A stretch of 64,000 bases of DNA, taken from positions 248,001 to 312,000 of IMG/VR virus record IMGVR_UViG_3300042010_000106. The stretch is one strand, 5' to 3'. Below the pieces are notes generated by a model, which searched no databases, was not told the DNA's origin, and saw nothing but the letters and a program-made list of their open reading frames with translations. The translations under genes were made by a program, and so were the position numbers. Shown here in pieces: positions 1 through 64,000 of this stretch. Positions within the stretch are counted from its first letter, which is position 1. Every line of letters starts with the position of its first letter.

Positions 1-773
1 TCCAGACCCGGATTCATCAGCGCCATGTTTTGCAACCATTGTTGCACGCTGTCTGCACTCGGTTCTGCTTTGCGGAAACCTTTTGGCAGAGCCTTGCCGC
101 GTTTCGAATCCTCAGACACAACGGTCTGGTCGAGTTTCATCGCGACAATCGTACCGTATTTTTGCGTCTTGTCTTTCAGCAGTGTCAGCACGTCTTTATC
201 AACGGCTTTTACTTTAACTGGATGCGGGCCTTTGGAAGTGATTTCACCCTTACCATATGACTGGAAATGCAGACCGCCTTTGTATGTTGTCCAAGCGCGT
301 AACTCTTCGGACACAGCCACAACAGCAGACATACCAATGCCGTGCGTGCCAGCCGACGTTTTATACGCCTTGTCATTGAATTTTGCGCCTGCGTGAGTGC
401 GGGTATACGCCGCTGTCATGATCGAAATCTTTTCGCCAGACTTCAGCGTTTTCATTTCGAGCGGAATACCACCAGCGCAGTCAGCCACAATGAAAATGTC
501 GGTGTCGTAGTTCAGAATCACTTCGATGATTTTGTTACGACCGGCAATGTGTTCATCGTATGCGTTATCTACAGCCTCTTTCACACAGCGATAAGCCATG
601 AATGGGCCGAGGTCGCCGAGATACATTGACGGGTTTAAACGCAGACCGTCCAAGCCTTCCGCAATTTGGAATCCGTCTTGCGTTGCGCTGTCTTTCTTGT
701 TGGCCTTTTTAACACCCTCGGCAATCTTTGTTTTCTTCGTTGCCTTTTCGACCGGGGCCGATTTCTTAGCCAT
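1..773 (-). CDS. gyrB: Type IIA topoisomerase / DNA gyrase B-like subunit, N-terminal GHKL ATPase part (runs off the left edge; absent from the ORF track)
   Basis: Manual translation from ATG at 773: MAKKSAPVEK...GLDGLRLNPSMYLG...KEAVDNAYDEH...VADCAGGIP...THAGAKFNDKAYKTSAGTHGIGMSAVVAVS...YGTIV...NMALMNPGL. This matches the GyrB motifs (ExxDN, DxGxGIP, HAGGKF...SGGLHGVG). The ATG overlaps the upstream stop (TGATG). Confidence 0.93.
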   Translation of the reverse strand, partial: MAKKSAPVEKATKKTKIAEGVKKANKKDSATQDGFQIAEGLDGLRLNPSMYLGDLGPFMAYRCVKEAVDNAYDEHIAGRNKIIEVILNYDTDIFIVADCAGGIPLEMKTLKSGEKISIMTAAYTRTHAGAKFNDKAYKTSAGTHGIGMSAVVAVSEELRAWTTYKGGLHFQSYGKGEITSKGPHPVKVKAVDKDVLTLLKDKTQKYGTIVAMKLDQTVVSEDSKRGKALPKGFRKAEPSADSVQQWLQNMALMNPGL

Positions 774-970
774 CAGTAAAATTCCTCTTCTGCAATGCGA
801 CTGCGCAGAATGTCGTAGTAGACGTGCATGGCCTCAAGCTGTTTCAGGATTCGCCGTTGTCCACCGCTATGAATGGTTTTGTATTCGGGGCCGTCGAATA
901 CTGCTTGCAAACGTTTCATTTCTTTTTCGAGGTTTGCTTTTTCAGCAAGCATCAATTCTTGTGTGGTCAT
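773..970 (-). CDS. Small helical hypothetical protein (pattern resembles crAss001_48-like domain)
   Basis: 65 aa ORF, coupled on both sides; pattern E-x-x-x-L...F...Q-L-x-A-M-x-x-Y-x-x-I-L-x-x-R-I recognised from memory. Confidence 0.7.
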   Translation of the reverse strand: MTTQELMLAEKANLEKEMKRLQAVFDGPEYKTIHSGGQRRILKQLEAMHVYYDILRSRIAEEEFY

Positions 971-1398
971 TGCTTGGTCGCCTTTGGTTTGCGTGCACGG
1001 GGCTTGCTCGGTTTCTTTGCAGCCATACCGCCGACATCCAAAGACGCGGCCACTTCAGCCTTCGCTGCTGCTTTTACTTTGGGAGACTTGCGTTTCTTTT
1101 TGACCTTAACCGCAGGCATTTCGCTTTCGAGTTGGGTCAAACCAATCTTGAACATTTCCGAATGGTTAGCACCTGCGTCCGAAGCCACACGGATAATTCC
1201 GCTTTCTGTTTTCTCAATGATCAGGAACGTTCCCGATTGCGGATGTTTGACGACCGTTGTGTATGTGGTGCCGTCTTTGTGTGTATTGCTGCGATGAAAA
1301 GTATCATCGTGGCGGGTGTGTGGGTGTGAATAGAAGCTGCCAACAATGGCGTGCATCACTTCGCGAGTGTTCAACTTGCCAATCAATTGCGTAAGCAT
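967..1398 (-). CDS. Hypothetical protein with Lys-rich C-terminal tail
   Basis: 143 aa ORF, strong SD (AAGGAGG) upstream, directly downstream of an ACTGTAAAT box. Confidence 0.8.
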   Translation of the reverse strand: MLTQLIGKLNTREVMHAIVGSFYSHPHTRHDDTFHRSNTHKDGTTYTTVVKHPQSGTFLIIEKTESGIIRVASDAGANHSEMFKIGLTQLESEMPAVKVKKKRKSPKVKAAAKAEVAASLDVGGMAAKKPSKPRARKPKATKQ

Positions 1399-1426
1399 AA
1401 AGAATTCCTCCTTTCGTATAGGAGTT

Positions 1427-1436
1427 ATTTACAGTT
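1427..1436 (-). promoter_or_regulatory. AACTGTAAAT candidate phage (middle) promoter box
   Basis: Intergenic, sense-oriented, ~29 nt upstream of the ATG at 1398; the same box recurs before several replication genes. Confidence 0.6.
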
Positions 1437-1453
1437 TTTCGGCCCTATATGAA

Positions 1454-1485
1454 AAAGCCCCCGAATCCATTAAGGAAACGAGGGC
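1454..1485 (-). terminator. Hairpin/intrinsic terminator, near-identical (31/32) to 42670-42701
   Basis: Minus strand GCCCTCG-TTTCCTTAATGGATT-CGGGGGC followed by TTTTT. Confidence 0.75.
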
Positions 1486-1489
1486 CATT

Positions 1490-1960
1490 TTATTTCAGGT
1501 ATTCCATCCAATTCTCGAAATACTTCGTCAACTGGTCACTGCGTTTGTGTGTACGCTTGTGGGCGTGCAGGAAATCCCTTTGGTTTTGTTTCTTGTCTGC
1601 AATGAGCATGAACCGCAAATCCTCAAGAAGAGGGCCAACGGCTTCACTGATTTCGTCCTGCGTCCAACTGTCTGTGTGTGGTTTGCACAGATAAGCATTT
1701 GCCGCACGGCGGTAATCCAAAGCCAACACCAATGCAGCAGAGTTAACCTTTGGATCGTTCCCGATTTTGTCGATGAACATTGTGTATTCTGCGTCACCCT
1801 GCAAAAGCGGATGCAAACAGAATGCAGCTTTCACATAATCTTTTGCACCGAGTTCCGTAAGGATTTCAATGCCTTCGTCAATGTGATTCATCAACGGGAT
1901 TCCGCTGCGTCTTGCACAGCGGTCGCCGTAGTATTCTGAAATCAGTTGATGCTCATACAT
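1490..1960 (-). CDS. RelA/SpoT-hydrolase (HD/Mesh1)-like protein with degenerate HD motif
   Basis: Likely start MYEHQL at 1960. RRSGIPLMNH, AAFCLHPLLQ and LIADKKQN align by eye with RxSGxPYxxH, AALLHDxxED and VKxADRxxN. Confidence 0.6.
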   Translation of the reverse strand: MYEHQLISEYYGDRCARRSGIPLMNHIDEGIEILTELGAKDYVKAAFCLHPLLQGDAEYTMFIDKIGNDPKVNSAALVLALDYRRAANAYLCKPHTDSWTQDEISEAVGPLLEDLRFMLIADKKQNQRDFLHAHKRTHKRSDQLTKYFENWMEYLK

Positions 1961-1970
1961 GACAGTGCCC

Positions 1971-2210
1971 TTAGTTGCAGCGTTCCGGCAGCAACGTTTC
2001 TTTGTTGATTTTTGCAGTGTATTCCTTCGGGCCGATACGTAAGTACACAATACCGTCAGCACACCGCAAGTCACTGTTTTTGATTTCGTAAATCTTGATG
2101 TACTCAGTTTTGCTTTCCATCGTGGCGCGGGTGACAATTTCGTCAGACCCACCACAACCGGCCAGCGCCATGAACGCGATCAACAATACAAAACCGATTG
2201 CGCATTTCAT
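1971..2210 (-). CDS. Small lipoprotein
   Basis: Signal peptide MKCAIGFVLLIAFMA followed by lipobox LAGC. Confidence 0.75.
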   Translation of the reverse strand: MKCAIGFVLLIAFMALAGCGGSDEIVTRATMESKTEYIKIYEIKNSDLRCADGIVYLRIGPKEYTAKINKETLLPERCN

Positions 2211-3379
2211 CAGTCAGCCGCCTGTGCTTTCTTGACGGTTTTTTCCAGAAGCTTTTTGATCGTCTTCGGCAATTCTTTACCCGTGAAGTGGTATGCGAAT
2301 GCTTCGGCGAAAAGTTCCTGTACGCTGGTCTTGGCGTATTCCGAAATCAGCGAATCGGAATGCGAGATTGCCGCGCTGGTCGGCCAGATGGCGCTGAGTG
2401 CCTTGCTGTTTTGGTTCAGCAGGATATTCAAATCTTCCGGCGACATTTTGTGGATCTTTTTCAGATACGCGAGCGCATCTTTGAACATTGCCAGTTCGTC
2501 TTCTTCGATGTCGCTTTGGAATTCGCGAACCGATTGCTGCGAAGAAACCAGTGCAGTGCAAAGGTCTTCCATTTCGGATTTCTTTGCCTTGGTCACTTTG
2601 GTTTGTTCGTTGTAGATTTCCAGCCACTCGGAACGAGTCTTTTCATCAACGAAACGATACCACACAGCGTGGCCGAGTTCGTGCATGAAAATGTATTGGT
2701 TGTACAGTTGATCGTTCAGAACTTTCGGGTGCAGTTTGATGATGTCCTCTGCGCTACCCGATTTGAAACTGACTTGATACGAACCGGCCCACTTGCCTTT
2801 TGGATTGTGGACTTCGATGCGCTGAATCGGCAGAACTTTCGACAGGCCCATGTCGCCCATCTTGGCTACGACTTTCTTGATCGCTACTTTGATAGCTTTC
2901 TTTTCGTCGTCGTCAGTTTTGCGGAAATAGTGCATAGGGCCGAGGTCGGTTTTGACTTCGCCGTAATGCAGAGTGATTTGCACACCGAATGCTGCGCCCG
3001 GTGCAGGATCTTTACCGATGTTTGCAATCAGTGTGTGTTCGTCGTATTCGAACGTTTGTGGCTCTTCACTGTGCAGCGTGTCTTCGATGTAGCAAGTGTT
3101 ACGCTTCGGCGAATGGGCCAGTGCCAATTTGTTTTTCTTGCCTACGCGGACGATGATGTAATCGTCTTTTGCAACTTCGATCAGAACGCGGTCGCTCTTC
3201 ACTTTGGCAACAGCAGTTTTGCCTTCGGTGTCGCCGCCGCTAACGTCCACAACTACGTCGCTGCTTTTCTTTTTCTTTTTGGTCGGCACGTCAAGGTCGA
3301 GTTTCTTTTTCTTCACCAGCACTTTACCGCTCGATTCCTTGTTCTTTTTCTTCTTCTTTTTCTTGATGTCATCAGACAT
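2210..3379 (-). CDS. Zinc metallopeptidase (zincin, HEXXH) with poly-Lys N-terminus
   Basis: Likely start MSDDIKKKKKKK at 3379; FMHELGHAVW plus downstream EYAKTSVQELFAEAF (third-ligand helix typical of Mtfa/anthrax-LF-like zincins). Confidence 0.8.
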   Translation of the reverse strand: MSDDIKKKKKKKNKESSGKVLVKKKKLDLDVPTKKKKKSSDVVVDVSGGDTEGKTAVAKVKSDRVLIEVAKDDYIIVRVGKKNKLALAHSPKRNTCYIEDTLHSEEPQTFEYDEHTLIANIGKDPAPGAAFGVQITLHYGEVKTDLGPMHYFRKTDDDEKKAIKVAIKKVVAKMGDMGLSKVLPIQRIEVHNPKGKWAGSYQVSFKSGSAEDIIKLHPKVLNDQLYNQYIFMHELGHAVWYRFVDEKTRSEWLEIYNEQTKVTKAKKSEMEDLCTALVSSQQSVREFQSDIEEDELAMFKDALAYLKKIHKMSPEDLNILLNQNSKALSAIWPTSAAISHSDSLISEYAKTSVQELFAEAFAYHFTGKELPKTIKKLLEKTVKKAQAAD

Positions 3380-3659
3380 TGGTATTCTCCAAAGGTTTTG
3401 TGTAGGGTATGCCTGTTTTGGCATGAAAGAATTTTGCGTTTGGATCAGGCTTGGTTAGCAATTCGTGGGAGTAGAATGAATCCCCATCACTAATGGGTCG
3501 CGATAATATACCGCCTTCAAGTTCTATATCCCGCACCTCGATAACAGCGTGTGGATTGTTTTTCCAGTCTGTATTTTTCCAACGAGAGCCTACGATCCAA
3601 CCGCCTGCAAATTGTACAGGTTCGTTTTTTGCGTTGTAGGAATTTCGCCACACCTGCAT
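3372..3659 (-). CDS. Hypothetical protein
   Basis: 95 aa ORF with GGAG SD, overlapping the next gene. Confidence 0.6.
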   Translation of the reverse strand: MQVWRNSYNAKNEPVQFAGGWIVGSRWKNTDWKNNPHAVIEVRDIELEGGILSRPISDGDSFYSHELLTKPDPNAKFFHAKTGIPYTKPLENTNV

Positions 3660-3679
3660 TAGCTACTCTCCAGAGTTTT

Positions 3680-4183
3680 TCAGTCGCAAATATCTTTGAG
3701 GCCGTCGCCAATCGCGCTGACACATTCACCGGCTGTTTCGACTGTGCTGTTAATACCGTTGCCGATAGAACGCACAATGCCTTCTGCCAAATTAAGCAGG
3801 CCGTAACCATCAACAACTGGCGCACTGGACTGCGAAGACGACATAGACAGAGCCGAGTTATTTTGTGGCGCGTTACGCTCACGGTATTCCTTGCGGGATT
3901 GCTCAATCGAAATCTTTTCTTGAGCAACGTACGCGACCGGATCAAAACTTTCGTGACCGACAACAGTTACCAGAAGCTTTTCGGCTTGGTAATGGCACGG
4001 ACGATCCCACGCAATGTAGCCGCAAATTTCGTTGTATTTTTGTTCGTCGATGAATTCCCAATCACCCCAACCCGCTGCCAATTCTTCGGCAGTGAATTCT
4101 TCGCGACGACTGCTGTACCAAATATTTCTGTCCCACGAACGATAGCGGTACAGGTATTCAACGTCGCTTTGTTTTTCAACCAT
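3680..4183 (-). CDS. Hypothetical protein
   Basis: Start MVEKQ at 4183 (GAGG SD), Ser-rich linker and amphipathic Gly-rich C-terminus. Confidence 0.7.
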   Translation of the reverse strand: MVEKQSDVEYLYRYRSWDRNIWYSSRREEFTAEELAAGWGDWEFIDEQKYNEICGYIAWDRPCHYQAEKLLVTVVGHESFDPVAYVAQEKISIEQSRKEYRERNAPQNNSALSMSSSQSSAPVVDGYGLLNLAEGIVRSIGNGINSTVETAGECVSAIGDGLKDICD

Positions 4184-4808
4184 TTGCCACCTCTTTGGCG
4201 GCAAGGGCCGCGATTTCTTTTGTCAGGAAACCATTCAACAGAATTTCGTTTTCGGTGATGCCCATGTAATCGAACTGGATTCCGTTGTTGAACTGGAACA
4301 GACCACCCGGCGTCATTTTCGAATTGAAATTCTCTACGTCTTTATCCCACGTGTAACCGTTGGTGCCGATGTAGTGAATCATGATCGGGTATTTGCTGCG
4401 GTTTTCGGTGTTGGCATTCAGGTTGCCATAACCGTAGACCAGATAAACGTTTCCGTTTTCATGGGTGTATGTGCTGCCGATGGTTGGCAAGTCATCCATG
4501 TAAACGGTTTGATCGCCGACAGTGGCATAACGCGGGATGAACACCACGTAGTTTTCCAAGTCGTGCGCATAAATGATTTCTGTTTTGTTGGTGCCTTGCG
4601 CTTTGATCGCGATTACAGCTTCGTCGGCTGCTACGCATTCGAACAGAGCGTTGTCGGTTTTGCGTTTCAACCAATGCACGTTCGGACGGCACAGCGCGTA
4701 TTGCAAAACCCCGTTAGAAACAACCGGGTTGTAAATATTGTGGATTGCATTGAGAGCCAATGCTTCTTGGATCAAACTGTTTACTTGCTCTTCGGTGTAC
4801 TTGATCAT
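4176..4808 (-). CDS. Hypothetical protein with DUF1653-like SH3-type segment
   Basis: Likely start MIKYTEEQ at 4808; IGSTYTHENGNVYLVYG...YPIMIHY...W pattern. Confidence 0.6.
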   Translation of the reverse strand: MIKYTEEQVNSLIQEALALNAIHNIYNPVVSNGVLQYALCRPNVHWLKRKTDNALFECVAADEAVIAIKAQGTNKTEIIYAHDLENYVVFIPRYATVGDQTVYMDDLPTIGSTYTHENGNVYLVYGYGNLNANTENRSKYPIMIHYIGTNGYTWDKDVENFNSKMTPGGLFQFNNGIQFDYMGITENEILLNGFLTKEIAALAAKEVANG

Positions 4809-4852
4809 ACGTTGCCTTTTTATGTGGATTGGGCACTCGCCCTTTGTCCTCA

Positions 4853-4862
4853 ATTTACAGTT
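4853..4862 (-). promoter_or_regulatory. AACTGTAAAT candidate promoter box overlapping the stop of the 4855-5787 gene
   Basis: Same motif as 1427, 13187, 42716 and 53130; 45 nt upstream of ATG 4808. Confidence 0.5.
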
Positions 4863-5787
4863 TTTTCGCTTTGGAATAGCCGTCGAGAATATCCGCCAAT
4901 CCTTTTGCAATTGCGTTATGGCCTTTATCGCTGTCGTCGTACAGAGTACGCAGCAAACGTGCATCACAATTCAACATTTCAACAGGCTGCTTTTCATAAC
5001 GCGTCTGGAAAGCCATCAGTTCTAAGCGTTCGTGTATTTCGTTGAGGCCGTTTCTCTCATAGTAGCGGGCGTCCGGGGTTGTGACGGGGCCGCAAAACAA
5101 AAGCATGCGCGCCTCTTTGACGATTTCTTTTACGGCTTCATTCACTTTTAAGCCACGGTCACGGATAAGCTGATCTTCGATTATGTTGAAGTGTTCACCA
5201 CGTTTGTCAGCGGTCGCAATGTCGGGCGTTTTATCCGCACGTACATTCTTCAGGTGCATATTTGCTGCGTGGATAATCTGCTTTGTCTGTTTCTCTACAG
5301 CCATGCCGTACGTAAGTGTACGTAAGTTCTTTTTATCTGTGAGAATTGTCAGGCCAGCGGTAGGATGCTTGCTTGTCCAATCTTTCAGGAAAATAAGCCC
5401 CTGCTTTTTCAGAGGTGCCTTTATCACAGATTTTTTCCACGTGCGTTCGTACCATTTTGCAGACAGGAAAACGTACTCACGGCCATTCAAAAAAACCGCG
5501 TCACCAAACCATGACATGATATAACGGCGTTTTTCAATGTAGTCGAGGTTTCGCAGGTCGAAAATGTCCACGATCTTTTTCGCGTGGTCTATCGCACTAT
5601 TTCGGATGTCTTCGGGCACGCCGAACAGCCGATCTTTCGCATTTTTAAATTGCGGGCCACCGTCTGTATATGTGTGCAGTAGCAAAGCTTTGTGAAGCGC
5701 TTGCTGGTGGTCTACAAACTTCTCTTCTAAATCACCGAGCGTAGCGCCGCTAACGACGGTGTTAAAAATGGGCAAATAAACTTTCAT
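4855..5787 (-). CDS. Hypothetical protein
   Basis: 310 aa ORF with plausible composition; no family recognised. Confidence 0.8.
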   Translation of the reverse strand: MKVYLPIFNTVVSGATLGDLEEKFVDHQQALHKALLLHTYTDGGPQFKNAKDRLFGVPEDIRNSAIDHAKKIVDIFDLRNLDYIEKRRYIMSWFGDAVFLNGREYVFLSAKWYERTWKKSVIKAPLKKQGLIFLKDWTSKHPTAGLTILTDKKNLRTLTYGMAVEKQTKQIIHAANMHLKNVRADKTPDIATADKRGEHFNIIEDQLIRDRGLKVNEAVKEIVKEARMLLFCGPVTTPDARYYERNGLNEIHERLELMAFQTRYEKQPVEMLNCDARLLRTLYDDSDKGHNAIAKGLADILDGYSKAKKL

Positions 5788-6537
5788 GAATTTCCTAAGT
5801 CTTTATCAATGGTTGGTGCGCAGGCCGGTGGGTCGGCTTTGGGAAAGGGGGCGGGCGGCAGGTGGGGATAGGGCGCCTTTCGGCGCTGTTATCGTTAGGA
5901 ACGTAGTGACTAGATAACGAGCTGCCTTTGATCCAGAAAAGACTTATGGTTCGTTTTATGGAACATAAAATTCGGACACAATATGCCATTGAAAAATCAC
6001 AGAAGGCATGCAAAGCACACGCTCTTTCAAAGCTTTTCTTGTGGGGCTGCTGGGGGCTGCTCTTGCACTCGCATCTGCTGTCCCTTCGGGACGACAGGCT
6101 TGTTCGCTTCGCTCCCTCGCCTGTCTTTCTTTCGCTTCGCTCCAGCCTTTCTCGCAAGCTCGAAAGAGCAAACGCAATTCGTTCGAAGCTGGTTGAACCG
6201 CAAAGGAAGCAATGGCTCACTACGTTCGGGGTCGTTTCAAAACGCATACGTTCTGAACCTCCATTCCGCGCCGAGTACACATCCCCCAATTTACAGTATT
6301 AAAAAGGTCGATATTTTTGAGCCAAAAAGAAACGGTTTTACCTAATGAAAGCTTGTGTATTAACGCATTAATAAAAAACATGGGGTCACGGGAGAGCGAA
6401 AAACACGTGTATTTTTGCAGCGTAGACGCTCAGGATTACAGGTTCGCAAATCATTTGTGTATTTTCCTAATAAAAACCAAATAAAAGGCAATAAAAAAGG
6501 GAACCGTTTGGCTCCCTTTAGGTAAGGCAATGAAAGA
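5788..6537. other. Large structured, probably non-coding region; candidate replication origin
   Basis: Longest gap between convincing genes; G-tract cluster, several GAA/GAAA mini-hairpins, duplicated GGAGCGAAGCGA, 11-bp inverted repeat, AT-rich block 6290-6500. Confidence 0.4.
6289..6298 (-). promoter_or_regulatory. TACTGTAAAT candidate promoter box pointing into the structured region
   Basis: Motif match in intergenic DNA. Confidence 0.45.
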
Positions 6538-7323
6538 TTAGGACTTGCTGGCTGTGAAATACGCACTCAATTCCTGAAGGTTGCTTTCAGGTTTGCGTTT
6601 CCATTCACCATGCGAAACCACTTGCGGTGCCAATGGGCAGGGGTCTTCTTTGTACAAAAGGCGTTTGCAAACCTCATGCAAAAGATTAACCAATTGCCCA
6701 TCGGTTATATCAAAACTCCAACCGGTTTGGCCGAAGTCGAATTGCAAAGCCAAGCGCGGTTCCTGATTAACCACTTCAGGTTCAGCAATTGCCTCTGTGA
6801 CAGCCGGTGCCGGATTGAAGAAATCATAAACTGCTTTGTTGATGGATTCACCAACAGGCAGACCATCGTGCGTTTCGAAAACTTCTTTGCCGGGATTCAA
6901 TTCGGCCACACGTGATTCAATGGTCTGTTCCGTGTCGTACGTGGCGTCAACCATTTCACGATAACCCGGTGCCTGACCTTTCCACACGTCCACGCCTTCA
7001 ATGGTCACGCGCAGCTTTTCAGAGCCGTACATGTCCACGTTGATAACGGTTTCGTCATCGTTCCAATTGAATGTGCGGATAGCTGCCGCTGTAGACTTCA
7101 GCTTGTGTTTATTTTTCAAACGCTTCAGGATTTCGTGTTTCACACCATCCCAAATTTTACCGAACGCAGCAGAATCGCTGTCGTGAATAACCTTCGCCAG
7201 CTTTTCGCCAGTCTGGTTACTCATGAACGGCATAATCATACGCAGCATTGCACTACGTTTTGCATCGCCTTTACGGCCCCGTGCAATTGCGATCATGTTT
7301 GACGCAATCAGTTTTTCGTTCAT
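6538..7323 (-). CDS. Hypothetical protein
   Basis: 261 aa ORF coupled to the upstream gene. Confidence 0.8.
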   Translation of the reverse strand: MNEKLIASNMIAIARGRKGDAKRSAMLRMIMPFMSNQTGEKLAKVIHDSDSAAFGKIWDGVKHEILKRLKNKHKLKSTAAAIRTFNWNDDETVINVDMYGSEKLRVTIEGVDVWKGQAPGYREMVDATYDTEQTIESRVAELNPGKEVFETHDGLPVGESINKAVYDFFNPAPAVTEAIAEPEVVNQEPRLALQFDFGQTGWSFDITDGQLVNLLHEVCKRLLYKEDPCPLAPQVVSHGEWKRKPESNLQELSAYFTASKS

Positions 7324-7823
7324 GGTTGGTACTCAAAATCAACAGGTTTTATTTGGTGGCCGTGCGTAACCACAGAGCATTCCAAAGCCGCACGAACATC
7401 CGGCACTAGGTCTGCTTTAGACAGGCTATGCAAAACAATGCGATTGACCGCACGCCCACGAATCAGTCTGGCCGCTCCCTGCACGTTATTCAAAAACAAA
7501 TGATGCTTGTAGTTTTTAACCATCACGACTTTATCCGCCGGGAAAATCTCGACAGTGTACCAGTCGAAAATAGGTACAACCTTTTCAGGCACTTCAGCTA
7601 CTTTTGAATAACCGTCCTCAAACGCGGCTGCGGGACTGAACGACTGATAGCCATCCAGATACTGCACGAAATAACCGCCCACAAAAGGCTTATGTTTTTC
7701 CATGTAGTCAGCAGTAACGATCACGTACACGTTGGCATCAGCACTGATCAAGGAATTACCCACGATGCGGTCGATTTGAAAACCGTCCACTTCTTTGTGG
7801 CATTTCCAATGTGGCAGTTTCAT
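7320..7823 (-). CDS. Hypothetical two-domain protein; N-domain with GGYFVQYLDGYQSFSPAAAFEDGY motif
   Basis: Start MKLPHWK at 7823 (AAGGAGG SD); motif of a widespread small phage domain (GYxVxYxDGYxSxSPxxxFExxY). Confidence 0.75.
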   Translation of the reverse strand: MKLPHWKCHKEVDGFQIDRIVGNSLISADANVYVIVTADYMEKHKPFVGGYFVQYLDGYQSFSPAAAFEDGYSKVAEVPEKVVPIFDWYTVEIFPADKVVMVKNYKHHLFLNNVQGAARLIRGRAVNRIVLHSLSKADLVPDVRAALECSVVTHGHQIKPVDFEYQP

Positions 7824-7824
7824 T

Positions 7825-8304
7825 TTATTCCTCCTTGAGTTTGTACATGAATTGCAGCGTGCCACCTTCTGGCGAACCGTGCATGATAGAACCGTCGCGG
7901 ATTTCGAACAGAGACTGCGCGGCGTTGATACGATCACACATCGACGGGAAATCACCCGGACGCAAATCAATTTTCTGACCTTCTGGCTTGGTCACGAAAA
8001 TATAAATGCAGCGGTCGGCCATGCCAATTTTTACACGGTCTTCGTGGCCTACCCACATTGCGAATTCATCGAGGCGCAGAAATTCTTCGCAAATCAGGAA
8101 ACGCATGGTGGCGCTGCCGACAGACAAAGCCACTTCCAAATCCTTTGCCATCCAGCCTTTGAAATCCACGTTGATTTCGCCGATGGTTTGCCCGCGCAGG
8201 AAATTCAGATTGTCGTCGTAGCGCATGCTGAAAACATTGCCATCGCGTGTAGCAGGTTCGTCACGTTCATGCAAAACAACTTTGATTGGATTGAGGTCGG
8301 TCAT
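7825..8304 (-). CDS. Hypothetical protein
   Basis: 159 aa ORF, ATGA-coupled. Confidence 0.8.
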   Translation of the reverse strand: MTDLNPIKVVLHERDEPATRDGNVFSMRYDDNLNFLRGQTIGEINVDFKGWMAKDLEVALSVGSATMRFLICEEFLRLDEFAMWVGHEDRVKIGMADRCIYIFVTKPEGQKIDLRPGDFPSMCDRINAAQSLFEIRDGSIMHGSPEGGTLQFMYKLKEE

Positions 8305-9383
8305 CGCAGTTTATATCCTTTGGAAATGTTGCGGAGAGGTTCGGTTGGTTGCAGAACACGTGTCGAGCAAACCCATTCAAGGCGGCGCTGGTCAGCAGTG
8401 ATTTTCCGTTCAACGTCACGTACTTTCATGTACAGGCCGCGATCTGGAATGCAGATGATATCCCCTTCGTTAACGGCGCTCACTTCTGGCCCCAAAACAA
8501 TTGGAATATCACTCATTGTCATAAGCCGATCGTAATCGAGTGTGGTGTTTTCCCCACCGATATTGCACAGCAGTTTTTGGATACCCATATCGAATTCAAC
8601 AGAGACGTGGGTGAACCGCGAACTGATTACTTTGACACGAATTGTTTTACCAGCATGACGGCGCAGGTCGGCAATCAGAATTGGCACGCCATCCATACGC
8701 AGCAGGCGCTCTTTCAACAATTGCAAATCGTTGCGAATGCTGTACGTGGCCGATGCAAAGAATTTCGGCACCAGAATATCGAACGCAACAAAACCTTGCG
8801 GATGTTCTTTATCCATTGAGTGCGGCGCACTGGTCGAATCAATGTGATAGCCATCAATTTGCGCAATGTTCAAATGCGTGAACAACCGGCGCTGCTGACC
8901 GTACATTGTGTAACCCGGTTGGCGCAGAGTGCGATAGCAGATACCACAATTCACAGAACCAGTTGCAACGCTGTCTTCGAATTCTTCCGCTTCCAGCACA
9001 CCGAGAACGCCAGTGTTATCGCGTCCACCAGAAACGTCGAGGATTACATCGTCGTTCATGATTTTTTCGGCCATATCCAGACCAAAAATATCGTCGTCCT
9101 GCATATCCATTTCAATATCGTCAATGAAACGATCTTTCTGCGGAATGACCGGCGCCATGTTTGAGTTTTCACCGCGTGGGATATTCGTTTGGAAACACGA
9201 ACACGGACGGCCAACCAAACGGTTAACCTGATACAGCGTTACTTCGACGGCATCAACCGCCAAACTATTTTGAACCTGATTGTTAAAAGCCTCAACCGTT
9301 TCCGTTAGGCGCGCTTGAGCTTGCTTGGGGATTACGTTGCGGGCGTGACGACGTGCATGTTTAGCTAGGCCCTTCTTGATCAT
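8301..9383 (-). CDS. Probable virion structural protein (CxC / CxxC motifs, beta-rich C-terminal domain)
   Basis: 360 aa, AAGGAGG SD, upstream GTAATTTA box, carries DVILDVSGG and VATGS motifs; the function is inferred. Confidence 0.55.
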   Translation of the reverse strand: MIKKGLAKHARRHARNVIPKQAQARLTETVEAFNNQVQNSLAVDAVEVTLYQVNRLVGRPCSCFQTNIPRGENSNMAPVIPQKDRFIDDIEMDMQDDDIFGLDMAEKIMNDDVILDVSGGRDNTGVLGVLEAEEFEDSVATGSVNCGICYRTLRQPGYTMYGQQRRLFTHLNIAQIDGYHIDSTSAPHSMDKEHPQGFVAFDILVPKFFASATYSIRNDLQLLKERLLRMDGVPILIADLRRHAGKTIRVKVISSRFTHVSVEFDMGIQKLLCNIGGENTTLDYDRLMTMSDIPIVLGPEVSAVNEGDIICIPDRGLYMKVRDVERKITADQRRLEWVCSTRVLQPTEPLRNISKGYKLR

Positions 9384-9468
9384 TGGTTGGCCCTCCTTTA
9401 CGTTAAATTACGCCGCGAAAAACGAAAGTGTGGATAGTAATTCAGTGGTATGACAAGGAGATTCGCCA

Positions 9469-10116
9469 ATGGCCCGCAAGAAGAGCAAGAAGAAAGAAAA
9501 GCCCCAAGCGCCTATACTGGAATTCAAACGCAAGACGTTGAAACGCACGCATAAAGATTCGATCTATGTTACCGGCCAAGACATGGGCACAGCGAACTAT
9601 GCTGTAACCCAAATCGAAGCATGGTTACGCGACGGCAAACTGCGTTTCCGAATCGTTGGCACCAAAATGATGGTGAACATGATTCACGACGTAAAGGTCG
9701 CGCAGAATGAATGCGCATTGTTTGTAAAAGAATACAGCGCTTTGCCTCCTGCTGACCATATCGCAGCCGAGCGCTACCAATCGCGGCCCGGTGGCAGCAC
9801 TGGTTCCACCGTTGAAGCCATTTCCATGATGCTTGGCGTTATGTGTATGGTTTGCCCTGATACACCAATCGAATTCTACACAGCGGCCACGTGGAAGAAC
9901 GCATTCAACCGTACCGCCGCTGATTTGAAAGAAATGTATGAGGACTTAAAGGTCAAATACAAAGGCACCGGAATCGTCATTCACCAATTGGATAGTTTCT
10001 TTATCGCGTTGTATCACGCCGCTAAAATATTGGGCGTGCAACCATTTGATTTCATTCAATCAATGGCCGATGAAGAGCGTTTGTTTTTGGTTCTGCAAGA
10101 TGCACCGTCCCTATAA
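9469..10116 (+). CDS. RuvC-like (RNase H fold) Holliday junction resolvase
   Basis: VTGQDMGTANYA (catalytic D in strand 1), AAERYQ (E), HQLDSFFIA (C-terminal D); Lys-rich N-terminus. Confidence 0.75.
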   Translation: MARKKSKKKEKPQAPILEFKRKTLKRTHKDSIYVTGQDMGTANYAVTQIEAWLRDGKLRFRIVGTKMMVNMIHDVKVAQNECALFVKEYSALPPADHIAAERYQSRPGGSTGSTVEAISMMLGVMCMVCPDTPIEFYTAATWKNAFNRTAADLKEMYEDLKVKYKGTGIVIHQLDSFFIALYHAAKILGVQPFDFIQSMADEERLFLVLQDAPSL

Positions 10117-10168
10117 AAAATGTAAATAAACCGGGTATTTGACAGTTTCGAAAACCCGGAGAATCACC

Positions 10169-10612
10169 ATGGACAAGCATAGCAACGACGGTATCATTTC
10201 CGCCTCTGTTGGGCCACGAAATCACCCGCATCGTTTGAGCCGCGCAGCCGTTTCGCTGAACGGATCTTTCTCGCAATACATCGCAAATGAAATCCTTTAC
10301 GCTGCATTCGATTTGGATGCACGCGCAATGGATGAAAAGCAGAACCCATATCTGCTGACGATTGGTTTCCTTGAAACGGCGGTGAACATTGCCGAAGTAA
10401 ATGCAATGGCCCAGCGCGATTACGTGCCGGAACACATTACGTTCACCACGCGCAATCAGGAAAACCGAATCGTTTCTATTCGGACGTTCACCAATCTGAA
10501 GTTCCGGTCGTCTGCTGTCGGTTATGCCGTGCATGCAAAAGACGAACGCCCGGTTCACAAGATTGTTTACACCGCCACGCTGTCTGATGCTCAATACTTT
10601 ACATCGGAATGA
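10169..10612 (+). CDS. Hypothetical protein (beta-rich, weakly tail-tube-like)
   Basis: Start MDKHSND at 10169 with GGAG SD; the fold guess is weak. Confidence 0.6.
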   Translation: MDKHSNDGIISASVGPRNHPHRLSRAAVSLNGSFSQYIANEILYAAFDLDARAMDEKQNPYLLTIGFLETAVNIAEVNAMAQRDYVPEHITFTTRNQENRIVSIRTFTNLKFRSSAVGYAVHAKDERPVHKIVYTATLSDAQYFTSE

Positions 10613-11091
10613 ATTGCAAACAGTGTCCGTTGTACGACGGGTATAAATTCAAGACAAAATGTCGAATAGATACCTGCAAGTATTACACAGAGAGAACCAA
10701 GAACCATTGCATGGGACTTGATACGGTTTTCTCTGCGACGGAAAAAGGTGTTACTGACGCTGAGTTACGGTTTTTGAAAATACCGGAACAAACCAAGCGA
10801 GAAGCATTTGTCCTGCGCCGCGATGCACAGGAAAAAGTTCAGGCAATTTTGGCGTTGCACCAAGCCGCCTTGATTTGCCGGGAAGAAATGGACTCTGATG
10901 TTTTCCCTTTGGAGACGCCAGTGACCACAAAGATTATGAAACATCCACTCTTTCACGATCCAGATATTGGATTAGAAGTTTGGATGCTCACGTATCTGCT
11001 AGACGCGAAATTCATGAAACGTGTCGGCAACCCGAAGATCCACATCCTGTTCAATGTTTCTGAAAAAGAGCTAGAACAACATCACTCGTAA
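10609..11091 (+). CDS. Hypothetical protein with N-terminal Cys-rich metal-binding segment
   Basis: CKQC...CRIDTC...HC in the first 35 aa. Confidence 0.75.
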   Translation: MNCKQCPLYDGYKFKTKCRIDTCKYYTERTKNHCMGLDTVFSATEKGVTDAELRFLKIPEQTKREAFVLRRDAQEKVQAILALHQAALICREEMDSDVFPLETPVTTKIMKHPLFHDPDIGLEVWMLTYLLDAKFMKRVGNPKIHILFNVSEKELEQHHS

Positions 11092-11109
11092 ACACCCCGG
11101 AGAAACACA

Positions 11110-11787
11110 ATGCAAACCAACGCTCGCACCGCAAAACCAGTTCCAGCCCGTACCGCAGGCCGTAGCAGCGCAGAAATGCGCAAGCTGACCGTTGCCCAAG
11201 CACTGGCCGACAAAGACGATATCCATTTGTTCGTAATGAACATTCAAAAGCCTGATGGCAACATCAACCTGACCGTGAAAGGCGACGACGGCACCAACCA
11301 ATCGGTTGTGATTCCGAAAACTTTCATTCCGTTGGACATGGGCCTGTTCATCAACCGCGATAACATGCTGAATAACCAGATTTTCCGTCGTCTGGTTGCT
11401 CGCGGTGATGCTGTTGTAATCGTGAACACCGAAGACGCAATCAACGCCATCGAAAACAACCCTTCGGCGAAAAAAGAACTGAAGCGTATTCTGTCGGAAA
11501 ACAACACTTACCAAGTGGCCGAAGAAGACGACGGTTTCATCACCATGAAAGCTTCCGGTAGCGCCCCGGTTTCCCCGGACAAGCAAGAAGTAATCCCGGA
11601 TCTTTCCCCGTTCGCAATGGGCATCGTGCAACAAGCTGGCGAACCGAACGCCGACATGGCTGACCTGATGCTGGACATCGAAGGCCGTCTGCCGGATCTT
11701 TCCATGAATGATCTGGAATTCATCTGCGCCAGCGTAGAAGACGCCAGCCTGAAGCAGTGGATCGTTGATCAAATCACCAAGCGTTAA
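11110..11787 (+). CDS. Hypothetical protein, probably abundant/virion
   Basis: 225 aa, GGAG SD, strongly biased codon usage (open antisense frame), followed by a terminator. Confidence 0.8.
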   Translation: MQTNARTAKPVPARTAGRSSAEMRKLTVAQALADKDDIHLFVMNIQKPDGNINLTVKGDDGTNQSVVIPKTFIPLDMGLFINRDNMLNNQIFRRLVARGDAVVIVNTEDAINAIENNPSAKKELKRILSENNTYQVAEEDDGFITMKASGSAPVSPDKQEVIPDLSPFAMGIVQQAGEPNADMADLMLDIEGRLPDLSMNDLEFICASVEDASLKQWIVDQITKR

Positions 11788-11794
11788 TTGAAGC

Positions 11795-11839
11795 AAAAAA
11801 AAAAGGCCGCAATCCCGAAAAGGAAAGCGGCCTTTTTTT
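11795..11839. terminator. Bidirectional intrinsic terminator between convergent genes
   Basis: A10-GGCCGC...GCGGCC-T7. Confidence 0.85.
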
Positions 11840-11849
11840 CGTCTGTACT

Positions 11850-12140
11850 TTACATTGCTTCGATCAATGCAAGCATTTTTTCCATTGCTTCCTCGATACT
11901 TTCTTCTTCCTTGAGTAGAGTCAGCATTTCTTTTTTGCGTTTGTATTCTTCGCCGAGCGACAGCATTAGACTGAACGCCATCGACTGTGAGCATTTGTCC
12001 GGGATACCGTAGTGCAGATATTCAGGACGAATACCAATCTCCCCAAACGCCCACAAAGCAGCGTCAACATCTTTCATTTTATCGAAAACTTTATTGAGCG
12101 ATGCGATCATCGGGCCTGTTGCAAGTTCGGTGCTACTCAT
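11850..12140 (-). CDS. Hypothetical protein
   Basis: 96 aa ORF coupled to primase. Confidence 0.75.
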   Translation of the reverse strand: MSSTELATGPMIASLNKVFDKMKDVDAALWAFGEIGIRPEYLHYGIPDKCSQSMAFSLMLSLGEEYKRKKEMLTLLKEEESIEEAMEKMLALIEAM

Positions 12141-13147
12141 GCTGATTTCTTCCTTTTGACAAATTTCTTTTCAGGGGTTTTTTCATAGACAATGGCTTTC
12201 ACCTTGTCGATGATTTTCTGACTGGCGCTGTCCGGGTCAAGCTTGATCAGTTCGCCGTCTTCGTCTTTCTTACGCGGTAATTCCAATTCTTCAAATTCAA
12301 TCTTGCCGTCACACACGCTGTGAATAAGCTTCACCATTTCGCGGCCAGCTTTATCGTTATCCGCTAGTGTATAAATCTTTCGTATGCCCAACGAAATCAG
12401 CAACATCAATTTCGTTTCTGCAAACATTTTCGAACCGAGGATTGCGCAGCACGGGATTTCATTCTGTGCCATGCGTAACCAGTCACGCGGGCCTTCCACC
12501 AGAACGATACTATCGCAACCCCACAGGTTGTTATCCCGCATGTAATCGTAACCAAGCAGGCCGTAATTCATTACCCAATCGCCGCTGATGTTCAAATACG
12601 ATGGGCCTTCTTTTGGTTTTTCCCAAAAGGCTTTCACTCCACCACGGAACCGCCCATTAATGTAAATAGGTAGTACCAACATCAATTCATCGCGCTTGTC
12701 TTCGTTGAACATGTAGCCTTGCACAGCGGAAAGCAAACTGCCTTTGTAACCGCGCCATGCTTTTTTCTTCGGCCACGGCAGAACAGCACCGCCCACCTCT
12801 TCGAACAAACGATCCAACGAATAGTTATTTGTGTTTTCGAAATCCTTACGGTACTTGCTGACACGCTGATAGGCGCCCGCCGTTGTACCGTTGAAAAACT
12901 GCCAATCTTTTACTTGGCGCAATCCCAATTTTGCAGCGAGTTTGTTCCAGCCGCCCCGCGCTTCACATGCCCAGCAGGAAAACGTACCGATACGAACTTT
13001 TGCTTCGTGTGACATGTTAATCGAACACGATGGTTTCGAATCTTCGTGGAACGGGCAAACGATTTCAATGTTCGTTGCGGTTCGCTTTTTGTAGCCTTCA
13101 ATCTTGTCTATTTCTTCGTTAATAATAGTGAACGCATCTTCCATCAT
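12137..13147 (-). CDS. DnaG-like DNA primase (Zn finger + TOPRIM)
   Basis: CPFHEDSKPS...FSCWAC zinc finger; IVLVEGPRDW and LADNDKAG TOPRIM motifs. Confidence 0.9.
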   Translation of the reverse strand: MMEDAFTIINEEIDKIEGYKKRTATNIEIVCPFHEDSKPSCSINMSHEAKVRIGTFSCWACEARGGWNKLAAKLGLRQVKDWQFFNGTTAGAYQRVSKYRKDFENTNNYSLDRLFEEVGGAVLPWPKKKAWRGYKGSLLSAVQGYMFNEDKRDELMLVLPIYINGRFRGGVKAFWEKPKEGPSYLNISGDWVMNYGLLGYDYMRDNNLWGCDSIVLVEGPRDWLRMAQNEIPCCAILGSKMFAETKLMLLISLGIRKIYTLADNDKAGREMVKLIHSVCDGKIEFEELELPRKKDEDGELIKLDPDSASQKIIDKVKAIVYEKTPEKKFVKRKKSA

Positions 13148-13186
13148 AACAAATGCCTCAAAAATACCAATTTACCTATAAGACGT

Positions 13187-13196
13187 ATTTACAGTT
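13187..13196 (-). promoter_or_regulatory. AACTGTAAAT candidate promoter for primase
   Basis: AACTGTAAATACGTCTTATAG, closely matching 53130 (AACTGTAAATACGTTGTATAG). Confidence 0.65.
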
Positions 13197-13210
13197 AAGG
13201 GAAGACCCAC

Positions 13211-14335
13211 ATGTTTAAGGATTTAGCGCGGGGTATTAAAGCTAACCGCCGCTTCACACACGTGGAATCCCACATGGGCCGCGTATACGCAGATGTAATG
13301 GAGAAACGAATTCTAACACCGAACGGTCGCGGCCCTGAATACCGCCCTTCGTCGTTTCCCATTTGCCCTGTTCAAGTTCACATGCAATTCATTCAAGCTG
13401 CTGAGTTAGGTTTCTATCAAAGCAATATGCACGCGGGCGGTGGCTACTTCACAACCGTAGGAACAGCAGCGCACGAAAACATTCAATACTACATGGGCGA
13501 AACTGGAAAGGTTTACGGCCATTGGAAATGTCGCAATCCGAAATGCCAGAAGCATCACGACGCCCGCGACCTGTACGATGAAAAGGGTAAGCTGTATCGC
13601 CCCGGTAAAAACACTCGCGAAAACACAACGAAGAACACGTGCCCGAAATGCAAGGTTGCTTGCGAGTACGTAGAAATCTGCATCAACTACAACGGTTTGA
13701 AAGGTCACGTCGATTGCATTTATGAAATGCCCGATGGAACCTATTGGGTACTCGACTACAAAACGAGTACGAAAGGCGCAATCAAAATGTCGCCTTCCAA
13801 GCTGCCAAAGCGCGAACACTTAATGCAGGTTCCAACATACTGCTACGTTCTGGAAAAGAAAAACGGTTTGAAAATTTCTGGTTTCTCTCTGCTGTACCTG
13901 AGCCGGGACAACCCGTTTGAATATCGTGAGATTGCACGTGACTGGAACAAACGCTGGCGCGCAGAAATCAAAGAGCTGATTTCCGACCAGAAAAAGAAAT
14001 ACCGTGCTGCTGTGAATTCGTTCATTCAGAACAAGCCTGAAATTTCGATGAAGTGTAAGCCTTGCCAACGCAAAGGCGATTACGAAAAAATGATGCCCGC
14101 TTATGAACCGTGCCCGATGGAAGAGGTATGCTTCAGCAAGAATGATTTGCGGGACAACATGTTGCACGCGCTGAAGCCAGAACAATTGCTGCATCTGGTA
14201 GACATCACGAACAACATGGAAAACTACATCGAAGACGAACACATGCCTGTTGTCAAAAAGGCAAAGCGCATTGAGAAACCTAAGTCGAAAGTGAAAAAGA
14301 AATCCACCAAAATTCTGAGGCTGACAAAGCAATGA
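13211..14335 (+). CDS. Cas4-like PD-(D/E)XK exonuclease
   Basis: GHVDC...VLDYKT...QVPTY nuclease motifs; N-terminal CP plus C-terminal CKPC...CPMEEVC (Fe-S-type Cys arrangement); inserted Cys-rich segment. Confidence 0.8.
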   Translation: MFKDLARGIKANRRFTHVESHMGRVYADVMEKRILTPNGRGPEYRPSSFPICPVQVHMQFIQAAELGFYQSNMHAGGGYFTTVGTAAHENIQYYMGETGKVYGHWKCRNPKCQKHHDARDLYDEKGKLYRPGKNTRENTTKNTCPKCKVACEYVEICINYNGLKGHVDCIYEMPDGTYWVLDYKTSTKGAIKMSPSKLPKREHLMQVPTYCYVLEKKNGLKISGFSLLYLSRDNPFEYREIARDWNKRWRAEIKELISDQKKKYRAAVNSFIQNKPEISMKCKPCQRKGDYEKMMPAYEPCPMEEVCFSKNDLRDNMLHALKPEQLLHLVDITNNMENYIEDEHMPVVKKAKRIEKPKSKVKKKSTKILRLTKQ

Positions 14336-15054
14336 AAATTCGAATCAATCTAAAGGAAACGTCCACTGCCGGTAGCGTGTACAGCGCGCCGTCTATGGAA
14401 GCCCAAGAACAGCAATTGCCTAGCGACGACGAACTGGCAATCCGCGACAAGGAAGAAGCCGACCGCCAAGAACAGCAAGCGGAAAAGGAACGCAAAGACG
14501 CTGCCAAGAAAGCAGAAGAAAAAGCGAAGAAACTTCCGCCTGCTGATAAAGCACCCGGTGAAAAACCTGCTGCTGAAAAAGATAAAGCAGACGACGAAGA
14601 AGAAGACGAAGAGTCGGACGACGAAGACGATTTGGATGAAGACTTGGACGATTCCGAAGACGATGAATCCGAGGATGACGAAGAAGAATCAGACGATGAT
14701 GAATCCGAAGACGAAGAGGACGAAGAGGCAACCGCATCTAACGCAATCGCTCGCGTCCGTCCGTATCCAGATTCTTATGTCGAATCCATTCCCGATGCAA
14801 TCTTGCCGGAAACACCACGTGAATTAACGCCTGAAGAAATCGCCGAGAAAGCAGAAAAGGAAAACGAAAAACCACAAGGCGATAACCCTGACGTAATCCT
14901 CCCCGACAAGCCGAAAGGCAATGATGTCGGTGCACCGAAAGGCGAAAACGTTGCTGGTGATACGTCTGGAAAAGATGGCGACAAAACCGCAACGCAAGAA
15001 ATTGCAACCGGCTCCGCACGCCAACGCCCTTATCCTGATTGTTGGGATAACTAA
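14332..15054 (+). CDS. Highly acidic low-complexity protein with two AT[AG]S...RxRPYPD repeats
   Basis: Long D/E run; ATASNAIARVRPYPDSY and ATGSARQRPYPDCW. Confidence 0.8.
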   Translation: MKIRINLKETSTAGSVYSAPSMEAQEQQLPSDDELAIRDKEEADRQEQQAEKERKDAAKKAEEKAKKLPPADKAPGEKPAAEKDKADDEEEDEESDDEDDLDEDLDDSEDDESEDDEEESDDDESEDEEDEEATASNAIARVRPYPDSYVESIPDAILPETPRELTPEEIAEKAEKENEKPQGDNPDVILPDKPKGNDVGAPKGENVAGDTSGKDGDKTATQEIATGSARQRPYPDCWDN

Positions 15055-15061
15055 AACAAAG

Positions 15062-15094
15062 ACCCTCGTTAGCTAACGCTACCGGGGGTTTTTT
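15062..15094 (+). terminator. Intrinsic terminator related to the 1454 / 42670 hairpins
   Basis: ACCCTCG-TTAGCTAACGCTAC-CGGGGGT-TTTTT. Confidence 0.8.
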
Positions 15095-15109
15095 CGTATG
15101 GCGTCCTAA

Positions 15110-15119
15110 AACTGTAAAC
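15110..15119 (+). promoter_or_regulatory. AACTGTAAAC candidate promoter for the clamp-loader operon
   Basis: Follows a terminator; 24 nt before ATG 15143 with GGAGG SD. Confidence 0.6.
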
Positions 15120-15142
15120 TACACACAGACATAGGAGGGCAT

Positions 15143-16318
15143 ATGGCCGACAAATCTGGTAAGAAAAAGACGTTTAAATCGGATACCGAGGCAAACGTTA
15201 AAGCTGCAAAGAAACCAAAGAAAGCCGAAGTGAAGGCAATTGGTTCATCGGAAAACCTGACAACAACGTATCGCCCTAGAACGCTGAAAGACGTTTACGG
15301 ACAAAAGCAATCCGTTGCCTCGTTGTTGGGTACGTTCAAGCGCGGCAAGATTCCAAGCACAATGCTGTTTAGCGGCCATTACGGTTGCGGCAAAACCAGC
15401 ATGGCAATGATCTATGCGCGAATGGCAAACTGCGCAACGCATGACCTTTGCGGCAAATGCTTTTCGTGTAAGTTCGAACGGCACCCGGACATCATCTATC
15501 ACGACTGCGGAACGGACGGAAAGATCGACGATATACGTTCGCTGATTTCCAAATCCAAAGCAAGCCCGGTAACGCAGAAACGCTTTATCATTGTGGACGA
15601 AGTTCACCTGCTGCGCGATCAACCGGAAAAAGCTTTGCTGGTTGAATCGGAAAACCCTTCGCCAAATACGGTATGGGTATTCTGCACAACCAACGTTGAA
15701 AAACTCGCGAAGACTCTCGTTAGTCGTTGCCTGCATTTGTATGTGAAAGCAATCGAACCAGAAGTTTTGGTAGAGCGCATGATTGAAGTGGCCGAGCTGG
15801 AAGGCGTCAAGGTCAAGAAGACAATCAAGAAAGCGTTTCTCACAATCGCGCAATCGTCGAATGGTTCCATGCGTGAAGCGTTGGCAAAGCTCGACAGTTT
15901 CCTAAACGTTGTGGCGTCCGGCGACGAATACGATCCTGAAGTTCTCAGTTCGTTTATGAGTGACGAAGACGGTAGCGTTGACGAAGTAGCGGCGCACGTG
16001 GTCGCGGGCATTCTCGACCTGAATATAAAATACACGATCACCGCAATTCGTAAGAGCGGCGGTAATCCTCGCGCAATCATGAGCCGTGCACGCTGGCTGC
16101 TGGATTTCCTAATCGGGAAAGAAACCGGTACAGCGAAATGGGGCGGCGCAGCATACAAAGCATTCGAAGGTATCGGCATTAAGAAAATCAACTTCACTAT
16201 GTTGGTTCTCACACAGCACATGCTGGCCGAACTTGAAATCAAACTCAATAGTGTTTCGTTGGACGAAGCGGTTGTGTTTTATTCGTCTATAGGATCATTC
16301 ATCGCAGAGCATAAGTAA
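15143..16318 (+). CDS. Clamp loader AAA+ subunit, DnaX (gamma/tau)-like
   Basis: YRPRTLKDVYGQ, Walker A GHYGCGKT, Zn motif CGKCFSC, Walker B IIVDEVH, SRC motif. Confidence 0.92.
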   Translation: MADKSGKKKTFKSDTEANVKAAKKPKKAEVKAIGSSENLTTTYRPRTLKDVYGQKQSVASLLGTFKRGKIPSTMLFSGHYGCGKTSMAMIYARMANCATHDLCGKCFSCKFERHPDIIYHDCGTDGKIDDIRSLISKSKASPVTQKRFIIVDEVHLLRDQPEKALLVESENPSPNTVWVFCTTNVEKLAKTLVSRCLHLYVKAIEPEVLVERMIEVAELEGVKVKKTIKKAFLTIAQSSNGSMREALAKLDSFLNVVASGDEYDPEVLSSFMSDEDGSVDEVAAHVVAGILDLNIKYTITAIRKSGGNPRAIMSRARWLLDFLIGKETGTAKWGGAAYKAFEGIGIKKINFTMLVLTQHMLAELEIKLNSVSLDEAVVFYSSIGSFIAEHK

Positions 16319-16319
16319 A

Positions 16320-18704
16320 ATGGAAAAGCTATCCGTAATCGAATCGGCGCTGATGCTGTCGCTCAAGATGCACCCGAATAATCACGCAGTGTTTCACGCT
16401 CGCGCAGTCAGTGCCACCGTGTTGGAAATTGACCGTGCAGTTGCAGCGCTCAAACGTTTGAACTACGTCATTCAGGATAACTCGGGCCGTCTGACGCTGA
16501 ACGAACACACGATCAAACGTGCAAATACCGATTTGATGCACGCAGAACAAAAACCTGTCGTGCATCGGGTAGCTGAATCCGCTCCTGTTCTGCCCGTAAC
16601 AAAAGCTGAAAAAGCAGGGGAAGCGCCCGTGACCGTTTATGGAAAACCAACACCGGAAACTTTGTTGGCGCAGTTGACCGTTCAACGCAACAAAGGCATG
16701 ACCGCTGGCGACATGGCGAAACACTACGGCGGTTACGATGGTCGTTCGCTGGTGCAACTCCTGCGCAAAATGAAAACAGACGGATTGGTTACGAAATTCG
16801 GGAACATGTGGTACGCCGCCACGCAGGAAGACAAAGTGGAACACATTGAAGTTCCGTACGAAACCCGGCGCGCAGTAACCAATAGCAACGAATTGCAAAA
16901 GCTGATCAAATTGCAGAAAGGTTGGTTCACTGCGAAAGAATCATACGACGAATTGTCGAAAGCTTTCATCGTGGACTGGTCACTGTTCTACGGCGTGTTC
17001 ATGGAAATGGCAGGCGAAGGCCATTTCAACGTTAAAGAAAACGGCGTGTTGGTTTCGTACGAACATTCCTACGACGCAGACAACAAACACGCGAATTGCC
17101 GTTGGGATGACACGATCCACGACGCCGAAAAATTCAACAAAGTTGTGCAGGATTACATCTACCTTGTTCAGCAAGGCGGCTCGCAACGTTGGAGCCTTGA
17201 ACACTGCGTTGAAATCACAAAGATTCAATCCGGTATGCTGTTGCACTGGTTTGAACTGGCCGGTTTCGACGTTGACGACATTGATTCGATTGGCCCGAAA
17301 GTCGCACCGGGATTCACGCCGTTTGATCGACTGGATTCTGTGAAGGTTCAAGAATTCATCGGTGCTGAAGGTTGCCGCGTCACTGCATTCATGAAAGCGT
17401 TTAATCTCGATCCAGACACAACGGAAAAAGTCTGTTCGTTGCTGGAACTGGTGAACATCGCTCGCTACGATGCTGAAAACAAATTCCTGATGCTGCCTCA
17501 AACGAAAAAGATTGTCGAAGCACCAGAAGAACCGGCCCCGCGTGTAACTAGCGATCCTGTAACCGGTGAAGAAACAATTCAAATGATTCAGGAACCGAAC
17601 GAAGGTTTCGTTTTCTTTGAAGTGGTGTGTGAAGCCAACCGCCCCGTGGCTGCGCACTATCAACTCGGCAATTCTTGCTTTAACGGCATGCCGATTACAC
17701 CGACTGACGATCCAGAAATTTACATGCTGCAAGTTCCTGATGCTTTCAAATTCGAAGCGGTTGATGTTGAAGGTATGTACGAACATGTGACGCACGATGA
17801 ACCACAGTTGCATAAGCCAACTGCAAGCAGTCCACACTTCGCGGCACAGCGCATAGAAGAACGCGCAGCAGAACAGAAAGAAAATCCGCCTGAGAAAATG
17901 TATTTCAATGGCGAAAAACCTGTTGTTGATCCTGCACCTTTTACCGGCAACGAATCGTTCGTAAAAGAAATGGTGGCGCGCCTGCGTGAAACCATCGAAG
18001 GGGATAGCCTCGGCAAACGTGAACCAGAAGTGGAGCATTCCAGCATGTTGCAAATTGATCGTCCGTTGGTAGGCATGCACCTGTTCCGCACAATGGATTG
18101 CGTAGTCTCGGGTAACGTGCCTTTGCCTGAAACCGTTGAAGACGAAAACAGTCCGTATTTCGGTTGCAAAATTACCCCGTGCGATGGCGAACATATCGGC
18201 TACGCAACGATCACTATTGAGCCGGGGCACCCAATGTGGCAACCGCCTCGCTACGCGTACACGTCCGACAGGGACAAAGCCGTTTTCGGTGATTCAATTG
18301 TTCCAGAAGACGAAGACATTTTCGGTGCCGATGCTGACCCGCTGAGCAACGAACCTGACGGCGATCCTGAAGCAGAAGAATACGCAGCGAATTTGGAACC
18401 GCATTTGAAACATCTGCTGAAAGCACTGGCAGGCGTTCCAACAAAAGAAGACATTTTCAAAATGGTTCGCGAAGCCAACGATACTATCCGCCGTGATTCT
18501 GCTTCTGCCGGCGTGAAAGGTACACCAGAAAGCGGTGTTTCAATCGGCGCGTGCAAAGCAGCAAGCGGTGGCGGTACACCACTGCCTGTGCGTACTGTAA
18601 AGCCTGAGTGGACAAGCGGCCTCGCGCTCATTGCAGACCAACACAAACGCAGCAGTTCGACTTACAAACTGCTGATGGAAATCAAAGAGTATCTGGAAAA
18701 ATGA
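16320..18704 (+). CDS. Large hypothetical protein with several tandem winged-helix-like domains
   Basis: Repeated helix-turn-helix + wing patterns, e.g. MTAGDMAKHY...LVQLLRKMKTDGLVTKFGNMWYA. Confidence 0.6.
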   Translation: MEKLSVIESALMLSLKMHPNNHAVFHARAVSATVLEIDRAVAALKRLNYVIQDNSGRLTLNEHTIKRANTDLMHAEQKPVVHRVAESAPVLPVTKAEKAGEAPVTVYGKPTPETLLAQLTVQRNKGMTAGDMAKHYGGYDGRSLVQLLRKMKTDGLVTKFGNMWYAATQEDKVEHIEVPYETRRAVTNSNELQKLIKLQKGWFTAKESYDELSKAFIVDWSLFYGVFMEMAGEGHFNVKENGVLVSYEHSYDADNKHANCRWDDTIHDAEKFNKVVQDYIYLVQQGGSQRWSLEHCVEITKIQSGMLLHWFELAGFDVDDIDSIGPKVAPGFTPFDRLDSVKVQEFIGAEGCRVTAFMKAFNLDPDTTEKVCSLLELVNIARYDAENKFLMLPQTKKIVEAPEEPAPRVTSDPVTGEETIQMIQEPNEGFVFFEVVCEANRPVAAHYQLGNSCFNGMPITPTDDPEIYMLQVPDAFKFEAVDVEGMYEHVTHDEPQLHKPTASSPHFAAQRIEERAAEQKENPPEKMYFNGEKPVVDPAPFTGNESFVKEMVARLRETIEGDSLGKREPEVEHSSMLQIDRPLVGMHLFRTMDCVVSGNVPLPETVEDENSPYFGCKITPCDGEHIGYATITIEPGHPMWQPPRYAYTSDRDKAVFGDSIVPEDEDIFGADADPLSNEPDGDPEAEEYAANLEPHLKHLLKALAGVPTKEDIFKMVREANDTIRRDSASAGVKGTPESGVSIGACKAASGGGTPLPVRTVKPEWTSGLALIADQHKRSSSTYKLLMEIKEYLEK

Positions 18705-21004
18705 TTGAGATTTGCGAATCGGACTTTAAAGGTATCGTCTCGTATCGCGAAGGCAGGTATGACTTCACTGACAACTGCGGTTTCGTGGTTGTTAGTGGGA
18801 TCAACAAAGACTCGCTGATTTCGCGTGAACAGAATAACGGTGCCGGTAAATCTGTATTCTTTGGCATGATTCCTAACGTGCGGTTTGAGAAAACCCCGCT
18901 CGCAGACTCTGTTAAAAAAGCACGGATTCATACCAAGGGTTCCCACGTTACGCTCCGAGTGAAAAACCTTGGGCACACGTGGGATGTAACCCAAAAAGCA
19001 AACGGCTACGTAATCGCACGGGACAATGAAGACCTGAAGGTACGCGGCCAAGCAACACAGAAAGCAAAAGTCGCAGAAATCATTCCGCTGACTGAGGATG
19101 AATGGTATTCCTACGTTTATCTCCAGTCGCAGAAATCTCTAGGCTTTCAGCAAAGCACACCACGCGTTCGGATGACATACATCACGGACGTTTGGCGCCT
19201 TGATCAATACGACATCATGCGCAAACACTTCGACAAGAAAATTGACGACGTGAAGATGGCGAAAAATGAATACGACGTGCACGTGAGTACGTCGGTTCAA
19301 TTGTCTAGCGCGCTGAAAAAGAACGGCTGGAACAACAAGAAGCAAGCAGAACTCGACGAAGCAACTGACATCGTTAAAGGTCTGTCGAAGAAAGTAAAAA
19401 ATCTGCAAACCCGTGTGCAAGAATTGCGCAGCCTCAAGAAGCAAGTAGAGTTTTACGAAACAACTGCTGGCAAACTGCGTAAGCTCGAAAAGAAATCGAA
19501 GTACACGAAAGCAGAACTGAAGGAAATGTACAAACTGGCTGAAAAGCATGAGCATTATGCTGAAGCCAAAGCAGAGTACGACGAAACGTTTGCGAAACTT
19601 AACAAGCGTTTGAAAGCACTCGGCAAAACCAAGGGCACCAAAGCCCTGAAGGTGCGGGCTAAAGAGCTGCGCACTGAGCTGGTGAAGTGGGAAGAAGAAG
19701 AAAAACGTTTGACGAAAGTTCGTGATAAATACGACGACGCTAAACGTGAACTGGAAAACCTCGACGATCACAGCGAACCTGAACTGCGTCCGTTCCTGAC
19801 CAAGTGCAGCAAAGCAAAAATTGATCCGATGGAAGCGCTGAAGGAAGAGCAAAGCATGGTGAAAACCACGCTGAAACTCGCTGACCTTTTGCACGAACAC
19901 GAAGACGGTAAATGCCCGACGTGTCAAAGCGCGATCAACATCAAAGACTTGGAAGTAAGTCTGAAGGTGGCGAAGAAACGCAAAGGTGTTCTGTCGTCGA
20001 TGATCTACGCGCTGCAAATCCGAAACACTCGCACAGAGAACAAGGCGATCATTGATTCCTTGAACTTTGACGAACGCGGGTTCTATGCACTGCGTAAAAA
20101 GATCAAGAAAGCCAACGAAGAACTTGATGAAATTTCCGAGCAGGTAGAAGCCGCAACGAAGTTTGATCAAATCACCGAACAACTGGCAGAGCTGAAAGAA
20201 CCAAAGGCGCCGAAAGGCAAAGTGAAGTTGACCGTTGAACAAATCGAAGAGGCGGTCGAAGTCCTCAACGAAATCAAAGCGCTCAAAGCACGCCTTGCAG
20301 AGTTTGAAGACAAGCCAGAAGACAACGGTATCAGCGCCGAGCTGAAAGAAGTTAAAGCGAAGCTGGGCAAGCTGGAATCCAAGTATGAAAAAGCATTCAG
20401 CACAACCGTGAAACTCGGCCAGTTGCATGCGGAATTCAAACTGCTGACGAAGCAACGCAAATCACTCGATGAACAAATCGACAATTTGCTGCCTCTCACA
20501 AAGAAACTGGAAATGTACAAAACGTTGTCGAAAGCCTACAGCAACAAGGGCTTGAAACTCTACGCGATGAACAACATTTTGTACCAGTTGCAGCAGCACT
20601 ACAACGCATATGCAAATCTGATCTTTGCTGAGCCGTTCAAGTTCACGGTAACAGCGAAAGAAGACGGCGTGCACATCATCGTTGACCGGGGCCACGGCAA
20701 CCCTAGCGACGTTCGTGAATTGTCCGGTGCAGAATCCGATAGTTTCCGACTGTTGCACTTCCTTGCGTGCTTGATCATGGCGCCGGATGATCGTCGTTTG
20801 AACATTGCGATTCTCGACGAACCAGATTCACACATGGACTTGGCAACGGCTGGGCTTTTTGCTGATCGTTACATTCCTTTCCTGCGTACGTTGGTGCCGC
20901 ATATTTTCCTGATCACACAGAAAGGGAAACACATGCACAGCAACTGCGATTACCTGACCATTGAAAAACACAAAGGTGTTTCAAAACTGAAGGTAGGTCA
21001 GTGA
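18701..21004 (+). CDS. SbcC/Rad50 (gp46-like) SMC-family ATPase
   Basis: Start MIEICE at 18701; Walker A NNGAGKS, Q-loop YLQSQ, coiled coil with CPTC zinc hook, signature LSGAE, Walker B ILDEPD. Confidence 0.93.
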   Translation: MIEICESDFKGIVSYREGRYDFTDNCGFVVVSGINKDSLISREQNNGAGKSVFFGMIPNVRFEKTPLADSVKKARIHTKGSHVTLRVKNLGHTWDVTQKANGYVIARDNEDLKVRGQATQKAKVAEIIPLTEDEWYSYVYLQSQKSLGFQQSTPRVRMTYITDVWRLDQYDIMRKHFDKKIDDVKMAKNEYDVHVSTSVQLSSALKKNGWNNKKQAELDEATDIVKGLSKKVKNLQTRVQELRSLKKQVEFYETTAGKLRKLEKKSKYTKAELKEMYKLAEKHEHYAEAKAEYDETFAKLNKRLKALGKTKGTKALKVRAKELRTELVKWEEEEKRLTKVRDKYDDAKRELENLDDHSEPELRPFLTKCSKAKIDPMEALKEEQSMVKTTLKLADLLHEHEDGKCPTCQSAINIKDLEVSLKVAKKRKGVLSSMIYALQIRNTRTENKAIIDSLNFDERGFYALRKKIKKANEELDEISEQVEAATKFDQITEQLAELKEPKAPKGKVKLTVEQIEEAVEVLNEIKALKARLAEFEDKPEDNGISAELKEVKAKLGKLESKYEKAFSTTVKLGQLHAEFKLLTKQRKSLDEQIDNLLPLTKKLEMYKTLSKAYSNKGLKLYAMNNILYQLQQHYNAYANLIFAEPFKFTVTAKEDGVHIIVDRGHGNPSDVRELSGAESDSFRLLHFLACLIMAPDDRRLNIAILDEPDSHMDLATAGLFADRYIPFLRTLVPHIFLITQKGKHMHSNCDYLTIEKHKGVSKLKVGQ

Positions 21005-21132
21005 TGCGACTCAAGCAAAAACAACTCAAAAAGAAAGTTCCTGATAATGAAGCTGCGCTGAAGCGAATGCGGGCGTATGCAGAAGCCACACGGGAACAAT
21101 TCGTTAACGTGTTGAACAGGGCAGACCCATGA
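21004..21132 (+). CDS. Small basic hypothetical protein (42 aa, not in ORF track)
   Basis: MRLKQKQLKKKVPD...; start overlaps the upstream stop and stop overlaps the next ATG. Confidence 0.6.
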   Translation: MRLKQKQLKKKVPDNEAALKRMRAYAEATREQFVNVLNRADP

Positions 21133-21335
21133 TCACATGGACAGCAAAAGAAGTGAAAGCGGGATGGCGTTTCTACGCCGTCCTGTTGCTTTACGGAAGT
21201 GTGAAAATCCACACCGACGTTCTCATTCCCCGCAATCAGATGTCACCGGAAACTGCGTGGGACTGCATCGCAAAAATGCAGGCGGCTATCAACCGTCGTC
21301 GCGCAGAGCATGAGGCGCCCAATGGGACAAGTTGA
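21129..21335 (+). CDS. Hypothetical protein
   Basis: 68 aa, ATGA-coupled. Confidence 0.7.
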   Translation: MITWTAKEVKAGWRFYAVLLLYGSVKIHTDVLIPRNQMSPETAWDCIAKMQAAINRRRAEHEAPNGTS

Positions 21336-21666
21336 AAGCGACTTTACTGAATTATCGGAGGGCCAATATTTCGTAACCAGTTACGATGCGGCCATCCGCG
21401 CAGCAGAACATTTCTACGTTGAATGCGCAAACTTTGACGCTACGATGGCAACGGTAGTGAGCGAAGACGCACCGGTTAGCTTTGAGCTGGATGCCGCACT
21501 GGTCAACGCTGAATATCCACGCATAGTTTCATTCTACATTGAACACGGTTGTTACGGTGAGGCATGCCGCGATCAAAGAGAATCGTTTGTAGAAATTCTC
21601 TACAGTTTCGGACTGCCTGAAACACTGGAAATGACTGCACAATTTACTTCGCGGGGTTATGTGTAA
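21322..21666 (+). CDS. Hypothetical protein, 'YP' paralogue family member 1
   Basis: Start at 21322 (GAGG SD); QYFVTSYDAAIRAA...EYPRIVSF. Confidence 0.7.
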   Translation: MGQVESDFTELSEGQYFVTSYDAAIRAAEHFYVECANFDATMATVVSEDAPVSFELDAALVNAEYPRIVSFYIEHGCYGEACRDQRESFVEILYSFGLPETLEMTAQFTSRGYV

Positions 21667-21956
21667 TGGACAAGTTCGATTTGCCTGATCGTACAGCACA
21701 ATACAAACGCATTAACGGCGACCGCTATTTGGTGCTGAGTTTCCAAGGTGTGTTCGAAGCGGCCACAACCGCAATCGGCCACGGTGTTTCCAAAGTGCAT
21801 TACGTTTGCCCTGACAACGAACACACCAACAACGTGTCTGGCGAGTACCCACGCGTCATGACATTTTCAAAAGATCCACACAACAATTACTGCGCGCTGG
21901 TCACGTCGTGCATCAACGAAACGCAGTTGAACGAACTGCAAAAACATTTCATGTAG
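21666..21956 (+). CDS. Hypothetical protein, 'YP' paralogue family member 2
   Basis: RYLVLSFQGVFEAA...EYPRVMTF. Confidence 0.75.
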   Translation: MDKFDLPDRTAQYKRINGDRYLVLSFQGVFEAATTAIGHGVSKVHYVCPDNEHTNNVSGEYPRVMTFSKDPHNNYCALVTSCINETQLNELQKHFM

Positions 21957-21966
21957 GGACACAGAA

Positions 21967-22218
21967 ATGCTTCACGTGATACGCAATATCTACTACGTGC
22001 AAGACAGAGCAGACGTTTCAAAAGCAGCAAAGCACCTCGCAGGAATCACACGGGGAACTGTTGGTTTGTTTTTCTTGATCGACGACGAACCGGCTTACCC
22101 TGCATTCGTAGTTCTACACCTCGACAAAAAGCATTTGACCGTTGACGTGGTTGGATACCTGCACACGTTTGATTTATCCGACCTGCACAACGCAGAATTT
22201 TCAGGAGAAAGCACATGA
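21967..22218 (+). CDS. Hypothetical protein, 'YP' paralogue family member 3
   Basis: IYYVQDRADVSKAA...AYPAFVVL. Confidence 0.7.
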   Translation: MLHVIRNIYYVQDRADVSKAAKHLAGITRGTVGLFFLIDDEPAYPAFVVLHLDKKHLTVDVVGYLHTFDLSDLHNAEFSGEST

Positions 22219-22373
22219 TCGTAGACGTTTTGCGCAAGTTGAAATTCGATACGTCTTACAAATTCTACCGGGCCGACGGTAAGTTTGAAGCAGATGCAAA
22301 CCGGCACGTAACGCAGTTCCACGCAGAAAGCGAGCTGCAAGATATCAAGGCCAAATGCCCAAAGGATGACTGA
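22215..22373 (+). CDS. Small hypothetical protein (52 aa, not in ORF track)
   Basis: MIVDVLRKLKF...; GGAG SD, coupled at both ends. Confidence 0.6.
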   Translation: MIVDVLRKLKFDTSYKFYRADGKFEADANRHVTQFHAESELQDIKAKCPKDD

Positions 22374-23098
22374 TGAAAGTTTTTGCGTTTGCACACCACG
22401 CGCCCGATGAAATTTTGATGAAGCTTTGCGAATCCGGTATTGATCGCGATGACATCTATGTCGTGCGTGTTGACGAAGTGATTAAGCGCAAAAACAAGCG
22501 TAATCACTTGATCTTTTTGACGACAGCCAGTTTCAATGCCAACCGTGAGCAGTTAGAAGTTCGTACAGCACAATCGTACGTGTTCGATAACCCGCTGCGT
22601 TTGGCACAATTCAATTTCACGCCCGCCGATTATCGTATGGAAGAATATTTCCACGTTGACGGGTTTGCATTGATTCCGTGCGTACGTCTCGACAGATGCC
22701 CCGACCAACCAATCAATCGGAAACCGTTTGATATCGTGGCAGTCGCAACGGAATATGCGAAGCAACAAATCACGTTCCTGATGCAGTTCATGACGTTCAT
22801 TTATTCGATGCCTAGCGAAACACACCAGAAGCCAATTAAAGAGCTGGTGTGCAAGTGGATGGCGTCTAAAGAACCATTCAGCAGATACTGTAAACGATTG
22901 GAGAAGCTGCGCGAATCCATTCACCTGACAGACAAACAGGTACGGCGTTTAACCGACTTGCTTAGCAGCAGTACCGCGATTCTTTATCGTGACGCTTTGC
23001 AACAACCGGGTGAAGAAGACGAAGTGGCAAAAGCCTATAAAATCAGCGCGTATGAAATGCGCTACATCCGGTCGATTAACGGGACGCTGAAATCATGA
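22373..23098 (+). CDS. Hypothetical protein (possible C-terminal HTH)
   Basis: 241 aa; EDEVAKAYKISAYEMRYIRS near the C-terminus. Confidence 0.75.
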   Translation: MKVFAFAHHAPDEILMKLCESGIDRDDIYVVRVDEVIKRKNKRNHLIFLTTASFNANREQLEVRTAQSYVFDNPLRLAQFNFTPADYRMEEYFHVDGFALIPCVRLDRCPDQPINRKPFDIVAVATEYAKQQITFLMQFMTFIYSMPSETHQKPIKELVCKWMASKEPFSRYCKRLEKLRESIHLTDKQVRRLTDLLSSSTAILYRDALQQPGEEDEVAKAYKISAYEMRYIRSINGTLKS

Positions 23099-23493
23099 GC
23101 CTTGAAAACTACGAATATATCGCACCGAGTCTTTTTGTTGCGCGCACGCAAGCGGGCTTCAATCAGATTCTGAAAATGCACCAAGACGGCACCGATATGC
23201 CTGTCGATGGTTTCCCTGTTTCGTACCCGTCGTTTGTCACAATCCATTTGGGATATCGCGGCCACCACTATCTTGACGTAACTTGCTGGCCGGTGAATCT
23301 GGTTGCAGACGCATGTAAACGGCACACGCCGGAACCGGTGCACGAAACACCAGAAGAGGAAGGCGCAAGAATGTATCGTGAAAACGTCAGCCTTTCAAAC
23401 GTTTGGGGATCGGTTTCGCCTGTAAACTTTCCGCATGTTGGCCGTGTGTTAGACGCGTACGTTGTAGAGGCGGAAAATGATAAAGCAAATTGA
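23095..23493 (+). CDS. Hypothetical protein, 'YP' paralogue family member 4
   Basis: SLFVARTQAGFNQIL...SYPSFVTI. Confidence 0.7.
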   Translation: MSLENYEYIAPSLFVARTQAGFNQILKMHQDGTDMPVDGFPVSYPSFVTIHLGYRGHHYLDVTCWPVNLVADACKRHTPEPVHETPEEEGARMYRENVSLSNVWGSVSPVNFPHVGRVLDAYVVEAENDKAN

Positions 23494-23773
23494 TGGCTTC
23501 GAAATGAAAGAAGCAGGATGGGCACCAGTAACCAGCGTTCCGCAAGAAGTTTGGGACAACGCCATGAAAAACGGCATCCCACACATTCAAGGCTTTAACA
23601 TTATCACTGACGCATTTCAGCACAGGCCGAAAGGCAAAACCGTTAACGGCGTACGCCTGTCGTACACGAAACGTGGCGTGCTACTGCAAGATCGTTGGAT
23701 GGGTGGTGGTATGACTCTGCATTTCCATAGCATGCGCGAAGCATCCGTTTACGCAAAAGGTTGGACAGCATGA
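23477..23773 (+). CDS. Hypothetical protein
   Basis: 98 aa, GAGG SD, coupled. Confidence 0.7.
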   Translation: MIKQIDGFEMKEAGWAPVTSVPQEVWDNAMKNGIPHIQGFNIITDAFQHRPKGKTVNGVRLSYTKRGVLLQDRWMGGGMTLHFHSMREASVYAKGWTA

Positions 23774-24039
23774 CTGATAAATATAAAAACATTCACAAAA
23801 ATTTGTGGTTGGTTGAAGACCGTGAAGGTTTGGAGCAGGCCGCGAAAATCGTTGCGCACCAAAGCAAGCGCGACGGTCTGCCAGTAACCATTCACAGCAC
23901 ACGCATGCAACTGTCTGATAAATATCCGTGTGTTGTGGTGCTGATTCAAGTTGACATTGCAGCCGTCGAAGTTGTCAGCGTTTTGACAGACACAACGTTG
24001 TCGCACTGCCTGCGTGAAATTGGAGCGCTCCCAAAATGA
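23770..24039 (+). CDS. Hypothetical protein, 'YP' paralogue family member 5
   Basis: Start MTDKY at 23770; NLWLVEDREGLEQAA...KYPCVVVL. Confidence 0.7.
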   Translation: MTDKYKNIHKNLWLVEDREGLEQAAKIVAHQSKRDGLPVTIHSTRMQLSDKYPCVVVLIQVDIAAVEVVSVLTDTTLSHCLREIGALPK

Positions 24040-24446
24040 GTACGGAACAAACCCTCGCTGGCGCAATTGCTAGCAAAGACGAAATCTTGCGCTGGGCAGA
24101 CAGCGTAATGACTGACCTCGGAAACATTCGTGTAGAACCTTCGATAGATCCAGCCGTGGATTACGAAGTGAACGTTTACGAATTGAAATCAGAACCGCGC
24201 ACATACGAAGAACGCCAAGCAGATCGTTTGGCAAATATGCTCAAGCGTCGGCACTTCCAACACATGATCACGCACGGTATGAGCAGCATGCCACGCCACG
24301 TGCGTTTGCGCGCAGTTCGCGGTGGTTGTTTTGTTGATGTTTTCTACACGTACGCATTTATTCAAATGCCTTTCAACAGTATCCGGCTCGCACGGAAATA
24401 CGTTAAGTACATGGGTCTGCCACTGCACACCGGAGAAGAGAAATGA
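24036..24446 (+). CDS. Hypothetical protein
   Basis: 136 aa, ATGA-coupled. Confidence 0.75.
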   Translation: MSTEQTLAGAIASKDEILRWADSVMTDLGNIRVEPSIDPAVDYEVNVYELKSEPRTYEERQADRLANMLKRRHFQHMITHGMSSMPRHVRLRAVRGGCFVDVFYTYAFIQMPFNSIRLARKYVKYMGLPLHTGEEK

Positions 24447-24793
24447 TTTCGCAAGTTACAAAAGCTTTGTTCCCGCCATGCCCTGAATTCAAACGCCACG
24501 TCGTCACGTTCTCTTTGCCGAATGGGCATGAGTGGAAATACAACGTCGTGCGCATTAACCGCAAGCCAATCATGCGCGGCCACACCGACACTATGCGCAT
24601 GAATATCACGGGCAAAGAAAACGTTCTGCACTTCACTGACATTCAGTTGGGTCGCGGCAACAAGCTCGACGATATCAAAACCGACGTTCCTGTTAACCAA
24701 GAATTCAGCGTGCCAATTCGTGTGGGGATTGATTACCACTTGAACGCCGTTGGTAGCACAGCCGTTGTCTACACTCTCCCGGTGAACGTATGA
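24443..24793 (+). CDS. Hypothetical protein
   Basis: 116 aa, ATGA-coupled. Confidence 0.75.
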   Translation: MISQVTKALFPPCPEFKRHVVTFSLPNGHEWKYNVVRINRKPIMRGHTDTMRMNITGKENVLHFTDIQLGRGNKLDDIKTDVPVNQEFSVPIRVGIDYHLNAVGSTAVVYTLPVNV

Positions 24794-25119
24794 AAACAGA
24801 AGTCGCTTCTGAAGTTGTTTGTCATTTGATGGAACAAATCAATGCGCGCATTCACCCAAGTGACGCATGGGTTTATGTACGTCGTCGCAAATACAAGAAG
24901 CAAGACGAATTGGTACGTGAAATCAACGAAGAACGTCGCAGCGTAGAACAGCACAACGTTTATCACGTCAAAACAAATGACACGCTGTCGGAAATTGCAC
25001 AACGTTTTGAAGGCGCCAGTATCGGCGTGATGATGCGTATCAACAACATCGTAGACCCGGATGTTATCTACGCTGGTTCCACGTTGAACATCTACAACAA
25101 GGCGAAACCGAATGAGTAA
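24790..25119 (+). CDS. LysM-domain protein
   Basis: YHVKTNDTLSEIAQRF...MRINNIVDPDVIYAGSTLNI is a canonical LysM. Confidence 0.88.
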   Translation: MKTEVASEVVCHLMEQINARIHPSDAWVYVRRRKYKKQDELVREINEERRSVEQHNVYHVKTNDTLSEIAQRFEGASIGVMMRINNIVDPDVIYAGSTLNIYNKAKPNE

Positions 25120-25528
25120 TTCAGCGCTCGACGACATCAACGTACGCCGCACGATCAGTCACATTCAAAACAAATTGCACGAAGTGGTTTGTGCCAATAC
25201 AACAATTGGCGAAATGCTGCGGCCTGAATCGGCGAAACAACGTATCAAAGAAGTCACCGACGATTTCATGCGTAGTCTCAAAGATCGCGGCGCAATTACA
25301 GACAGTGAATCGACGTGTGAGCGCATATGCAGCGTTGTGCTGAACGACACACCACGCGGCCCGGTTGCCAACTGCCTGAACGAAAAAGGCGAATCGGTAA
25401 AGACTGTAAAATACAGTGGTCGTCGCTACGCACGAAAACGTATGCGCCGTCAAATTGGCCTGTACGTGATTGCATGGAAAATCGAACCTGCTCCCATGCA
25501 GGTTTACCAAATCAGAGTGAGTATTTAA
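25112..25528 (+). CDS. Stand-alone protein resembling the tail-sheath C-terminal domain
   Basis: INVRRTISHIQNKL...IKEVTDDFMRSLKDRGAITD versus VNVRRLVNGIKSMV...LKNLVDAEVRTIKTGRGVNE in the 54839 sheath. Confidence 0.5.
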   Translation: MSNSALDDINVRRTISHIQNKLHEVVCANTTIGEMLRPESAKQRIKEVTDDFMRSLKDRGAITDSESTCERICSVVLNDTPRGPVANCLNEKGESVKTVKYSGRRYARKRMRRQIGLYVIAWKIEPAPMQVYQIRVSI

Positions 25529-26572
25529 ATGCTGGAAGGTATTGCAACATCTGACTTCCACCTTGACGGGTTGAACAAACATTTCATCAATGCAAATGAT
25601 CGTATCTTTGCAGAGTGGGACAAGATTTGCCAATACGCTTTAGCTAACGGCATCAAACACATCTTTATCCCCGGTGATATGTCGGATACACCACTGCTGG
25701 ATTGGGATACGTACACGAAGCTTTTCCTGCATCTGAAAAAGTATGACGGGATTCTGAATACGTATTACATGATTGGCAACCACGACGTGGCCGACAGTGA
25801 AAACACGTCGATGAATTTCTTGAATACCCTCGCACAAGCAGGCGTGTTCAAGACGTTCAAAATCTACATGAAACCAAAGCGTGAAATCATTGACAACGTG
25901 CCGGTGAATTTCATTCCGTGGTATGCAGGTCAAATGAAAACCCTTTCGGATGGTAAGGAAGGTGCATTGAATTTCGCACACGTTGAATACACGGGTGCCA
26001 TTGGTGATAACGGTCGCCTGCTGAAAACAAAGCATGAATTGATCACCAATAAAAACGATTACACAATCAGCGGACACATTCACCAATATCAGGTGCTGGA
26101 ATCCAAACGCGCCTTGTATTGCGGCAATCCATTCCAAAAGAACTTTGGTGAGGATTTGCCAAAAGGTTTCGTGCATTTCAAAGCTGAATTGAAAGGCAAT
26201 AAGATTGAATTGACGCATAAACGCGTTGATAACAAACCAAACTTTACGCTGCAAAACGTCATTATCGAAGACATTAACCATTTCAAGAAGCTGGAACATA
26301 GCGATAGCATTCGTTATAAGCTGCACGTTAGCGCAGACGTGCCTATTCCTGCTGATTTGATGCTGCAATACCCGAACATTACGGGCGGCATTTGGGTACA
26401 TGGTCAAAAGAAAAAGGATTCAAAGGAAGAAGAGGTTAAAATCACCAAAACAGAGGTGAATATGCGTACTGGTCTAAAGAAGTTCTTAGGTGCTGAAGGA
26501 ATGGATAAAGACCAAATCAAACGTGCAACCGCCGAGGTTAAAGCAGCACAGAATCACCTCGGATTTAGTTAA
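25529..26572 (+). CDS. SbcD/Mre11 (gp47-like) metallophosphoesterase nuclease
   Basis: SDFH, PGD, GNHD and SGHIH motifs. Confidence 0.92.
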   Translation: MLEGIATSDFHLDGLNKHFINANDRIFAEWDKICQYALANGIKHIFIPGDMSDTPLLDWDTYTKLFLHLKKYDGILNTYYMIGNHDVADSENTSMNFLNTLAQAGVFKTFKIYMKPKREIIDNVPVNFIPWYAGQMKTLSDGKEGALNFAHVEYTGAIGDNGRLLKTKHELITNKNDYTISGHIHQYQVLESKRALYCGNPFQKNFGEDLPKGFVHFKAELKGNKIELTHKRVDNKPNFTLQNVIIEDINHFKKLEHSDSIRYKLHVSADVPIPADLMLQYPNITGGIWVHGQKKKDSKEEEVKITKTEVNMRTGLKKFLGAEGMDKDQIKRATAEVKAAQNHLGFS

Positions 26573-26606
26573 GGAAATTCACGAGTTTTCGCCGGATTGG
26601 GGCATA

Positions 26607-26614
26607 CTAATTTA
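26607..26614 (+). promoter_or_regulatory. CTAATTTA candidate late-promoter box
   Basis: Similar NTAATTT[AT] boxes at 9404(-), 28177, 32475 and 54769, all before probable virion genes. Confidence 0.35.
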
Positions 26615-26691
26615 TATTTAGGTTGGGTACATCGTGGCGCTACGATTGGATTCCAACTGTATACTCCAATCCCACGAAGGTAGTGATTACC

Positions 26692-28101
26692 ATGGCTAAG
26701 ACTGTTGTTGTTCGTAAGGACACCAGCGCTGCTGCTAAGAAGGCTGCTAAAGTAGCCAAGCAAGCGCGCAACAAAAACAAAGGTAAGCTGAACGCAAAAG
26801 CTAAACGCGAATACAAGCACCTTTCCCCGAAACAGAAAAAAGCGCATCTGGAAAAAGTGGTTTGGCGTAAAGCCAAGGCCCACGGCGCCACTGATGCCGA
26901 AGCCGATAAGGCCGTACTGATTTACAAAAAACGTCGTCAACATCGGAATGCTGGTAAGCACGCCGCTGAACAACGCCGTCAAGCTACCAGTCTGCAAAAG
27001 CAGGTTCGTGGCAACATCAAAATGAAAGCGAAGAAAATCTCTGACTCTCACAAGAAAGCACTGCAAAAGATTCGCACCGCCAAAGTTGCACCGGCTGTGA
27101 AATCGAAAATGCGCAATGCTGAAAAGCAACGTTACGCCGCCGAACGCACTCAACTGGCGAAAGAGCGTAACAAAGCTGTGAAGTCGCACGCATCGCGTCT
27201 GACCAAGATCAAAGCAGTTGCACAGAAGCACGGCCCAATCAAGCTTTCGAGCCTGATTTCCAACTTCAGCAAACGCACTCTCGGCCAGAAAGGCAAGCGT
27301 CTGAAAACCGTAAGCGATAAGCCGAAAGTTGCTCAGACCAAAGCCGGTGGCGCAATGAAGAAACCAACCGCCGCGAAAAAGCCACGTGCCGCGAAATCGG
27401 TTGGTAGCGAAGTTGCTGCAATTGCCGACAAAGCATTCGGTGTGAAAGGGAAGCCGGGCCGCAAGCCTAAAAACCCTACCCCAGCCGCTGATGCTCCAGT
27501 AGCCAAAACCAAACGCGCTTACGTGCGTAAGGCAAAAACTGCTGAAACCGCCGCCAAAGCTGCACCGGCTGCAAAAGCCACCAAGGGTAAGAAAAACCCT
27601 ACCACCAAAGTAGCCACTCCAGCTACCGAGGGTAAGCCAAAACGCGCTTACAACAAGAAGCCAAAAGTTGAAGCTGCCGAGGCTCCAAAAGCCAAACGTG
27701 CCTACAACAAAAAGCCGAAAGTTGAAGCTGCTCCGGCTGAAGTGAAAACCAAGCGTAAATATACGCGTAAGGCCAAGCCTGAAGCTGCCCCGGCTGCTGA
27801 AGTGAAAACCAAACGCAAATATACCCGTAAGGACAAGGCCGCTGCTCCTGCTGCCGAAGCCCCAAAGGCAAAACGCGCTTACAACAAAAAGCCAAAAGCT
27901 GATGCCGCTCCGGCTGCAAAAGCTCCGGCCAAAACCGGTAAGAAAGCTGCTGCTAAACCAGCCGCTAAAGCACCAGCCAAAACCGCTGCGAAAGCTCCGG
28001 CAAAAGGCGGCGCTAAAGCCAAATCCGGCGCGGCAATCCCGCAAAAGAAAACCGCAGCTAAACCAGCCAAGTCTGGTAACAAGCGCGCTACCCTGAACTA
28101 A
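26692..28101 (+). CDS. Histone H1-like Lys/Ala/Pro-rich DNA-binding protein (~470 aa)
   Basis: Likely start MAKTVVVRK at 26692; extremely K/A/P-rich; KPGRKPK AT-hook-like motif and tandem KR[AK]Y[NTV][KR]K repeats. Confidence 0.8.
   Translation: MAKTVVVRKDTSAAAKKAAKVAKQARNKNKGKLNAKAKREYKHLSPKQKKAHLEKVVWRKAKAHGATDAEADKAVLIYKKRRQHRNAGKHAAEQRRQATSLQKQVRGNIKMKAKKISDSHKKALQKIRTAKVAPAVKSKMRNAEKQRYAAERTQLAKERNKAVKSHASRLTKIKAVAQKHGPIKLSSLISNFSKRTLGQKGKRLKTVSDKPKVAQTKAGGAMKKPTAAKKPRAAKSVGSEVAAIADKAFGVKGKPGRKPKNPTPAADAPVAKTKRAYVRKAKTAETAAKAAPAAKATKGKKNPTTKVATPATEGKPKRAYNKKPKVEAAEAPKAKRAYNKKPKVEAAPAEVKTKRKYTRKAKPEAAPAAEVKTKRKYTRKDKAAAPAAEAPKAKRAYNKKPKADAAPAAKAPAKTGKKAAAKPAAKAPAKTAAKAPAKGGAKAKSGAAIPQKKTAAKPAKSGNKRATLN
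27511..27918 (+). repeat. Degenerate coding repeats; five tandem 54-60 nt units plus one separated copy
   Basis: KR-x-Y cores start at 27511, 27640, 27694, 27751, 27811 and 27871. Confidence 0.85.
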
Positions 28102-28127
28102 TAGTTTTGGGTTAGGTTACACCAAGA

Positions 28128-28164
28128 AACCCGGTATTCCATTCATTTGGGTGCCGGGTTTTTT
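28128..28164 (+). terminator. Intrinsic terminator after the histone-like gene
   Basis: AACCCGGTATTC...GGGTGCCGGGTT-TTTT. Confidence 0.8.
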
Positions 28165-28201
28165 GCGTTCTACACGCTAATTTTACTGTATATCCACTGT
28201 C

Positions 28202-29212
28202 TTGGGTGTTCCCGCATTGCAAATACAATCAAAATACATTGATGACAATCCAAATGTCATTGATTTAAAGAATGCCCGAAACGCTAATGAAGTGATTACA
28301 GTTCTTTCGAAGATCAACACAACATTTAGCGTATTGGTTGCCAAATTCAATCAAAAGAAGCTTCCATATTTGAAAGTTTCTGACGCCGTAGAAGCATTGA
28401 AATTCTGTGTTGATTCAATGGTAGAGATTCGTTGCGCCCGTTCGGTTGCGCAGGAGTTCAGCGATTCAAAACGCGACCGTTGTTTCAATATGATTGCAGC
28501 ACAGTTAACGAACATTCGGGACTTTCAAAAGACGCTGCTGGATTTGATCGACAGCGTATGCGCAACCCGTATGGATAAACACCTTTCGTTCTTGTCTGAA
28601 ACCGTATTCAAGATCCTTTCCAAAATCAGCAACACAACGCAGCTTCACGTACGCTTGCCAGATCAACAAATGATTTGCATTCGAACCGATAGCGGTGTGA
28701 CTGACAAAGACGGATACGTAAGCGGGCCAATCACAATCAAGCTGATGCTGGTTGGCGGCAATTATCGGATATCAATTCCTGATTCCCCATTCGTTGCATC
28801 TGAGGAATCCAACGTCTTCAATTCGAAAGACGTTCAATCGTATATCATGGGGAATTTGTCAGACTTCGCGCACGTTGGAAAGCCTGTGCCAAAGGATGAT
28901 CAATTGCTCGCATCGAACATGGTTCAAAGCGTTGACGTTACCGAGGAAGCATTGGTCGTTACGCTCAAACCTTCTGTGCGTCCCGATGATATCCAACGCT
29001 TGTTAACGCAGGTGCTTCCGTACCTGAAACGAGCTGTGAATTTGTCGGGCACGGATATCATTCACCGTGTCTCGCAATACGGCCCGAATCGCACAATCTC
29101 GTTTATTGTGGCAAAGCGTAAAGTGTATGATGCAAGGTCATTGACCAAGCTGACTAAATTGCTCGGCGCGTCGAAAACCGAAGTCGAAAAACTCAACTCA
29201 ATTATGGAATGA
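28202..29212 (+). CDS. Hypothetical protein (non-ATG start uncertain)
   Basis: 336 aa ORF from TTG; an in-frame TTG at 28217 is an alternative start. Confidence 0.7.
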   Translation: MGVPALQIQSKYIDDNPNVIDLKNARNANEVITVLSKINTTFSVLVAKFNQKKLPYLKVSDAVEALKFCVDSMVEIRCARSVAQEFSDSKRDRCFNMIAAQLTNIRDFQKTLLDLIDSVCATRMDKHLSFLSETVFKILSKISNTTQLHVRLPDQQMICIRTDSGVTDKDGYVSGPITIKLMLVGGNYRISIPDSPFVASEESNVFNSKDVQSYIMGNLSDFAHVGKPVPKDDQLLASNMVQSVDVTEEALVVTLKPSVRPDDIQRLLTQVLPYLKRAVNLSGTDIIHRVSQYGPNRTISFIVAKRKVYDARSLTKLTKLLGASKTEVEKLNSIME

Positions 29213-30366
29213 CCATGAAAATACCAAAGCCCTCGACATACGCCAAGATGGAGAAAATGTCGGACGCACAATTGACAGCGTATTTTGAAAAACGCCTGCC
29301 ACTGTACCGCCGTGCACTTGCTCGCTTGACATCGTTTCTGCGTCAAATGGTCGGTCGTGTGTTCAAAGGTAAAAACCTTGCAACTGCGTCTGATGTAATC
29401 CTGAACATTTCCGGTGGCGAAGGTGGCAAAACTTCCCATTCGGATTCGGGCACCAGCCTGACCGTTAGCAAGTTCGATCACCCCGGCCCGCGTAAGCTCG
29501 CTGGCTACATTGATGCACTGGAACAAATCGAATACATCGGCGAACTGGATTACCAGATTACCCGGTACGCTGACACTGAAAACAAATCGCTGCAAAAGGT
29601 TCAAAAACTTCGCGTGAGCATGTACAACAGTTTGGTTGACGCTTACGTTGAAGCAATTGAAGCAATGCGCGACATCGCCAAAAACAAACTGCCTGAACCA
29701 GTGGGCAATCTGTTCAAAGCAGCCAAGAAATACTTCGATCCAAAAGAAGTAGAATTCATTGAGAATTACAAGGCTGCAAACGACGGCGACGAACCGGAAC
29801 ACATGCTGGATTATTACATCAACGTCGGCGTGAAAGACAACGTTGTTGACATCGTTTTCAACGCAGACATTTCGCACTGGCCGCGTGAAACGAAAGAAGG
29901 TTTGATGGTCGCGGTAATCACCGTGCGCCTTGAACCAACTGAAGACGCGTTCACCATGAAAGCTTATGCGAACGTTCTGGATCGCGTGGGCCTGCCGGGT
30001 CGCTACAACATCGGCACCGAATTGAAAGGGAAAGACATTCCCGAAATCGCGAAGAAAATTCCGAAAGCTTTCGACATGGAATTGGCCGCGCACAACATCA
30101 TTTCGTTCATGGCTCCAGTTAACCTGAAGCTGGACGAAACCGAAGTTGAAGAACGTCTGATGAAAATCGAAGGCGTTAGCGGTGTTGTTGTAAATGACGA
30201 CGGCGTGATGATTGAAATGACCGATGATCGTGGTGTGCACCGTGAAGCAATGGCCGCGCTCGACACAATCCCATCGGTTAAAAAGCTGATTCGTTCGGGT
30301 TATTCTCGCACGCTGGCAAACCCTTCGCCGGGTAGCTACCTGTACAGCGTAACTCTGAAGAGCTGA
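29209..30366 (+). CDS. Probable virion protein
   Basis: 385 aa, strong codon bias, carries LATAS-DVILNISGG. Confidence 0.7.
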   Translation: MTMKIPKPSTYAKMEKMSDAQLTAYFEKRLPLYRRALARLTSFLRQMVGRVFKGKNLATASDVILNISGGEGGKTSHSDSGTSLTVSKFDHPGPRKLAGYIDALEQIEYIGELDYQITRYADTENKSLQKVQKLRVSMYNSLVDAYVEAIEAMRDIAKNKLPEPVGNLFKAAKKYFDPKEVEFIENYKAANDGDEPEHMLDYYINVGVKDNVVDIVFNADISHWPRETKEGLMVAVITVRLEPTEDAFTMKAYANVLDRVGLPGRYNIGTELKGKDIPEIAKKIPKAFDMELAAHNIISFMAPVNLKLDETEVEERLMKIEGVSGVVVNDDGVMIEMTDDRGVHREAMAALDTIPSVKKLIRSGYSRTLANPSPGSYLYSVTLKS

Positions 30367-31262
30367 TGTATACGCATATCGGCATGCCGTTTGATTTTCG
30401 TCTTTCGGCATGGCCTTACGGCGGCGATAGGTACGTCACGACGTACAACACTGACCGTTATCAAATCGACATTCGTGCGATTTGCGATTACGTCGAAGAA
30501 CAACTGCGCAAATCTCCTTTAGCATTCGTGCTGAAAACGACGTTCACGCTTGTGAATCTTTATTCAGGATTCACCGATACAAGCGTGGGCCTCGTTATGG
30601 AGCCTGCAAAGAAAGTTCGACGCGATCAAGTTGTGTTCACATTCACCCGGACAAACGTAGACGAATCGGGCGATCCGATGTTTATGCACTGGCTGAACAA
30701 TTACACAATTCAGTGGGGAACAAATACGAGTCGCAGTTCTGATTACATTTCAATTGCCGTTCCAATCACTGTAGCGACACGTGCCCGCCTTCAGCAAATG
30801 ACGGACAGGGAACAGAAAGCGCTATACGACATTGTGGGCGGCTATTCGAAAGCTGTGATTCGTTCGATCCACGAATACGACGGTTCGGTTTTATCCACGC
30901 GGAATTTCCTACGCTACACAATCCCACGCGCCATGTTCTATATGGCGATTAGCGATTGGCAGTACGTGTTGGACTTCTGGAAACGCATGCCGGATTTGAT
31001 ACACGTTAACTGGACTCCGAAATTCATCGAATATTACGTTCGATACATTGCGCCTAAGCTGCCTGACCGCAAACGCAGCAAGTATTACGCGCAGTACGAA
31101 GAGGAAGTGCAGGAACACTTACGGCAATTCGTTCTCCGGTATCTGCAAAACACCGTGCAAAAAGAAGAAGTTAATCTGGTTGCACTTTTACCCGCAGATG
31201 ACGCAATGATTCACGACGTTGAAACGTTGGTGTTTAATCTGTCGAAGGGGATAATCGCATGA
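30366..31262 (+). CDS. Hypothetical protein
   Basis: 298 aa, TGATG-coupled. Confidence 0.8.
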   Translation: MYTHIGMPFDFRLSAWPYGGDRYVTTYNTDRYQIDIRAICDYVEEQLRKSPLAFVLKTTFTLVNLYSGFTDTSVGLVMEPAKKVRRDQVVFTFTRTNVDESGDPMFMHWLNNYTIQWGTNTSRSSDYISIAVPITVATRARLQQMTDREQKALYDIVGGYSKAVIRSIHEYDGSVLSTRNFLRYTIPRAMFYMAISDWQYVLDFWKRMPDLIHVNWTPKFIEYYVRYIAPKLPDRKRSKYYAQYEEEVQEHLRQFVLRYLQNTVQKEEVNLVALLPADDAMIHDVETLVFNLSKGIIA

Positions 31263-32473
31263 CGAATGTTTATGAAGGGCAGACGGCTACGATTTCCGAG
31301 GAATTTCTTGATGATTTCGATCAAGTTATTTTGCCTCGCGAATCTACGCCTGCCCCGTTGGTGCGATTATTCGACACTGACAAAACAATCATCGCTGAAG
31401 TCTACGCAAAGCCAGATCCAAAGATTGCGGGAACGTGGGTTGCTGATATCCCAATCCCGAACATGGATTTGCGCGACACTACGAAGTTTGTAGCGAAGTG
31501 GAGTTTCGAAAGCGACGAAGGTGTACACACTGCAAAAACAACGATAATGGTAGAGCCTGCAACAATGGGGCGCGAATCCGACATTGTGATTTTGTGTGGA
31601 CACGACAGCCGTATGCAGGTGACGATTCCAACGAAAGTAAAGTTGGGTGTTGCTGAAAGAAAAGCAGACCTTGCCCGCGCAGTTAAGGCACGGCCTGCAA
31701 AGGAAGGCGACTCGCTTTCAATGTCGCTTTACTACAACAACAAAGCCGTATTCGAAGCACTCGACAGTACAAACACTGCCGTGAAAATCGAAACGTCTGA
31801 AAACAAAACATTAATCGACATGCCTGCTGTTGTTGGTAAACCAGCAATGGCACCAATGTCGTTGATCGTTAAGCACAAACCAACACGGAAAATTGCAGAA
31901 ACTTCCTACACCTACAAAGTGTGGGCGGTTACTCCGCAAATCCTGTTGGCTGCGCGACAACTTGAAGATTTCATCGACAAGGCGCGCATTGCGAATATCA
32001 TTCCTGAGTTGGAATATACACAGGGTGATTTGCTGGAATTCTTGACGCGGGGCCTGATGTATTTCAACGCTTTGCAACCGGTAATGACAGCGTTTACAGG
32101 AACCAATATGCAAGGGCCTTTGATGAACTGTTGGTTGGTTTGTTCCAGCCAATACGCATTAGGGGCACAAGCACAGGCAGAAGGCGCATTAGCTTTTGAT
32201 TTCGGTGGTCAAACCGTTAGCCTGAACATCGACCGCACCCCTGCAATTGAAGCGGCATTAGGTCGCATTGATGCAGAGATTGAAGGGATGGTTAAACCAT
32301 ACAAAAAACTGCTTGGTAAAACAGGCGTTCTGGATGGTGACGGTTCACAAGGCGGCAAATTCATTGACGGTTCCAGTCACATGGGCGTTCTTGGTTTGTC
32401 GAATACTCCATTGACACGAATTGGCCGTGGCCGAAGTGGCATGAGTTCCAGTTTCTACCGATCTTTCTTCTAA
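31259..32473 (+). CDS. Probable neck / head-tail adaptor protein
   Basis: Ig-like beta N-terminus; C-terminal AFDFGGQTVSLNIDR...IDAEI pattern recalled from myovirus neck proteins; late-gene context. Confidence 0.45.
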   Translation: MTNVYEGQTATISEEFLDDFDQVILPRESTPAPLVRLFDTDKTIIAEVYAKPDPKIAGTWVADIPIPNMDLRDTTKFVAKWSFESDEGVHTAKTTIMVEPATMGRESDIVILCGHDSRMQVTIPTKVKLGVAERKADLARAVKARPAKEGDSLSMSLYYNNKAVFEALDSTNTAVKIETSENKTLIDMPAVVGKPAMAPMSLIVKHKPTRKIAETSYTYKVWAVTPQILLAARQLEDFIDKARIANIIPELEYTQGDLLEFLTRGLMYFNALQPVMTAFTGTNMQGPLMNCWLVCSSQYALGAQAQAEGALAFDFGGQTVSLNIDRTPAIEAALGRIDAEIEGMVKPYKKLLGKTGVLDGDGSQGGKFIDGSSHMGVLGLSNTPLTRIGRGRSGMSSSFYRSFF

Positions 32474-32522
32474 GTTAATTTAAACTAGAGAAAACAAACT
32501 CTTTACAAAGTGGAGATACACA

Positions 32523-33371
32523 ATGAGCTTTAACCTTTCTCGCGCTGCTACCGCTTTGGTTTCGGGCGCTCACAAAGAAGTTGCAACCGTTACCATTCGT
32601 GATGCTGTGCAAATTGATGATCGTTTCGCACGCGTCATTGCCACCGCATCCGCCACCGCTACCCCGGCACAAGTTGCTGAAGGTATCAAACAACAATTCC
32701 GTGGCGCCGTAGCCATTCCGGGTTCGTTCGTTGCTCTGTCTTCCAGCAAAGCCATGACCGTATTCGAAGGCATCGTTGGCGTTGTTGCACAGCGCGTTGT
32801 TCTGACCGATGAAAATCGTGAGAATTACAAAGCCGTTGCTGCAAACATGTTCATGGACGAAGGCGAACAACTTTGGTCGCTGCGTCAAACCGCAACCGGT
32901 CAAGTTCTGGTGAAAGCCGCTGATAGCGAAGCTGATCACGCTGTCATGAAACATCTGATGGCCTGTGCATCGACCGATTACAACCAATTCGAACACCGCG
33001 ATATCGGCGTAGAAAATGCGCAAATTCGTGCAAGCGTTCAAGGTGGTGATTTGGTTTCGTATATCAGCCAGCAAAGCGCCGACCTGCAAATGGGTATCGC
33101 CACTGCTTCGGTTGAAAACGAAGACGGCACCGATGCTCACATGATCGCTGTTGTTCGTCCAAACGGCCAAGCCGAAACCGTTAACCGCGAAATGATCGTG
33201 GTTGCCGCTACCTTCGAAGAAGACGCCGAAGACATCAAGGAAGCCGAAACCGCTACCGCTGGTGCAATGGACGTTGAACGTTTCAATTCGTATTACGCTC
33301 GCGTGTTCGCACGTCGTCCTGCGTACTTCGAAGAATTCATGAAACGTGTTCGTTCGTACGTGTTCATGTAA
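32523..33371 (+). CDS. Probable abundant virion/head protein with several xATA[SG] motifs
   Basis: 282 aa, own TTAATTTA box, GGAG SD and terminator; strong codon bias. Confidence 0.65.
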   Translation: MSFNLSRAATALVSGAHKEVATVTIRDAVQIDDRFARVIATASATATPAQVAEGIKQQFRGAVAIPGSFVALSSSKAMTVFEGIVGVVAQRVVLTDENRENYKAVAANMFMDEGEQLWSLRQTATGQVLVKAADSEADHAVMKHLMACASTDYNQFEHRDIGVENAQIRASVQGGDLVSYISQQSADLQMGIATASVENEDGTDAHMIAVVRPNGQAETVNREMIVVAATFEEDAEDIKEAETATAGAMDVERFNSYYARVFARRPAYFEEFMKRVRSYVFM

Positions 33372-33393
33372 GAAAAAATAGCTGCACACAATC

Positions 33394-33413
33394 GGGGGCC
33401 TTTGCCCCCTTTT
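33394..33413 (+). terminator. Intrinsic terminator
   Basis: GGGGGC-CTTT-GCCCCC-TTTT. Confidence 0.75.
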
Positions 33414-33436
33414 GTCGATTTATGGTCGGGGGAAAT

Positions 33437-34237
33437 ATGGCGAAGAAATCAAAGGACGTTGTTTTTGACGTTAGTGGGGGCAGCACAAAGATTGACGAAC
33501 GTGGAAAGCTGCGCAACCGTGACGCAGACGAAGCCGACCGTGGATCAATGGGCAGTAAAGGCAAGAAGAAAAAGAAAAGCAAGATTGAAAAGCGTGAAGC
33601 AATTGTAATCGAAGATAACACGTACAAAGCTGGACAAGAAAAGAAGAAAAAGAAACGCAAAACTTCCGACTCTACAGAAGTCATTCTACCGAAGAAAAAG
33701 AAACGTTTGCCTGTCACCATTGAAGGTGAAAAAAGCCTCGTTGTACTGAAGGCAACGAAAGGCGACCAGAAGAAACTCGCGAAGGCTCAAGCAGCCATCG
33801 AAGAATTTAACGAATTGCCACCTCCTGTTGATGAATTCGACGCGGTGATTCGTGCCAAGTTTGAAGCGCAAGTAGACCTTGCCGCTCGGCTTGAAGAACA
33901 AATGGAAGACCGTATTTATGCACGGGATGTTTACGCATTGAACACCGTGTATAACCAGATTCGGGAAATGATTGCAGACCTGCGCGCAAGCCGTGACGTG
34001 AGCGCACAAGTTGATGAAATTCAAACGGTAGTTATTCTGCCGTATCACCGCGTTGTCGGTGAAGCACTTGGTTTGATTTTCTTCCACGTAGAAGGCTCCA
34101 TTCGCAAATTCGTAAAGGATGGGGATTTGCAGGAAGAGATTATCAAGAAGCTGAAGAACTCGATTCACGAAAGTGCTGTGCAATTGCAGGGTGAATACAA
34201 CGCCGCGACTGATCGCGTACGGAAAGTATTGCTATGA
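33437..34237 (+). CDS. Lys-rich protein with helical C-domain; possible small terminase subunit
   Basis: Start MAKKSKDVVFDVSGG at 33437; ARDVYALNTVYNQIREMIADL helix loosely recalls T4 gp16; next to an HNH gene. Confidence 0.35.
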   Translation: MAKKSKDVVFDVSGGSTKIDERGKLRNRDADEADRGSMGSKGKKKKKSKIEKREAIVIEDNTYKAGQEKKKKKRKTSDSTEVILPKKKKRLPVTIEGEKSLVVLKATKGDQKKLAKAQAAIEEFNELPPPVDEFDAVIRAKFEAQVDLAARLEEQMEDRIYARDVYALNTVYNQIREMIADLRASRDVSAQVDEIQTVVILPYHRVVGEALGLIFFHVEGSIRKFVKDGDLQEEIIKKLKNSIHESAVQLQGEYNAATDRVRKVLL

Positions 34238-34563
34238 CAGTTAAGCGCGTTAAGCCTGCGAAGGTGCGCAATACAGCCAGCACGCAAAAGATTGGTGGCG
34301 TTTCTAAAATACGTCGTAAATCCGCAGACGTTTACGGTTCACGTACCGCGTGGATGGAACTTCGCGAAAGAGTGATTGCACGTGACGGGCGCCAATGCCG
34401 TTTGTGCCATTGTAAAACGAATCTGCAAGTTGACCATATTCGACCGGCTGCGCGTGGTGGGCAAACGATCATGACGAACCTTTGGACGTTGTGTGCTGAT
34501 TGCCATTCCAAACGCCCCGGCCACGCCGCCGCAAAACATTTGATCTTGGCGAAAAAGAAATGA
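34234..34563 (+). CDS. HNH endonuclease
   Basis: CRLC...LQVDHIRPAARGG...NLWTLCADCHSKR. Confidence 0.92.
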   Translation: MTVKRVKPAKVRNTASTQKIGGVSKIRRKSADVYGSRTAWMELRERVIARDGRQCRLCHCKTNLQVDHIRPAARGGQTIMTNLWTLCADCHSKRPGHAAAKHLILAKKK

Positions 34564-35237
34564 AGCTACCGACAGATATCAGCGACGACTTTCAAGAATC
34601 ATGGGCAGCCTTTACAGAGATACCCGCAACAAAAGCGCTGGAACCTGCCGTTTTAGCTGAATGTTTTCGGATTTATCTGTCGCAGGCTGGCATCAAAACG
34701 CAAAGTTTAAAAACACTCAAGGATTATTTAACTGTAAATAAACTGTATGGCAAATTTAATCGTCTCGTTACGACTAGATATATGCTCTATCAACTGCAAC
34801 CCGTTCAACACAAATTCGAAATTGATTTGCATGAGAATCGGCTGATCAATATCGTTAATGGTGTAACGATTCGCGGACAGGTAAAGCTGAAGCCCCAACG
34901 GTTTGCACTGAAATACTTGCTGGAACGAATGGTTTCTTTGAAGGTGTTTCCAAACATGCCTGAACAGTTGCGATCCGTTACAGATTACAAGACAACGAAA
35001 GATGCGAGAGCCGCACACGCATCAAAGCTGGTCGGTTCCATTTCGCAATTGCGTGACCGGCATTTCGTATTAGTGCATCGTGATTCCGACATTGTTCTAA
35101 AGGTTGCTCGCCTGAAAAACGATTACCTTGTGCTGGATTACGCAGTTACTTTTCCTGAAACTTTCCCCCTTTATCCAAACGTAGAAAAACAGCTCACAGC
35201 CGTATGGCGAAGGGCAACAATCGGAGACTTTCGATGA
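34560..35237 (+). CDS. Hypothetical protein
   Basis: Start MKLPTD at 34560, ATGA-coupled. Confidence 0.75.
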   Translation: MKLPTDISDDFQESWAAFTEIPATKALEPAVLAECFRIYLSQAGIKTQSLKTLKDYLTVNKLYGKFNRLVTTRYMLYQLQPVQHKFEIDLHENRLINIVNGVTIRGQVKLKPQRFALKYLLERMVSLKVFPNMPEQLRSVTDYKTTKDARAAHASKLVGSISQLRDRHFVLVHRDSDIVLKVARLKNDYLVLDYAVTFPETFPLYPNVEKQLTAVWRRATIGDFR

Positions 35238-35650
35238 CTGTTAAATCCGCTCTGGACGGAGTGGACGCAATCCTCGGCATCATTGCCAAAGGTGACGCAG
35301 ACCCGTCCGTAAAATTGGTAGCCATTCGTAAGCTGGCTGAAACGTTGCGCAATGACATTCAGGATATTACTGATGTCGAGTACAACAACTATATCGAAGC
35401 CAGTGATGAAACTGACTTTGACATGGAAGGCGCTGTCGAAAGTTTGCACGAACGTTTGGCGAAACAAGATTTCAACAATCTGTATGCGTACTACGATATT
35501 GACGGCATTCGCTTCGCAGATGATCGTCCGCGTGTTCGTGTTGCGATTGCAAAAGCATTGCTGCAAATTGCAGTAGAACAAAAGCGTGATGCTAACCCTG
35601 CGTGGGAAGGCGTTGTAAGTACCGAAGGCTTTATCGGAGGCGACGAATAA
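35234..35650 (+). CDS. Acidic hypothetical protein
   Basis: Start MTVKSALD at 35234 (GGAG SD). Confidence 0.75.
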   Translation: MTVKSALDGVDAILGIIAKGDADPSVKLVAIRKLAETLRNDIQDITDVEYNNYIEASDETDFDMEGAVESLHERLAKQDFNNLYAYYDIDGIRFADDRPRVRVAIAKALLQIAVEQKRDANPAWEGVVSTEGFIGGDE

Positions 35651-35651
35651 A

Positions 35652-38600
35652 ATGTCTGAACTTTGGGCAAAAAATCGAATCGCGGATTCGATGGCTCGTT
35701 ATCGTGAATCGGAATTCATGGCAACAGCCGCAGACGACACAACCACCGAAACCAACTTCGTCCGCTCTATGCGTCCGGTCGCCCTCGACATGGATCGTGA
35801 TAAAGAATTCGAAGGTTTCTTCTTTCCAAAAGGCGAAGCAACTCCAGACGGTTACACGGCGCGTGAATTCTTGCTGCCTGTTCTGGAATCGCTGAGTGAT
35901 GTAACGTCGAACATCAACCTGTTCTACGCGTTCATGCGTCAATGTATGAACAACGCCAACCACATTTCTGGTATGAGTCAGGAAGACGCACAGACTTATA
36001 TCGACATGTATTTCCACGACACGTTCCGTATGAAACGTGCCGAAAGCTCTACCAAAACAATCGTACAAAACTTCCTGATCGCAATTCGCGCATCGTCTTC
36101 TTCGTTCCACAATATCTATCGTTCTGCTCGTTATGCAGACGGTGTTGATATCGTGATGAATGGCACCGGTGACGACGTACGCGGTCGCGATGTTCCGCCT
36201 GTGTTCTTCGGTTCCATGGACGCTGATTTGCACGGCCCATCGTTCCTGAATAACGGCGGTCGTCACGAATGGGCAGTTGATCGTGAACGTCGCGGCAAAT
36301 GGCAATCCACTTTCGGTCTGAATCTGGTAGCCGCTGCAAAAGATATCAGCGTTTTCCTGTTTGGCACTTCTGCAATCAGCGACCGTACGCTTCACAAATC
36401 GCTGAGTCTTTCGACAGAATTCACAAAGATTGAAGAAATCTTTACCCGTCACACCGGGTTCAAACTGCCGAAGGAAATGATTACCGACCTGAACATTACC
36501 AACCATTTGGCAGAGCAATTTCTGCAAGTGGAAATGCTCAAGGTTCCAAGCGGCATGGCGAAAAACGTTGCAGCACGTGTACGCGCCGGTAACATCCGCA
36601 AGCCGTCTGACTTCACTGGTGAAGTTGGCCGCTCCAGCATGCACGAAGCGAACACGCTTGTTGAACATCGTATGAACAGCGACGATGAATTCATTTCGCC
36701 TGAAGCTGAAGCGCTGAACGTTTGCCTGCGTTCTACAATTCGTTTCACACTGGAAAAAGACATCGCAAATTATGTCAGCCAGTCTGAAGAACACGAACGC
36801 CCAAGCCTGAGCCGTATCAACGCGTGGTTCTCCCTGTACATCGGCCAAGTATTGCGCGCACGTGCGACCGCAAAACGTAAAGGCCAACCGAAATCGCGTA
36901 ACGCTTCGACAATCAGCATGAACGACATTCCTCGCTATGCGATGGGTGCAACAACGCTGAAGAAATTGTCGGATATTCGTGCGTCCAATGGTTTCGTTGT
37001 AGAAAAAACCAAAGGCAACAGCGAAGACATGTATGTAACGCCAAGCGGCACGTTGTCTGTGCGCCCAAGCGTTGACGCATTCAAAGCTTCCACACAAGCA
37101 GAAGACTACGAAAAGTTGTCTGATGAAATTCTGGAAATTTTGAACCGTTACGACATTCCGATGGCTGCTTTCCAAAGCAATCCTCGCGCTGATGCGTGGC
37201 CGCACATTAACGCAGTTGATATCGAAAAGCTGTGGGAATTGCTGCAAGAATTGAAATCGTATGACGGCGCTCTGATCGGTTACGATTGGGACTACGGCGT
37301 ACAGATTTATGCTTCGTCCACTCCCGGCATTCTGACGACTTCGTTGGAAAACGGTGCTGTAACTCCTGACGCTTTGACCATTGCCGACCAGCTCGGTTAC
37401 AACATGGCGAAAGAAGGTCAGCAGCCGATGAAACGTAGCTTTGCGTCTACTATGTACACGCTGACTTACGCGCATCCGGTTGGACAAGTTAAACGCGAAT
37501 CGGAACGTATGTACGGTGCCGACGCAGATGCAGGCGCAGCAGCTTTTGCGAAGTCGAACATCGTAAAAGAAATTGTTAACCTGTACCTGAAACTCGCGTA
37601 CAACGATAACAAAGCGCCGAAAATGGATGTGCTTGCGAAGAATGCAATGCGCGCCCTCGGCCTTGAGAAATTGCCGACTGAAAAAGGTCACGATTACTCT
37701 TCGCTTTACCTGCGTTATTTCACCCCTGAAGGTGACATGAAACGCGAAACAACCACGTCTATTCGTGCGTTGCCTGTCGAACTGCTGGCCGATGCAATGA
37801 CGCAAGCAAGCGGCGGGCCGGGTTCGCAATTGTGGCATGACACCTACGAACAAATGGCAACCGGCGACAAATTGCCGAAGTCTTATGAGGTTGCGGAGGA
37901 ACTCGAAAACCATCCGAACTTCTTCAACACTTCGACATCGACTACTGCTGAATTCACCAAGCTGTATTCGTATTTCGGTGGTCAATTCTTCAAACAAATT
38001 CTCGATGCAATCAACAGTATTCCGGCCTCGGATTATCTGAACGAACGCAAATCGAAAGTAAGTGTTGAAGTCGGTGCAAACCCGTATCGTGATGATGGCA
38101 TTCCATTGGTTCTGGAACTGACTACACCGTCCAACACCACGATCATGAAAGACATTCTCCCGTACACTTTGATGCTCGGGAAATACGCAGTAAATCACGA
38201 AACGATTTTCGCTGAAGCTGACGAACAAGTAGAATCGTTGCAGCCGGATACTGGTTTCACCGCTGACGATTTGAAAATTCCGGGCATGGTTGCAGATGAT
38301 CGCGCCATTTTCCCGCACCAAGAAAGCGTGCAAGCTTCGTTGCGTAAACCAGTTCCTCCAGCCTTCGCAATTCTCGCACTTGATCCGGGTGGTGGTAAAA
38401 CCGGCCAAGGCGTAATCGACATGACCTGTATGGTTCGTGATATGTCGAGCGTTGGTAACGTGGTGCGTCCATTGGTGATTTGCCCTAACGGTCTGATTAC
38501 TCAATGGTGTGAAGACATCAAATATTTCCTCGGCGCAAACTGGAACGCGTTTCCACTGTCTGCCGATGTGATGAAACGTTGGGGTCAAGACAAGTTGCTG

Positions 38601-41600
38601 GCGTACGCTGCGAAAGCACCGGCCAACACAATCTTTATCGCTTCGATGACTTTCATTCAAGGCCGTAACGTAAAACTTACCATTGGTAACGCGCAAATCG
38701 ACGTTCCGATGAACCTTGAATTCGTGCGCCGCTTGGGTTGCAGCTATGTTGCAATCGACGAATCGCACAACCTGAAAAACTTCACGTCTTCCCGTCACAA
38801 AGCTGTGAAAGCTCTGACCACTGCAACCACCGTGAAATGGATTCGTCTGTTGACCGGTACAATCATGCCCGACCGCGCACGCGATATCGAAGGCCAGATT
38901 GCATTGCATAGCCCGGCTGTTTTCCGCAGTGGCGAAATCGCGATGATTAAATCCGATGCGGACGTGGGCGAAGAAGACGTAATTATCGACGGCAAAGCTG
39001 TTGCTACTTACACACCGCTCAACGCAAAACGCGCTGTAGATAAGCTGAGTCATTACGCTGCATTCATTGTGAAAAAGCGTAAGGAATGGGCGTTCATGTT
39101 GCCCGCTCCAATCGAACGTTTCCTCGCTATCGGCATGGTCGATACCGACGAAGGAAGCATGACCAGCGAACTTGAACGTGAACAGCAAAAACTTCACGCA
39201 CAACTCTATGAGACTGTGTTGAAGAAAACGCTGGAAGACGTGAAGAAACTGCAAGCGCAGAAAAACAAAGTCAGCGCAGGCGAAGACGAAGAGGAAGACA
39301 ACGGCGGTGGCGAAAGCAACCCGGATAACGACGTTGACTTTGCTGGTGAAAAGATTGACCAACTGACGTGGGAAACAAGTATTGCACGTCTGGAACGTTT
39401 GATCATTGCACCGCAATTCGACGAAGATTTCCAAAGCGTTTTCGGTGATGCTGGCGCGAATTTCAAATCGCGAAAAGCCAAGTACATTGCCAACCTCGTA
39501 GACGACCACTTCCATCCGGCAGCATGGCGCCGGGGCCAGTCTTACAAAGAATACAATTTGGTTGCCCATGGCGATAAACTTTATGTTGCTCGCAAATGGA
39601 ACGCTCAAGTTGCAGACCACGTTGCACTTCCACCAGAAGTTCAGAACATTGCACCACCGGATGCGCCTGAATACTGGAAAGAAGAACCACGCGGCAAGTG
39701 CATTGTTATTACACGGTACAACTACAGCGCCCGCGCAGTTTATGAAGCGCTGCCTGCTGAGTACCAACGTCAAGCGGTGATTTTCACCGGTGACGAACCG
39801 AATAAGCACGAAGGGTTTAACCGTTTCAAAACGGATAACAAAATCCAGATCCTTATCGCGAACGAACAAGGTATGTCCGAAGGTCACAACCTGCAACTTG
39901 CAAGCCGGATTATCCGTGCTGAAAGTCCGTGGGGGCCGGGTGCACTGAGCCAGACTAACGCCCGTATTTTCCGTCCTGATCCGAAAGGTGCAATGGCGGC
40001 TGCGAACGGTAGCGGCGAAATGACGCGTGACGTTGTTTTCCTTGATTGGGTATTGGCAAACAACACGATGGAAGTTCCTAAACTTGCGCGTGTTATTTCG
40101 AAGACGTTCGGTATCGTACGTTTCACCGAAGCCGACAACCCACGTTACAAAGGCGTGCTGTCGCAATACATCGTTCCAACCGAAAAGGAAAACCCTGAGC
40201 TTTCCCTCGGCGTGGAAATGTTGGCAAACATTAAAGGTCTGCAAGACTCGCCATTTAAAGAAATGGTTGGTTCTGATACCGAAGTCGGCGCTTATCAAGC
40301 GTTGAACAAAGTTGAAAACCAAGAATTCCGGGAAATGCGCCAGACCCAACGTGCTGTGATGCTTCCAATCCAAGCCGATGCAAACGTGCCCGGTGCAGAA
40401 CGTATGGAAGTGTTGCCTTTCGTGCCGAACCAACCAATTCCAGATCCGAAAGGTTGGGAGCCGGTTGTAGTTGCACACGTATTGCGTGATGAAAAGATCG
40501 CAAGTAATTACGACGAAGAATTGTTCGGTAAACCCGTGATGACAGAATTCGGCCTCGGTCGGATTGTTAACTTCACCACGAAAAAGGGTAGCGGCGGCAA
40601 AGTGCTTTCGAGCATCAAAGTCCGTATCAAAAACCCACCGGCTGACTTCGACGAATGGCAGACCATCGACGCGACACTGGTTCACCTTGTAACTGGTGAA
40701 ATCAAACGCGAAGATTTGCCGTTGTTTGACGTGCCACTTGATCGTACTCCTACGGATGCGAAAAGGTCTGACCGCCAAGCAGAACGTGAGCAGAAACAGC
40801 GCGAAGCACAGGAAGCCGAAGAAGAGAAAGAACGTCAAATTCGTGAACGTCAAGCAGCGAAGACAATCCGCATCGTTAAGAAACAAGATGCCGATGGTCA
40901 GAAACGCCGTGAGAACGAAGCGAAAGGCCGTCCACTCAACGAAGGCGTCTACACAATTGATCAAGGTACACCGCTGCCTACAGCAATCACCAAAGCCGTC
41001 ATTCCTGAAGGTGGTGATCCAACTGTCGGCGTAATCGTTGAAGGGGATAACACAGTAAATGTTTATCCTGCTTACTACCACGGCTTTGCAACACTGGAAG
41101 CTGAGTTCGACGAAACCGCAGTGAACCTGAAAAAACTTGGTTTCAAACACACGCCGCCGTACGCGTTCGTGGTTGTTTCCAACAAGAAGAAATTCCACGC
41201 CATCTACGAATACTTGCACAATAACTTCGATCTTCGCGACAAAACTGTTTCGATGATTGAGGAAATCAACAACGCATTCGAACCGGGCCGGAAAAACGTA
41301 CACAACCTGTGGTACAAACTTGAACTGGCGCCGGTAACGTCGCTGCCGGGTTTCTTCAACACGTCGAAACGTATTGTTGAAAACCGTCGTGAAGTCCGGG
41401 TGTTCCCGGTGTTCATGGAAGATCAAGTCATGCTCTGCATTGACCTGCGTACAAACCCTGCAATTTTGAAACATATCGGCAAAGCAATTCCGGGTGCTGG
41501 TACGAAATGGCAGAAGTCCGATGGTCATTGGTTCTACTTCGGCAAAGGCAAAACTGATTTGCGTGACATGATCGCGAAAATCAAACGCAACGGCTACGAT

Positions 41601-41666
41601 GTTGTGAACGCCAAAGAAGCGCTGAAAGAGCTGACCGAACTTCGGTTCAAATTCCGCAAAGACTGA
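35652..41666 (+). CDS. 2004-aa SNF2-family (SF2) ATPase with large unknown N- and C-terminal regions
   Basis: HQESV...LALDPGGGKT (I), VAIDESHNLKN (II), LLTGT (III), EGHNLQ (V), QTNARIFR (VI). Confidence 0.85.
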   Translation: MSELWAKNRIADSMARYRESEFMATAADDTTTETNFVRSMRPVALDMDRDKEFEGFFFPKGEATPDGYTAREFLLPVLESLSDVTSNINLFYAFMRQCMNNANHISGMSQEDAQTYIDMYFHDTFRMKRAESSTKTIVQNFLIAIRASSSSFHNIYRSARYADGVDIVMNGTGDDVRGRDVPPVFFGSMDADLHGPSFLNNGGRHEWAVDRERRGKWQSTFGLNLVAAAKDISVFLFGTSAISDRTLHKSLSLSTEFTKIEEIFTRHTGFKLPKEMITDLNITNHLAEQFLQVEMLKVPSGMAKNVAARVRAGNIRKPSDFTGEVGRSSMHEANTLVEHRMNSDDEFISPEAEALNVCLRSTIRFTLEKDIANYVSQSEEHERPSLSRINAWFSLYIGQVLRARATAKRKGQPKSRNASTISMNDIPRYAMGATTLKKLSDIRASNGFVVEKTKGNSEDMYVTPSGTLSVRPSVDAFKASTQAEDYEKLSDEILEILNRYDIPMAAFQSNPRADAWPHINAVDIEKLWELLQELKSYDGALIGYDWDYGVQIYASSTPGILTTSLENGAVTPDALTIADQLGYNMAKEGQQPMKRSFASTMYTLTYAHPVGQVKRESERMYGADADAGAAAFAKSNIVKEIVNLYLKLAYNDNKAPKMDVLAKNAMRALGLEKLPTEKGHDYSSLYLRYFTPEGDMKRETTTSIRALPVELLADAMTQASGGPGSQLWHDTYEQMATGDKLPKSYEVAEELENHPNFFNTSTSTTAEFTKLYSYFGGQFFKQILDAINSIPASDYLNERKSKVSVEVGANPYRDDGIPLVLELTTPSNTTIMKDILPYTLMLGKYAVNHETIFAEADEQVESLQPDTGFTADDLKIPGMVADDRAIFPHQESVQASLRKPVPPAFAILALDPGGGKTGQGVIDMTCMVRDMSSVGNVVRPLVICPNGLITQWCEDIKYFLGANWNAFPLSADVMKRWGQDKLLAYAAKAPANTIFIASMTFIQGRNVKLTIGNAQIDVPMNLEFVRRLGCSYVAIDESHNLKNFTSSRHKAVKALTTATTVKWIRLLTGTIMPDRARDIEGQIALHSPAVFRSGEIAMIKSDADVGEEDVIIDGKAVATYTPLNAKRAVDKLSHYAAFIVKKRKEWAFMLPAPIERFLAIGMVDTDEGSMTSELEREQQKLHAQLYETVLKKTLEDVKKLQAQKNKVSAGEDEEEDNGGGESNPDNDVDFAGEKIDQLTWETSIARLERLIIAPQFDEDFQSVFGDAGANFKSRKAKYIANLVDDHFHPAAWRRGQSYKEYNLVAHGDKLYVARKWNAQVADHVALPPEVQNIAPPDAPEYWKEEPRGKCIVITRYNYSARAVYEALPAEYQRQAVIFTGDEPNKHEGFNRFKTDNKIQILIANEQGMSEGHNLQLASRIIRAESPWGPGALSQTNARIFRPDPKGAMAAANGSGEMTRDVVFLDWVLANNTMEVPKLARVISKTFGIVRFTEADNPRYKGVLSQYIVPTEKENPELSLGVEMLANIKGLQDSPFKEMVGSDTEVGAYQALNKVENQEFREMRQTQRAVMLPIQADANVPGAERMEVLPFVPNQPIPDPKGWEPVVVAHVLRDEKIASNYDEELFGKPVMTEFGLGRIVNFTTKKGSGGKVLSSIKVRIKNPPADFDEWQTIDATLVHLVTGEIKREDLPLFDVPLDRTPTDAKRSDRQAEREQKQREAQEAEEEKERQIRERQAAKTIRIVKKQDADGQKRRENEAKGRPLNEGVYTIDQGTPLPTAITKAVIPEGGDPTVGVIVEGDNTVNVYPAYYHGFATLEAEFDETAVNLKKLGFKHTPPYAFVVVSNKKKFHAIYEYLHNNFDLRDKTVSMIEEINNAFEPGRKNVHNLWYKLELAPVTSLPGFFNTSKRIVENRREVRVFPVFMEDQVMLCIDLRTNPAILKHIGKAIPGAGTKWQKSDGHWFYFGKGKTDLRDMIAKIKRNGYDVVNAKEALKELTELRFKFRKD

Positions 41667-41708
41667 TAACGGACGGGCCAAGGACGGCCCAACCATTGGA
41701 GAGAAATA

Positions 41709-42170
41709 ATGCAATATTCTGATATGGAACTACGCGCACAACAATTGGTGTTGGCATTCCTCGGTTTCTATAACGGGATGATCGACGGCATTTGGAGCGG
41801 CGCAACAATCAAAGCAATGCAGGCGTTTGAATGCGACGATAAATTCCTGCCTGCCGTTCCAACCACGGGCTATCCGTTCGCGGCTCGCTCGCGTCTGCCG
41901 AAGGGAATGTATTGGGATAAGAATCTCGTTGCACACGTGAAACTGACTCCTGAAATTGCTGCTGAGCTTTTGCAGAAACGTTCCCCGCGTGCTGCTGCCC
42001 CTGTCGTGGAAACGCCAGTTGAAAAGGTTGTTGAAACTGAAGTGCCTGTAGTCGAAGAACAGAAAGAACCTGTCGTGGAAACGCCGGTTGTTGAGGTTCC
42101 GAAAGTGCAGACGCAACAGCCACAACAAAACCACCAGCACCGCGACCGCAATGATCGCCAGCGCCGTTAA
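41709..42170 (+). CDS. Peptidoglycan-binding-domain protein with PVVE-repeat tail
   Basis: LAFLGFYNGMIDGIWSGATIKAMQAFE matches the PG_binding_1 consensus (LGY..G.iDG..G..T..A...FQ). Confidence 0.75.
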   Translation: MQYSDMELRAQQLVLAFLGFYNGMIDGIWSGATIKAMQAFECDDKFLPAVPTTGYPFAARSRLPKGMYWDKNLVAHVKLTPEIAAELLQKRSPRAAAPVVETPVEKVVETEVPVVEEQKEPVVETPVVEVPKVQTQQPQQNHQHRDRNDRQRR

Positions 42171-42184
42171 GACCGGGGGCGATT

Positions 42185-42664
42185 ATGCACAAGACAGAAG
42201 TTGCGCTGCATTACGCCTACCTGAATATTTATAACCACGAATATCGGATTCTGACCACGAACTTTGAAAAGCTTGTGGCCGGTCACGAAACATCTGACTT
42301 TCTTGGTTATTTCGGTTTGGGTTCCGGCGAGTTCTGGACAACGAAAATCGAAGGACTGCCACACAACATTACGTCCGTCGAAATTCCAGACACAGAACTG
42401 AGTCTGTTAATGTGGAAGGATCATCCGCGTTTCATGGGATTCATTGACGCCCGACCGCAACACAAACCAATGGTGATTTTGAGCGGCGGTGACACGTCGA
42501 TTTATTCATTGCCAATCAATTGGGAAGTGTACACACAGTTGGGTACGAAGCAGTTGGCTATGCAACACCTCGGCGCTTTCGGGCGCGCTTGGATTGCGTA
42601 CGAATCACCTGAAGAAAACTTCAAACGCGTACAAGACATCATGCGTCTTTCACAAATGTTCTAA
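42185..42664 (+). CDS. Hypothetical protein
   Basis: 159 aa ORF. Confidence 0.75.
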   Translation: MHKTEVALHYAYLNIYNHEYRILTTNFEKLVAGHETSDFLGYFGLGSGEFWTTKIEGLPHNITSVEIPDTELSLLMWKDHPRFMGFIDARPQHKPMVILSGGDTSIYSLPINWEVYTQLGTKQLAMQHLGAFGRAWIAYESPEENFKRVQDIMRLSQMF

Positions 42665-42669
42665 CCAAA

Positions 42670-42701
42670 GCCCTCGTTTCCTCAATGGATTCGGGGGCTT
42701 T
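42670..42701 (+). terminator. Hairpin/terminator near-identical (31/32) to 1454-1485 (-)
   Basis: GCCCTCGTTTCCTCAATGGATTCGGGGGCTTT. Confidence 0.75.
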
Positions 42702-42715
42702 GTCGTTGGTGGCAA

Positions 42716-42725
42716 AACTGTAAAT
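42716..42725 (+). promoter_or_regulatory. AACTGTAAAT candidate promoter for the DNA polymerase operon
   Basis: 14 nt after the hairpin, ~30-40 nt before the polymerase start. Confidence 0.65.
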
Positions 42726-42753
42726 AACCTGTGTATGAGTCTCACCTTCGCGC

Positions 42754-45700
42754 ATGGATTATTTCATGAAATTTGAATACACAGAGTTTCGACACAAGTA
42801 CGGAAAGGCCCTAAAAAGCTTTGACGTTACAGGGTTCGATTACGTCGAACTCCCCAAGCACATTAACAAGAAAGCGCGTGGGAAAATCCTATTCGTTTTG
42901 GACTACATGCCGGGTGAAGCGCTCAAGCGTGGCAAGATGTTCGACGGGGCAACCGGCGACCTTCTACAAAACCTGATGTGGTGTGCTGAAGAGTACAACA
43001 AAGCACCAAACAAGCTCGACGATTATGACTGGTTGGCAATCAGTTATCACAGTGTGAAAACGCTGGGCGGCTCTTCGTCATTCTTGGAAGCAGCACACGG
43101 CGAATTTAAAAAGCGCCTTGAGTATGTAATTGAGAAATACAAACCCAATACCGTCGTGACGTTCGGCCCCGACCCAACCAAAGCACTGAACGACGAATTT
43201 ATCTCGCAGCACAAAGGTAAAAAGGGTGTGCAGTATCAGCACTTCTACGGGGTGCCGATTCCTACAGAAATCAAAGGTCATAAATTCAAACACGTTCCGA
43301 CCTTGAGTCTGCGCACACTGCAAAAAGACGACGGCACCATGGCAGCAGCCGGGTACGTTGCGCGCAACCTGACAACCGCACTCAACGATGGCAAGTTGAT
43401 GTATCGCGTTCCCAAACTGGATTACAAAATCAAGGTTGTGGACACGATTGAAAAGTTCGACAAAATGTACAAGAAATTGTGCAAAGCGAAAGTCGTTGCA
43501 ATCGACACGGAAACCCGGAACCTCAAGCGCCGTAAGAACTACACGGTAACTTGGCAGTTCGCGATTGATAAAGACTGCGCGTACATCCTGCCATTCCTGC
43601 ATAAAGATTCACCGTTTATGCCGGAGGAAATCACGTACATCAAGAACAAGCTGCGTGACTACTTCGAATGGGAAAACGAAAACGAATTAAACATCTATGC
43701 AAACGCGGCGTTCGACTTGATCGGTGCCCGTCGTGATGCTGGCGTGCGTTATTTCAAAGCGCCGCTGTGGTGTGTAATCGCTGGTGAATTCGCACGTGAT
43801 GAAAACCACAAAGCGATTCAGGCAGTCACCGGCCAGAACTATTATTCGTTGCTCAATATCTGTATGCAGTATGGATGTCGGGCGTATTACGAATCGGACT
43901 TCGGTAAAGAAAACCGGGCGTTCATTGCAGACGAAGATTTGGCTGGCCCCGTGCTGACGTACATGGCGCTTGACGTAATCACACTTCTGCACATTCAGGA
44001 ACAGCAAGCCAAGTATGGCCGCGTAATCGGGTATGAGAAATACTACTCGATGGTTTCTGAGCAAATGAGTGACCAGATTCACACGCTGTCCAACCTTGAA
44101 TACAACGGCTCGTACCTCGACATCGACTGGCTGTTCAAACTCAAATCGAAAGATTCACAAATCGTTAAGGAGAAAAACAAGGTCACGAAAGCCTTGTATG
44201 ATTCTGACGGTGTGCGCAAAGCAAACAAATTGCTGGCGAAGAAATCCGGTGCGCCGGGTATGGGAATGTTCGGGCGTGTGAAGCACGACATTTTCAGCAT
44301 CCGTAAAGCAGAACACAAAGAGCTTTTGTTCTTTGATGTTCTCGGACTCAAACCCCTGTTCCTGAACAAAAAGGGCAAGGGCAAGATCGACAAAGATTTC
44401 CAGAAGAAGTACGAAGACGTTGCAGAGATTAAGCTGTTCACAGAGCTGACGAAAATTGACAAGCTGTACAACGCTTATGTGAAAAGCTTCGTTCTGAAAT
44501 GGGGTAACGACGACGATTTCCGTTCTGATAAACACATGCGTCCGCGATTCGGTTATCTCGACGTAGTGACAGGCCGGACATCTGCAAAAGATCCAACACT
44601 TCAAACAATTCCGCAACGTTCGGCAATGGGCAAGATGATCAAACGTCTGTTCATTACGCACGAAGGCCGAATCATTGTTAAGGTGGACTATAGCGCACAC
44701 GAAGTTCGTGGTTGGTCGCTAATCTCCGAAGACATGGAAGTGGCTGACGTATTCCGCGAAGGTCTGGTACTGCGTCAAAAGTTCAAGAAAAAACCAACGG
44801 TCGAATTGGCTGAACAACTTGAGCTGAAAGGTGACGTACACAAAATCAACGCCGCTTACTTCTTCCGTAAAGACGTTTCCGAAGTTGACAAGGCGATGCG
44901 TCAATCCGTTAAGCAGGTAATTTTCGGATTGATTTACCAACAGGGCGAGAAAGGTACTGCCAAGTCGATTAACGCGACTGTGGAAATGGTACAGAATCTG
45001 ACCAAGGAATTCTTTAAACGTTTCCCGGTCGGTGCGAAGTGGTTTGATAAGGCGAAACAACACGCACGTGAATTCCTGTTTGTTGAATCGCCGTTGGGCC
45101 GTCGCCGTAACCTGTGGGGTTTGATGACGCCGAAGTCTCACGATGAAAGCGGCAACATCCTTGCACGTAACGAGCGCCAAGCTGTAAACAGTCCAGTACA
45201 GGGCATGGGTTCCGACTTTATGATGACTGGTGCACGGCAGATTGAACGCCTGCGCTTTGAGCATTATCAGGCGACCGGGCACTATCCTGATTTCATTCAA
45301 AACAACAGCGTGCATGACTCCCTTGAATTCTCCTGTGCTTATGAGGATTTGTGGCTGGCAATCAAAATGATCGAACAAGGTTTGACGACTGAAGTTGAGC
45401 GAATTTCCATGGAACGTCATGGATTCAAATTCGGTATCAGTCTCGAAATCGACTTCGACTTTGGCGGCAACCTGCGCGACGTAGAAGGTTGGAACATGTC
45501 GTTGACCGGGAAATTCCCGATCAAAGAAAAATCCAGTCTGGATGGAATTCTGGTCGAAACTTTGAAGTGGCAGAAAGAAGAACTCGGCTACGACATCGAC
45601 ATCAAACGCGATATGAAACGCCTGCATAGCAAGTTCGCTGAAGGCCCTGAGTGGGCGCACAAGCAATATGCGTTCTGGCAGAAGCAAGGCATTGACGCAC

Positions 45701-45852
45701 TCGGCGGTTACGGCCCGAAAATGAAAGCGAAAGGCGCGAAGAAAATCGAAGGTGTTGCAACTATCGAGACTTCCAAAGTCAAGAAGATTGCGAAGAAAAC
45801 CCTCGACGTTATTCAGTCCAAAGCGAAACGACTCACGAAGGAAAAACGATGA
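42754..45852 (+). CDS. polA: Family A DNA polymerase with N-terminal UDG-like domain and 3'-5' exonuclease
   Basis: AIDTET (ExoI), TGRTSAKDPTLQTIP, VDYSAHEVR (motif A), RQSVKQVIFGLIY (B), NSPVQG, VHDS (C); N-terminal ILFVLDYMPG...GATGDLL...VVTFG is UDG-like. The start may be 42766. Confidence 0.95.
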   Translation: MDYFMKFEYTEFRHKYGKALKSFDVTGFDYVELPKHINKKARGKILFVLDYMPGEALKRGKMFDGATGDLLQNLMWCAEEYNKAPNKLDDYDWLAISYHSVKTLGGSSSFLEAAHGEFKKRLEYVIEKYKPNTVVTFGPDPTKALNDEFISQHKGKKGVQYQHFYGVPIPTEIKGHKFKHVPTLSLRTLQKDDGTMAAAGYVARNLTTALNDGKLMYRVPKLDYKIKVVDTIEKFDKMYKKLCKAKVVAIDTETRNLKRRKNYTVTWQFAIDKDCAYILPFLHKDSPFMPEEITYIKNKLRDYFEWENENELNIYANAAFDLIGARRDAGVRYFKAPLWCVIAGEFARDENHKAIQAVTGQNYYSLLNICMQYGCRAYYESDFGKENRAFIADEDLAGPVLTYMALDVITLLHIQEQQAKYGRVIGYEKYYSMVSEQMSDQIHTLSNLEYNGSYLDIDWLFKLKSKDSQIVKEKNKVTKALYDSDGVRKANKLLAKKSGAPGMGMFGRVKHDIFSIRKAEHKELLFFDVLGLKPLFLNKKGKGKIDKDFQKKYEDVAEIKLFTELTKIDKLYNAYVKSFVLKWGNDDDFRSDKHMRPRFGYLDVVTGRTSAKDPTLQTIPQRSAMGKMIKRLFITHEGRIIVKVDYSAHEVRGWSLISEDMEVADVFREGLVLRQKFKKKPTVELAEQLELKGDVHKINAAYFFRKDVSEVDKAMRQSVKQVIFGLIYQQGEKGTAKSINATVEMVQNLTKEFFKRFPVGAKWFDKAKQHAREFLFVESPLGRRRNLWGLMTPKSHDESGNILARNERQAVNSPVQGMGSDFMMTGARQIERLRFEHYQATGHYPDFIQNNSVHDSLEFSCAYEDLWLAIKMIEQGLTTEVERISMERHGFKFGISLEIDFDFGGNLRDVEGWNMSLTGKFPIKEKSSLDGILVETLKWQKEELGYDIDIKRDMKRLHSKFAEGPEWAHKQYAFWQKQGIDALGGYGPKMKAKGAKKIEGVATIETSKVKKIAKKTLDVIQSKAKRLTKEKR

Positions 45853-47009
45853 AAATCATTGCAGGTGGAGAGGTTGAATTTGAGGCAATTGGTAAGGACA
45901 TTGCCGCAGCCTTCGCGAAAATTACAGCGGTCACAACCTATGTGAAAGCGGACGATACAAAGTTCGTAATTGCAGCGGTTAGTTCTGAGGAAGGCAAGGA
46001 AAATGCCGGGATCTTTCTGATTGGTTTTTCCACTGACGCCATGGCTTCCATGCGCATTAGTGGTAAGGCCAAGAAGAGCGGCACAATTCGTGTTGACGCT
46101 GTAACGCTTGCCGGTCTGCTGAAAGCCCGTGGCGAATGTGAATTCAAATCGGGTACAGGCAAAATCATTTTCCGTGAAAAGAAAAGCGAGTTCAAAGCTA
46201 GCTTGGATATCATGGAATTCGACGACGAAGATATTCGGATGCTGTCTCTGCAATTCGGTGAAATTCAAGGCGTGCCGATTGCCAAAGACGTGATGGATAA
46301 GCTTCTGGATTCGGTGCGGAAAGTTGCGTTGCTTGATGTCTACCATGGGCACATTCTGCCAGTGATTTTCGACATCGGTGAAAAGTGGCTGAAGGTCTAC
46401 TGCTTCGACGATTTCCACGTGGCGTTGTTCAAGCAAAAGATCAAAAACAAAGTGCCAATGCGCATGGCGTTGCCTACGAAAGTGTTTTCGATGGTCGAGA
46501 AATTCATCGAAGACGACGACGTAAAGTTCAGCACGGGCCTCGGTCGTTTCGTTGCGTCCAGTAAAGATTTCATTGTGTCGATTCCTGAAACGCAATTGCG
46601 TGACGGCGATTACACGATGGCATTGCACTACATCAAAACGCTGCAAGAACTTGACCCGCGTGCCTCGATTACATTTGACACGAAGGCGACAGCGACAGTT
46701 GCAAACATGGCGGTGTTGACTGACCAAGATACAAAAATGGCGATCACCATCGACAAGGAAAAAACGACTCTTTCCGTGAAAGGTAAGGGTGGCGTAGTTT
46801 CCGATAGCTTCAAAGCAAAAGCCACGGGCAAACCGTTGGACATGCGTGTAGACCCGCGAATTTTCATGGATCTTTTCAACAAGGTGAAAGCCGATGAAGT
46901 TACCATGGTGATGTACAAAATTCCGGCTGCAATGTCTACGTTTATGCTCACCAATAAACTAGATAACGGGACGTTAACGCTGGTCGGCACCTATGATGAA
47001 GCGAAGTGA
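45849..47009 (+). CDS. Sliding clamp, beta-clamp (DnaN)-like
   Basis: 386 aa alternating alpha/beta; ILPVIFDIGEKWLKVYCFDDFHVAL recalls LNGVLxExxxxxLxxVATDGHRLA; directly downstream of the polymerase, with a clamp loader in the window. Confidence 0.7.
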   Translation: MKIIAGGEVEFEAIGKDIAAAFAKITAVTTYVKADDTKFVIAAVSSEEGKENAGIFLIGFSTDAMASMRISGKAKKSGTIRVDAVTLAGLLKARGECEFKSGTGKIIFREKKSEFKASLDIMEFDDEDIRMLSLQFGEIQGVPIAKDVMDKLLDSVRKVALLDVYHGHILPVIFDIGEKWLKVYCFDDFHVALFKQKIKNKVPMRMALPTKVFSMVEKFIEDDDVKFSTGLGRFVASSKDFIVSIPETQLRDGDYTMALHYIKTLQELDPRASITFDTKATATVANMAVLTDQDTKMAITIDKEKTTLSVKGKGGVVSDSFKAKATGKPLDMRVDPRIFMDLFNKVKADEVTMVMYKIPAAMSTFMLTNKLDNGTLTLVGTYDEAK

Positions 47010-47442
47010 CAACGTAAGTCCGATTTTTTCACTGGCTGACACAATCTCACACACCACCAAAAATACAGAAACGTTCGAAGACTTTGGCAGCGCGCACGAC
47101 GGCCACCATATCGGCCTGTTCTTTCGTAAGCTGGCTGATACGCCAATGAGCATTGACTATCAGAATCCTTTTGTCTTGAATCGTTTCTGTAAGATGTACA
47201 ATTTTGTCAACGGCAGAGGGTCGGTTTACGGCCATCTGTTTGTTGTCAGCGATCCGTCGAAAGTTTCGCTAACAGACCATCGACTGATCATTACATGCAA
47301 CAAAAAAGAAATGTTGGATTATGCGAAAGTTCCGCTGACATCCGACCGACTGAAACTTCTGATTCTAAAGACAAGCACGGGCAGCATTCTCGCAATCAGC
47401 GGGCACGCCGCCAGTAAATATCTTGTCACGGAGCCTACATGA
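46993..47442 (+). CDS. Hypothetical protein
   Basis: 149 aa ORF. Confidence 0.7.
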   Translation: MMKRSDNVSPIFSLADTISHTTKNTETFEDFGSAHDGHHIGLFFRKLADTPMSIDYQNPFVLNRFCKMYNFVNGRGSVYGHLFVVSDPSKVSLTDHRLIITCNKKEMLDYAKVPLTSDRLKLLILKTSTGSILAISGHAASKYLVTEPT

Positions 47443-47771
47443 CGCATAAGTTCACGCCGACACATAATGCAGTGCACTTGCGGCATGCAGTAGCCGCTAT
47501 GGTGGAATTTCAAGGAGGGTCACGTAAAGTAGACCTAACGAATTTTCCTGAAGAAAAACTTGCGTATTTTATGCAGGCTATCGAAGAGGTTGGTTCTGAT
47601 CCTGAATTCATCAAACCGTGCTACACCATCGACCAATGGTTTGAGCGTCATTGGCGGCTGTTCCCTTTCAGCGATTTGTGGGCCAGTCTTACACCGATTC
47701 AAAAGGAAATGGTTTCCTGTGCACGCCATAGCTGCGCGTCATTGGCGACCCACTACGGGCATGAGGTTTAA
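47439..47771 (+). CDS. Hypothetical protein (paralogue of the next gene)
   Basis: WFERHWRLFPF...LTPIQKEMV. Confidence 0.75.
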   Translation: MTHKFTPTHNAVHLRHAVAAMVEFQGGSRKVDLTNFPEEKLAYFMQAIEEVGSDPEFIKPCYTIDQWFERHWRLFPFSDLWASLTPIQKEMVSCARHSCASLATHYGHEV

Positions 47772-48089
47772 ATGAAAACTTTTACTGTGCGTTCGAACAT
47801 GATGATGCTGCACGCTACTTTGAGTGGGCTGATGCTCATTCACGATATGCAACCGGCAGAATGGATTGAGCTGAATGACAAAGACGTTCTGGCCTACGGT
47901 GACGCGGTTGACGACTACCAATTGGAAGTTGAGCCGTGGTACACAAAGCATTGGAAATTGTTTCCCTTTGGCGAATCGAATTTCCGCAACCTGACTTTGA
48001 TTCAGCAGGAAATGGTTGAACAAGTCAGCGGGCAAGTTAATCTCGCTGGTCATTGGTATGGCGAGAATCTGCAAGCACTGCCAGCATGA
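47772..48089 (+). CDS. Hypothetical protein (paralogue of the previous gene)
   Basis: WYTKHWKLFPF...LTLIQQEMV. Confidence 0.75.
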   Translation: MKTFTVRSNMMMLHATLSGLMLIHDMQPAEWIELNDKDVLAYGDAVDDYQLEVEPWYTKHWKLFPFGESNFRNLTLIQQEMVEQVSGQVNLAGHWYGENLQALPA

Positions 48090-48628
48090 CAAAAGACGAA
48101 CTCGCGGCTATCAAGCGAATCATCCGTAAAGACAAAAAGTTTCAGCGGATGAAAGAGTTGTACGACACCAACCCGGCATACGCGATCAACTTCGAAGGTT
48201 TCCACGAAGAAATTTCGATGCTTCACGTCACGCGTAATACGCGTAGCCTGCGCCGGAAGAAAAGCAATCAGTTTGTCGAGAACGTGATTGATGCAATGCT
48301 GCAAGACGCGGCCAGCCGTTCCCGTATCGTTGAAATCCTTGGGCAGTGCGTGAAGATCGGCACGTCCATGGAAAAAACCGTGTCGAACGTTCGTGATTAT
48401 TTGCTCTCGGAATACACTGTTGTTCTGCGTAAGCTGGGCACACAGACCGAACGTAAATACTTTGTCGAAAGTGTGATGCGGACGTTTTACGAATACCTCA
48501 ACAAAATAGAAACTCTTGAGAAACATGCACGCCTTGTGGTGGACGACATCGACAAAGCTGGCTACGTTTATAAAAACCTCATTGAGTCCATAAAAATCCT
48601 AACACGACCTGAGCAGACACACCTATGA
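48086..48628 (+). CDS. Helical hypothetical protein (weakly UvsY-like)
   Basis: Start MTKDEL at 48086; all-helical, near an SF2 helicase; the family guess is weak. Confidence 0.6.
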   Translation: MTKDELAAIKRIIRKDKKFQRMKELYDTNPAYAINFEGFHEEISMLHVTRNTRSLRRKKSNQFVENVIDAMLQDAASRSRIVEILGQCVKIGTSMEKTVSNVRDYLLSEYTVVLRKLGTQTERKYFVESVMRTFYEYLNKIETLEKHARLVVDDIDKAGYVYKNLIESIKILTRPEQTHL

Positions 48629-48915
48629 AAACCGTATTTGTTTACGCAAACAAATTGGCTCTCGCTGCATTCAATGATCCGCAGGAGGAATTACTTAAAG
48701 CCTTCGAAGGCACAGCACTTCCCCACATTGCGGAACACGTCGTTATTTTCCCACTGGAAAGCAAAGACGAAGACCTTGCGGAGTTTCACCAACAGGTGGC
48801 CGACTACGCAAAGGAACATGGCGAAGCAGACGTGTTTTTCTACATCGTGGATGGGGCAGAATTGCGCATCGTTCAGGAATTGTTGACGCTCTCTTCTGAA
48901 ATCATTTTCCATTGA
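48625..48915 (+). CDS. Hypothetical protein
   Basis: 96 aa, ATGA-coupled. Confidence 0.75.
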   Translation: MKTVFVYANKLALAAFNDPQEELLKAFEGTALPHIAEHVVIFPLESKDEDLAEFHQQVADYAKEHGEADVFFYIVDGAELRIVQELLTLSSEIIFH

Positions 48916-48950
48916 TTGCATCGTGTGTGGGTTCATTCGTGCGCCCACAT

Positions 48951-48960
48951 AACTGTAAAG
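48951..48960 (+). promoter_or_regulatory. AACTGTAAAG candidate promoter box, preceded by a TGTGGG...CCCACA hairpin
   Basis: Intergenic motif match, but only 7 nt from ATG 48968 and overlapping the SD. Confidence 0.4.
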
Positions 48961-48967
48961 GTGATGT

Positions 48968-49408
48968 ATGACTAGCCAAGCATTTGAAATGCCGAAAGAG
49001 CTGCACGGAAAGTTCAACGACGCAATCCTGTCCTATTGGGATCGTCCATTGCTGCCAATGTTTTTGATTCGCGGCGAAGTTAAAAGCACGCTGGTTATTC
49101 AAACGGTGAACGGTCTGCGAAATGCAGAATCCAAGTTCATCGACGACCCGGCTATGCACGAAATTCTGTACAAAGGCGGCAGTCTGGTTTTGTACACGTT
49201 CACCACGATTGAAGAAGCCTGCGCCGCTATTCAGGCACACGCTGCAACAAAGTCACGGTTCCCGTTCATTTCGGTGCGCGACCTCAACCTGAGCGACACA
49301 ACACCTCTTTTGAAATTCTTGGAAGAAAACAACATCGAGTTGCGCATGATGTTTGATCGTCCCGAGTGTTATGCAGAAGAGGTTCGGCACCTCTTACCCG
49401 AGCTTTGA
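48968..49408 (+). CDS. Hypothetical protein
   Basis: 146 aa ORF. Confidence 0.75.
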   Translation: MTSQAFEMPKELHGKFNDAILSYWDRPLLPMFLIRGEVKSTLVIQTVNGLRNAESKFIDDPAMHEILYKGGSLVLYTFTTIEEACAAIQAHAATKSRFPFISVRDLNLSDTTPLLKFLEENNIELRMMFDRPECYAEEVRHLLPEL

Positions 49409-51076
49409 ATGGATAAAATAATCATATCGGATAAGCTGTATGTCCCAACACACGCCATCCCTGAGAAGCGTGTGCAGAAGCATTATTTCAAGTCTTTCTT
49501 TTCCGATTATGGTTGTCGCCAGTGCGATTTTCGTCCTGAGCGTCCAGTTAAAGAATGTACAGGTTGTGAGAACTTCGGCGGGCATTACAAGCTGGCGAAC
49601 ACCCGCATTATTGGCAACGTGGAATACTACGGTTTGCCTTTGGGTGATCGCGAAAATATCGAAGATAAAATGCGCATTGATTTCGACGATTACAAGATCG
49701 TTGATAAGCGGTGCCGCGAAGAGTTCGACTACAAAATCAAAGTGAGCCTCGGCGAAGGTCGCGACTGGTTCCCTTACCAGTTGAAAACCATTGATCGAAT
49801 GAAGAAAGCTAAGTACGGCCTGTTTGTTTTGCCGCCGCGTTCTGGTAAATCTTTGACAGCGATTAAACTGGCTGTAGAGCTGGGCTACAAAGTCCTGCTG
49901 ATCGCTGACCAATACGACTTCTTGAATCAGTTCATCGGTGACATTGAGGAAAGCACCAACCTCAAAGCGTTGCAGGAAAAGACTGGTAAAAAGTTGTACG
50001 GTTTCATCAAGTCCAAAAAGGATTTGAAAGATATCCAAATCGGGATCATCACGTATCAATCGTTGATTACCGACAGCGGGCGCAAGCTGTTGCGTGCCTG
50101 CAACAAAACGTTTGGCACCGTGCTATGCGACGAAGTGCAATCGACAGGCGCACCGGAATTTTCATGGGTTATGAACAACATGAAAATGCGTTACCGTTTC
50201 GGCTGTACCGGTACTGAAGAACGCAAAGACGGTAAACACATAATCACGTTCCTTGTGATTGGTGGTGTGAAATCAAAAATCAAACGTGCGCAGATGACGG
50301 CGAAGATGCTCGCCATCGACACGGGGTTAAAATCGAAAGGGAAATTCCAAGGCAAGGCCGGGTTTGTTCACCTCGGTAAAGCACTTGCGAAAAACGAGAA
50401 ACGAAATGCGTTGATTCTTGAGTGGGTTTTGAAGGATTTGGAAGCCGGTCACAGTATCGTTATTCCGCTGCACTTCAAAGATCATATCGAGGAAATGGTT
50501 CGCCGTATCAACGCAGCCGTGGGCTACGAAGTTGCAGCCGCATTTGTTGGTGGTGGTACATCGCCAAAGAAAAACAAAGAACGTCGCGACTGGATTAAAG
50601 CGCAAGCATCTGCACGGAAAATTCGTGTTGTTGTGGGCATTCGTAAACTGCTGCAACGCGGTATCAACATTAAACCGTGGAGCTGCCTGTACTACGTCAT
50701 GCCAATGAATAACGAACCGAACTGGAAACAGGAAAGCTCGCGTATTCTCACGCCAGACCCGGATAAACGACAGCCGATTATTCGGTTCTTTGTGGATAGT
50801 GGTGCGCAAGCGTCTTTGAAGTATTGTGCGAACACGTGGGAACAGGCGATTAAGTTCAACCACCAACCTACACCAACCGCACTCGACCGTATGCGCGTGA
50901 TGCTGAAAAATGTAAAGCGCAACATAAGCGAAGAAGCGGCAGACTGTGAAGTCGAAGTGAGTACAGCAGGCGTGCGGCCATCGGGCGGAATGTTCGGTAA
51001 TATCGCTGCGCAAATTGCCAGTAAGCGCCAAGACAACAAAGCGGACTATTGGAAAAAGAAGAAAGGTAAAAAATGA
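49409..51076 (+). CDS. SF2 DNA helicase (UvsW-like) with N-terminal CxxC...CxxC
   Basis: FPYQ (Q motif), LPPRSGKS (I), CDEVQ (II), GCTGT (III), QRGINI (V), QESSRILT (VI). Confidence 0.9.
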   Translation: MDKIIISDKLYVPTHAIPEKRVQKHYFKSFFSDYGCRQCDFRPERPVKECTGCENFGGHYKLANTRIIGNVEYYGLPLGDRENIEDKMRIDFDDYKIVDKRCREEFDYKIKVSLGEGRDWFPYQLKTIDRMKKAKYGLFVLPPRSGKSLTAIKLAVELGYKVLLIADQYDFLNQFIGDIEESTNLKALQEKTGKKLYGFIKSKKDLKDIQIGIITYQSLITDSGRKLLRACNKTFGTVLCDEVQSTGAPEFSWVMNNMKMRYRFGCTGTEERKDGKHIITFLVIGGVKSKIKRAQMTAKMLAIDTGLKSKGKFQGKAGFVHLGKALAKNEKRNALILEWVLKDLEAGHSIVIPLHFKDHIEEMVRRINAAVGYEVAAAFVGGGTSPKKNKERRDWIKAQASARKIRVVVGIRKLLQRGINIKPWSCLYYVMPMNNEPNWKQESSRILTPDPDKRQPIIRFFVDSGAQASLKYCANTWEQAIKFNHQPTPTALDRMRVMLKNVKRNISEEAADCEVEVSTAGVRPSGGMFGNIAAQIASKRQDNKADYWKKKKGKK

Positions 51077-51300
51077 GTGTAATCATCCTGCGTGCCCGTG
51101 CCGAACAAACAGCAGAACAGCGTAAAGAATGTGAAGTGTTTACACGGAACTACGAATCGCATACAGCGCACACGCAGGAAGAGGTTCACCGATACCTTGA
51201 ATGCAACCCGTTGAAAGATGTTACCTACGTTGCGTGGGTTTCGGTGGTTCTTTTTGGGTTGCTGTTTCTTATTTATTGGGTATGGAGAAATAAGAAATGA
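51073..51300 (+). CDS. Small membrane protein (C-terminal TM helix)
   Basis: VAWVSVVLFGLLFLIYWVW followed by RNKK. Confidence 0.7.
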   Translation: MSVIILRARAEQTAEQRKECEVFTRNYESHTAHTQEEVHRYLECNPLKDVTYVAWVSVVLFGLLFLIYWVWRNKK

Positions 51301-51488
51301 ATTTCGAAGCAGATACACCGGTTCACCTTGGCAACATTGCAGAAGCGGAAGCCGCATTTCAAGCGAAGCTCAAAGCAATGTTGAATCCCGATGTCGGCAC
51401 CATTGGTCACGTTGATCACGGTAAGCCAAAGACATATCAACCGAAATTGAACCGCGCACAACGTCGCGCACAGAAGCACAAAAAATGA
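51297..51488 (+). CDS. 63-aa protein containing the EF-Tu G1-region peptide VGTIGHVDHGK
   Basis: GGAG SD, ATGA-coupled at both ends; 11-residue identity to EF-Tu (N)VGTIGHVDHGK(T); C-terminal NRAQRRA. Confidence 0.8.
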   Translation: MNFEADTPVHLGNIAEAEAAFQAKLKAMLNPDVGTIGHVDHGKPKTYQPKLNRAQRRAQKHKK

Positions 51489-51670
51489 TTACAACTGGCG
51501 GCTGGATCGCAATTGGTATAGGCGCTGTGATTGTTGTCGTTGGAGCTATCGCAATTTTCCGCGAATGGCTCGACATGCAAGACGCGCAAAATGAACTGGA
51601 ACGCATGCAGTACAATAAATTCCAGTACGACAACCACACGGCTTTCGAACAATACAATAAAAAGGAATAA
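51485..51670 (+). CDS. Small membrane protein (N-terminal TM helix)
   Basis: GGWIAIGIGAVIVVVGAIAIF. Confidence 0.75.
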   Translation: MITTGGWIAIGIGAVIVVVGAIAIFREWLDMQDAQNELERMQYNKFQYDNHTAFEQYNKKE

Positions 51671-51674
51671 TCCT

Positions 51675-51914
51675 ATGTGGGAAATCTTTCGCAAATTGCT
51701 GGGCATTCGTACACCAGAAGAATCGTTTCGTGCTGGTGCTGAATACGTGAGTGCAGAAGTAGAAAAACACGGTGCTACCAACACCGAAGAAATGAATCGT
51801 TTGTGGGCCGAATGCGACGGTGCGATTGATAATTCCCCGTTCGACAAAGGTATGGCGCGTGAACTGATTCGCCTGAATATTCCTGATCCTCAAGATCCAC
51901 GGTGGAACCACTAA
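51675..51914 (+). CDS. Hypothetical protein
   Basis: Start MWEIFRK at 51675 (AAGGA SD). Confidence 0.7.
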   Translation: MWEIFRKLLGIRTPEESFRAGAEYVSAEVEKHGATNTEEMNRLWAECDGAIDNSPFDKGMARELIRLNIPDPQDPRWNH

Positions 51915-52429
51915 TGGGCAACGTATATTGCGTTTTAAATCACGACCGTAAAGAGGCGTACCACATCGGAAAATCTTTCACGGTCATTGAAATGCTTGGA
52001 TCGTGGGAATCGGTGCCGTTTTATCCATACAGCTATTTCAGTTTCAAAACGCTTGTACTGTTCGACATGGTAAAGTATCTCGCCGAAGCGGAACCGCACT
52101 GGCGTATCGACCATATCGAAAAACTTTGCAAAGAATTGATTGCTTTCGATCCGCAATCGCTTTACGAAGAATGCGACGATGCTGTGTTGGAATACTACCG
52201 CGACTACAAATACATCGGCAGTATTTATGCGCAGCATTTCGATTATGACGATGGAATAGGTAAACCACTGCATGACCGTGAAGACGGCCACGTGTGTGAC
52301 GGCGACCTTCGGCCACAAGACGCGCCACATTTGGTGCTGATTGAAAACATGAAATACCACATCGAAGAAAACGCCAAAAAGATCGACGCACAGGCCGAGC
52401 AAATCGCTAACCTTCTGCAAGGTGAATAA
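51914..52429 (+). CDS. Hypothetical protein
   Basis: Start MGNVYCV at 51914 (TAATG overlap). Confidence 0.75.
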   Translation: MGNVYCVLNHDRKEAYHIGKSFTVIEMLGSWESVPFYPYSYFSFKTLVLFDMVKYLAEAEPHWRIDHIEKLCKELIAFDPQSLYEECDDAVLEYYRDYKYIGSIYAQHFDYDDGIGKPLHDREDGHVCDGDLRPQDAPHLVLIENMKYHIEENAKKIDAQAEQIANLLQGE

Positions 52430-52432
52430 ACC

Positions 52433-52645
52433 ATGAGCATAACGAAACAAGATCGTGCGCGTGCAAAAGCTGTGATGAAACAGTTTGAAATCGACGAAGC
52501 GGCCCGTATGCAAATGCAGAAAGATTGCACACTACAACCGAAGCTGGCTGAGTATCTGAATAGTCCTGAAGGCAAAACAGATATGAAAGCATTCATTGCG
52601 GACAAGCTGTCTACCCTGAGCAAATTGTTTGGGGTGAAATTGTGA
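52433..52645 (+). CDS. Hypothetical protein
   Basis: 70 aa ORF. Confidence 0.7.
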   Translation: MSITKQDRARAKAVMKQFEIDEAARMQMQKDCTLQPKLAEYLNSPEGKTDMKAFIADKLSTLSKLFGVKL

Positions 52646-52839
52646 GCCTCGATCCTGAAAGTGTGCAGTATATGAAAGACGCCAGCACCAAAGCGTTGGA
52701 AGAACTTCGCGAAAAAGAACCGTTCTTTCCGCGTTTCAATGATCGCCGGTTCTACGCAAAAAGTACATTGCCTGACGGCACTGAATTGCACATCATTGCG
52801 CGCCCGAGCGCAGTCAAGAAAGGTACACGGGTATTATGA
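52642..52839 (+). CDS. Hypothetical protein
   Basis: 65 aa, GTGA-coupled. Confidence 0.65.
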   Translation: MSLDPESVQYMKDASTKALEELREKEPFFPRFNDRRFYAKSTLPDGTELHIIARPSAVKKGTRVL

Positions 52840-52958
52840 TGGAATACGACGAAGATCACGAAGACGCAATGTGCGAACACGGCAACTACTTCAACCAAGT
52901 AGAATGCGAAGAGTGCATGAGCGCAAATGAAATTCCTGATTCCGGGGAAGAAGAATGA
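52836..52958 (+). CDS. 40-aa acidic mini-protein with CEHG...CEEC metal-binding motif (not in ORF track)
   Basis: MMEYDEDHEDAMCEHGNYFNQVECEECMSANEIPDSGEEE; coupled at both ends. Confidence 0.6.
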   Translation: MMEYDEDHEDAMCEHGNYFNQVECEECMSANEIPDSGEEE

Positions 52959-53137
52959 AACGTCGAATCAGCCACCGTCGTGTGAAAATCATCATGGCTG
53001 CACAGCTACATTCATTGGAAAAACAATTCCAGTTTGAGCCGGACGACTATCACACCAGAAAAGTAAAGCGTATCTATATGCAGTGCGCGCAGATACACCT
53101 GAACGAACGTATATTCCCTGTACACGCGAAACTGTAA
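52955..53137 (+). CDS. Small basic hypothetical protein
   Basis: 60 aa, ATGA-coupled. Confidence 0.6.
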   Translation: MKRRISHRRVKIIMAAQLHSLEKQFQFEPDDYHTRKVKRIYMQCAQIHLNERIFPVHAKL

Positions 53138-53139
53138 AT
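53130..53139 (+). promoter_or_regulatory. AACTGTAAAT candidate promoter
   Basis: AACTGTAAATACGTTGTATAG, 28 nt before ATG 53168. Confidence 0.65.
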
Positions 53140-53167
53140 ACGTTGTATAGCACTAACTGAGGTTCGT

Positions 53168-53833
53168 ATGAGCAGTCGTCCACCAGCACCACACCTGAAT
53201 TTCCGCATTGATTCAGACAGGGTGAAAACTCTAAAAATGCAGGGCGTTGATGGTTCCGCGTTTCAGGTAATGCGTAGCCCGTTTCTACTCGACGATACTC
53301 TGACATCCATTACGCCGCACGTACCCGCATGGCTTCCTGAAGACTACGATTTGCCGCGCTTGAGTGTTCGCCGACAGATTGAAGCTTGCCAGCGGATGTT
53401 GACCAATCCTTTGCACGGTAGCCCGATTATTGGTATCGGTTCCATGGCTACAGATGATCGCGCAAAGTTTCTGGCGTTGTCGTTTATGGCAGCGGCGATT
53501 GATCAACAGAAATCCACCAAATCACACCGGGGAAAACTTCTGCCTTTGTGGCATCGGGTGTTAGGTGGTTATCAAGACAATTTGCGTGACCTGAAAGAAC
53601 GAAAGAATATTTCCATGTTGGTAATCACCAATGTGGCGCCAGATAGTACACCGCAAAAGATTGAAAAGGTGCGCGACCTTCTGGAAATCTACGATCATAT
53701 TCCGCGAATTGTCGTAATGAATGGCGCCGATCCTGTGTCGTTCTTCGTTGAGAAAATCCGAATGACAATGCAGTTTGCGATCTTTCTGAATAGCAAGCGC
53801 AGTTCGAAACAAGACCTATTGAGCATGATCTAA
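53168..53833 (+). CDS. Degenerate DnaC/IstB-like AAA+ protein
   Basis: Topology IIGIGSMATDDRAKFLA (Walker-A position), MLVITNV (Walker-B position), PRIVVMNG; catalytic residues missing. Confidence 0.4.
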   Translation: MSSRPPAPHLNFRIDSDRVKTLKMQGVDGSAFQVMRSPFLLDDTLTSITPHVPAWLPEDYDLPRLSVRRQIEACQRMLTNPLHGSPIIGIGSMATDDRAKFLALSFMAAAIDQQKSTKSHRGKLLPLWHRVLGGYQDNLRDLKERKNISMLVITNVAPDSTPQKIEKVRDLLEIYDHIPRIVVMNGADPVSFFVEKIRMTMQFAIFLNSKRSSKQDLLSMI

Positions 53834-54681
53834 TGGCCGACCTTACTGGATTGCCCGACGTTGTAGACGAAGAAGAATACGTCGAACTTCCTGAAACGGA
53901 AATGACGCTGAAAGACCTTCAGGAAATTGCCGAAGACGAAGATAAGCTCGCGGCATTAAAGCTGAAAATCGAACGTGGTTACGCAGCTTTGTGCGCATTG
54001 TGCGCGCATCCAATGGAAGACGATGACGAAGCTGAATCTGATGATGACGACGAAGAAATGTCCGATTCAAAAGAACTAATCAGCCTCGACAAAGCATTGA
54101 AATGCGTACACACTGGCCTTGATCTTTCAATGCCGAAAAAGAAAAAGAAAAAGCGCAGCCTTTCCCTTGACGGTAAAGGTGGTGCATCGACAGACGAAGA
54201 CGCCGACGAAGATCCTGCGGAAATGTCATGTCGTTTGCTATTCAAAAAGATTAAGCAGGCATCGCATCCTGACAAGATCATGCGTTTCAGCGCAGACATA
54301 AAGAAAGAAATTCTCGAATGCTTTTTCAATGCCAAAACCTATTACGCTGAAGAGGATGTTAGTGCATTAATCCTTTGCTACATTCGCGTTTATTTGTTGC
54401 GTGGCGAAGCATTCAAGATTACGCCAAAGATGTATCAATTGGCAAAGGAACGGCACAATGCCATTCTGCACCATATGAATTATTTGGCAGCGCGCCCATA
54501 CATTAACGCAATTGAAGCGTTGTATCGCGGCGAAAAGGAATTGGCAAAGCGTTTGTTTACTGCTTATCTGAAGAAACAAAAGGCAGAGAAAGCAGAGGAA
54601 TGGGATGCGTTCGTTGATGAAGACGGCGAAGTCTATTTCGAATACGATGATGAAGAAGACGAAGAAAAAGAAGACGAATAA
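53833..54681 (+). CDS. J-domain (DnaJ-like HPD) protein with acidic and poly-Lys segments
   Basis: CRLLFKKIKQASHPDKI followed by a helix ending FFNAKTYY. Confidence 0.65.
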   Translation: MADLTGLPDVVDEEEYVELPETEMTLKDLQEIAEDEDKLAALKLKIERGYAALCALCAHPMEDDDEAESDDDDEEMSDSKELISLDKALKCVHTGLDLSMPKKKKKKRSLSLDGKGGASTDEDADEDPAEMSCRLLFKKIKQASHPDKIMRFSADIKKEILECFFNAKTYYAEEDVSALILCYIRVYLLRGEAFKITPKMYQLAKERHNAILHHMNYLAARPYINAIEALYRGEKELAKRLFTAYLKKQKAEKAEEWDAFVDEDGEVYFEYDDEEDEEKEDE

Positions 54682-54705
54682 CACAATCAAATGCAATACC
54701 TAATC

Positions 54706-54727
54706 AGGGGCCTAGTGCCCCTTTTTT
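54706..54727 (+). terminator. Intrinsic terminator
   Basis: AGGGGC-CTAGT-GCCCCT-TTTTT. Confidence 0.85.
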
Positions 54728-54838
54728 ATTGCCCAAAATACGCAAATGTTTCGTTTAAATCCCTTTAAGTAATTTAGATATAGTGGAAAGGCAGTAAATG
54801 CACATTCCCATATACCAACGATACAAGGGGTTTATTCC

Positions 54839-56479
54839 ATGGCATTTCCCAATACAAGTGCCGGGGTCTACGATCAGGATCGTGACCTTAGCCAGCGTGG
54901 CGGCACCGTAATCAGTTCCATTGCGGCACTGGTTACTGAAGCTGCAAAAGGTAAAGTCGGTGAGTGGATTGATGTTTTCGACAAAGAAAATGCCAAACAA
55001 ACTTTCGGCACAAAGTCTCTGAGCAAATACGGTTTCGGCATGTATTGCACAGAGCAATATCTGCGTGAATCGCGCATGATGGTTAAACGTGTTGTTGACC
55101 CGGCCACCGCCCGCACTGCTGGCGCATGGCTTTCGGTTGATGATGTAACCGCAACCAATCCAGTTCTGAAACTCGTTTGTTTCGACAATGGCGACAATCA
55201 GCCGCAAGGCGTGCTTGGCGATCCAATGGAAACAGTCGATTTTCTCGCATCTAATCCGGGGGCAAAAAATGCCCTTTTGTTCGTTTGCGCGAACTCGCCG
55301 GGTGAATGGTCTGATGAACTGAGTATCCGCGTTCGTCCATCCGCCCAAATGGGTACAGAAGTTGGCGAATTTTCTGACCCGTACCATTTCTACCTTGAAG
55401 TTTTCCTGAACTACAAGGGTGATGCTTCTGTTCCGGTCGAATCCTATTTGTGTTCGCGGACTTCGGAAATTGATGGGGAAGGCGGTCAGATGTACGTCGA
55501 GGATCGCATTAACGCGGCTTCGCAATACATCAAAGTGAAAAACAACAAACTGTGCCCACCTGTGCAAATCCGTACAACTGCTTTCGAATACATCGACGGT
55601 GGTGAAGACGGCAAGCGCCCAACTGCCCAGCAAATTGCTGAAGCATGGGATGGTCTGGAAGACACGGACACGTACGAAGTACAAATTCTTTTGAACGCGG
55701 GTTACACGACTCCAAACGTTCAACAGAAAATGATTACCACCGCTGAAAAGCGTGGTGATGCAATCGCAATTATCGACCTGCCGAAAGAATACGCCGAAGC
55801 TGCCCGCGCAGTGAACTATCGTCGGAATATCCTGAACGTTTCCAGCTCCTACGGCGCGATGTATGCCCCGTATGTGGAAGTGACCGACGAAATCACAGGC
55901 CGTCGTTTCTTCTGCCCGCCATCTGCATTGGTAGGCGCTCAATTCGCATACACCGACCGCGTGCGTGCGTACTATTGGGCACCGGCTGGTATTTCGCGTG
56001 GTCAAATGAAAGTCACTGACTTGTTCAAGAAATACAACAAGCAGGAACGCAACGCTTTGGAACAGGCGCAAGTCAACGTGATTCGCCGTATTCCGGGCCG
56101 TGGTTTCGTGATTTTCGACCAGTCCACACTGCAAGCTTTTGCGTCTGGTTTCCAGAACGTAAACGTACGCCGTTTGGTCAACGGTATTAAATCCATGGTT
56201 CGCAAAGCTTTCTTGCCATCGGTATTTAATCCGAACGATGAATTCGAACGCCTCAAGCTGAAGAACCTCGTTGATGCCGAAGTGCGTACCATCAAAACCG
56301 GACGCGGTGTAAACGAATGGGAAACCATTTGTGACGAACGTAACAACACGCGGGATGTAATCGCGAACAACGATATGGTCATTGACCTGATTCTTGATCC
56401 GACCATTCCTGCAAAACGCGCGCATATTGGTGCGGATATCCGCAACTTCGGCGATTCGATCAGCTTCCGGGAGTCCTAA
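54839..56479 (+). CDS. Contractile tail sheath protein
   Basis: SAGVYDQDRDLS N-terminus, YGAMYAPY, PPSALVG, WAPAG..RG, LEQAQVNVI, VNVRRL, FNPND. Confidence 0.95.
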   Translation: MAFPNTSAGVYDQDRDLSQRGGTVISSIAALVTEAAKGKVGEWIDVFDKENAKQTFGTKSLSKYGFGMYCTEQYLRESRMMVKRVVDPATARTAGAWLSVDDVTATNPVLKLVCFDNGDNQPQGVLGDPMETVDFLASNPGAKNALLFVCANSPGEWSDELSIRVRPSAQMGTEVGEFSDPYHFYLEVFLNYKGDASVPVESYLCSRTSEIDGEGGQMYVEDRINAASQYIKVKNNKLCPPVQIRTTAFEYIDGGEDGKRPTAQQIAEAWDGLEDTDTYEVQILLNAGYTTPNVQQKMITTAEKRGDAIAIIDLPKEYAEAARAVNYRRNILNVSSSYGAMYAPYVEVTDEITGRRFFCPPSALVGAQFAYTDRVRAYYWAPAGISRGQMKVTDLFKKYNKQERNALEQAQVNVIRRIPGRGFVIFDQSTLQAFASGFQNVNVRRLVNGIKSMVRKAFLPSVFNPNDEFERLKLKNLVDAEVRTIKTGRGVNEWETICDERNNTRDVIANNDMVIDLILDPTIPAKRAHIGADIRNFGDSISFRES

Positions 56480-56482
56480 TAA

Positions 56483-57127
56483 ATGGCTGAGAAAAAAATC
56501 GAGGAAATTCGCGATGCACTTCGCGTTATTTCCGACATCCAGAACATGGATGAAACCAATCCAATCGTACACCGCGTGAGTAACGCGACTGTTCGAAAGG
56601 TAACAACCACCGTTGCTGCTGTTCGCGAACCTACGCAATTGATCGTTCCTTTGAACGTGATTTGGTTCGACTTCGATCCGCAAAGCAAATTCTACAAAAC
56701 AGCTCGCCGTCGTGTTTCGAAAAACGCAGACGTTGGCGCCGGTACTCTCCACACGTGGGAAGTAATCGACACTTACGCTCAATTCATCGAAGATCAATTC
56801 TACGATGCAGAAGACGCGGAAATTCTGAACACTCAAGCGCCGTTGCCTGTTGCTTCGACAACCGTTATGGGTATCGCGAAACTGAGCGTTGCTGCTGTGA
56901 ACGGTGCCACGCCAACGGTTGTCGGTGAAGGCGATCCGCGTTTGACTGACGCACGTACACCAACCGAACACACGCACGCGGAACGTCCTGCATCGCAATT
57001 GAAAACGCGCACGGGCATTGTGACAATTGAAAACAGTGCTGCTCCAGTTGTTGGCGCTACGCTGTTCGCAACCAGTCCAAATTCCGCCGTATGGCGCCAA
57101 GTAACCACCGCCGACGTGAATCGTTAA
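56483..57127 (+). CDS. Tail-associated/fibre-like protein
   Basis: GIAKLS...VVGEGDPRLTDARTPTEHTH fibre-type motif shared with the next gene. Confidence 0.6.
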   Translation: MAEKKIEEIRDALRVISDIQNMDETNPIVHRVSNATVRKVTTTVAAVREPTQLIVPLNVIWFDFDPQSKFYKTARRRVSKNADVGAGTLHTWEVIDTYAQFIEDQFYDAEDAEILNTQAPLPVASTTVMGIAKLSVAAVNGATPTVVGEGDPRLTDARTPTEHTHAERPASQLKTRTGIVTIENSAAPVVGATLFATSPNSAVWRQVTTADVNR

Positions 57128-57136
57128 GAGGCTGTT

Positions 57137-59464
57137 ATGACATTAACCGAGTTTGTAGATTCCAAACTTGCGATTGCGTTGGATTATCGCGGTTTGAGCA
57201 AATACAACCCGGTTGAGATTGTGGTCGAGGGCAACGGGCATACGTTCGTTGTTCTCGTTTCGCATCTTGAGCCGGATACCCTCACAGTTCCTTACAACGT
57301 TTCGTGGATTATGTCCGATCCCGAACACCCTGATTACAAAGTATTGATGCGCCGCGTCGATGCTGAAAACTACGATGGCAACGGCTATCGCGGTTCGTGG
57401 GCAGTTCTTTCGACTGTCGAAACGATTTTCGAAGAACCTCAATTCTTCAAGAAAGATTCCGATCCAATTCTTGGTGAAGTTGAACAATTCCGACCGCCAA
57501 TTGCTACCGACAAAGCATACGGCGGTTTCTTCGTTTCTCATGTTGCCGCTGGTTCTGAATTGGCACCGGTTGTTGTTGAAACCAGCGACCCGCGCATGAG
57601 CAACGCACGCCCACCGAAAACACACAGCCACGTACAAACCCCGGCCACCATGCTTAGCGCTGGTGACAGTCTGGAAAAATACGTAAACATTTCGACGGTA
57701 AACGATCCTGTTGCCGGTCAAATGCTGTTTGTTACGGGCACCGATGGCGACGGCAATTATGTTGGTGAATGGAAATATCCAACCGCTGAATTCCCGTACA
57801 TTGGCCCGGTTCCGGTAAGCCTTGATGTAATCGGCCCACTGGTTCCAGTTCTCGGCGGAACGAATCACGTTTTGCGTGCTGACGTTCTGATGGATGACGA
57901 TACAACTCTGAATAGCGTTAAAGCTGTTTGGACTCTCGGCAACAATGCCGAATGGGCGCAAATCAATGCAGCTACCGGCGTTTTCAAAGCTGGTTTGGTT
58001 GCTGTCGATACGCCTGTAACTGTTCGCGCAACATGGACTCACGTTGATAGTGGCGAAGTAGTTTTCAAAGATTACATCATCACAATTATCGGCGATCCAT
58101 CGTTGGTTATTCTCGACTTTATCAGCATTGGTGGCCCTACCGAAATCCAGAAATCGGAAACCGGTACGTATCCAGTAACCGCGCATTACACTGACGGTTC
58201 TACCGCTGTCGTAACGCCGAATGTTTATGAATCGAGCAATAGCGCTGCCGGTACATTCAGCAATGGCGTACTGACTCCGCGCTCTTCGCAAATTGGCGAT
58301 CTTTCTACACGCCTGACTGCGACGTATACCGCCAACGGAATTACACGCACGGCATTCATTGACGTGACCGTGAAAGATCCTGCAATTTATCCGGCGACGA
58401 TTACAATCAATGGCCCTGTACAAGTTGATCAAGATGATTCGATCACTTTGCTGGCTCACGTTGTTTTCACTGACGGTTCTGAAGCCGATGTGAACACCGC
58501 TGCATGGTCTGTTGTATCGACTGTGTTTGCGACCATCACCACTCCGGCTGGCGTTCTGACTGCTAAACCGTTGACCACTCCGGGTTCTAAATCCGTGACT
58601 GTTAACGTTTCGTTTACGCAGAATGGCGTGACCAAAACTGCGTCGAAAGCAATTGCAATTGCTGACACCAAAAACTGGCCGACAACTGCACAAGTTCTCG
58701 GTAAAACAACTGTTGCTCCTAGCGCTACAGAAACTTACACGTACGAAGTGACATACACGGACGGTTCGAAAGTTCTGAAAACGCCTGTTTGGTCTAGTTC
58801 CGACGAAACCAAAATGACGATTGATGCTGCGACTGGTGTGGCTACATACAACACCATCGAATCGACTGTGACTGTTCGCGCAGTTTACACAGAAGACGGA
58901 ATCAATCTGAATGCCAACAAAGTTGTAACCATCGCTGTTCCGCCTGTAGTTGTTCCAGAAATGCGCATTGGTTCTGCAATGTTCGCTAACCGGTTGTTCA
59001 CGGGTGGCCCAATCGCTTCTGAAATCACTCCTGAAGAAGCTGAATACGATGTAATCGCTGATCCATCGCCGTACGGTCGCCCGTATGATCATTGGGCCGG
59101 TTTCGCAGAATTTGCTGCCGACAAAATGACTCAAACTGTGACAACCGTTGACGGCACCACACCGGTAAGCGTCACCGTTGATAACGGCGAATACGTTTAC
59201 ATCATGTGGCCGAAGTCGAAAGGTTCTGCAATTGTCACTCTGTTGCAGCCGGGCGATTTCAACGAAATCATGGGCGGCGTTCTGTACCGCAACGAAATCC
59301 TTGGTAACTCTGATGGCTTGCCGGGTTACGATCCGAACTTGCCTAAGTTTGTCGAAGTTATGTACGACGATGGCACTGGTGAAATTCCGTGGATTGTTGT
59401 GCGTGCTGATGACACACCAAACGCAACACAAACGTTCACGTACAAAATCAGCTATGTTCCATAA
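57137..59464 (+). CDS. Tail appendage protein with tandem Ig-like (BIG2-type) domains
   Basis: SDPRMSNARPPKTHSH plus ~4 repeats of I.I.GP..V......T......YTDG....V...W.SS....TI...G. Confidence 0.8.
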   Translation: MTLTEFVDSKLAIALDYRGLSKYNPVEIVVEGNGHTFVVLVSHLEPDTLTVPYNVSWIMSDPEHPDYKVLMRRVDAENYDGNGYRGSWAVLSTVETIFEEPQFFKKDSDPILGEVEQFRPPIATDKAYGGFFVSHVAAGSELAPVVVETSDPRMSNARPPKTHSHVQTPATMLSAGDSLEKYVNISTVNDPVAGQMLFVTGTDGDGNYVGEWKYPTAEFPYIGPVPVSLDVIGPLVPVLGGTNHVLRADVLMDDDTTLNSVKAVWTLGNNAEWAQINAATGVFKAGLVAVDTPVTVRATWTHVDSGEVVFKDYIITIIGDPSLVILDFISIGGPTEIQKSETGTYPVTAHYTDGSTAVVTPNVYESSNSAAGTFSNGVLTPRSSQIGDLSTRLTATYTANGITRTAFIDVTVKDPAIYPATITINGPVQVDQDDSITLLAHVVFTDGSEADVNTAAWSVVSTVFATITTPAGVLTAKPLTTPGSKSVTVNVSFTQNGVTKTASKAIAIADTKNWPTTAQVLGKTTVAPSATETYTYEVTYTDGSKVLKTPVWSSSDETKMTIDAATGVATYNTIESTVTVRAVYTEDGINLNANKVVTIAVPPVVVPEMRIGSAMFANRLFTGGPIASEITPEEAEYDVIADPSPYGRPYDHWAGFAEFAADKMTQTVTTVDGTTPVSVTVDNGEYVYIMWPKSKGSAIVTLLQPGDFNEIMGGVLYRNEILGNSDGLPGYDPNLPKFVEVMYDDGTGEIPWIVVRADDTPNATQTFTYKISYVP

Positions 59465-59473
59465 ATAAAGGAC

Positions 59474-59504
59474 GGGTCAGTTATCGAAAGGTAGCTGGCC
59501 CTTT
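59474..59504 (+). terminator. Hairpin (GAAA tetraloop) with a short U tract; weak terminator
   Basis: GGGTCAGTTATC-GAAA-GGTAGCTGGCCC-TTT. Confidence 0.6.
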
Positions 59505-59527
59505 CCCTGTAAAAAGGAGGATTCAAC

Positions 59528-61195
59528 ATGGCCGGTATAGACGAAGTTCCATGGCCGGTAGAGCTACAAATAATCGGGCCATCGCAAACAATTCCAGAAC
59601 GCACAAGCTTTACGTTTCGTGCACGCCTTTTGTACGACGATGAATCCACAAAAATTGTTCCTGCTGAATGGTTTTTGACGTCGAATGAATTCGGCACAAT
59701 CACACCGGACGGGGTTTTCACCGCTGGTAGCGTTCCAACTGGAACACGTAGCGTTGAGGCGCAATGTTCGTACCTCGACCCACAAGCTGGCTACGTCTTA
59801 GCAGCGCAACAAACGTTCACCGTGAAAGATACTGATACCCCACCGGTTCTTTTGTCTTTGCATTTGGACGGGCCTACTGAAGTTCCCAAGAATTCAGAAG
59901 CAGAATACGTTGTAACAGCGCGCTATAGTAACGGTACAACTGTTTCTGTTGAGCCTACGTCGCTTGTATCCAGCCGACCTGCTGTTGCGACAATTGATTT
60001 AAACGGTAACGCGACTTTTGCAGCGATTCGCGGCAATGCGACCGTAGTTTTTACAGCGCAATACGTAAACGGCGCCGATACATTCGAAGCCACGCTGAGC
60101 ATTCAAGTAATTGACTCGGCGATTTATCCAGTTCGCGGCAACGTGTTCGGCCCAGCGGTCATAACCGAAAACGGTAAGGCGCAATTTGGATTGAATGTTG
60201 TTTTCGAGAACGGAAAAAATCAGCAAGTGATTGCTAACTGGCATTCGTCAAACCCGAAAGCCGGTGAATTGGATTGTAACGGACATTTTTGTGCTGCGTC
60301 TGTTGAAGGCGTAGAAACAACCACAATTATTGCATCGTACGAATACGAAGGGACTATTACTTCGGCTTCGCTAGAACTGAGTGTGCTGGACATCACCGTT
60401 TACCCGGAAAGCCTGACCATCGACGGCCCTGAAAAGATTCGTGAAGGTTTGGTAGTTCAGTATTACACAACACTTCGTTTTTCTAACGGCACGCGTAAAT
60501 CTGTTCTGGCGAATTTGCAGGCCAGTGATAGCGCAGGCGGTTATTTGGATGCAGGCTGTCAATTCCACGCGGCGTCTCAAGTGAGTGCACCGACAGACGT
60601 AATGCTGTTTGCAGTTCATGAGACTTTGACTTCACAGCGTTTTGTTGAAGTTATTCCGTCGCCAGTTTTGCCCGTTCGTTGTTATATCGAGCTGCGTTCG
60701 CCGATGTATGTTGGTGAATATCAATCGCTGAAATTCCATGTCGTTTATGAAGACGGAACGGACATTGTGCTTCCTGCATCGTGGTCGCTGTCGAACACAC
60801 ACATTGCGGAAATCAGTGAAGGCGGCGTGCTGCACGCGATTGAGGTTGTGGAAACTGCCGAACTTGTTGTGCGTGCATCTTTGAACATTAGCGGTGTTGC
60901 ATTGAACGCGGAATTGCCGGTGACGTTGATCGACAATAAAACGTATCCGATGTCGATAAGCATTAGCGGCCCTGAAAGTATCCGCGTAGGCATGGCAACT
61001 TCTTACACTGCGCTTGCATTGTTTTCCGATGGTACAGAACGCCCGGTTTCGCCGTTGTGGTTCTGCGCTGACGATCATGTAAACGTGATGTTGGGACGCG
61101 TTAAAGCGACAGCCCCCGGAACCTATCACGTGTCCGTTACGTACACGCTGCAACACGAAACAGTAACCGCAACAATTGAGATAACCGTGTCATGA
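59528..61195 (+). CDS. Protein of 5-6 tandem Ig-like (BIG2-type) domains, probably virion surface
   Basis: Repeats of L.I.GP..I......Y......Y.NG....V...W.S. Confidence 0.8.
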   Translation: MAGIDEVPWPVELQIIGPSQTIPERTSFTFRARLLYDDESTKIVPAEWFLTSNEFGTITPDGVFTAGSVPTGTRSVEAQCSYLDPQAGYVLAAQQTFTVKDTDTPPVLLSLHLDGPTEVPKNSEAEYVVTARYSNGTTVSVEPTSLVSSRPAVATIDLNGNATFAAIRGNATVVFTAQYVNGADTFEATLSIQVIDSAIYPVRGNVFGPAVITENGKAQFGLNVVFENGKNQQVIANWHSSNPKAGELDCNGHFCAASVEGVETTTIIASYEYEGTITSASLELSVLDITVYPESLTIDGPEKIREGLVVQYYTTLRFSNGTRKSVLANLQASDSAGGYLDAGCQFHAASQVSAPTDVMLFAVHETLTSQRFVEVIPSPVLPVRCYIELRSPMYVGEYQSLKFHVVYEDGTDIVLPASWSLSNTHIAEISEGGVLHAIEVVETAELVVRASLNISGVALNAELPVTLIDNKTYPMSISISGPESIRVGMATSYTALALFSDGTERPVSPLWFCADDHVNVMLGRVKATAPGTYHVSVTYTLQHETVTATIEITVS

Positions 61196-62484
61196 TTATT
61201 GGACTCGCAGCCGCACAGGTAGACTTCAAAATATTCGAATGGTTTTCGAATGCAGGCGCCGACTTCCAATTGAAGCTGGCAGGCCACACGCCAATTCGCG
61301 TAGAGCCTGATGATCTTATCGGGTTGAAGAAAACCACACGTGGGCCAACCGCTGGTTCTTATCAGGTTGTGTTGGCTAAATATCCCCAACTTGTTTTCCG
61401 TTCGATTAAGCAGCACGAAATCGACACGTTTTTCGAACACTTGAAACCGTTCGCTGGCGTACCGGACAAGCCGGGGTTTGAAGGCGGTCGCCGCGCACCA
61501 ATTCGTAGAGACGTGTTGGAGAAATCCGATAAGCAATCGTCGCAGTATTTTGTAGCGCCAAACTCCCCACGGGAACAAGGCTCCTACGATAAAAACGATT
61601 ACCAATGGCGACAGGTTGTTCGCACAGTTCAAATCACCACGAAAACACACGGTGCCACACGCCAAAGCTTGAAAGAGCATGAAATTGTTGGTGTGCGTTA
61701 CCTGCGTAAATCCCACGGCGGTTATGTAATCATGCCGAGCGGTGAGCGCGTGATGATTTCTCACGATAAGTACGAAGAGTTAACACTCAATTCGGACATC
61801 TTGCCGCGAGCGCGACAGGAAAAAGGCATCGTGGATTTGAACGACATTGCCCGCAACTTGCCGAAAGGTACGCGTATTCGAATGCCACGTATTCCGAAAA
61901 CGCCAATCGTTAAAACACCACGCAAAACGGAAAAGGGTTCGGTAACTGATCGCCCATTCCATGAGCAAAACAAACCGCTCGTTTCACAGTTCGATTACAA
62001 AGAGTTCGACGAAGCCTTTGATTTCGAACCAGAAGACGAAGAAGAACTGCTAAATCCACCAGACGAATTCGAATTTGAAGACGACGAAACTGTAAATACA
62101 CAGGGTGCACCGGCCCTTGATACAGAAGTTGGCGAAGAAGAAGATGACCCTGATATGGATCATTTGCAGGATGTTGAACACGACGAAGAAACAGGCGAAC
62201 CAATCGAAGACGAAGACGCAGTTTATGCCGAAGAAGGTTTGGTACTCAAAACCAAAGCAGGCGCGGAATGGATTGTTGTTGCGGTTGAAGAAGAAGGTTT
62301 GTCAGATAACCTGTTGCTTTACGACGTGGAAACAAAAGCGCTTCGGAACTATCGAGTGCCAGCCGGTGAAGACTTGCGGAATATGAAGACCGTTACACCT
62401 GATCGAGTTATGAGCGGGCCAAAATTCGAGAAGATACGGGACGAAGCCGTAGAACGTGACCTCACTGCTGGAAAACGTATATGA
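61192..62484 (+). CDS. Hypothetical protein with acidic linker
   Basis: 430 aa, ATGA-coupled on both sides. Confidence 0.8.
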   Translation: MIIGLAAAQVDFKIFEWFSNAGADFQLKLAGHTPIRVEPDDLIGLKKTTRGPTAGSYQVVLAKYPQLVFRSIKQHEIDTFFEHLKPFAGVPDKPGFEGGRRAPIRRDVLEKSDKQSSQYFVAPNSPREQGSYDKNDYQWRQVVRTVQITTKTHGATRQSLKEHEIVGVRYLRKSHGGYVIMPSGERVMISHDKYEELTLNSDILPRARQEKGIVDLNDIARNLPKGTRIRMPRIPKTPIVKTPRKTEKGSVTDRPFHEQNKPLVSQFDYKEFDEAFDFEPEDEEELLNPPDEFEFEDDETVNTQGAPALDTEVGEEEDDPDMDHLQDVEHDEETGEPIEDEDAVYAEEGLVLKTKAGAEWIVVAVEEEGLSDNLLLYDVETKALRNYRVPAGEDLRNMKTVTPDRVMSGPKFEKIRDEAVERDLTAGKRI

Positions 62485-64000
62485 AATTCACGGCAATAGA
62501 AAAGCGTGCGATGAAAGCAGACCCATTGGGGTTTGCTGCCGCGACACCTCGGAAAAAGCTAGGACAAATAATCGACGAATTGGAAGCCCGTTACAGCGAC
62601 CCGGAACAGGAATCGCCTTTGTCGGATGAACAATACGATTTGATTCACGATTATTACTGGAAGGGCAGAAAGAAACCTGCGAAGAAAGTGGGCGGTGTTA
62701 AGAACGTTGACATCACCCTTGAAGTTCCGATGAATAGTCTGGACAAATTCCGAACTGTTTCTGCCAACAAACAAGCCATCTTTATGCGTGCGACAAGCTA
62801 CGTTATTTCCGACAAGGAAGACGGGATTAGTTTGGCGATTACGTATGACGGTGGCGTTCCTGTTTTGGCAACAACACGCGGTGAAACTGGTTTAGTCGGT
62901 AAGAACGTGAGCAAGGTTATTCCGCTCCTGAACATACCGAAGAAAATCGCTTACAAAAAACGCTTTATGGTTCGCGCAGAATTCACCATCGACACGAAGG
63001 TGTTTAAGAAGCATTTTCCTGACGATAAAACTGGCCGTAACACAGCCGGTGGTTTGTTGAACCGCGACGTACCAGACAAAAATATTGCCAAGTTCCGCGT
63101 CATTTGTTACGAAATCCTCATGGGTAAAAATGCGGGGCACAAACTTAGCGACCAGCTTGAATTGCTCAAGAAATATGGTTTCGATGTTGTGCCCTACATT
63201 GTCGTTGACAAGATCAACGAAGAATTGTTAACCGACCTGCACAACCAACGCAAGAAGGATGCAGGCCGCGACATCGACGGCATTGTCGTCGCCAAAAACC
63301 AACCGTACGTGGTTACTCCCGGCTATCCAGATTATTCATACGCGTTCAAAATAAACAGCCTTGAAACCGCTGTGCGTATTGTGGTCGAAGATGTTGTTTG
63401 GGAAGAAACACGGTACGGAAAATGGTTCCCCCGCATCATGATTCCACCGACCATAATCGGCGGTGTGGAAGTGTCCTTTTTTACCGGTCATAACAACTTC
63501 TACATCGAACACGGTTATCTGAAACCGAAAAAGAAAAAGGGCGAGAAAGTTGCAAAGGTTCCACACGAACCGCGCCCGATCAATAAAGGAGCTGTGATTC
63601 TTGCTGTACGTAGCGGCGACGTAATCCCCTATGTCATGCAAGTAGTGAAGGGCGCTAAAAAAGCGTCTAAGCCTAAAGCCAACTACGCAGAAGACGGCGT
63701 GCACTTGCGCGTTGTTTATTCACACGAAGAAGGAAAGACAAATACACGTGTGGTCAAAGAGCTAGCCCATTTCTTTTCGGAACTGGAAGTAGACGGCCTC
63801 AAACGTGGCGGTGTGCAAATCCTCGTTGATTCAGGTTATGACACTGTTAAAAAGATTCTGAAAATGTCGCGTGTCGAAGCGCAAAGCCTACCGGGTTTTG
63901 CCGATAAGAGCGGCGCACAATTACATAAGGCATTGAAAGCCTGCAAACCACGCATGACATTCTTGAACGTTGCACGTGGGTCAGCCGCTTTCGGTGAAGG
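62481..64000 (+). CDS. ligA: NAD+-dependent DNA ligase (runs off the right edge; absent from the ORF track)
   Basis: Manual translation from 62481: SDEQYD, PMNSLDK, KEDG (adenylation), TTRG, VRAEF, RNTAGG, DIDGIVV, AFK, VSFFTGHN, RSGDVIP. Confidence 0.95.
   Translation, partial: MKFTAIEKRAMKADPLGFAAATPRKKLGQIIDELEARYSDPEQESPLSDEQYDLIHDYYWKGRKKPAKKVGGVKNVDITLEVPMNSLDKFRTVSANKQAIFMRATSYVISDKEDGISLAITYDGGVPVLATTRGETGLVGKNVSKVIPLLNIPKKIAYKKRFMVRAEFTIDTKVFKKHFPDDKTGRNTAGGLLNRDVPDKNIAKFRVICYEILMGKNAGHKLSDQLELLKKYGFDVVPYIVVDKINEELLTDLHNQRKKDAGRDIDGIVVAKNQPYVVTPGYPDYSYAFKINSLETAVRIVVEDVVWEETRYGKWFPRIMIPPTIIGGVEVSFFTGHNNFYIEHGYLKPKKKKGEKVAKVPHEPRPINKGAVILAVRSGDVIPYVMQVVKGAKKASKPKANYAEDGVHLRVVYSHEEGKTNTRVVKELAHFFSELEVDGLKRGGVQILVDSGYDTVKKILKMSRVEAQSLPGFADKSGAQLHKALKACKPRMTFLNVARGSAAFGE

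What the first reader, a model, noticed from the sequence alone, without database searches (positions are those of the whole stretch)
51297..51488. 63-aa phage protein carrying an exact 11-residue EF-Tu P-loop peptide (VGTIGHVDHGK)
Seen: 51393-51425 encodes VGTIGHVDHGK in a well-coupled small ORF. It is preceded by an amphipathic helix and followed by P (not T) and a basic NRAQRRAQKHKK tail, so it is not a GTPase. Established: (N)VGTIGHVDHGK(T) is the EF-Tu G1 region; IF2, SelB and EF-G differ just upstream of GHVDHGK. EF-Tu is a target of anti-phage and toxin systems (Lit cleavage, Doc phosphorylation). Inference: molecular mimicry, as a decoy for an EF-Tu-binding defence factor, a competitor for an EF-Tu partner such as EF-Ts, or a phosphate/guanine-nucleotide-binding loop; a captured tuf fragment is the neutral alternative.
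Basis: partly seen in the sequence, partly recalled or inferred. Interest (0 to 1): 0.75.

Follow-up and report, generated by a model that had tools for sequence, protein, structure and literature searches.

The report
Phage mini-protein carrying an EF-Tu peptide
A real, strongly conserved 63-residue protein of a soil jumbo phage displays an 11-residue copy of the bacterial elongation factor Tu P-loop region, and it is one of many unrelated-looking phage proteins that keep this same host peptide, which points to an undescribed use of it whose target is still unknown.

Summary
Window 51297-51488 (+) is a 63-aa ORF with VGTIGHVDHGK at 51393-51425, and every solved-structure match is EF-Tu. The gene is real: it has a Shine-Dalgarno site, ATGA overlaps on both sides, four syntenic orthologues, and dN/dS of about 0.05.

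It is not a GTPase. G2-G5 are absent, Pro replaces the Mg-binding Thr, and orthologues change the first Walker glycine. The family consensus is V-G-T-[ILP]-[GC]-H-[VI]-D-[HY]-G-K. AlphaFold puts the motif in a flexible linker between an acidic helix and an Arg/Lys-rich helix.

The new result is that the peptide recurs.
- An IMG/VR scan for VGTIGHVDH gave 53 loci, 26 of them short ORFs unrelated to EF-Tu, in about 14 families.
- Controls found no such orphans: the EF-Tu G3 motif gave 0 of 65 and the EF-G G1 motif 0 of 21.
- Cultured phages of Vibrio, Pseudomonas, Burkholderia, Erwinia, Salmonella and Aggregatibacter carry similar ORFs, often with basic tails.
- In the SPN3US/Stratton family, H-x-N-V-G-T-I-G stays invariant despite synonymous codon changes, while the P-loop part decays.

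Best reading: a tuf 5' fragment reused as a peptide mimic of the EF-Tu N-terminal segment. The partner is unidentified.

The parts
51297..51488 (+). 63-aa ORF (stop included): the EF-Tu-peptide mini-protein
   Evidence: Orthologues are L004 9319-9513, L238 6001-6240, L247 221-412 and P0001. dN/dS is about 0.05. The X2 and X3 relatives show 20 synonymous changes and 1 conservative change.
51284..51287 (+). GGAG Shine-Dalgarno, 9 nt before the ATG
   Evidence: Read directly from the sequence.
51336..51383 (+). Residues 14-29: predicted acidic/amphipathic helix. It lies within the conserved N-terminal block FEADTP.H.GN..EAEAAFQ.
   Evidence: AlphaFold2 helix 14-29. Invariant columns in the orthologue alignment A4.
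51393..51425 (+). EF-Tu G1/beta1 peptide VGTIGHVDHGK (EF-Tu residues 14-24). Family consensus: V-G-T-[ILP]-[GC]-H-[VI]-D-[HY]-G-K.
   Evidence: Orthologue variants. Predicted coil with low pLDDT. 26 of 33 nt match E. coli tufA, and all differences are at third codon positions.
51426..51428 (+). Pro44 in place of the Mg-coordinating Thr25 of EF-Tu. Vibrio phage henriette and 2.058.O also have GKP here.
51450..51485 (+). Arg/Lys-rich C-terminal helix NRAQRRAQKHKK, the most conserved block of the protein
   Evidence: 11 of 12 residues are identical in L238 although synonymous sites are saturated. AlphaFold2 helix 53-62, pLDDT about 88.
51073..51300 (+). Upstream 75-aa ORF with a C-terminal hydrophobic segment; its stop overlaps the ATG of the 63-aa ORF
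   Evidence: Conserved in L004 and L238.
51485..51670 (+). Downstream 61-aa ORF with an N-terminal hydrophobic segment; its start overlaps the stop of the 63-aa ORF. It is dispensable.
   Evidence: Absent from the X3 relative, where 51487-51671 is replaced by 8 nt, and from L238.
49409..51076 (+). ResIII-type helicase that opens the co-directional module. It is the anchor for synteny.
   Evidence: Pfam PF04851. 74% identical to the helicase of Pseudomonas phage HRDY3 and 37% to that of Erwinia phage Y3.

Best explanation
The ORF encodes a genuine small phage protein. An 11-residue piece of the EF-Tu G1 region, taken at some point from the 5' end of a tuf gene, sits in a flexible linker. The linker joins a conserved acidic N-terminal helix to a conserved Arg/Lys-rich C-terminal helix. 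The protein is neither a GTPase nor a nucleotide binder.

It is one case of a wider, undescribed habit of phages: keeping the EF-Tu N-terminal beta1/G1 peptide, under purifying selection, inside otherwise unrelated small proteins that often end in a basic tail.

Most likely mechanism (inferred, not shown): the peptide acts as a linear mimic. It competes with, or stands in for, the EF-Tu N-terminal segment at a partner that reads that segment. The basic helix would supply affinity for RNA (ribosome or tRNA) or for an acidic protein surface.

Candidate partners, in my order of preference: (1) the 23S rRNA sarcin-ricin-loop pocket that receives EF-Tu Asp21; (2) an enzyme or toxin aimed at the EF-Tu P-loop, of the TreTu kind; (3) the rest of a nascent EF-Tu G domain.

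Shown: coding status, selection, architecture, loss of the GTPase features, recurrence, and specificity of the recurrence. Inferred: mimicry as the purpose, and every candidate partner.
For: Real gene. It has a Shine-Dalgarno site and ATGA coupling. Syntenic orthologues occur in three other contigs. dN/dS is 0.055 against L247 and 0.046 against L004. Against L238 the motif and tail keep 8/11 and 11/12 residues although essentially every synonymous site has changed. Metagenomic relatives X2 and X3 show 20 synonymous changes and one V39I change inside the ORF.

The motif is more conserved than its linker flanks, which are rewritten and lengthened in L238.

Architecture: helix 14-29, coil 30-52, helix 53-62.

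Specificity for EF-Tu: all 59 solved-structure matches are EF-Tu.

Recurrence. Of 53 IMG/VR loci with VGTIGHVDH, 26 are short ORFs unrelated to EF-Tu. No such orphans were found among 65 loci with the EF-Tu G3 motif or 21 loci with the EF-G G1 motif. Cultured phages carry the peptide too.

Independent selection evidence comes from a family found through its non-motif part. H.NVGTIG.V is invariant in 8 Erskinevirus, Machinavirus and Seoulvirus proteins that share 40-50% identity with Stratton gp214, and their codons vary synonymously.

The same positions are tolerant in the window family and in the henriette/2.058.O pair: positions 36, 37 and 41 vary, while VGT, HVD and GKP are kept.

The close relative HRDY3 (helicase 74% identical) has, in the same module, a different ORF that shares only the motif.

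From the literature: the EF-Tu Asp21 side chain is exposed, it is the target of an ADP-ribosylating Rhs toxin, and on the ribosome it enters a 23S rRNA pocket (PMC9825190).
Against: No partner is known. The only complex prediction (E. coli EF-Tu plus EF-Ts) gave no verdict.

The window family and the SPN3US-type family conserve different halves of the peptide: HVD.GK in one and H.NVGTIG in the other. A single common target is therefore not assured.

In folded EF-Tu the VGT part is buried, so a partner of native EF-Tu would not read it. TreTu acts only on folded GTP-bound EF-Tu (PMC9825190).

Homology between the window family and the other families is detectable only across the motif itself (hhalign, 15 columns). 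The tail similarity is compositional.

The pattern scan fixes the motif by construction. Conservation could therefore be judged only in the families that were also found by other means.
Confidence: 0.4

Rival explanations
1. Exapted relic without mimicry. A tuf 5' fragment was captured and became part of the protein's own structure or of a phage-specific interaction surface. Its likeness to EF-Tu is history, not function.
For: The origin in tuf is clear. Vibrio phage Va2 still aligns to EF-Tu residues 10-65 at 46% identity. Families keep different parts of the peptide. Orthologues drift away from exact EF-Tu identity (I36P/L, G37C, H41Y). In the SPN3US-type proteins the segment could be an inherited strand-helix unit.
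Against: This does not explain why only this EF-Tu segment, and not G3 or the EF-G G1, is found as an orphan. It also does not explain why about 14 otherwise unrelated contexts keep it, or why HRDY3 and the window phage share nothing but the motif in the same module. In the window protein the motif is predicted to be unstructured. The gp214-family model was too poor to show any fold (pLDDT 44).
Confidence: 0.27
2. Strand complementation. The peptide inserts as beta1/P-loop into a nascent or destabilised EF-Tu G domain, or co-aggregates with it, and so alters the pool of active EF-Tu.
For: The conserved core across most families is NVGTIGHV. This is the buried central strand of the G domain and is accessible only before folding. 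Tryptic N-terminal EF-Tu fragments appear as separate 37- and 45-residue chains in solved structures (2hcj, 5i4r).
Against: Window-family orthologues put Pro at position 36 and Cys at 37, which should break the strand. A phage needs EF-Tu for its own translation. There is no evidence of toxicity.
Confidence: 0.1
3. Miniature phosphate-binding loop that binds GTP, ppGpp, polyphosphate or nucleic acid, in the manner of engineered beta-(P-loop)-alpha prototypes.
For: GHVDHGK is a Walker A loop. H38, D40, G42 and K43 are invariant in the window family. A basic helix follows it.
Against: Thr25 is replaced by Pro. The first Walker glycine is Cys in L238 and Lys in phage 2.058.O. In other families the GK is lost altogether, as in GRVAFDD, HVDHSR and HVDHPF. 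No strand or helix frames the loop in the model.
Confidence: 0.07
4. Substrate decoy for the known EF-Tu-directed systems Lit or Doc, or a competitor for EF-Ts.
For: EF-Tu is a recurrent target of abortive-infection and toxin systems. Type IV Thoeris caspase also cuts it, at R45 and R59 (bioRxiv 10.1101/2024.10.24.620036). The larger Vibrio-phage relatives Va2 and 150E35-1 keep the switch-I ERGIT segment, so the idea is open for them.
Against: The 63-aa protein has no equivalent of G59/I60, R45/R59 or T382. EF-Tu is very abundant, so a stoichiometric decoy is implausible (own knowledge). PADLOC has no EF-Tu-like model to point to a partner.
Confidence: 0.05
5. Not a functional protein: a chance ORF over captured host DNA, or a DNA-level element such as an attachment-site remnant for integration into tuf.
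For: The 26-nt codon string occurs exactly in the tuf genes of more than 120 bacterial species. Soil tuf contigs match the 33 nt with 1-5 differences.
Against: Substitutions are overwhelmingly synonymous across orthologues. The flanks are unrelated to tuf. The gene sits inside a co-directional coupled operon of a roughly 312-kb phage. The motif DNA itself differs between orthologues at third positions.
Confidence: 0.02

Closest known systems
EF-Tu G domain, G1 motif / beta1 strand (Pfam PF00009 GTP_EFTU)
   Same: Residues 33-43 are identical to EF-Tu residues 14-24, and only EF-Tu chains match in the PDB.
   Different: It has no G2-G5 motifs and no domains 2 and 3. Pro replaces Thr25. The protein is 63 aa, the motif lies in a coil, and the Pfam score is below the gathering cut-off.
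PHROG families phrog_27465, phrog_12626 and phrog_28329 (unknown function), e.g. Stratton gp214 and SPN3US gp192
   Same: These are small phage proteins that hold the EF-Tu N-terminal peptide. The window ORF touches them weakly, and only through the motif (E 5e-4 and 0.04).
   Different: No similarity outside the motif. That family conserves H.NVGTIG and lets the P-loop part decay, whereas the window family conserves HVD.GK.
Vibrio-phage EF-Tu N-terminal proteins (Va2 'elongation factor Tu' 195 aa, 150E35-1 P0089, 1.244.A gp125, henriette VPDG_00052)
   Same: They combine an EF-Tu-derived peptide with a basic C-terminal tail. Henriette and 2.058.O share GKP and the same tolerant positions as the window family.
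   Different: They start with the EF-Tu N-terminus itself. Some keep helix A and switch I. Their tail motif is NP[FY]xxKHxxRQxNRR. hhalign links them to the window family only across 15 motif columns.
TreTu, a Salmonella Rhs ADP-ribosyltransferase acting on EF-Tu Asp21 (PMC9825190)
   Same: It shows that the exposed face of this very loop is read by an antibacterial enzyme and by the 23S rRNA. The equivalent Asp40 is invariant in the window family.
   Different: TreTu needs folded, GTP-bound EF-Tu. No link to phage defence is known, and nothing ties the window protein to it.
Arginine-rich RNA-binding peptides such as the N-terminal motif of lambda N (own knowledge)
   Same: A short Arg/Lys/Gln-rich helix (NRAQRRAQKHKK) that is strongly conserved.
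   Different: The likeness lies in composition only. No RNA target is known or tested.
Phage mimic and decoy proteins in general (e.g. the DNA mimic Ocr; own knowledge)
   Same: A small early-type phage protein that imitates a host molecule.
   Different: Here the imitation is a short linear copy of a host protein segment, not a fold or charge mimic. The target is unknown.

Membership tests
Translational GTPase / EF-Tu (PF00009) | Complete Walker A G1 motif GxxxxGK[ST], conserved among relatives | tested here: not met
   Pro44 replaces the Ser/Thr. The first Gly is Cys in L238. Position 36 is I, L or P.
Translational GTPase / EF-Tu (PF00009) | G2 (RGITI), G3 (DxPGH), G4 (NKxD) and G5 motifs, and a G-domain fold | tested here: not met
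   The protein is 63 aa. tblastn with EF-Tu finds only the 12-residue stretch in the whole window. AlphaFold2 gives two helices and coil.
Translational GTPase / EF-Tu (PF00009) | Pfam score above the gathering threshold | tested here: not met
   13.8 bits against a cut-off of 26.5, E 0.043.
Phage 'EF-Tu N-terminal peptide' ORFs (a set proposed here; includes phrog_12626 and phrog_27465) | Short ORF, not EF-Tu, in a phage genome, with the EF-Tu residue 12-24 peptide in unrelated flanks | tested here: met
Phage 'EF-Tu N-terminal peptide' ORFs (a set proposed here) | Peptide kept by purifying selection in relatives found independently of it | tested here: met
   In the window family, 8-11 of 11 residues are kept although synonymous sites are saturated. 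In the gp214 family, H.NVGTIG.V is invariant.
Phage 'EF-Tu N-terminal peptide' ORFs (a set proposed here) | Common descent of the families beyond the motif | tested here: inconclusive
   hhalign aligns only 15 motif columns. The shared 'PNVGT' form (HV missing) in L004, PaBG, L023/L052 and L032/L049 hints at a common phage lineage. Tail likeness is compositional.
Arginine-rich-motif RNA-binding peptides | Arg-rich helix that binds a defined RNA element | not testable with these tools
   The helix and its composition are seen. RNA binding cannot be assessed here.
Anti-defence decoy of Lit, Doc or type IV Thoeris | Contains the segment of EF-Tu that the defence enzyme cuts or modifies | tested here: not met
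   No equivalent of G59/I60, R45/R59 or T382 in the 63 aa (cleavage sites and own knowledge).
Attachment-site or specialised-transduction remnant of tuf | DNA-level identity extending into tuf flanks, within an integration module | tested here: not met
   The flanks are unrelated to tuf. The motif codons differ among orthologues. The gene lies within a helicase-to-sheath operon of a jumbo phage.

The most novel reading that the evidence does not exclude
Phages of many lineages share a portable recognition module: the N-terminal beta1/G1 peptide of EF-Tu, usually joined to a basic tail. With it they engage one conserved host component that normally meets this segment. That component could be the ribosomal GTPase-associated centre, a factor acting on nascent EF-Tu, or a toxin or sensor directed at EF-Tu. 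This would be a previously unrecognised way for phages to control or protect translation, and the 63-aa protein would be its minimal form.
Probability: 0.3. Interest if true: 0.85.

Novelty: new variant of a known kind. Interest (0 to 1): 0.68.

Why it matters
EF-Tu is the most abundant bacterial protein and a recurrent target in phage-host and interbacterial conflict.

A short host-derived peptide that dozens of unrelated phage proteins keep under selection would be a natural probe for whatever reads the N-terminal segment of EF-Tu. The controls show that other conserved translation-factor motifs are not kept in this way.

The window protein is the smallest such case: two helices and a linker. 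A cultured relative exists, Pseudomonas phage HRDY3. The question can therefore be tested directly by pull-down, ribosome binding, mutation of eight residues, and gene deletion.

Several database records call these ORFs 'elongation factor Tu' or 'GTPase'. The evidence here shows they are not, so those annotations should be corrected.

Tried and rejected
- Complex prediction of the 63-aa protein with E. coli EF-Tu and EF-Ts gave no verdict (score 0.00). It is not evidence either way.
- AlphaFold2 of the Stratton gp214 family had a mean pLDDT of 44 and was unusable. No fold search was made.
- The ESM Atlas feature search gave no hit above chance level.
- PADLOC had no match for EF-Tu, the window ORF or the Vibrio-phage relatives.
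- The exhaustive profile search of 1.84 billion proteins found only P0001, P0006 and noise or EF-Tu fragments. The window family is small.
- Donor search by codon string: the 26-nt string is exact in the tuf genes of more than 120 species from many phyla, so it says nothing about the donor.
- There is no homologue at the syntenic place in Erwinia phage Y3 or Dickeya phage JA11.
- No shared neighbour gene was found across the motif families.
- Literature searches for a phage EF-Tu mimic, decoy or truncated EF-Tu, and for the peptide string itself, found nothing relevant.
- A likeness of KTYQPKLNR to the N-terminus of ribosomal protein bL34 was considered, from memory only. I dropped it as too short to test.

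Full report
**1. The observation.** Window 51297-51488 (+) is an ATG-started ORF of 63 codons. Codons 33-43 (51393-51425) read VGTIGHVDHGK. Pro follows, and the protein ends in NRAQRRAQKHKK.
- A GGAG lies 9 nt before the ATG.
- The ATG overlaps the TGA of the upstream 75-aa ORF, and the ORF's own TGA overlaps the ATG of the downstream 61-aa ORF.
- tblastn with E. coli EF-Tu finds this as the only EF-Tu-like stretch in the window.
- All 59 matches among solved structures are EF-Tu chains.
- Pfam GTP_EFTU touches only residues 32-48 and scores below its threshold.

**2. It is a real gene under strong constraint.** Syntenic orthologues lie in three other contigs: L004, L238 and L247. A 98% identical protein (P0001) comes from a 312-kb contig, and IMG/VR holds the same ORF in a 312-kb and a 31.6-kb contig.

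| Comparison | Result |
|---|---|
| Window vs L247 | dN/dS 0.055 |
| Window vs L004 | dN/dS 0.046 |
| Window vs L238, motif | 8/11 residues kept; synonymous sites saturated |
| Window vs L238, tail | 11/12 residues kept; synonymous sites saturated |
| X2 and X3 contigs (rhizosphere) | 20 synonymous changes, one V39I |

In L238 the linker on both sides of the motif is rewritten and lengthened.

There is no sigma-70-like promoter on the + strand nearby. The gene lies inside a long co-directional block that runs from a ResIII helicase to a terminator-like hairpin at 54706, before the tail sheath gene.

**3. What phage this is.** The helicase is 74% identical to that of Pseudomonas phage HRDY3 (313.7 kb, pond water) and 37% identical to that of Erwinia phage Y3. 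Runs that hold the sequence are rhizosphere and soil metagenomes. The window therefore comes from a jumbo phage of about 312 kb. Its host is probably a soil Pseudomonas or similar; that is an inference.

**4. It is not a GTPase and probably not a phosphate loop.**
- G2-G5 are absent.
- Pro replaces the Mg-binding Thr.
- The orthologue motifs are VGTIGHIDHGK, VGTLGHIDHGK, VGTPGHVDHGK and VGTPCHVDYGK. The first Walker glycine and the strand-ending Ile are therefore free to change.
- AlphaFold2 (shallow alignment, mean pLDDT 69) gives helix 14-29, coil 30-52 and helix 53-62.

The motif is thus displayed in a flexible linker between a conserved acidic helix and a conserved basic helix.

**5. Origin.** The peptide certainly derives from tuf, but not by recent capture from an E. 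coli-like gene. Seven of 11 codons differ from tufA at third positions, and the orthologues differ from one another in the same way. The codon string is exact in the tuf genes of more than 120 diverse species, so the donor cannot be named.

**6. The peptide recurs in phages, and the recurrence is specific.**

| Scan of 2.9 million viral contigs | Loci | Full-length | Orphans (short ORFs, flanks unrelated to the factor) |
|---|---|---|---|
| EF-Tu G1, VGTIGHVDH | 53 | 18 | 26, in about 14 families; the other 9 are truncated tuf or tuf cut by a contig end |
| EF-Tu G3, DCPGHADY (control) | 65 | 48 | 0 (13 cut by contig ends, 4 plainly truncated tuf) |
| EF-G G1, AHIDAGKTT (control) | 21 | 16 | 0 (4 cut by contig ends, 1 truncated fusA) |

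Cultured phages show the same thing:
- Vibrio phages henriette and 2.058.O (59 aa), 1.244.A (133 aa), 207E48.1 (126 aa), 150E35-1 (239 aa) and Va2 (195 aa);
- Burkholderia jumbo phage FLC9 gp386;
- Pseudomonas phage PaBG gp294;
- Aggregatibacter phages Aaphi23 and S1249;
- about 50 Erskinevirus, Machinavirus and Seoulvirus records, including SPN3US gp192.

Va2 still aligns to EF-Tu residues 10-65 (46% identity, E 6e-11). It is homologous along its whole length to the 150E35-1 protein. Many of these proteins end in a basic tail, and the Vibrio ones share NP[FY]xxKHxxRQxNRR. PHROGs lists the relevant families as of unknown function. Some GenBank records call them 'elongation factor Tu' or 'GTPase'.

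**7. Selection on the peptide where the family was found by other means.** The Stratton gp214 family was collected through its non-motif part.
- H36, N38, V39, G40, T41, I42, G43 and V45 are invariant in eight proteins that share 40-50% identity with Stratton gp214.
- The following residues decay, reading GRVAFDD, GRVTFSG or GHVGFSG.
- The invariant residues use varied codons.

This is selection on the EF-Tu beta1 strand sequence, not on phosphate binding.

The window family behaves differently: it keeps VGT, HVD and GK and lets positions 36, 37 and 41 vary. The henriette/2.058.O pair shows exactly that pattern, with VGTIGHVDYGKP against VGTTKHVDCGKP.

HRDY3 is a close relative of the window phage. 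In the same helicase-to-sheath module it has an unannotated ORF with KPHINVGTVGHIDWG that shares nothing else with the 63-aa protein.

Four jumbo-phage families (L004, PaBG, L023/L052, L032/L049) share the form PNVGT, which lacks the HV of EF-Tu. This hints at descent within phages. hhalign links the window and Vibrio families only across the motif.

**8. Mechanism.**

*Shown:* a constrained small protein; a host-derived peptide in a flexible linker; loss of the GTPase features; recurrence specific to this segment.

*Inferred:* the peptide works as a linear mimic of the EF-Tu N-terminal segment, and the basic helix gives affinity for RNA or an acidic surface.

The published work on TreTu shows that the Asp21 side chain of this loop is exposed. 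It also shows that an Rhs toxin ADP-ribosylates it, and that on the ribosome it enters a 23S rRNA pocket formed by G2655, C2658 and G2659 (PMC9825190). These are leads for partners.

Points against a simple decoy of native EF-Tu:
- The VGT part is buried in the folded protein.
- TreTu needs the folded GTP form.
- EF-Tu is extremely abundant.

Lit, Doc and the type IV Thoeris caspase act at sites this protein does not contain (and own knowledge).

Strand complementation of a nascent G domain fits the families that conserve NVGTIG. It fits the window family poorly, because Pro occurs at position 36. The rival view, that the peptide is only a relic built into new proteins, cannot be excluded. It does not explain the specificity of the recurrence.

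**9. Novelty and verdict.** I found no paper that describes phage proteins built on the EF-Tu N-terminal peptide. Host mimicry by small phage proteins is a known kind of strategy, and this would be a new variant of it.

Interest is fairly high, because the pattern is broad, clean against controls, and directly testable. The mechanism remains open.

Noticed in passing
L239:2884-3342 (Pseudomonas phage HRDY3, PQ015379, record about 210164-210622): An unannotated ORF of up to 152 aa carries KPHINVGTVGHIDWG. It overlaps the ends of two annotated genes, in the module syntenic with the window's. It shares only the motif with the 63-aa protein.
   Followed up: partly
L239:1904-2137 (HRDY3, 77-aa ORF just after the helicase): It has an acidic helical N-terminus and a tail RPRLKANRKQRRMMKARG that resembles the window protein's tail (E 0.03 in a single comparison), but it has no EF-Tu motif.
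   Followed up: partly
L001:859-1350 and L229:1942-2430 (Stratton gp213, SPN3US gp191): A GNAT acetyltransferase gene lies directly upstream of the EF-Tu-peptide gene in both Erskinevirus and Seoulvirus. In the other five fetched records of this family, an upstream gene also ends about 70 nt before the motif gene. This could be a functional pair.
   Followed up: partly
L018:1165-1693, L030:3050-3634, L060:3289-3873, L243:1501-1680 (Aaphi23 ORF27): In lambdoid-type phages a roughly 70-aa ORF that begins with EF-Tu residues 1-25 sits directly upstream of a Cys/His-rich ORF that looks like YbcO. In L030 and L060 the two are fused. In Aaphi23 the ORF lies in the nin region between ninB and ninG.
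   Followed up: partly
L007/L033 (IMGVR_UViG_3300050131_000227), ORF 683-2419: An HNH-like N-terminal region runs in frame into a full-length EF-Tu gene on a 6.3-kb viral contig.
   Followed up: no
L017, L019, L028, L039, L042, L048, L053, L065 (viral contigs of 330-620 kb): Full-length EF-Tu genes occur on very large viral contigs, and EF-G genes occur on others (L256, L258, L264). These are either huge phages that encode translation factors or host contamination.
   Followed up: no
window 51487-51671: The downstream 61-aa membrane-type ORF is replaced by 8 nt in the X3 relative and is absent from L238. L004 and L238 carry two extra genes between the 75-aa ORF and the motif gene. The small-gene module is fluid.
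   Followed up: partly
window 51452-51473: The tail-coding DNA holds a near-direct repeat (CGCGCACAA / CGCGCACAG, encoding RAQ twice). The terminator scan flags it as a hairpin on the minus strand.
   Followed up: no
window 35652-41666: A 2004-aa ORF lies on the + strand of the same window. I did not examine it.
   Followed up: no
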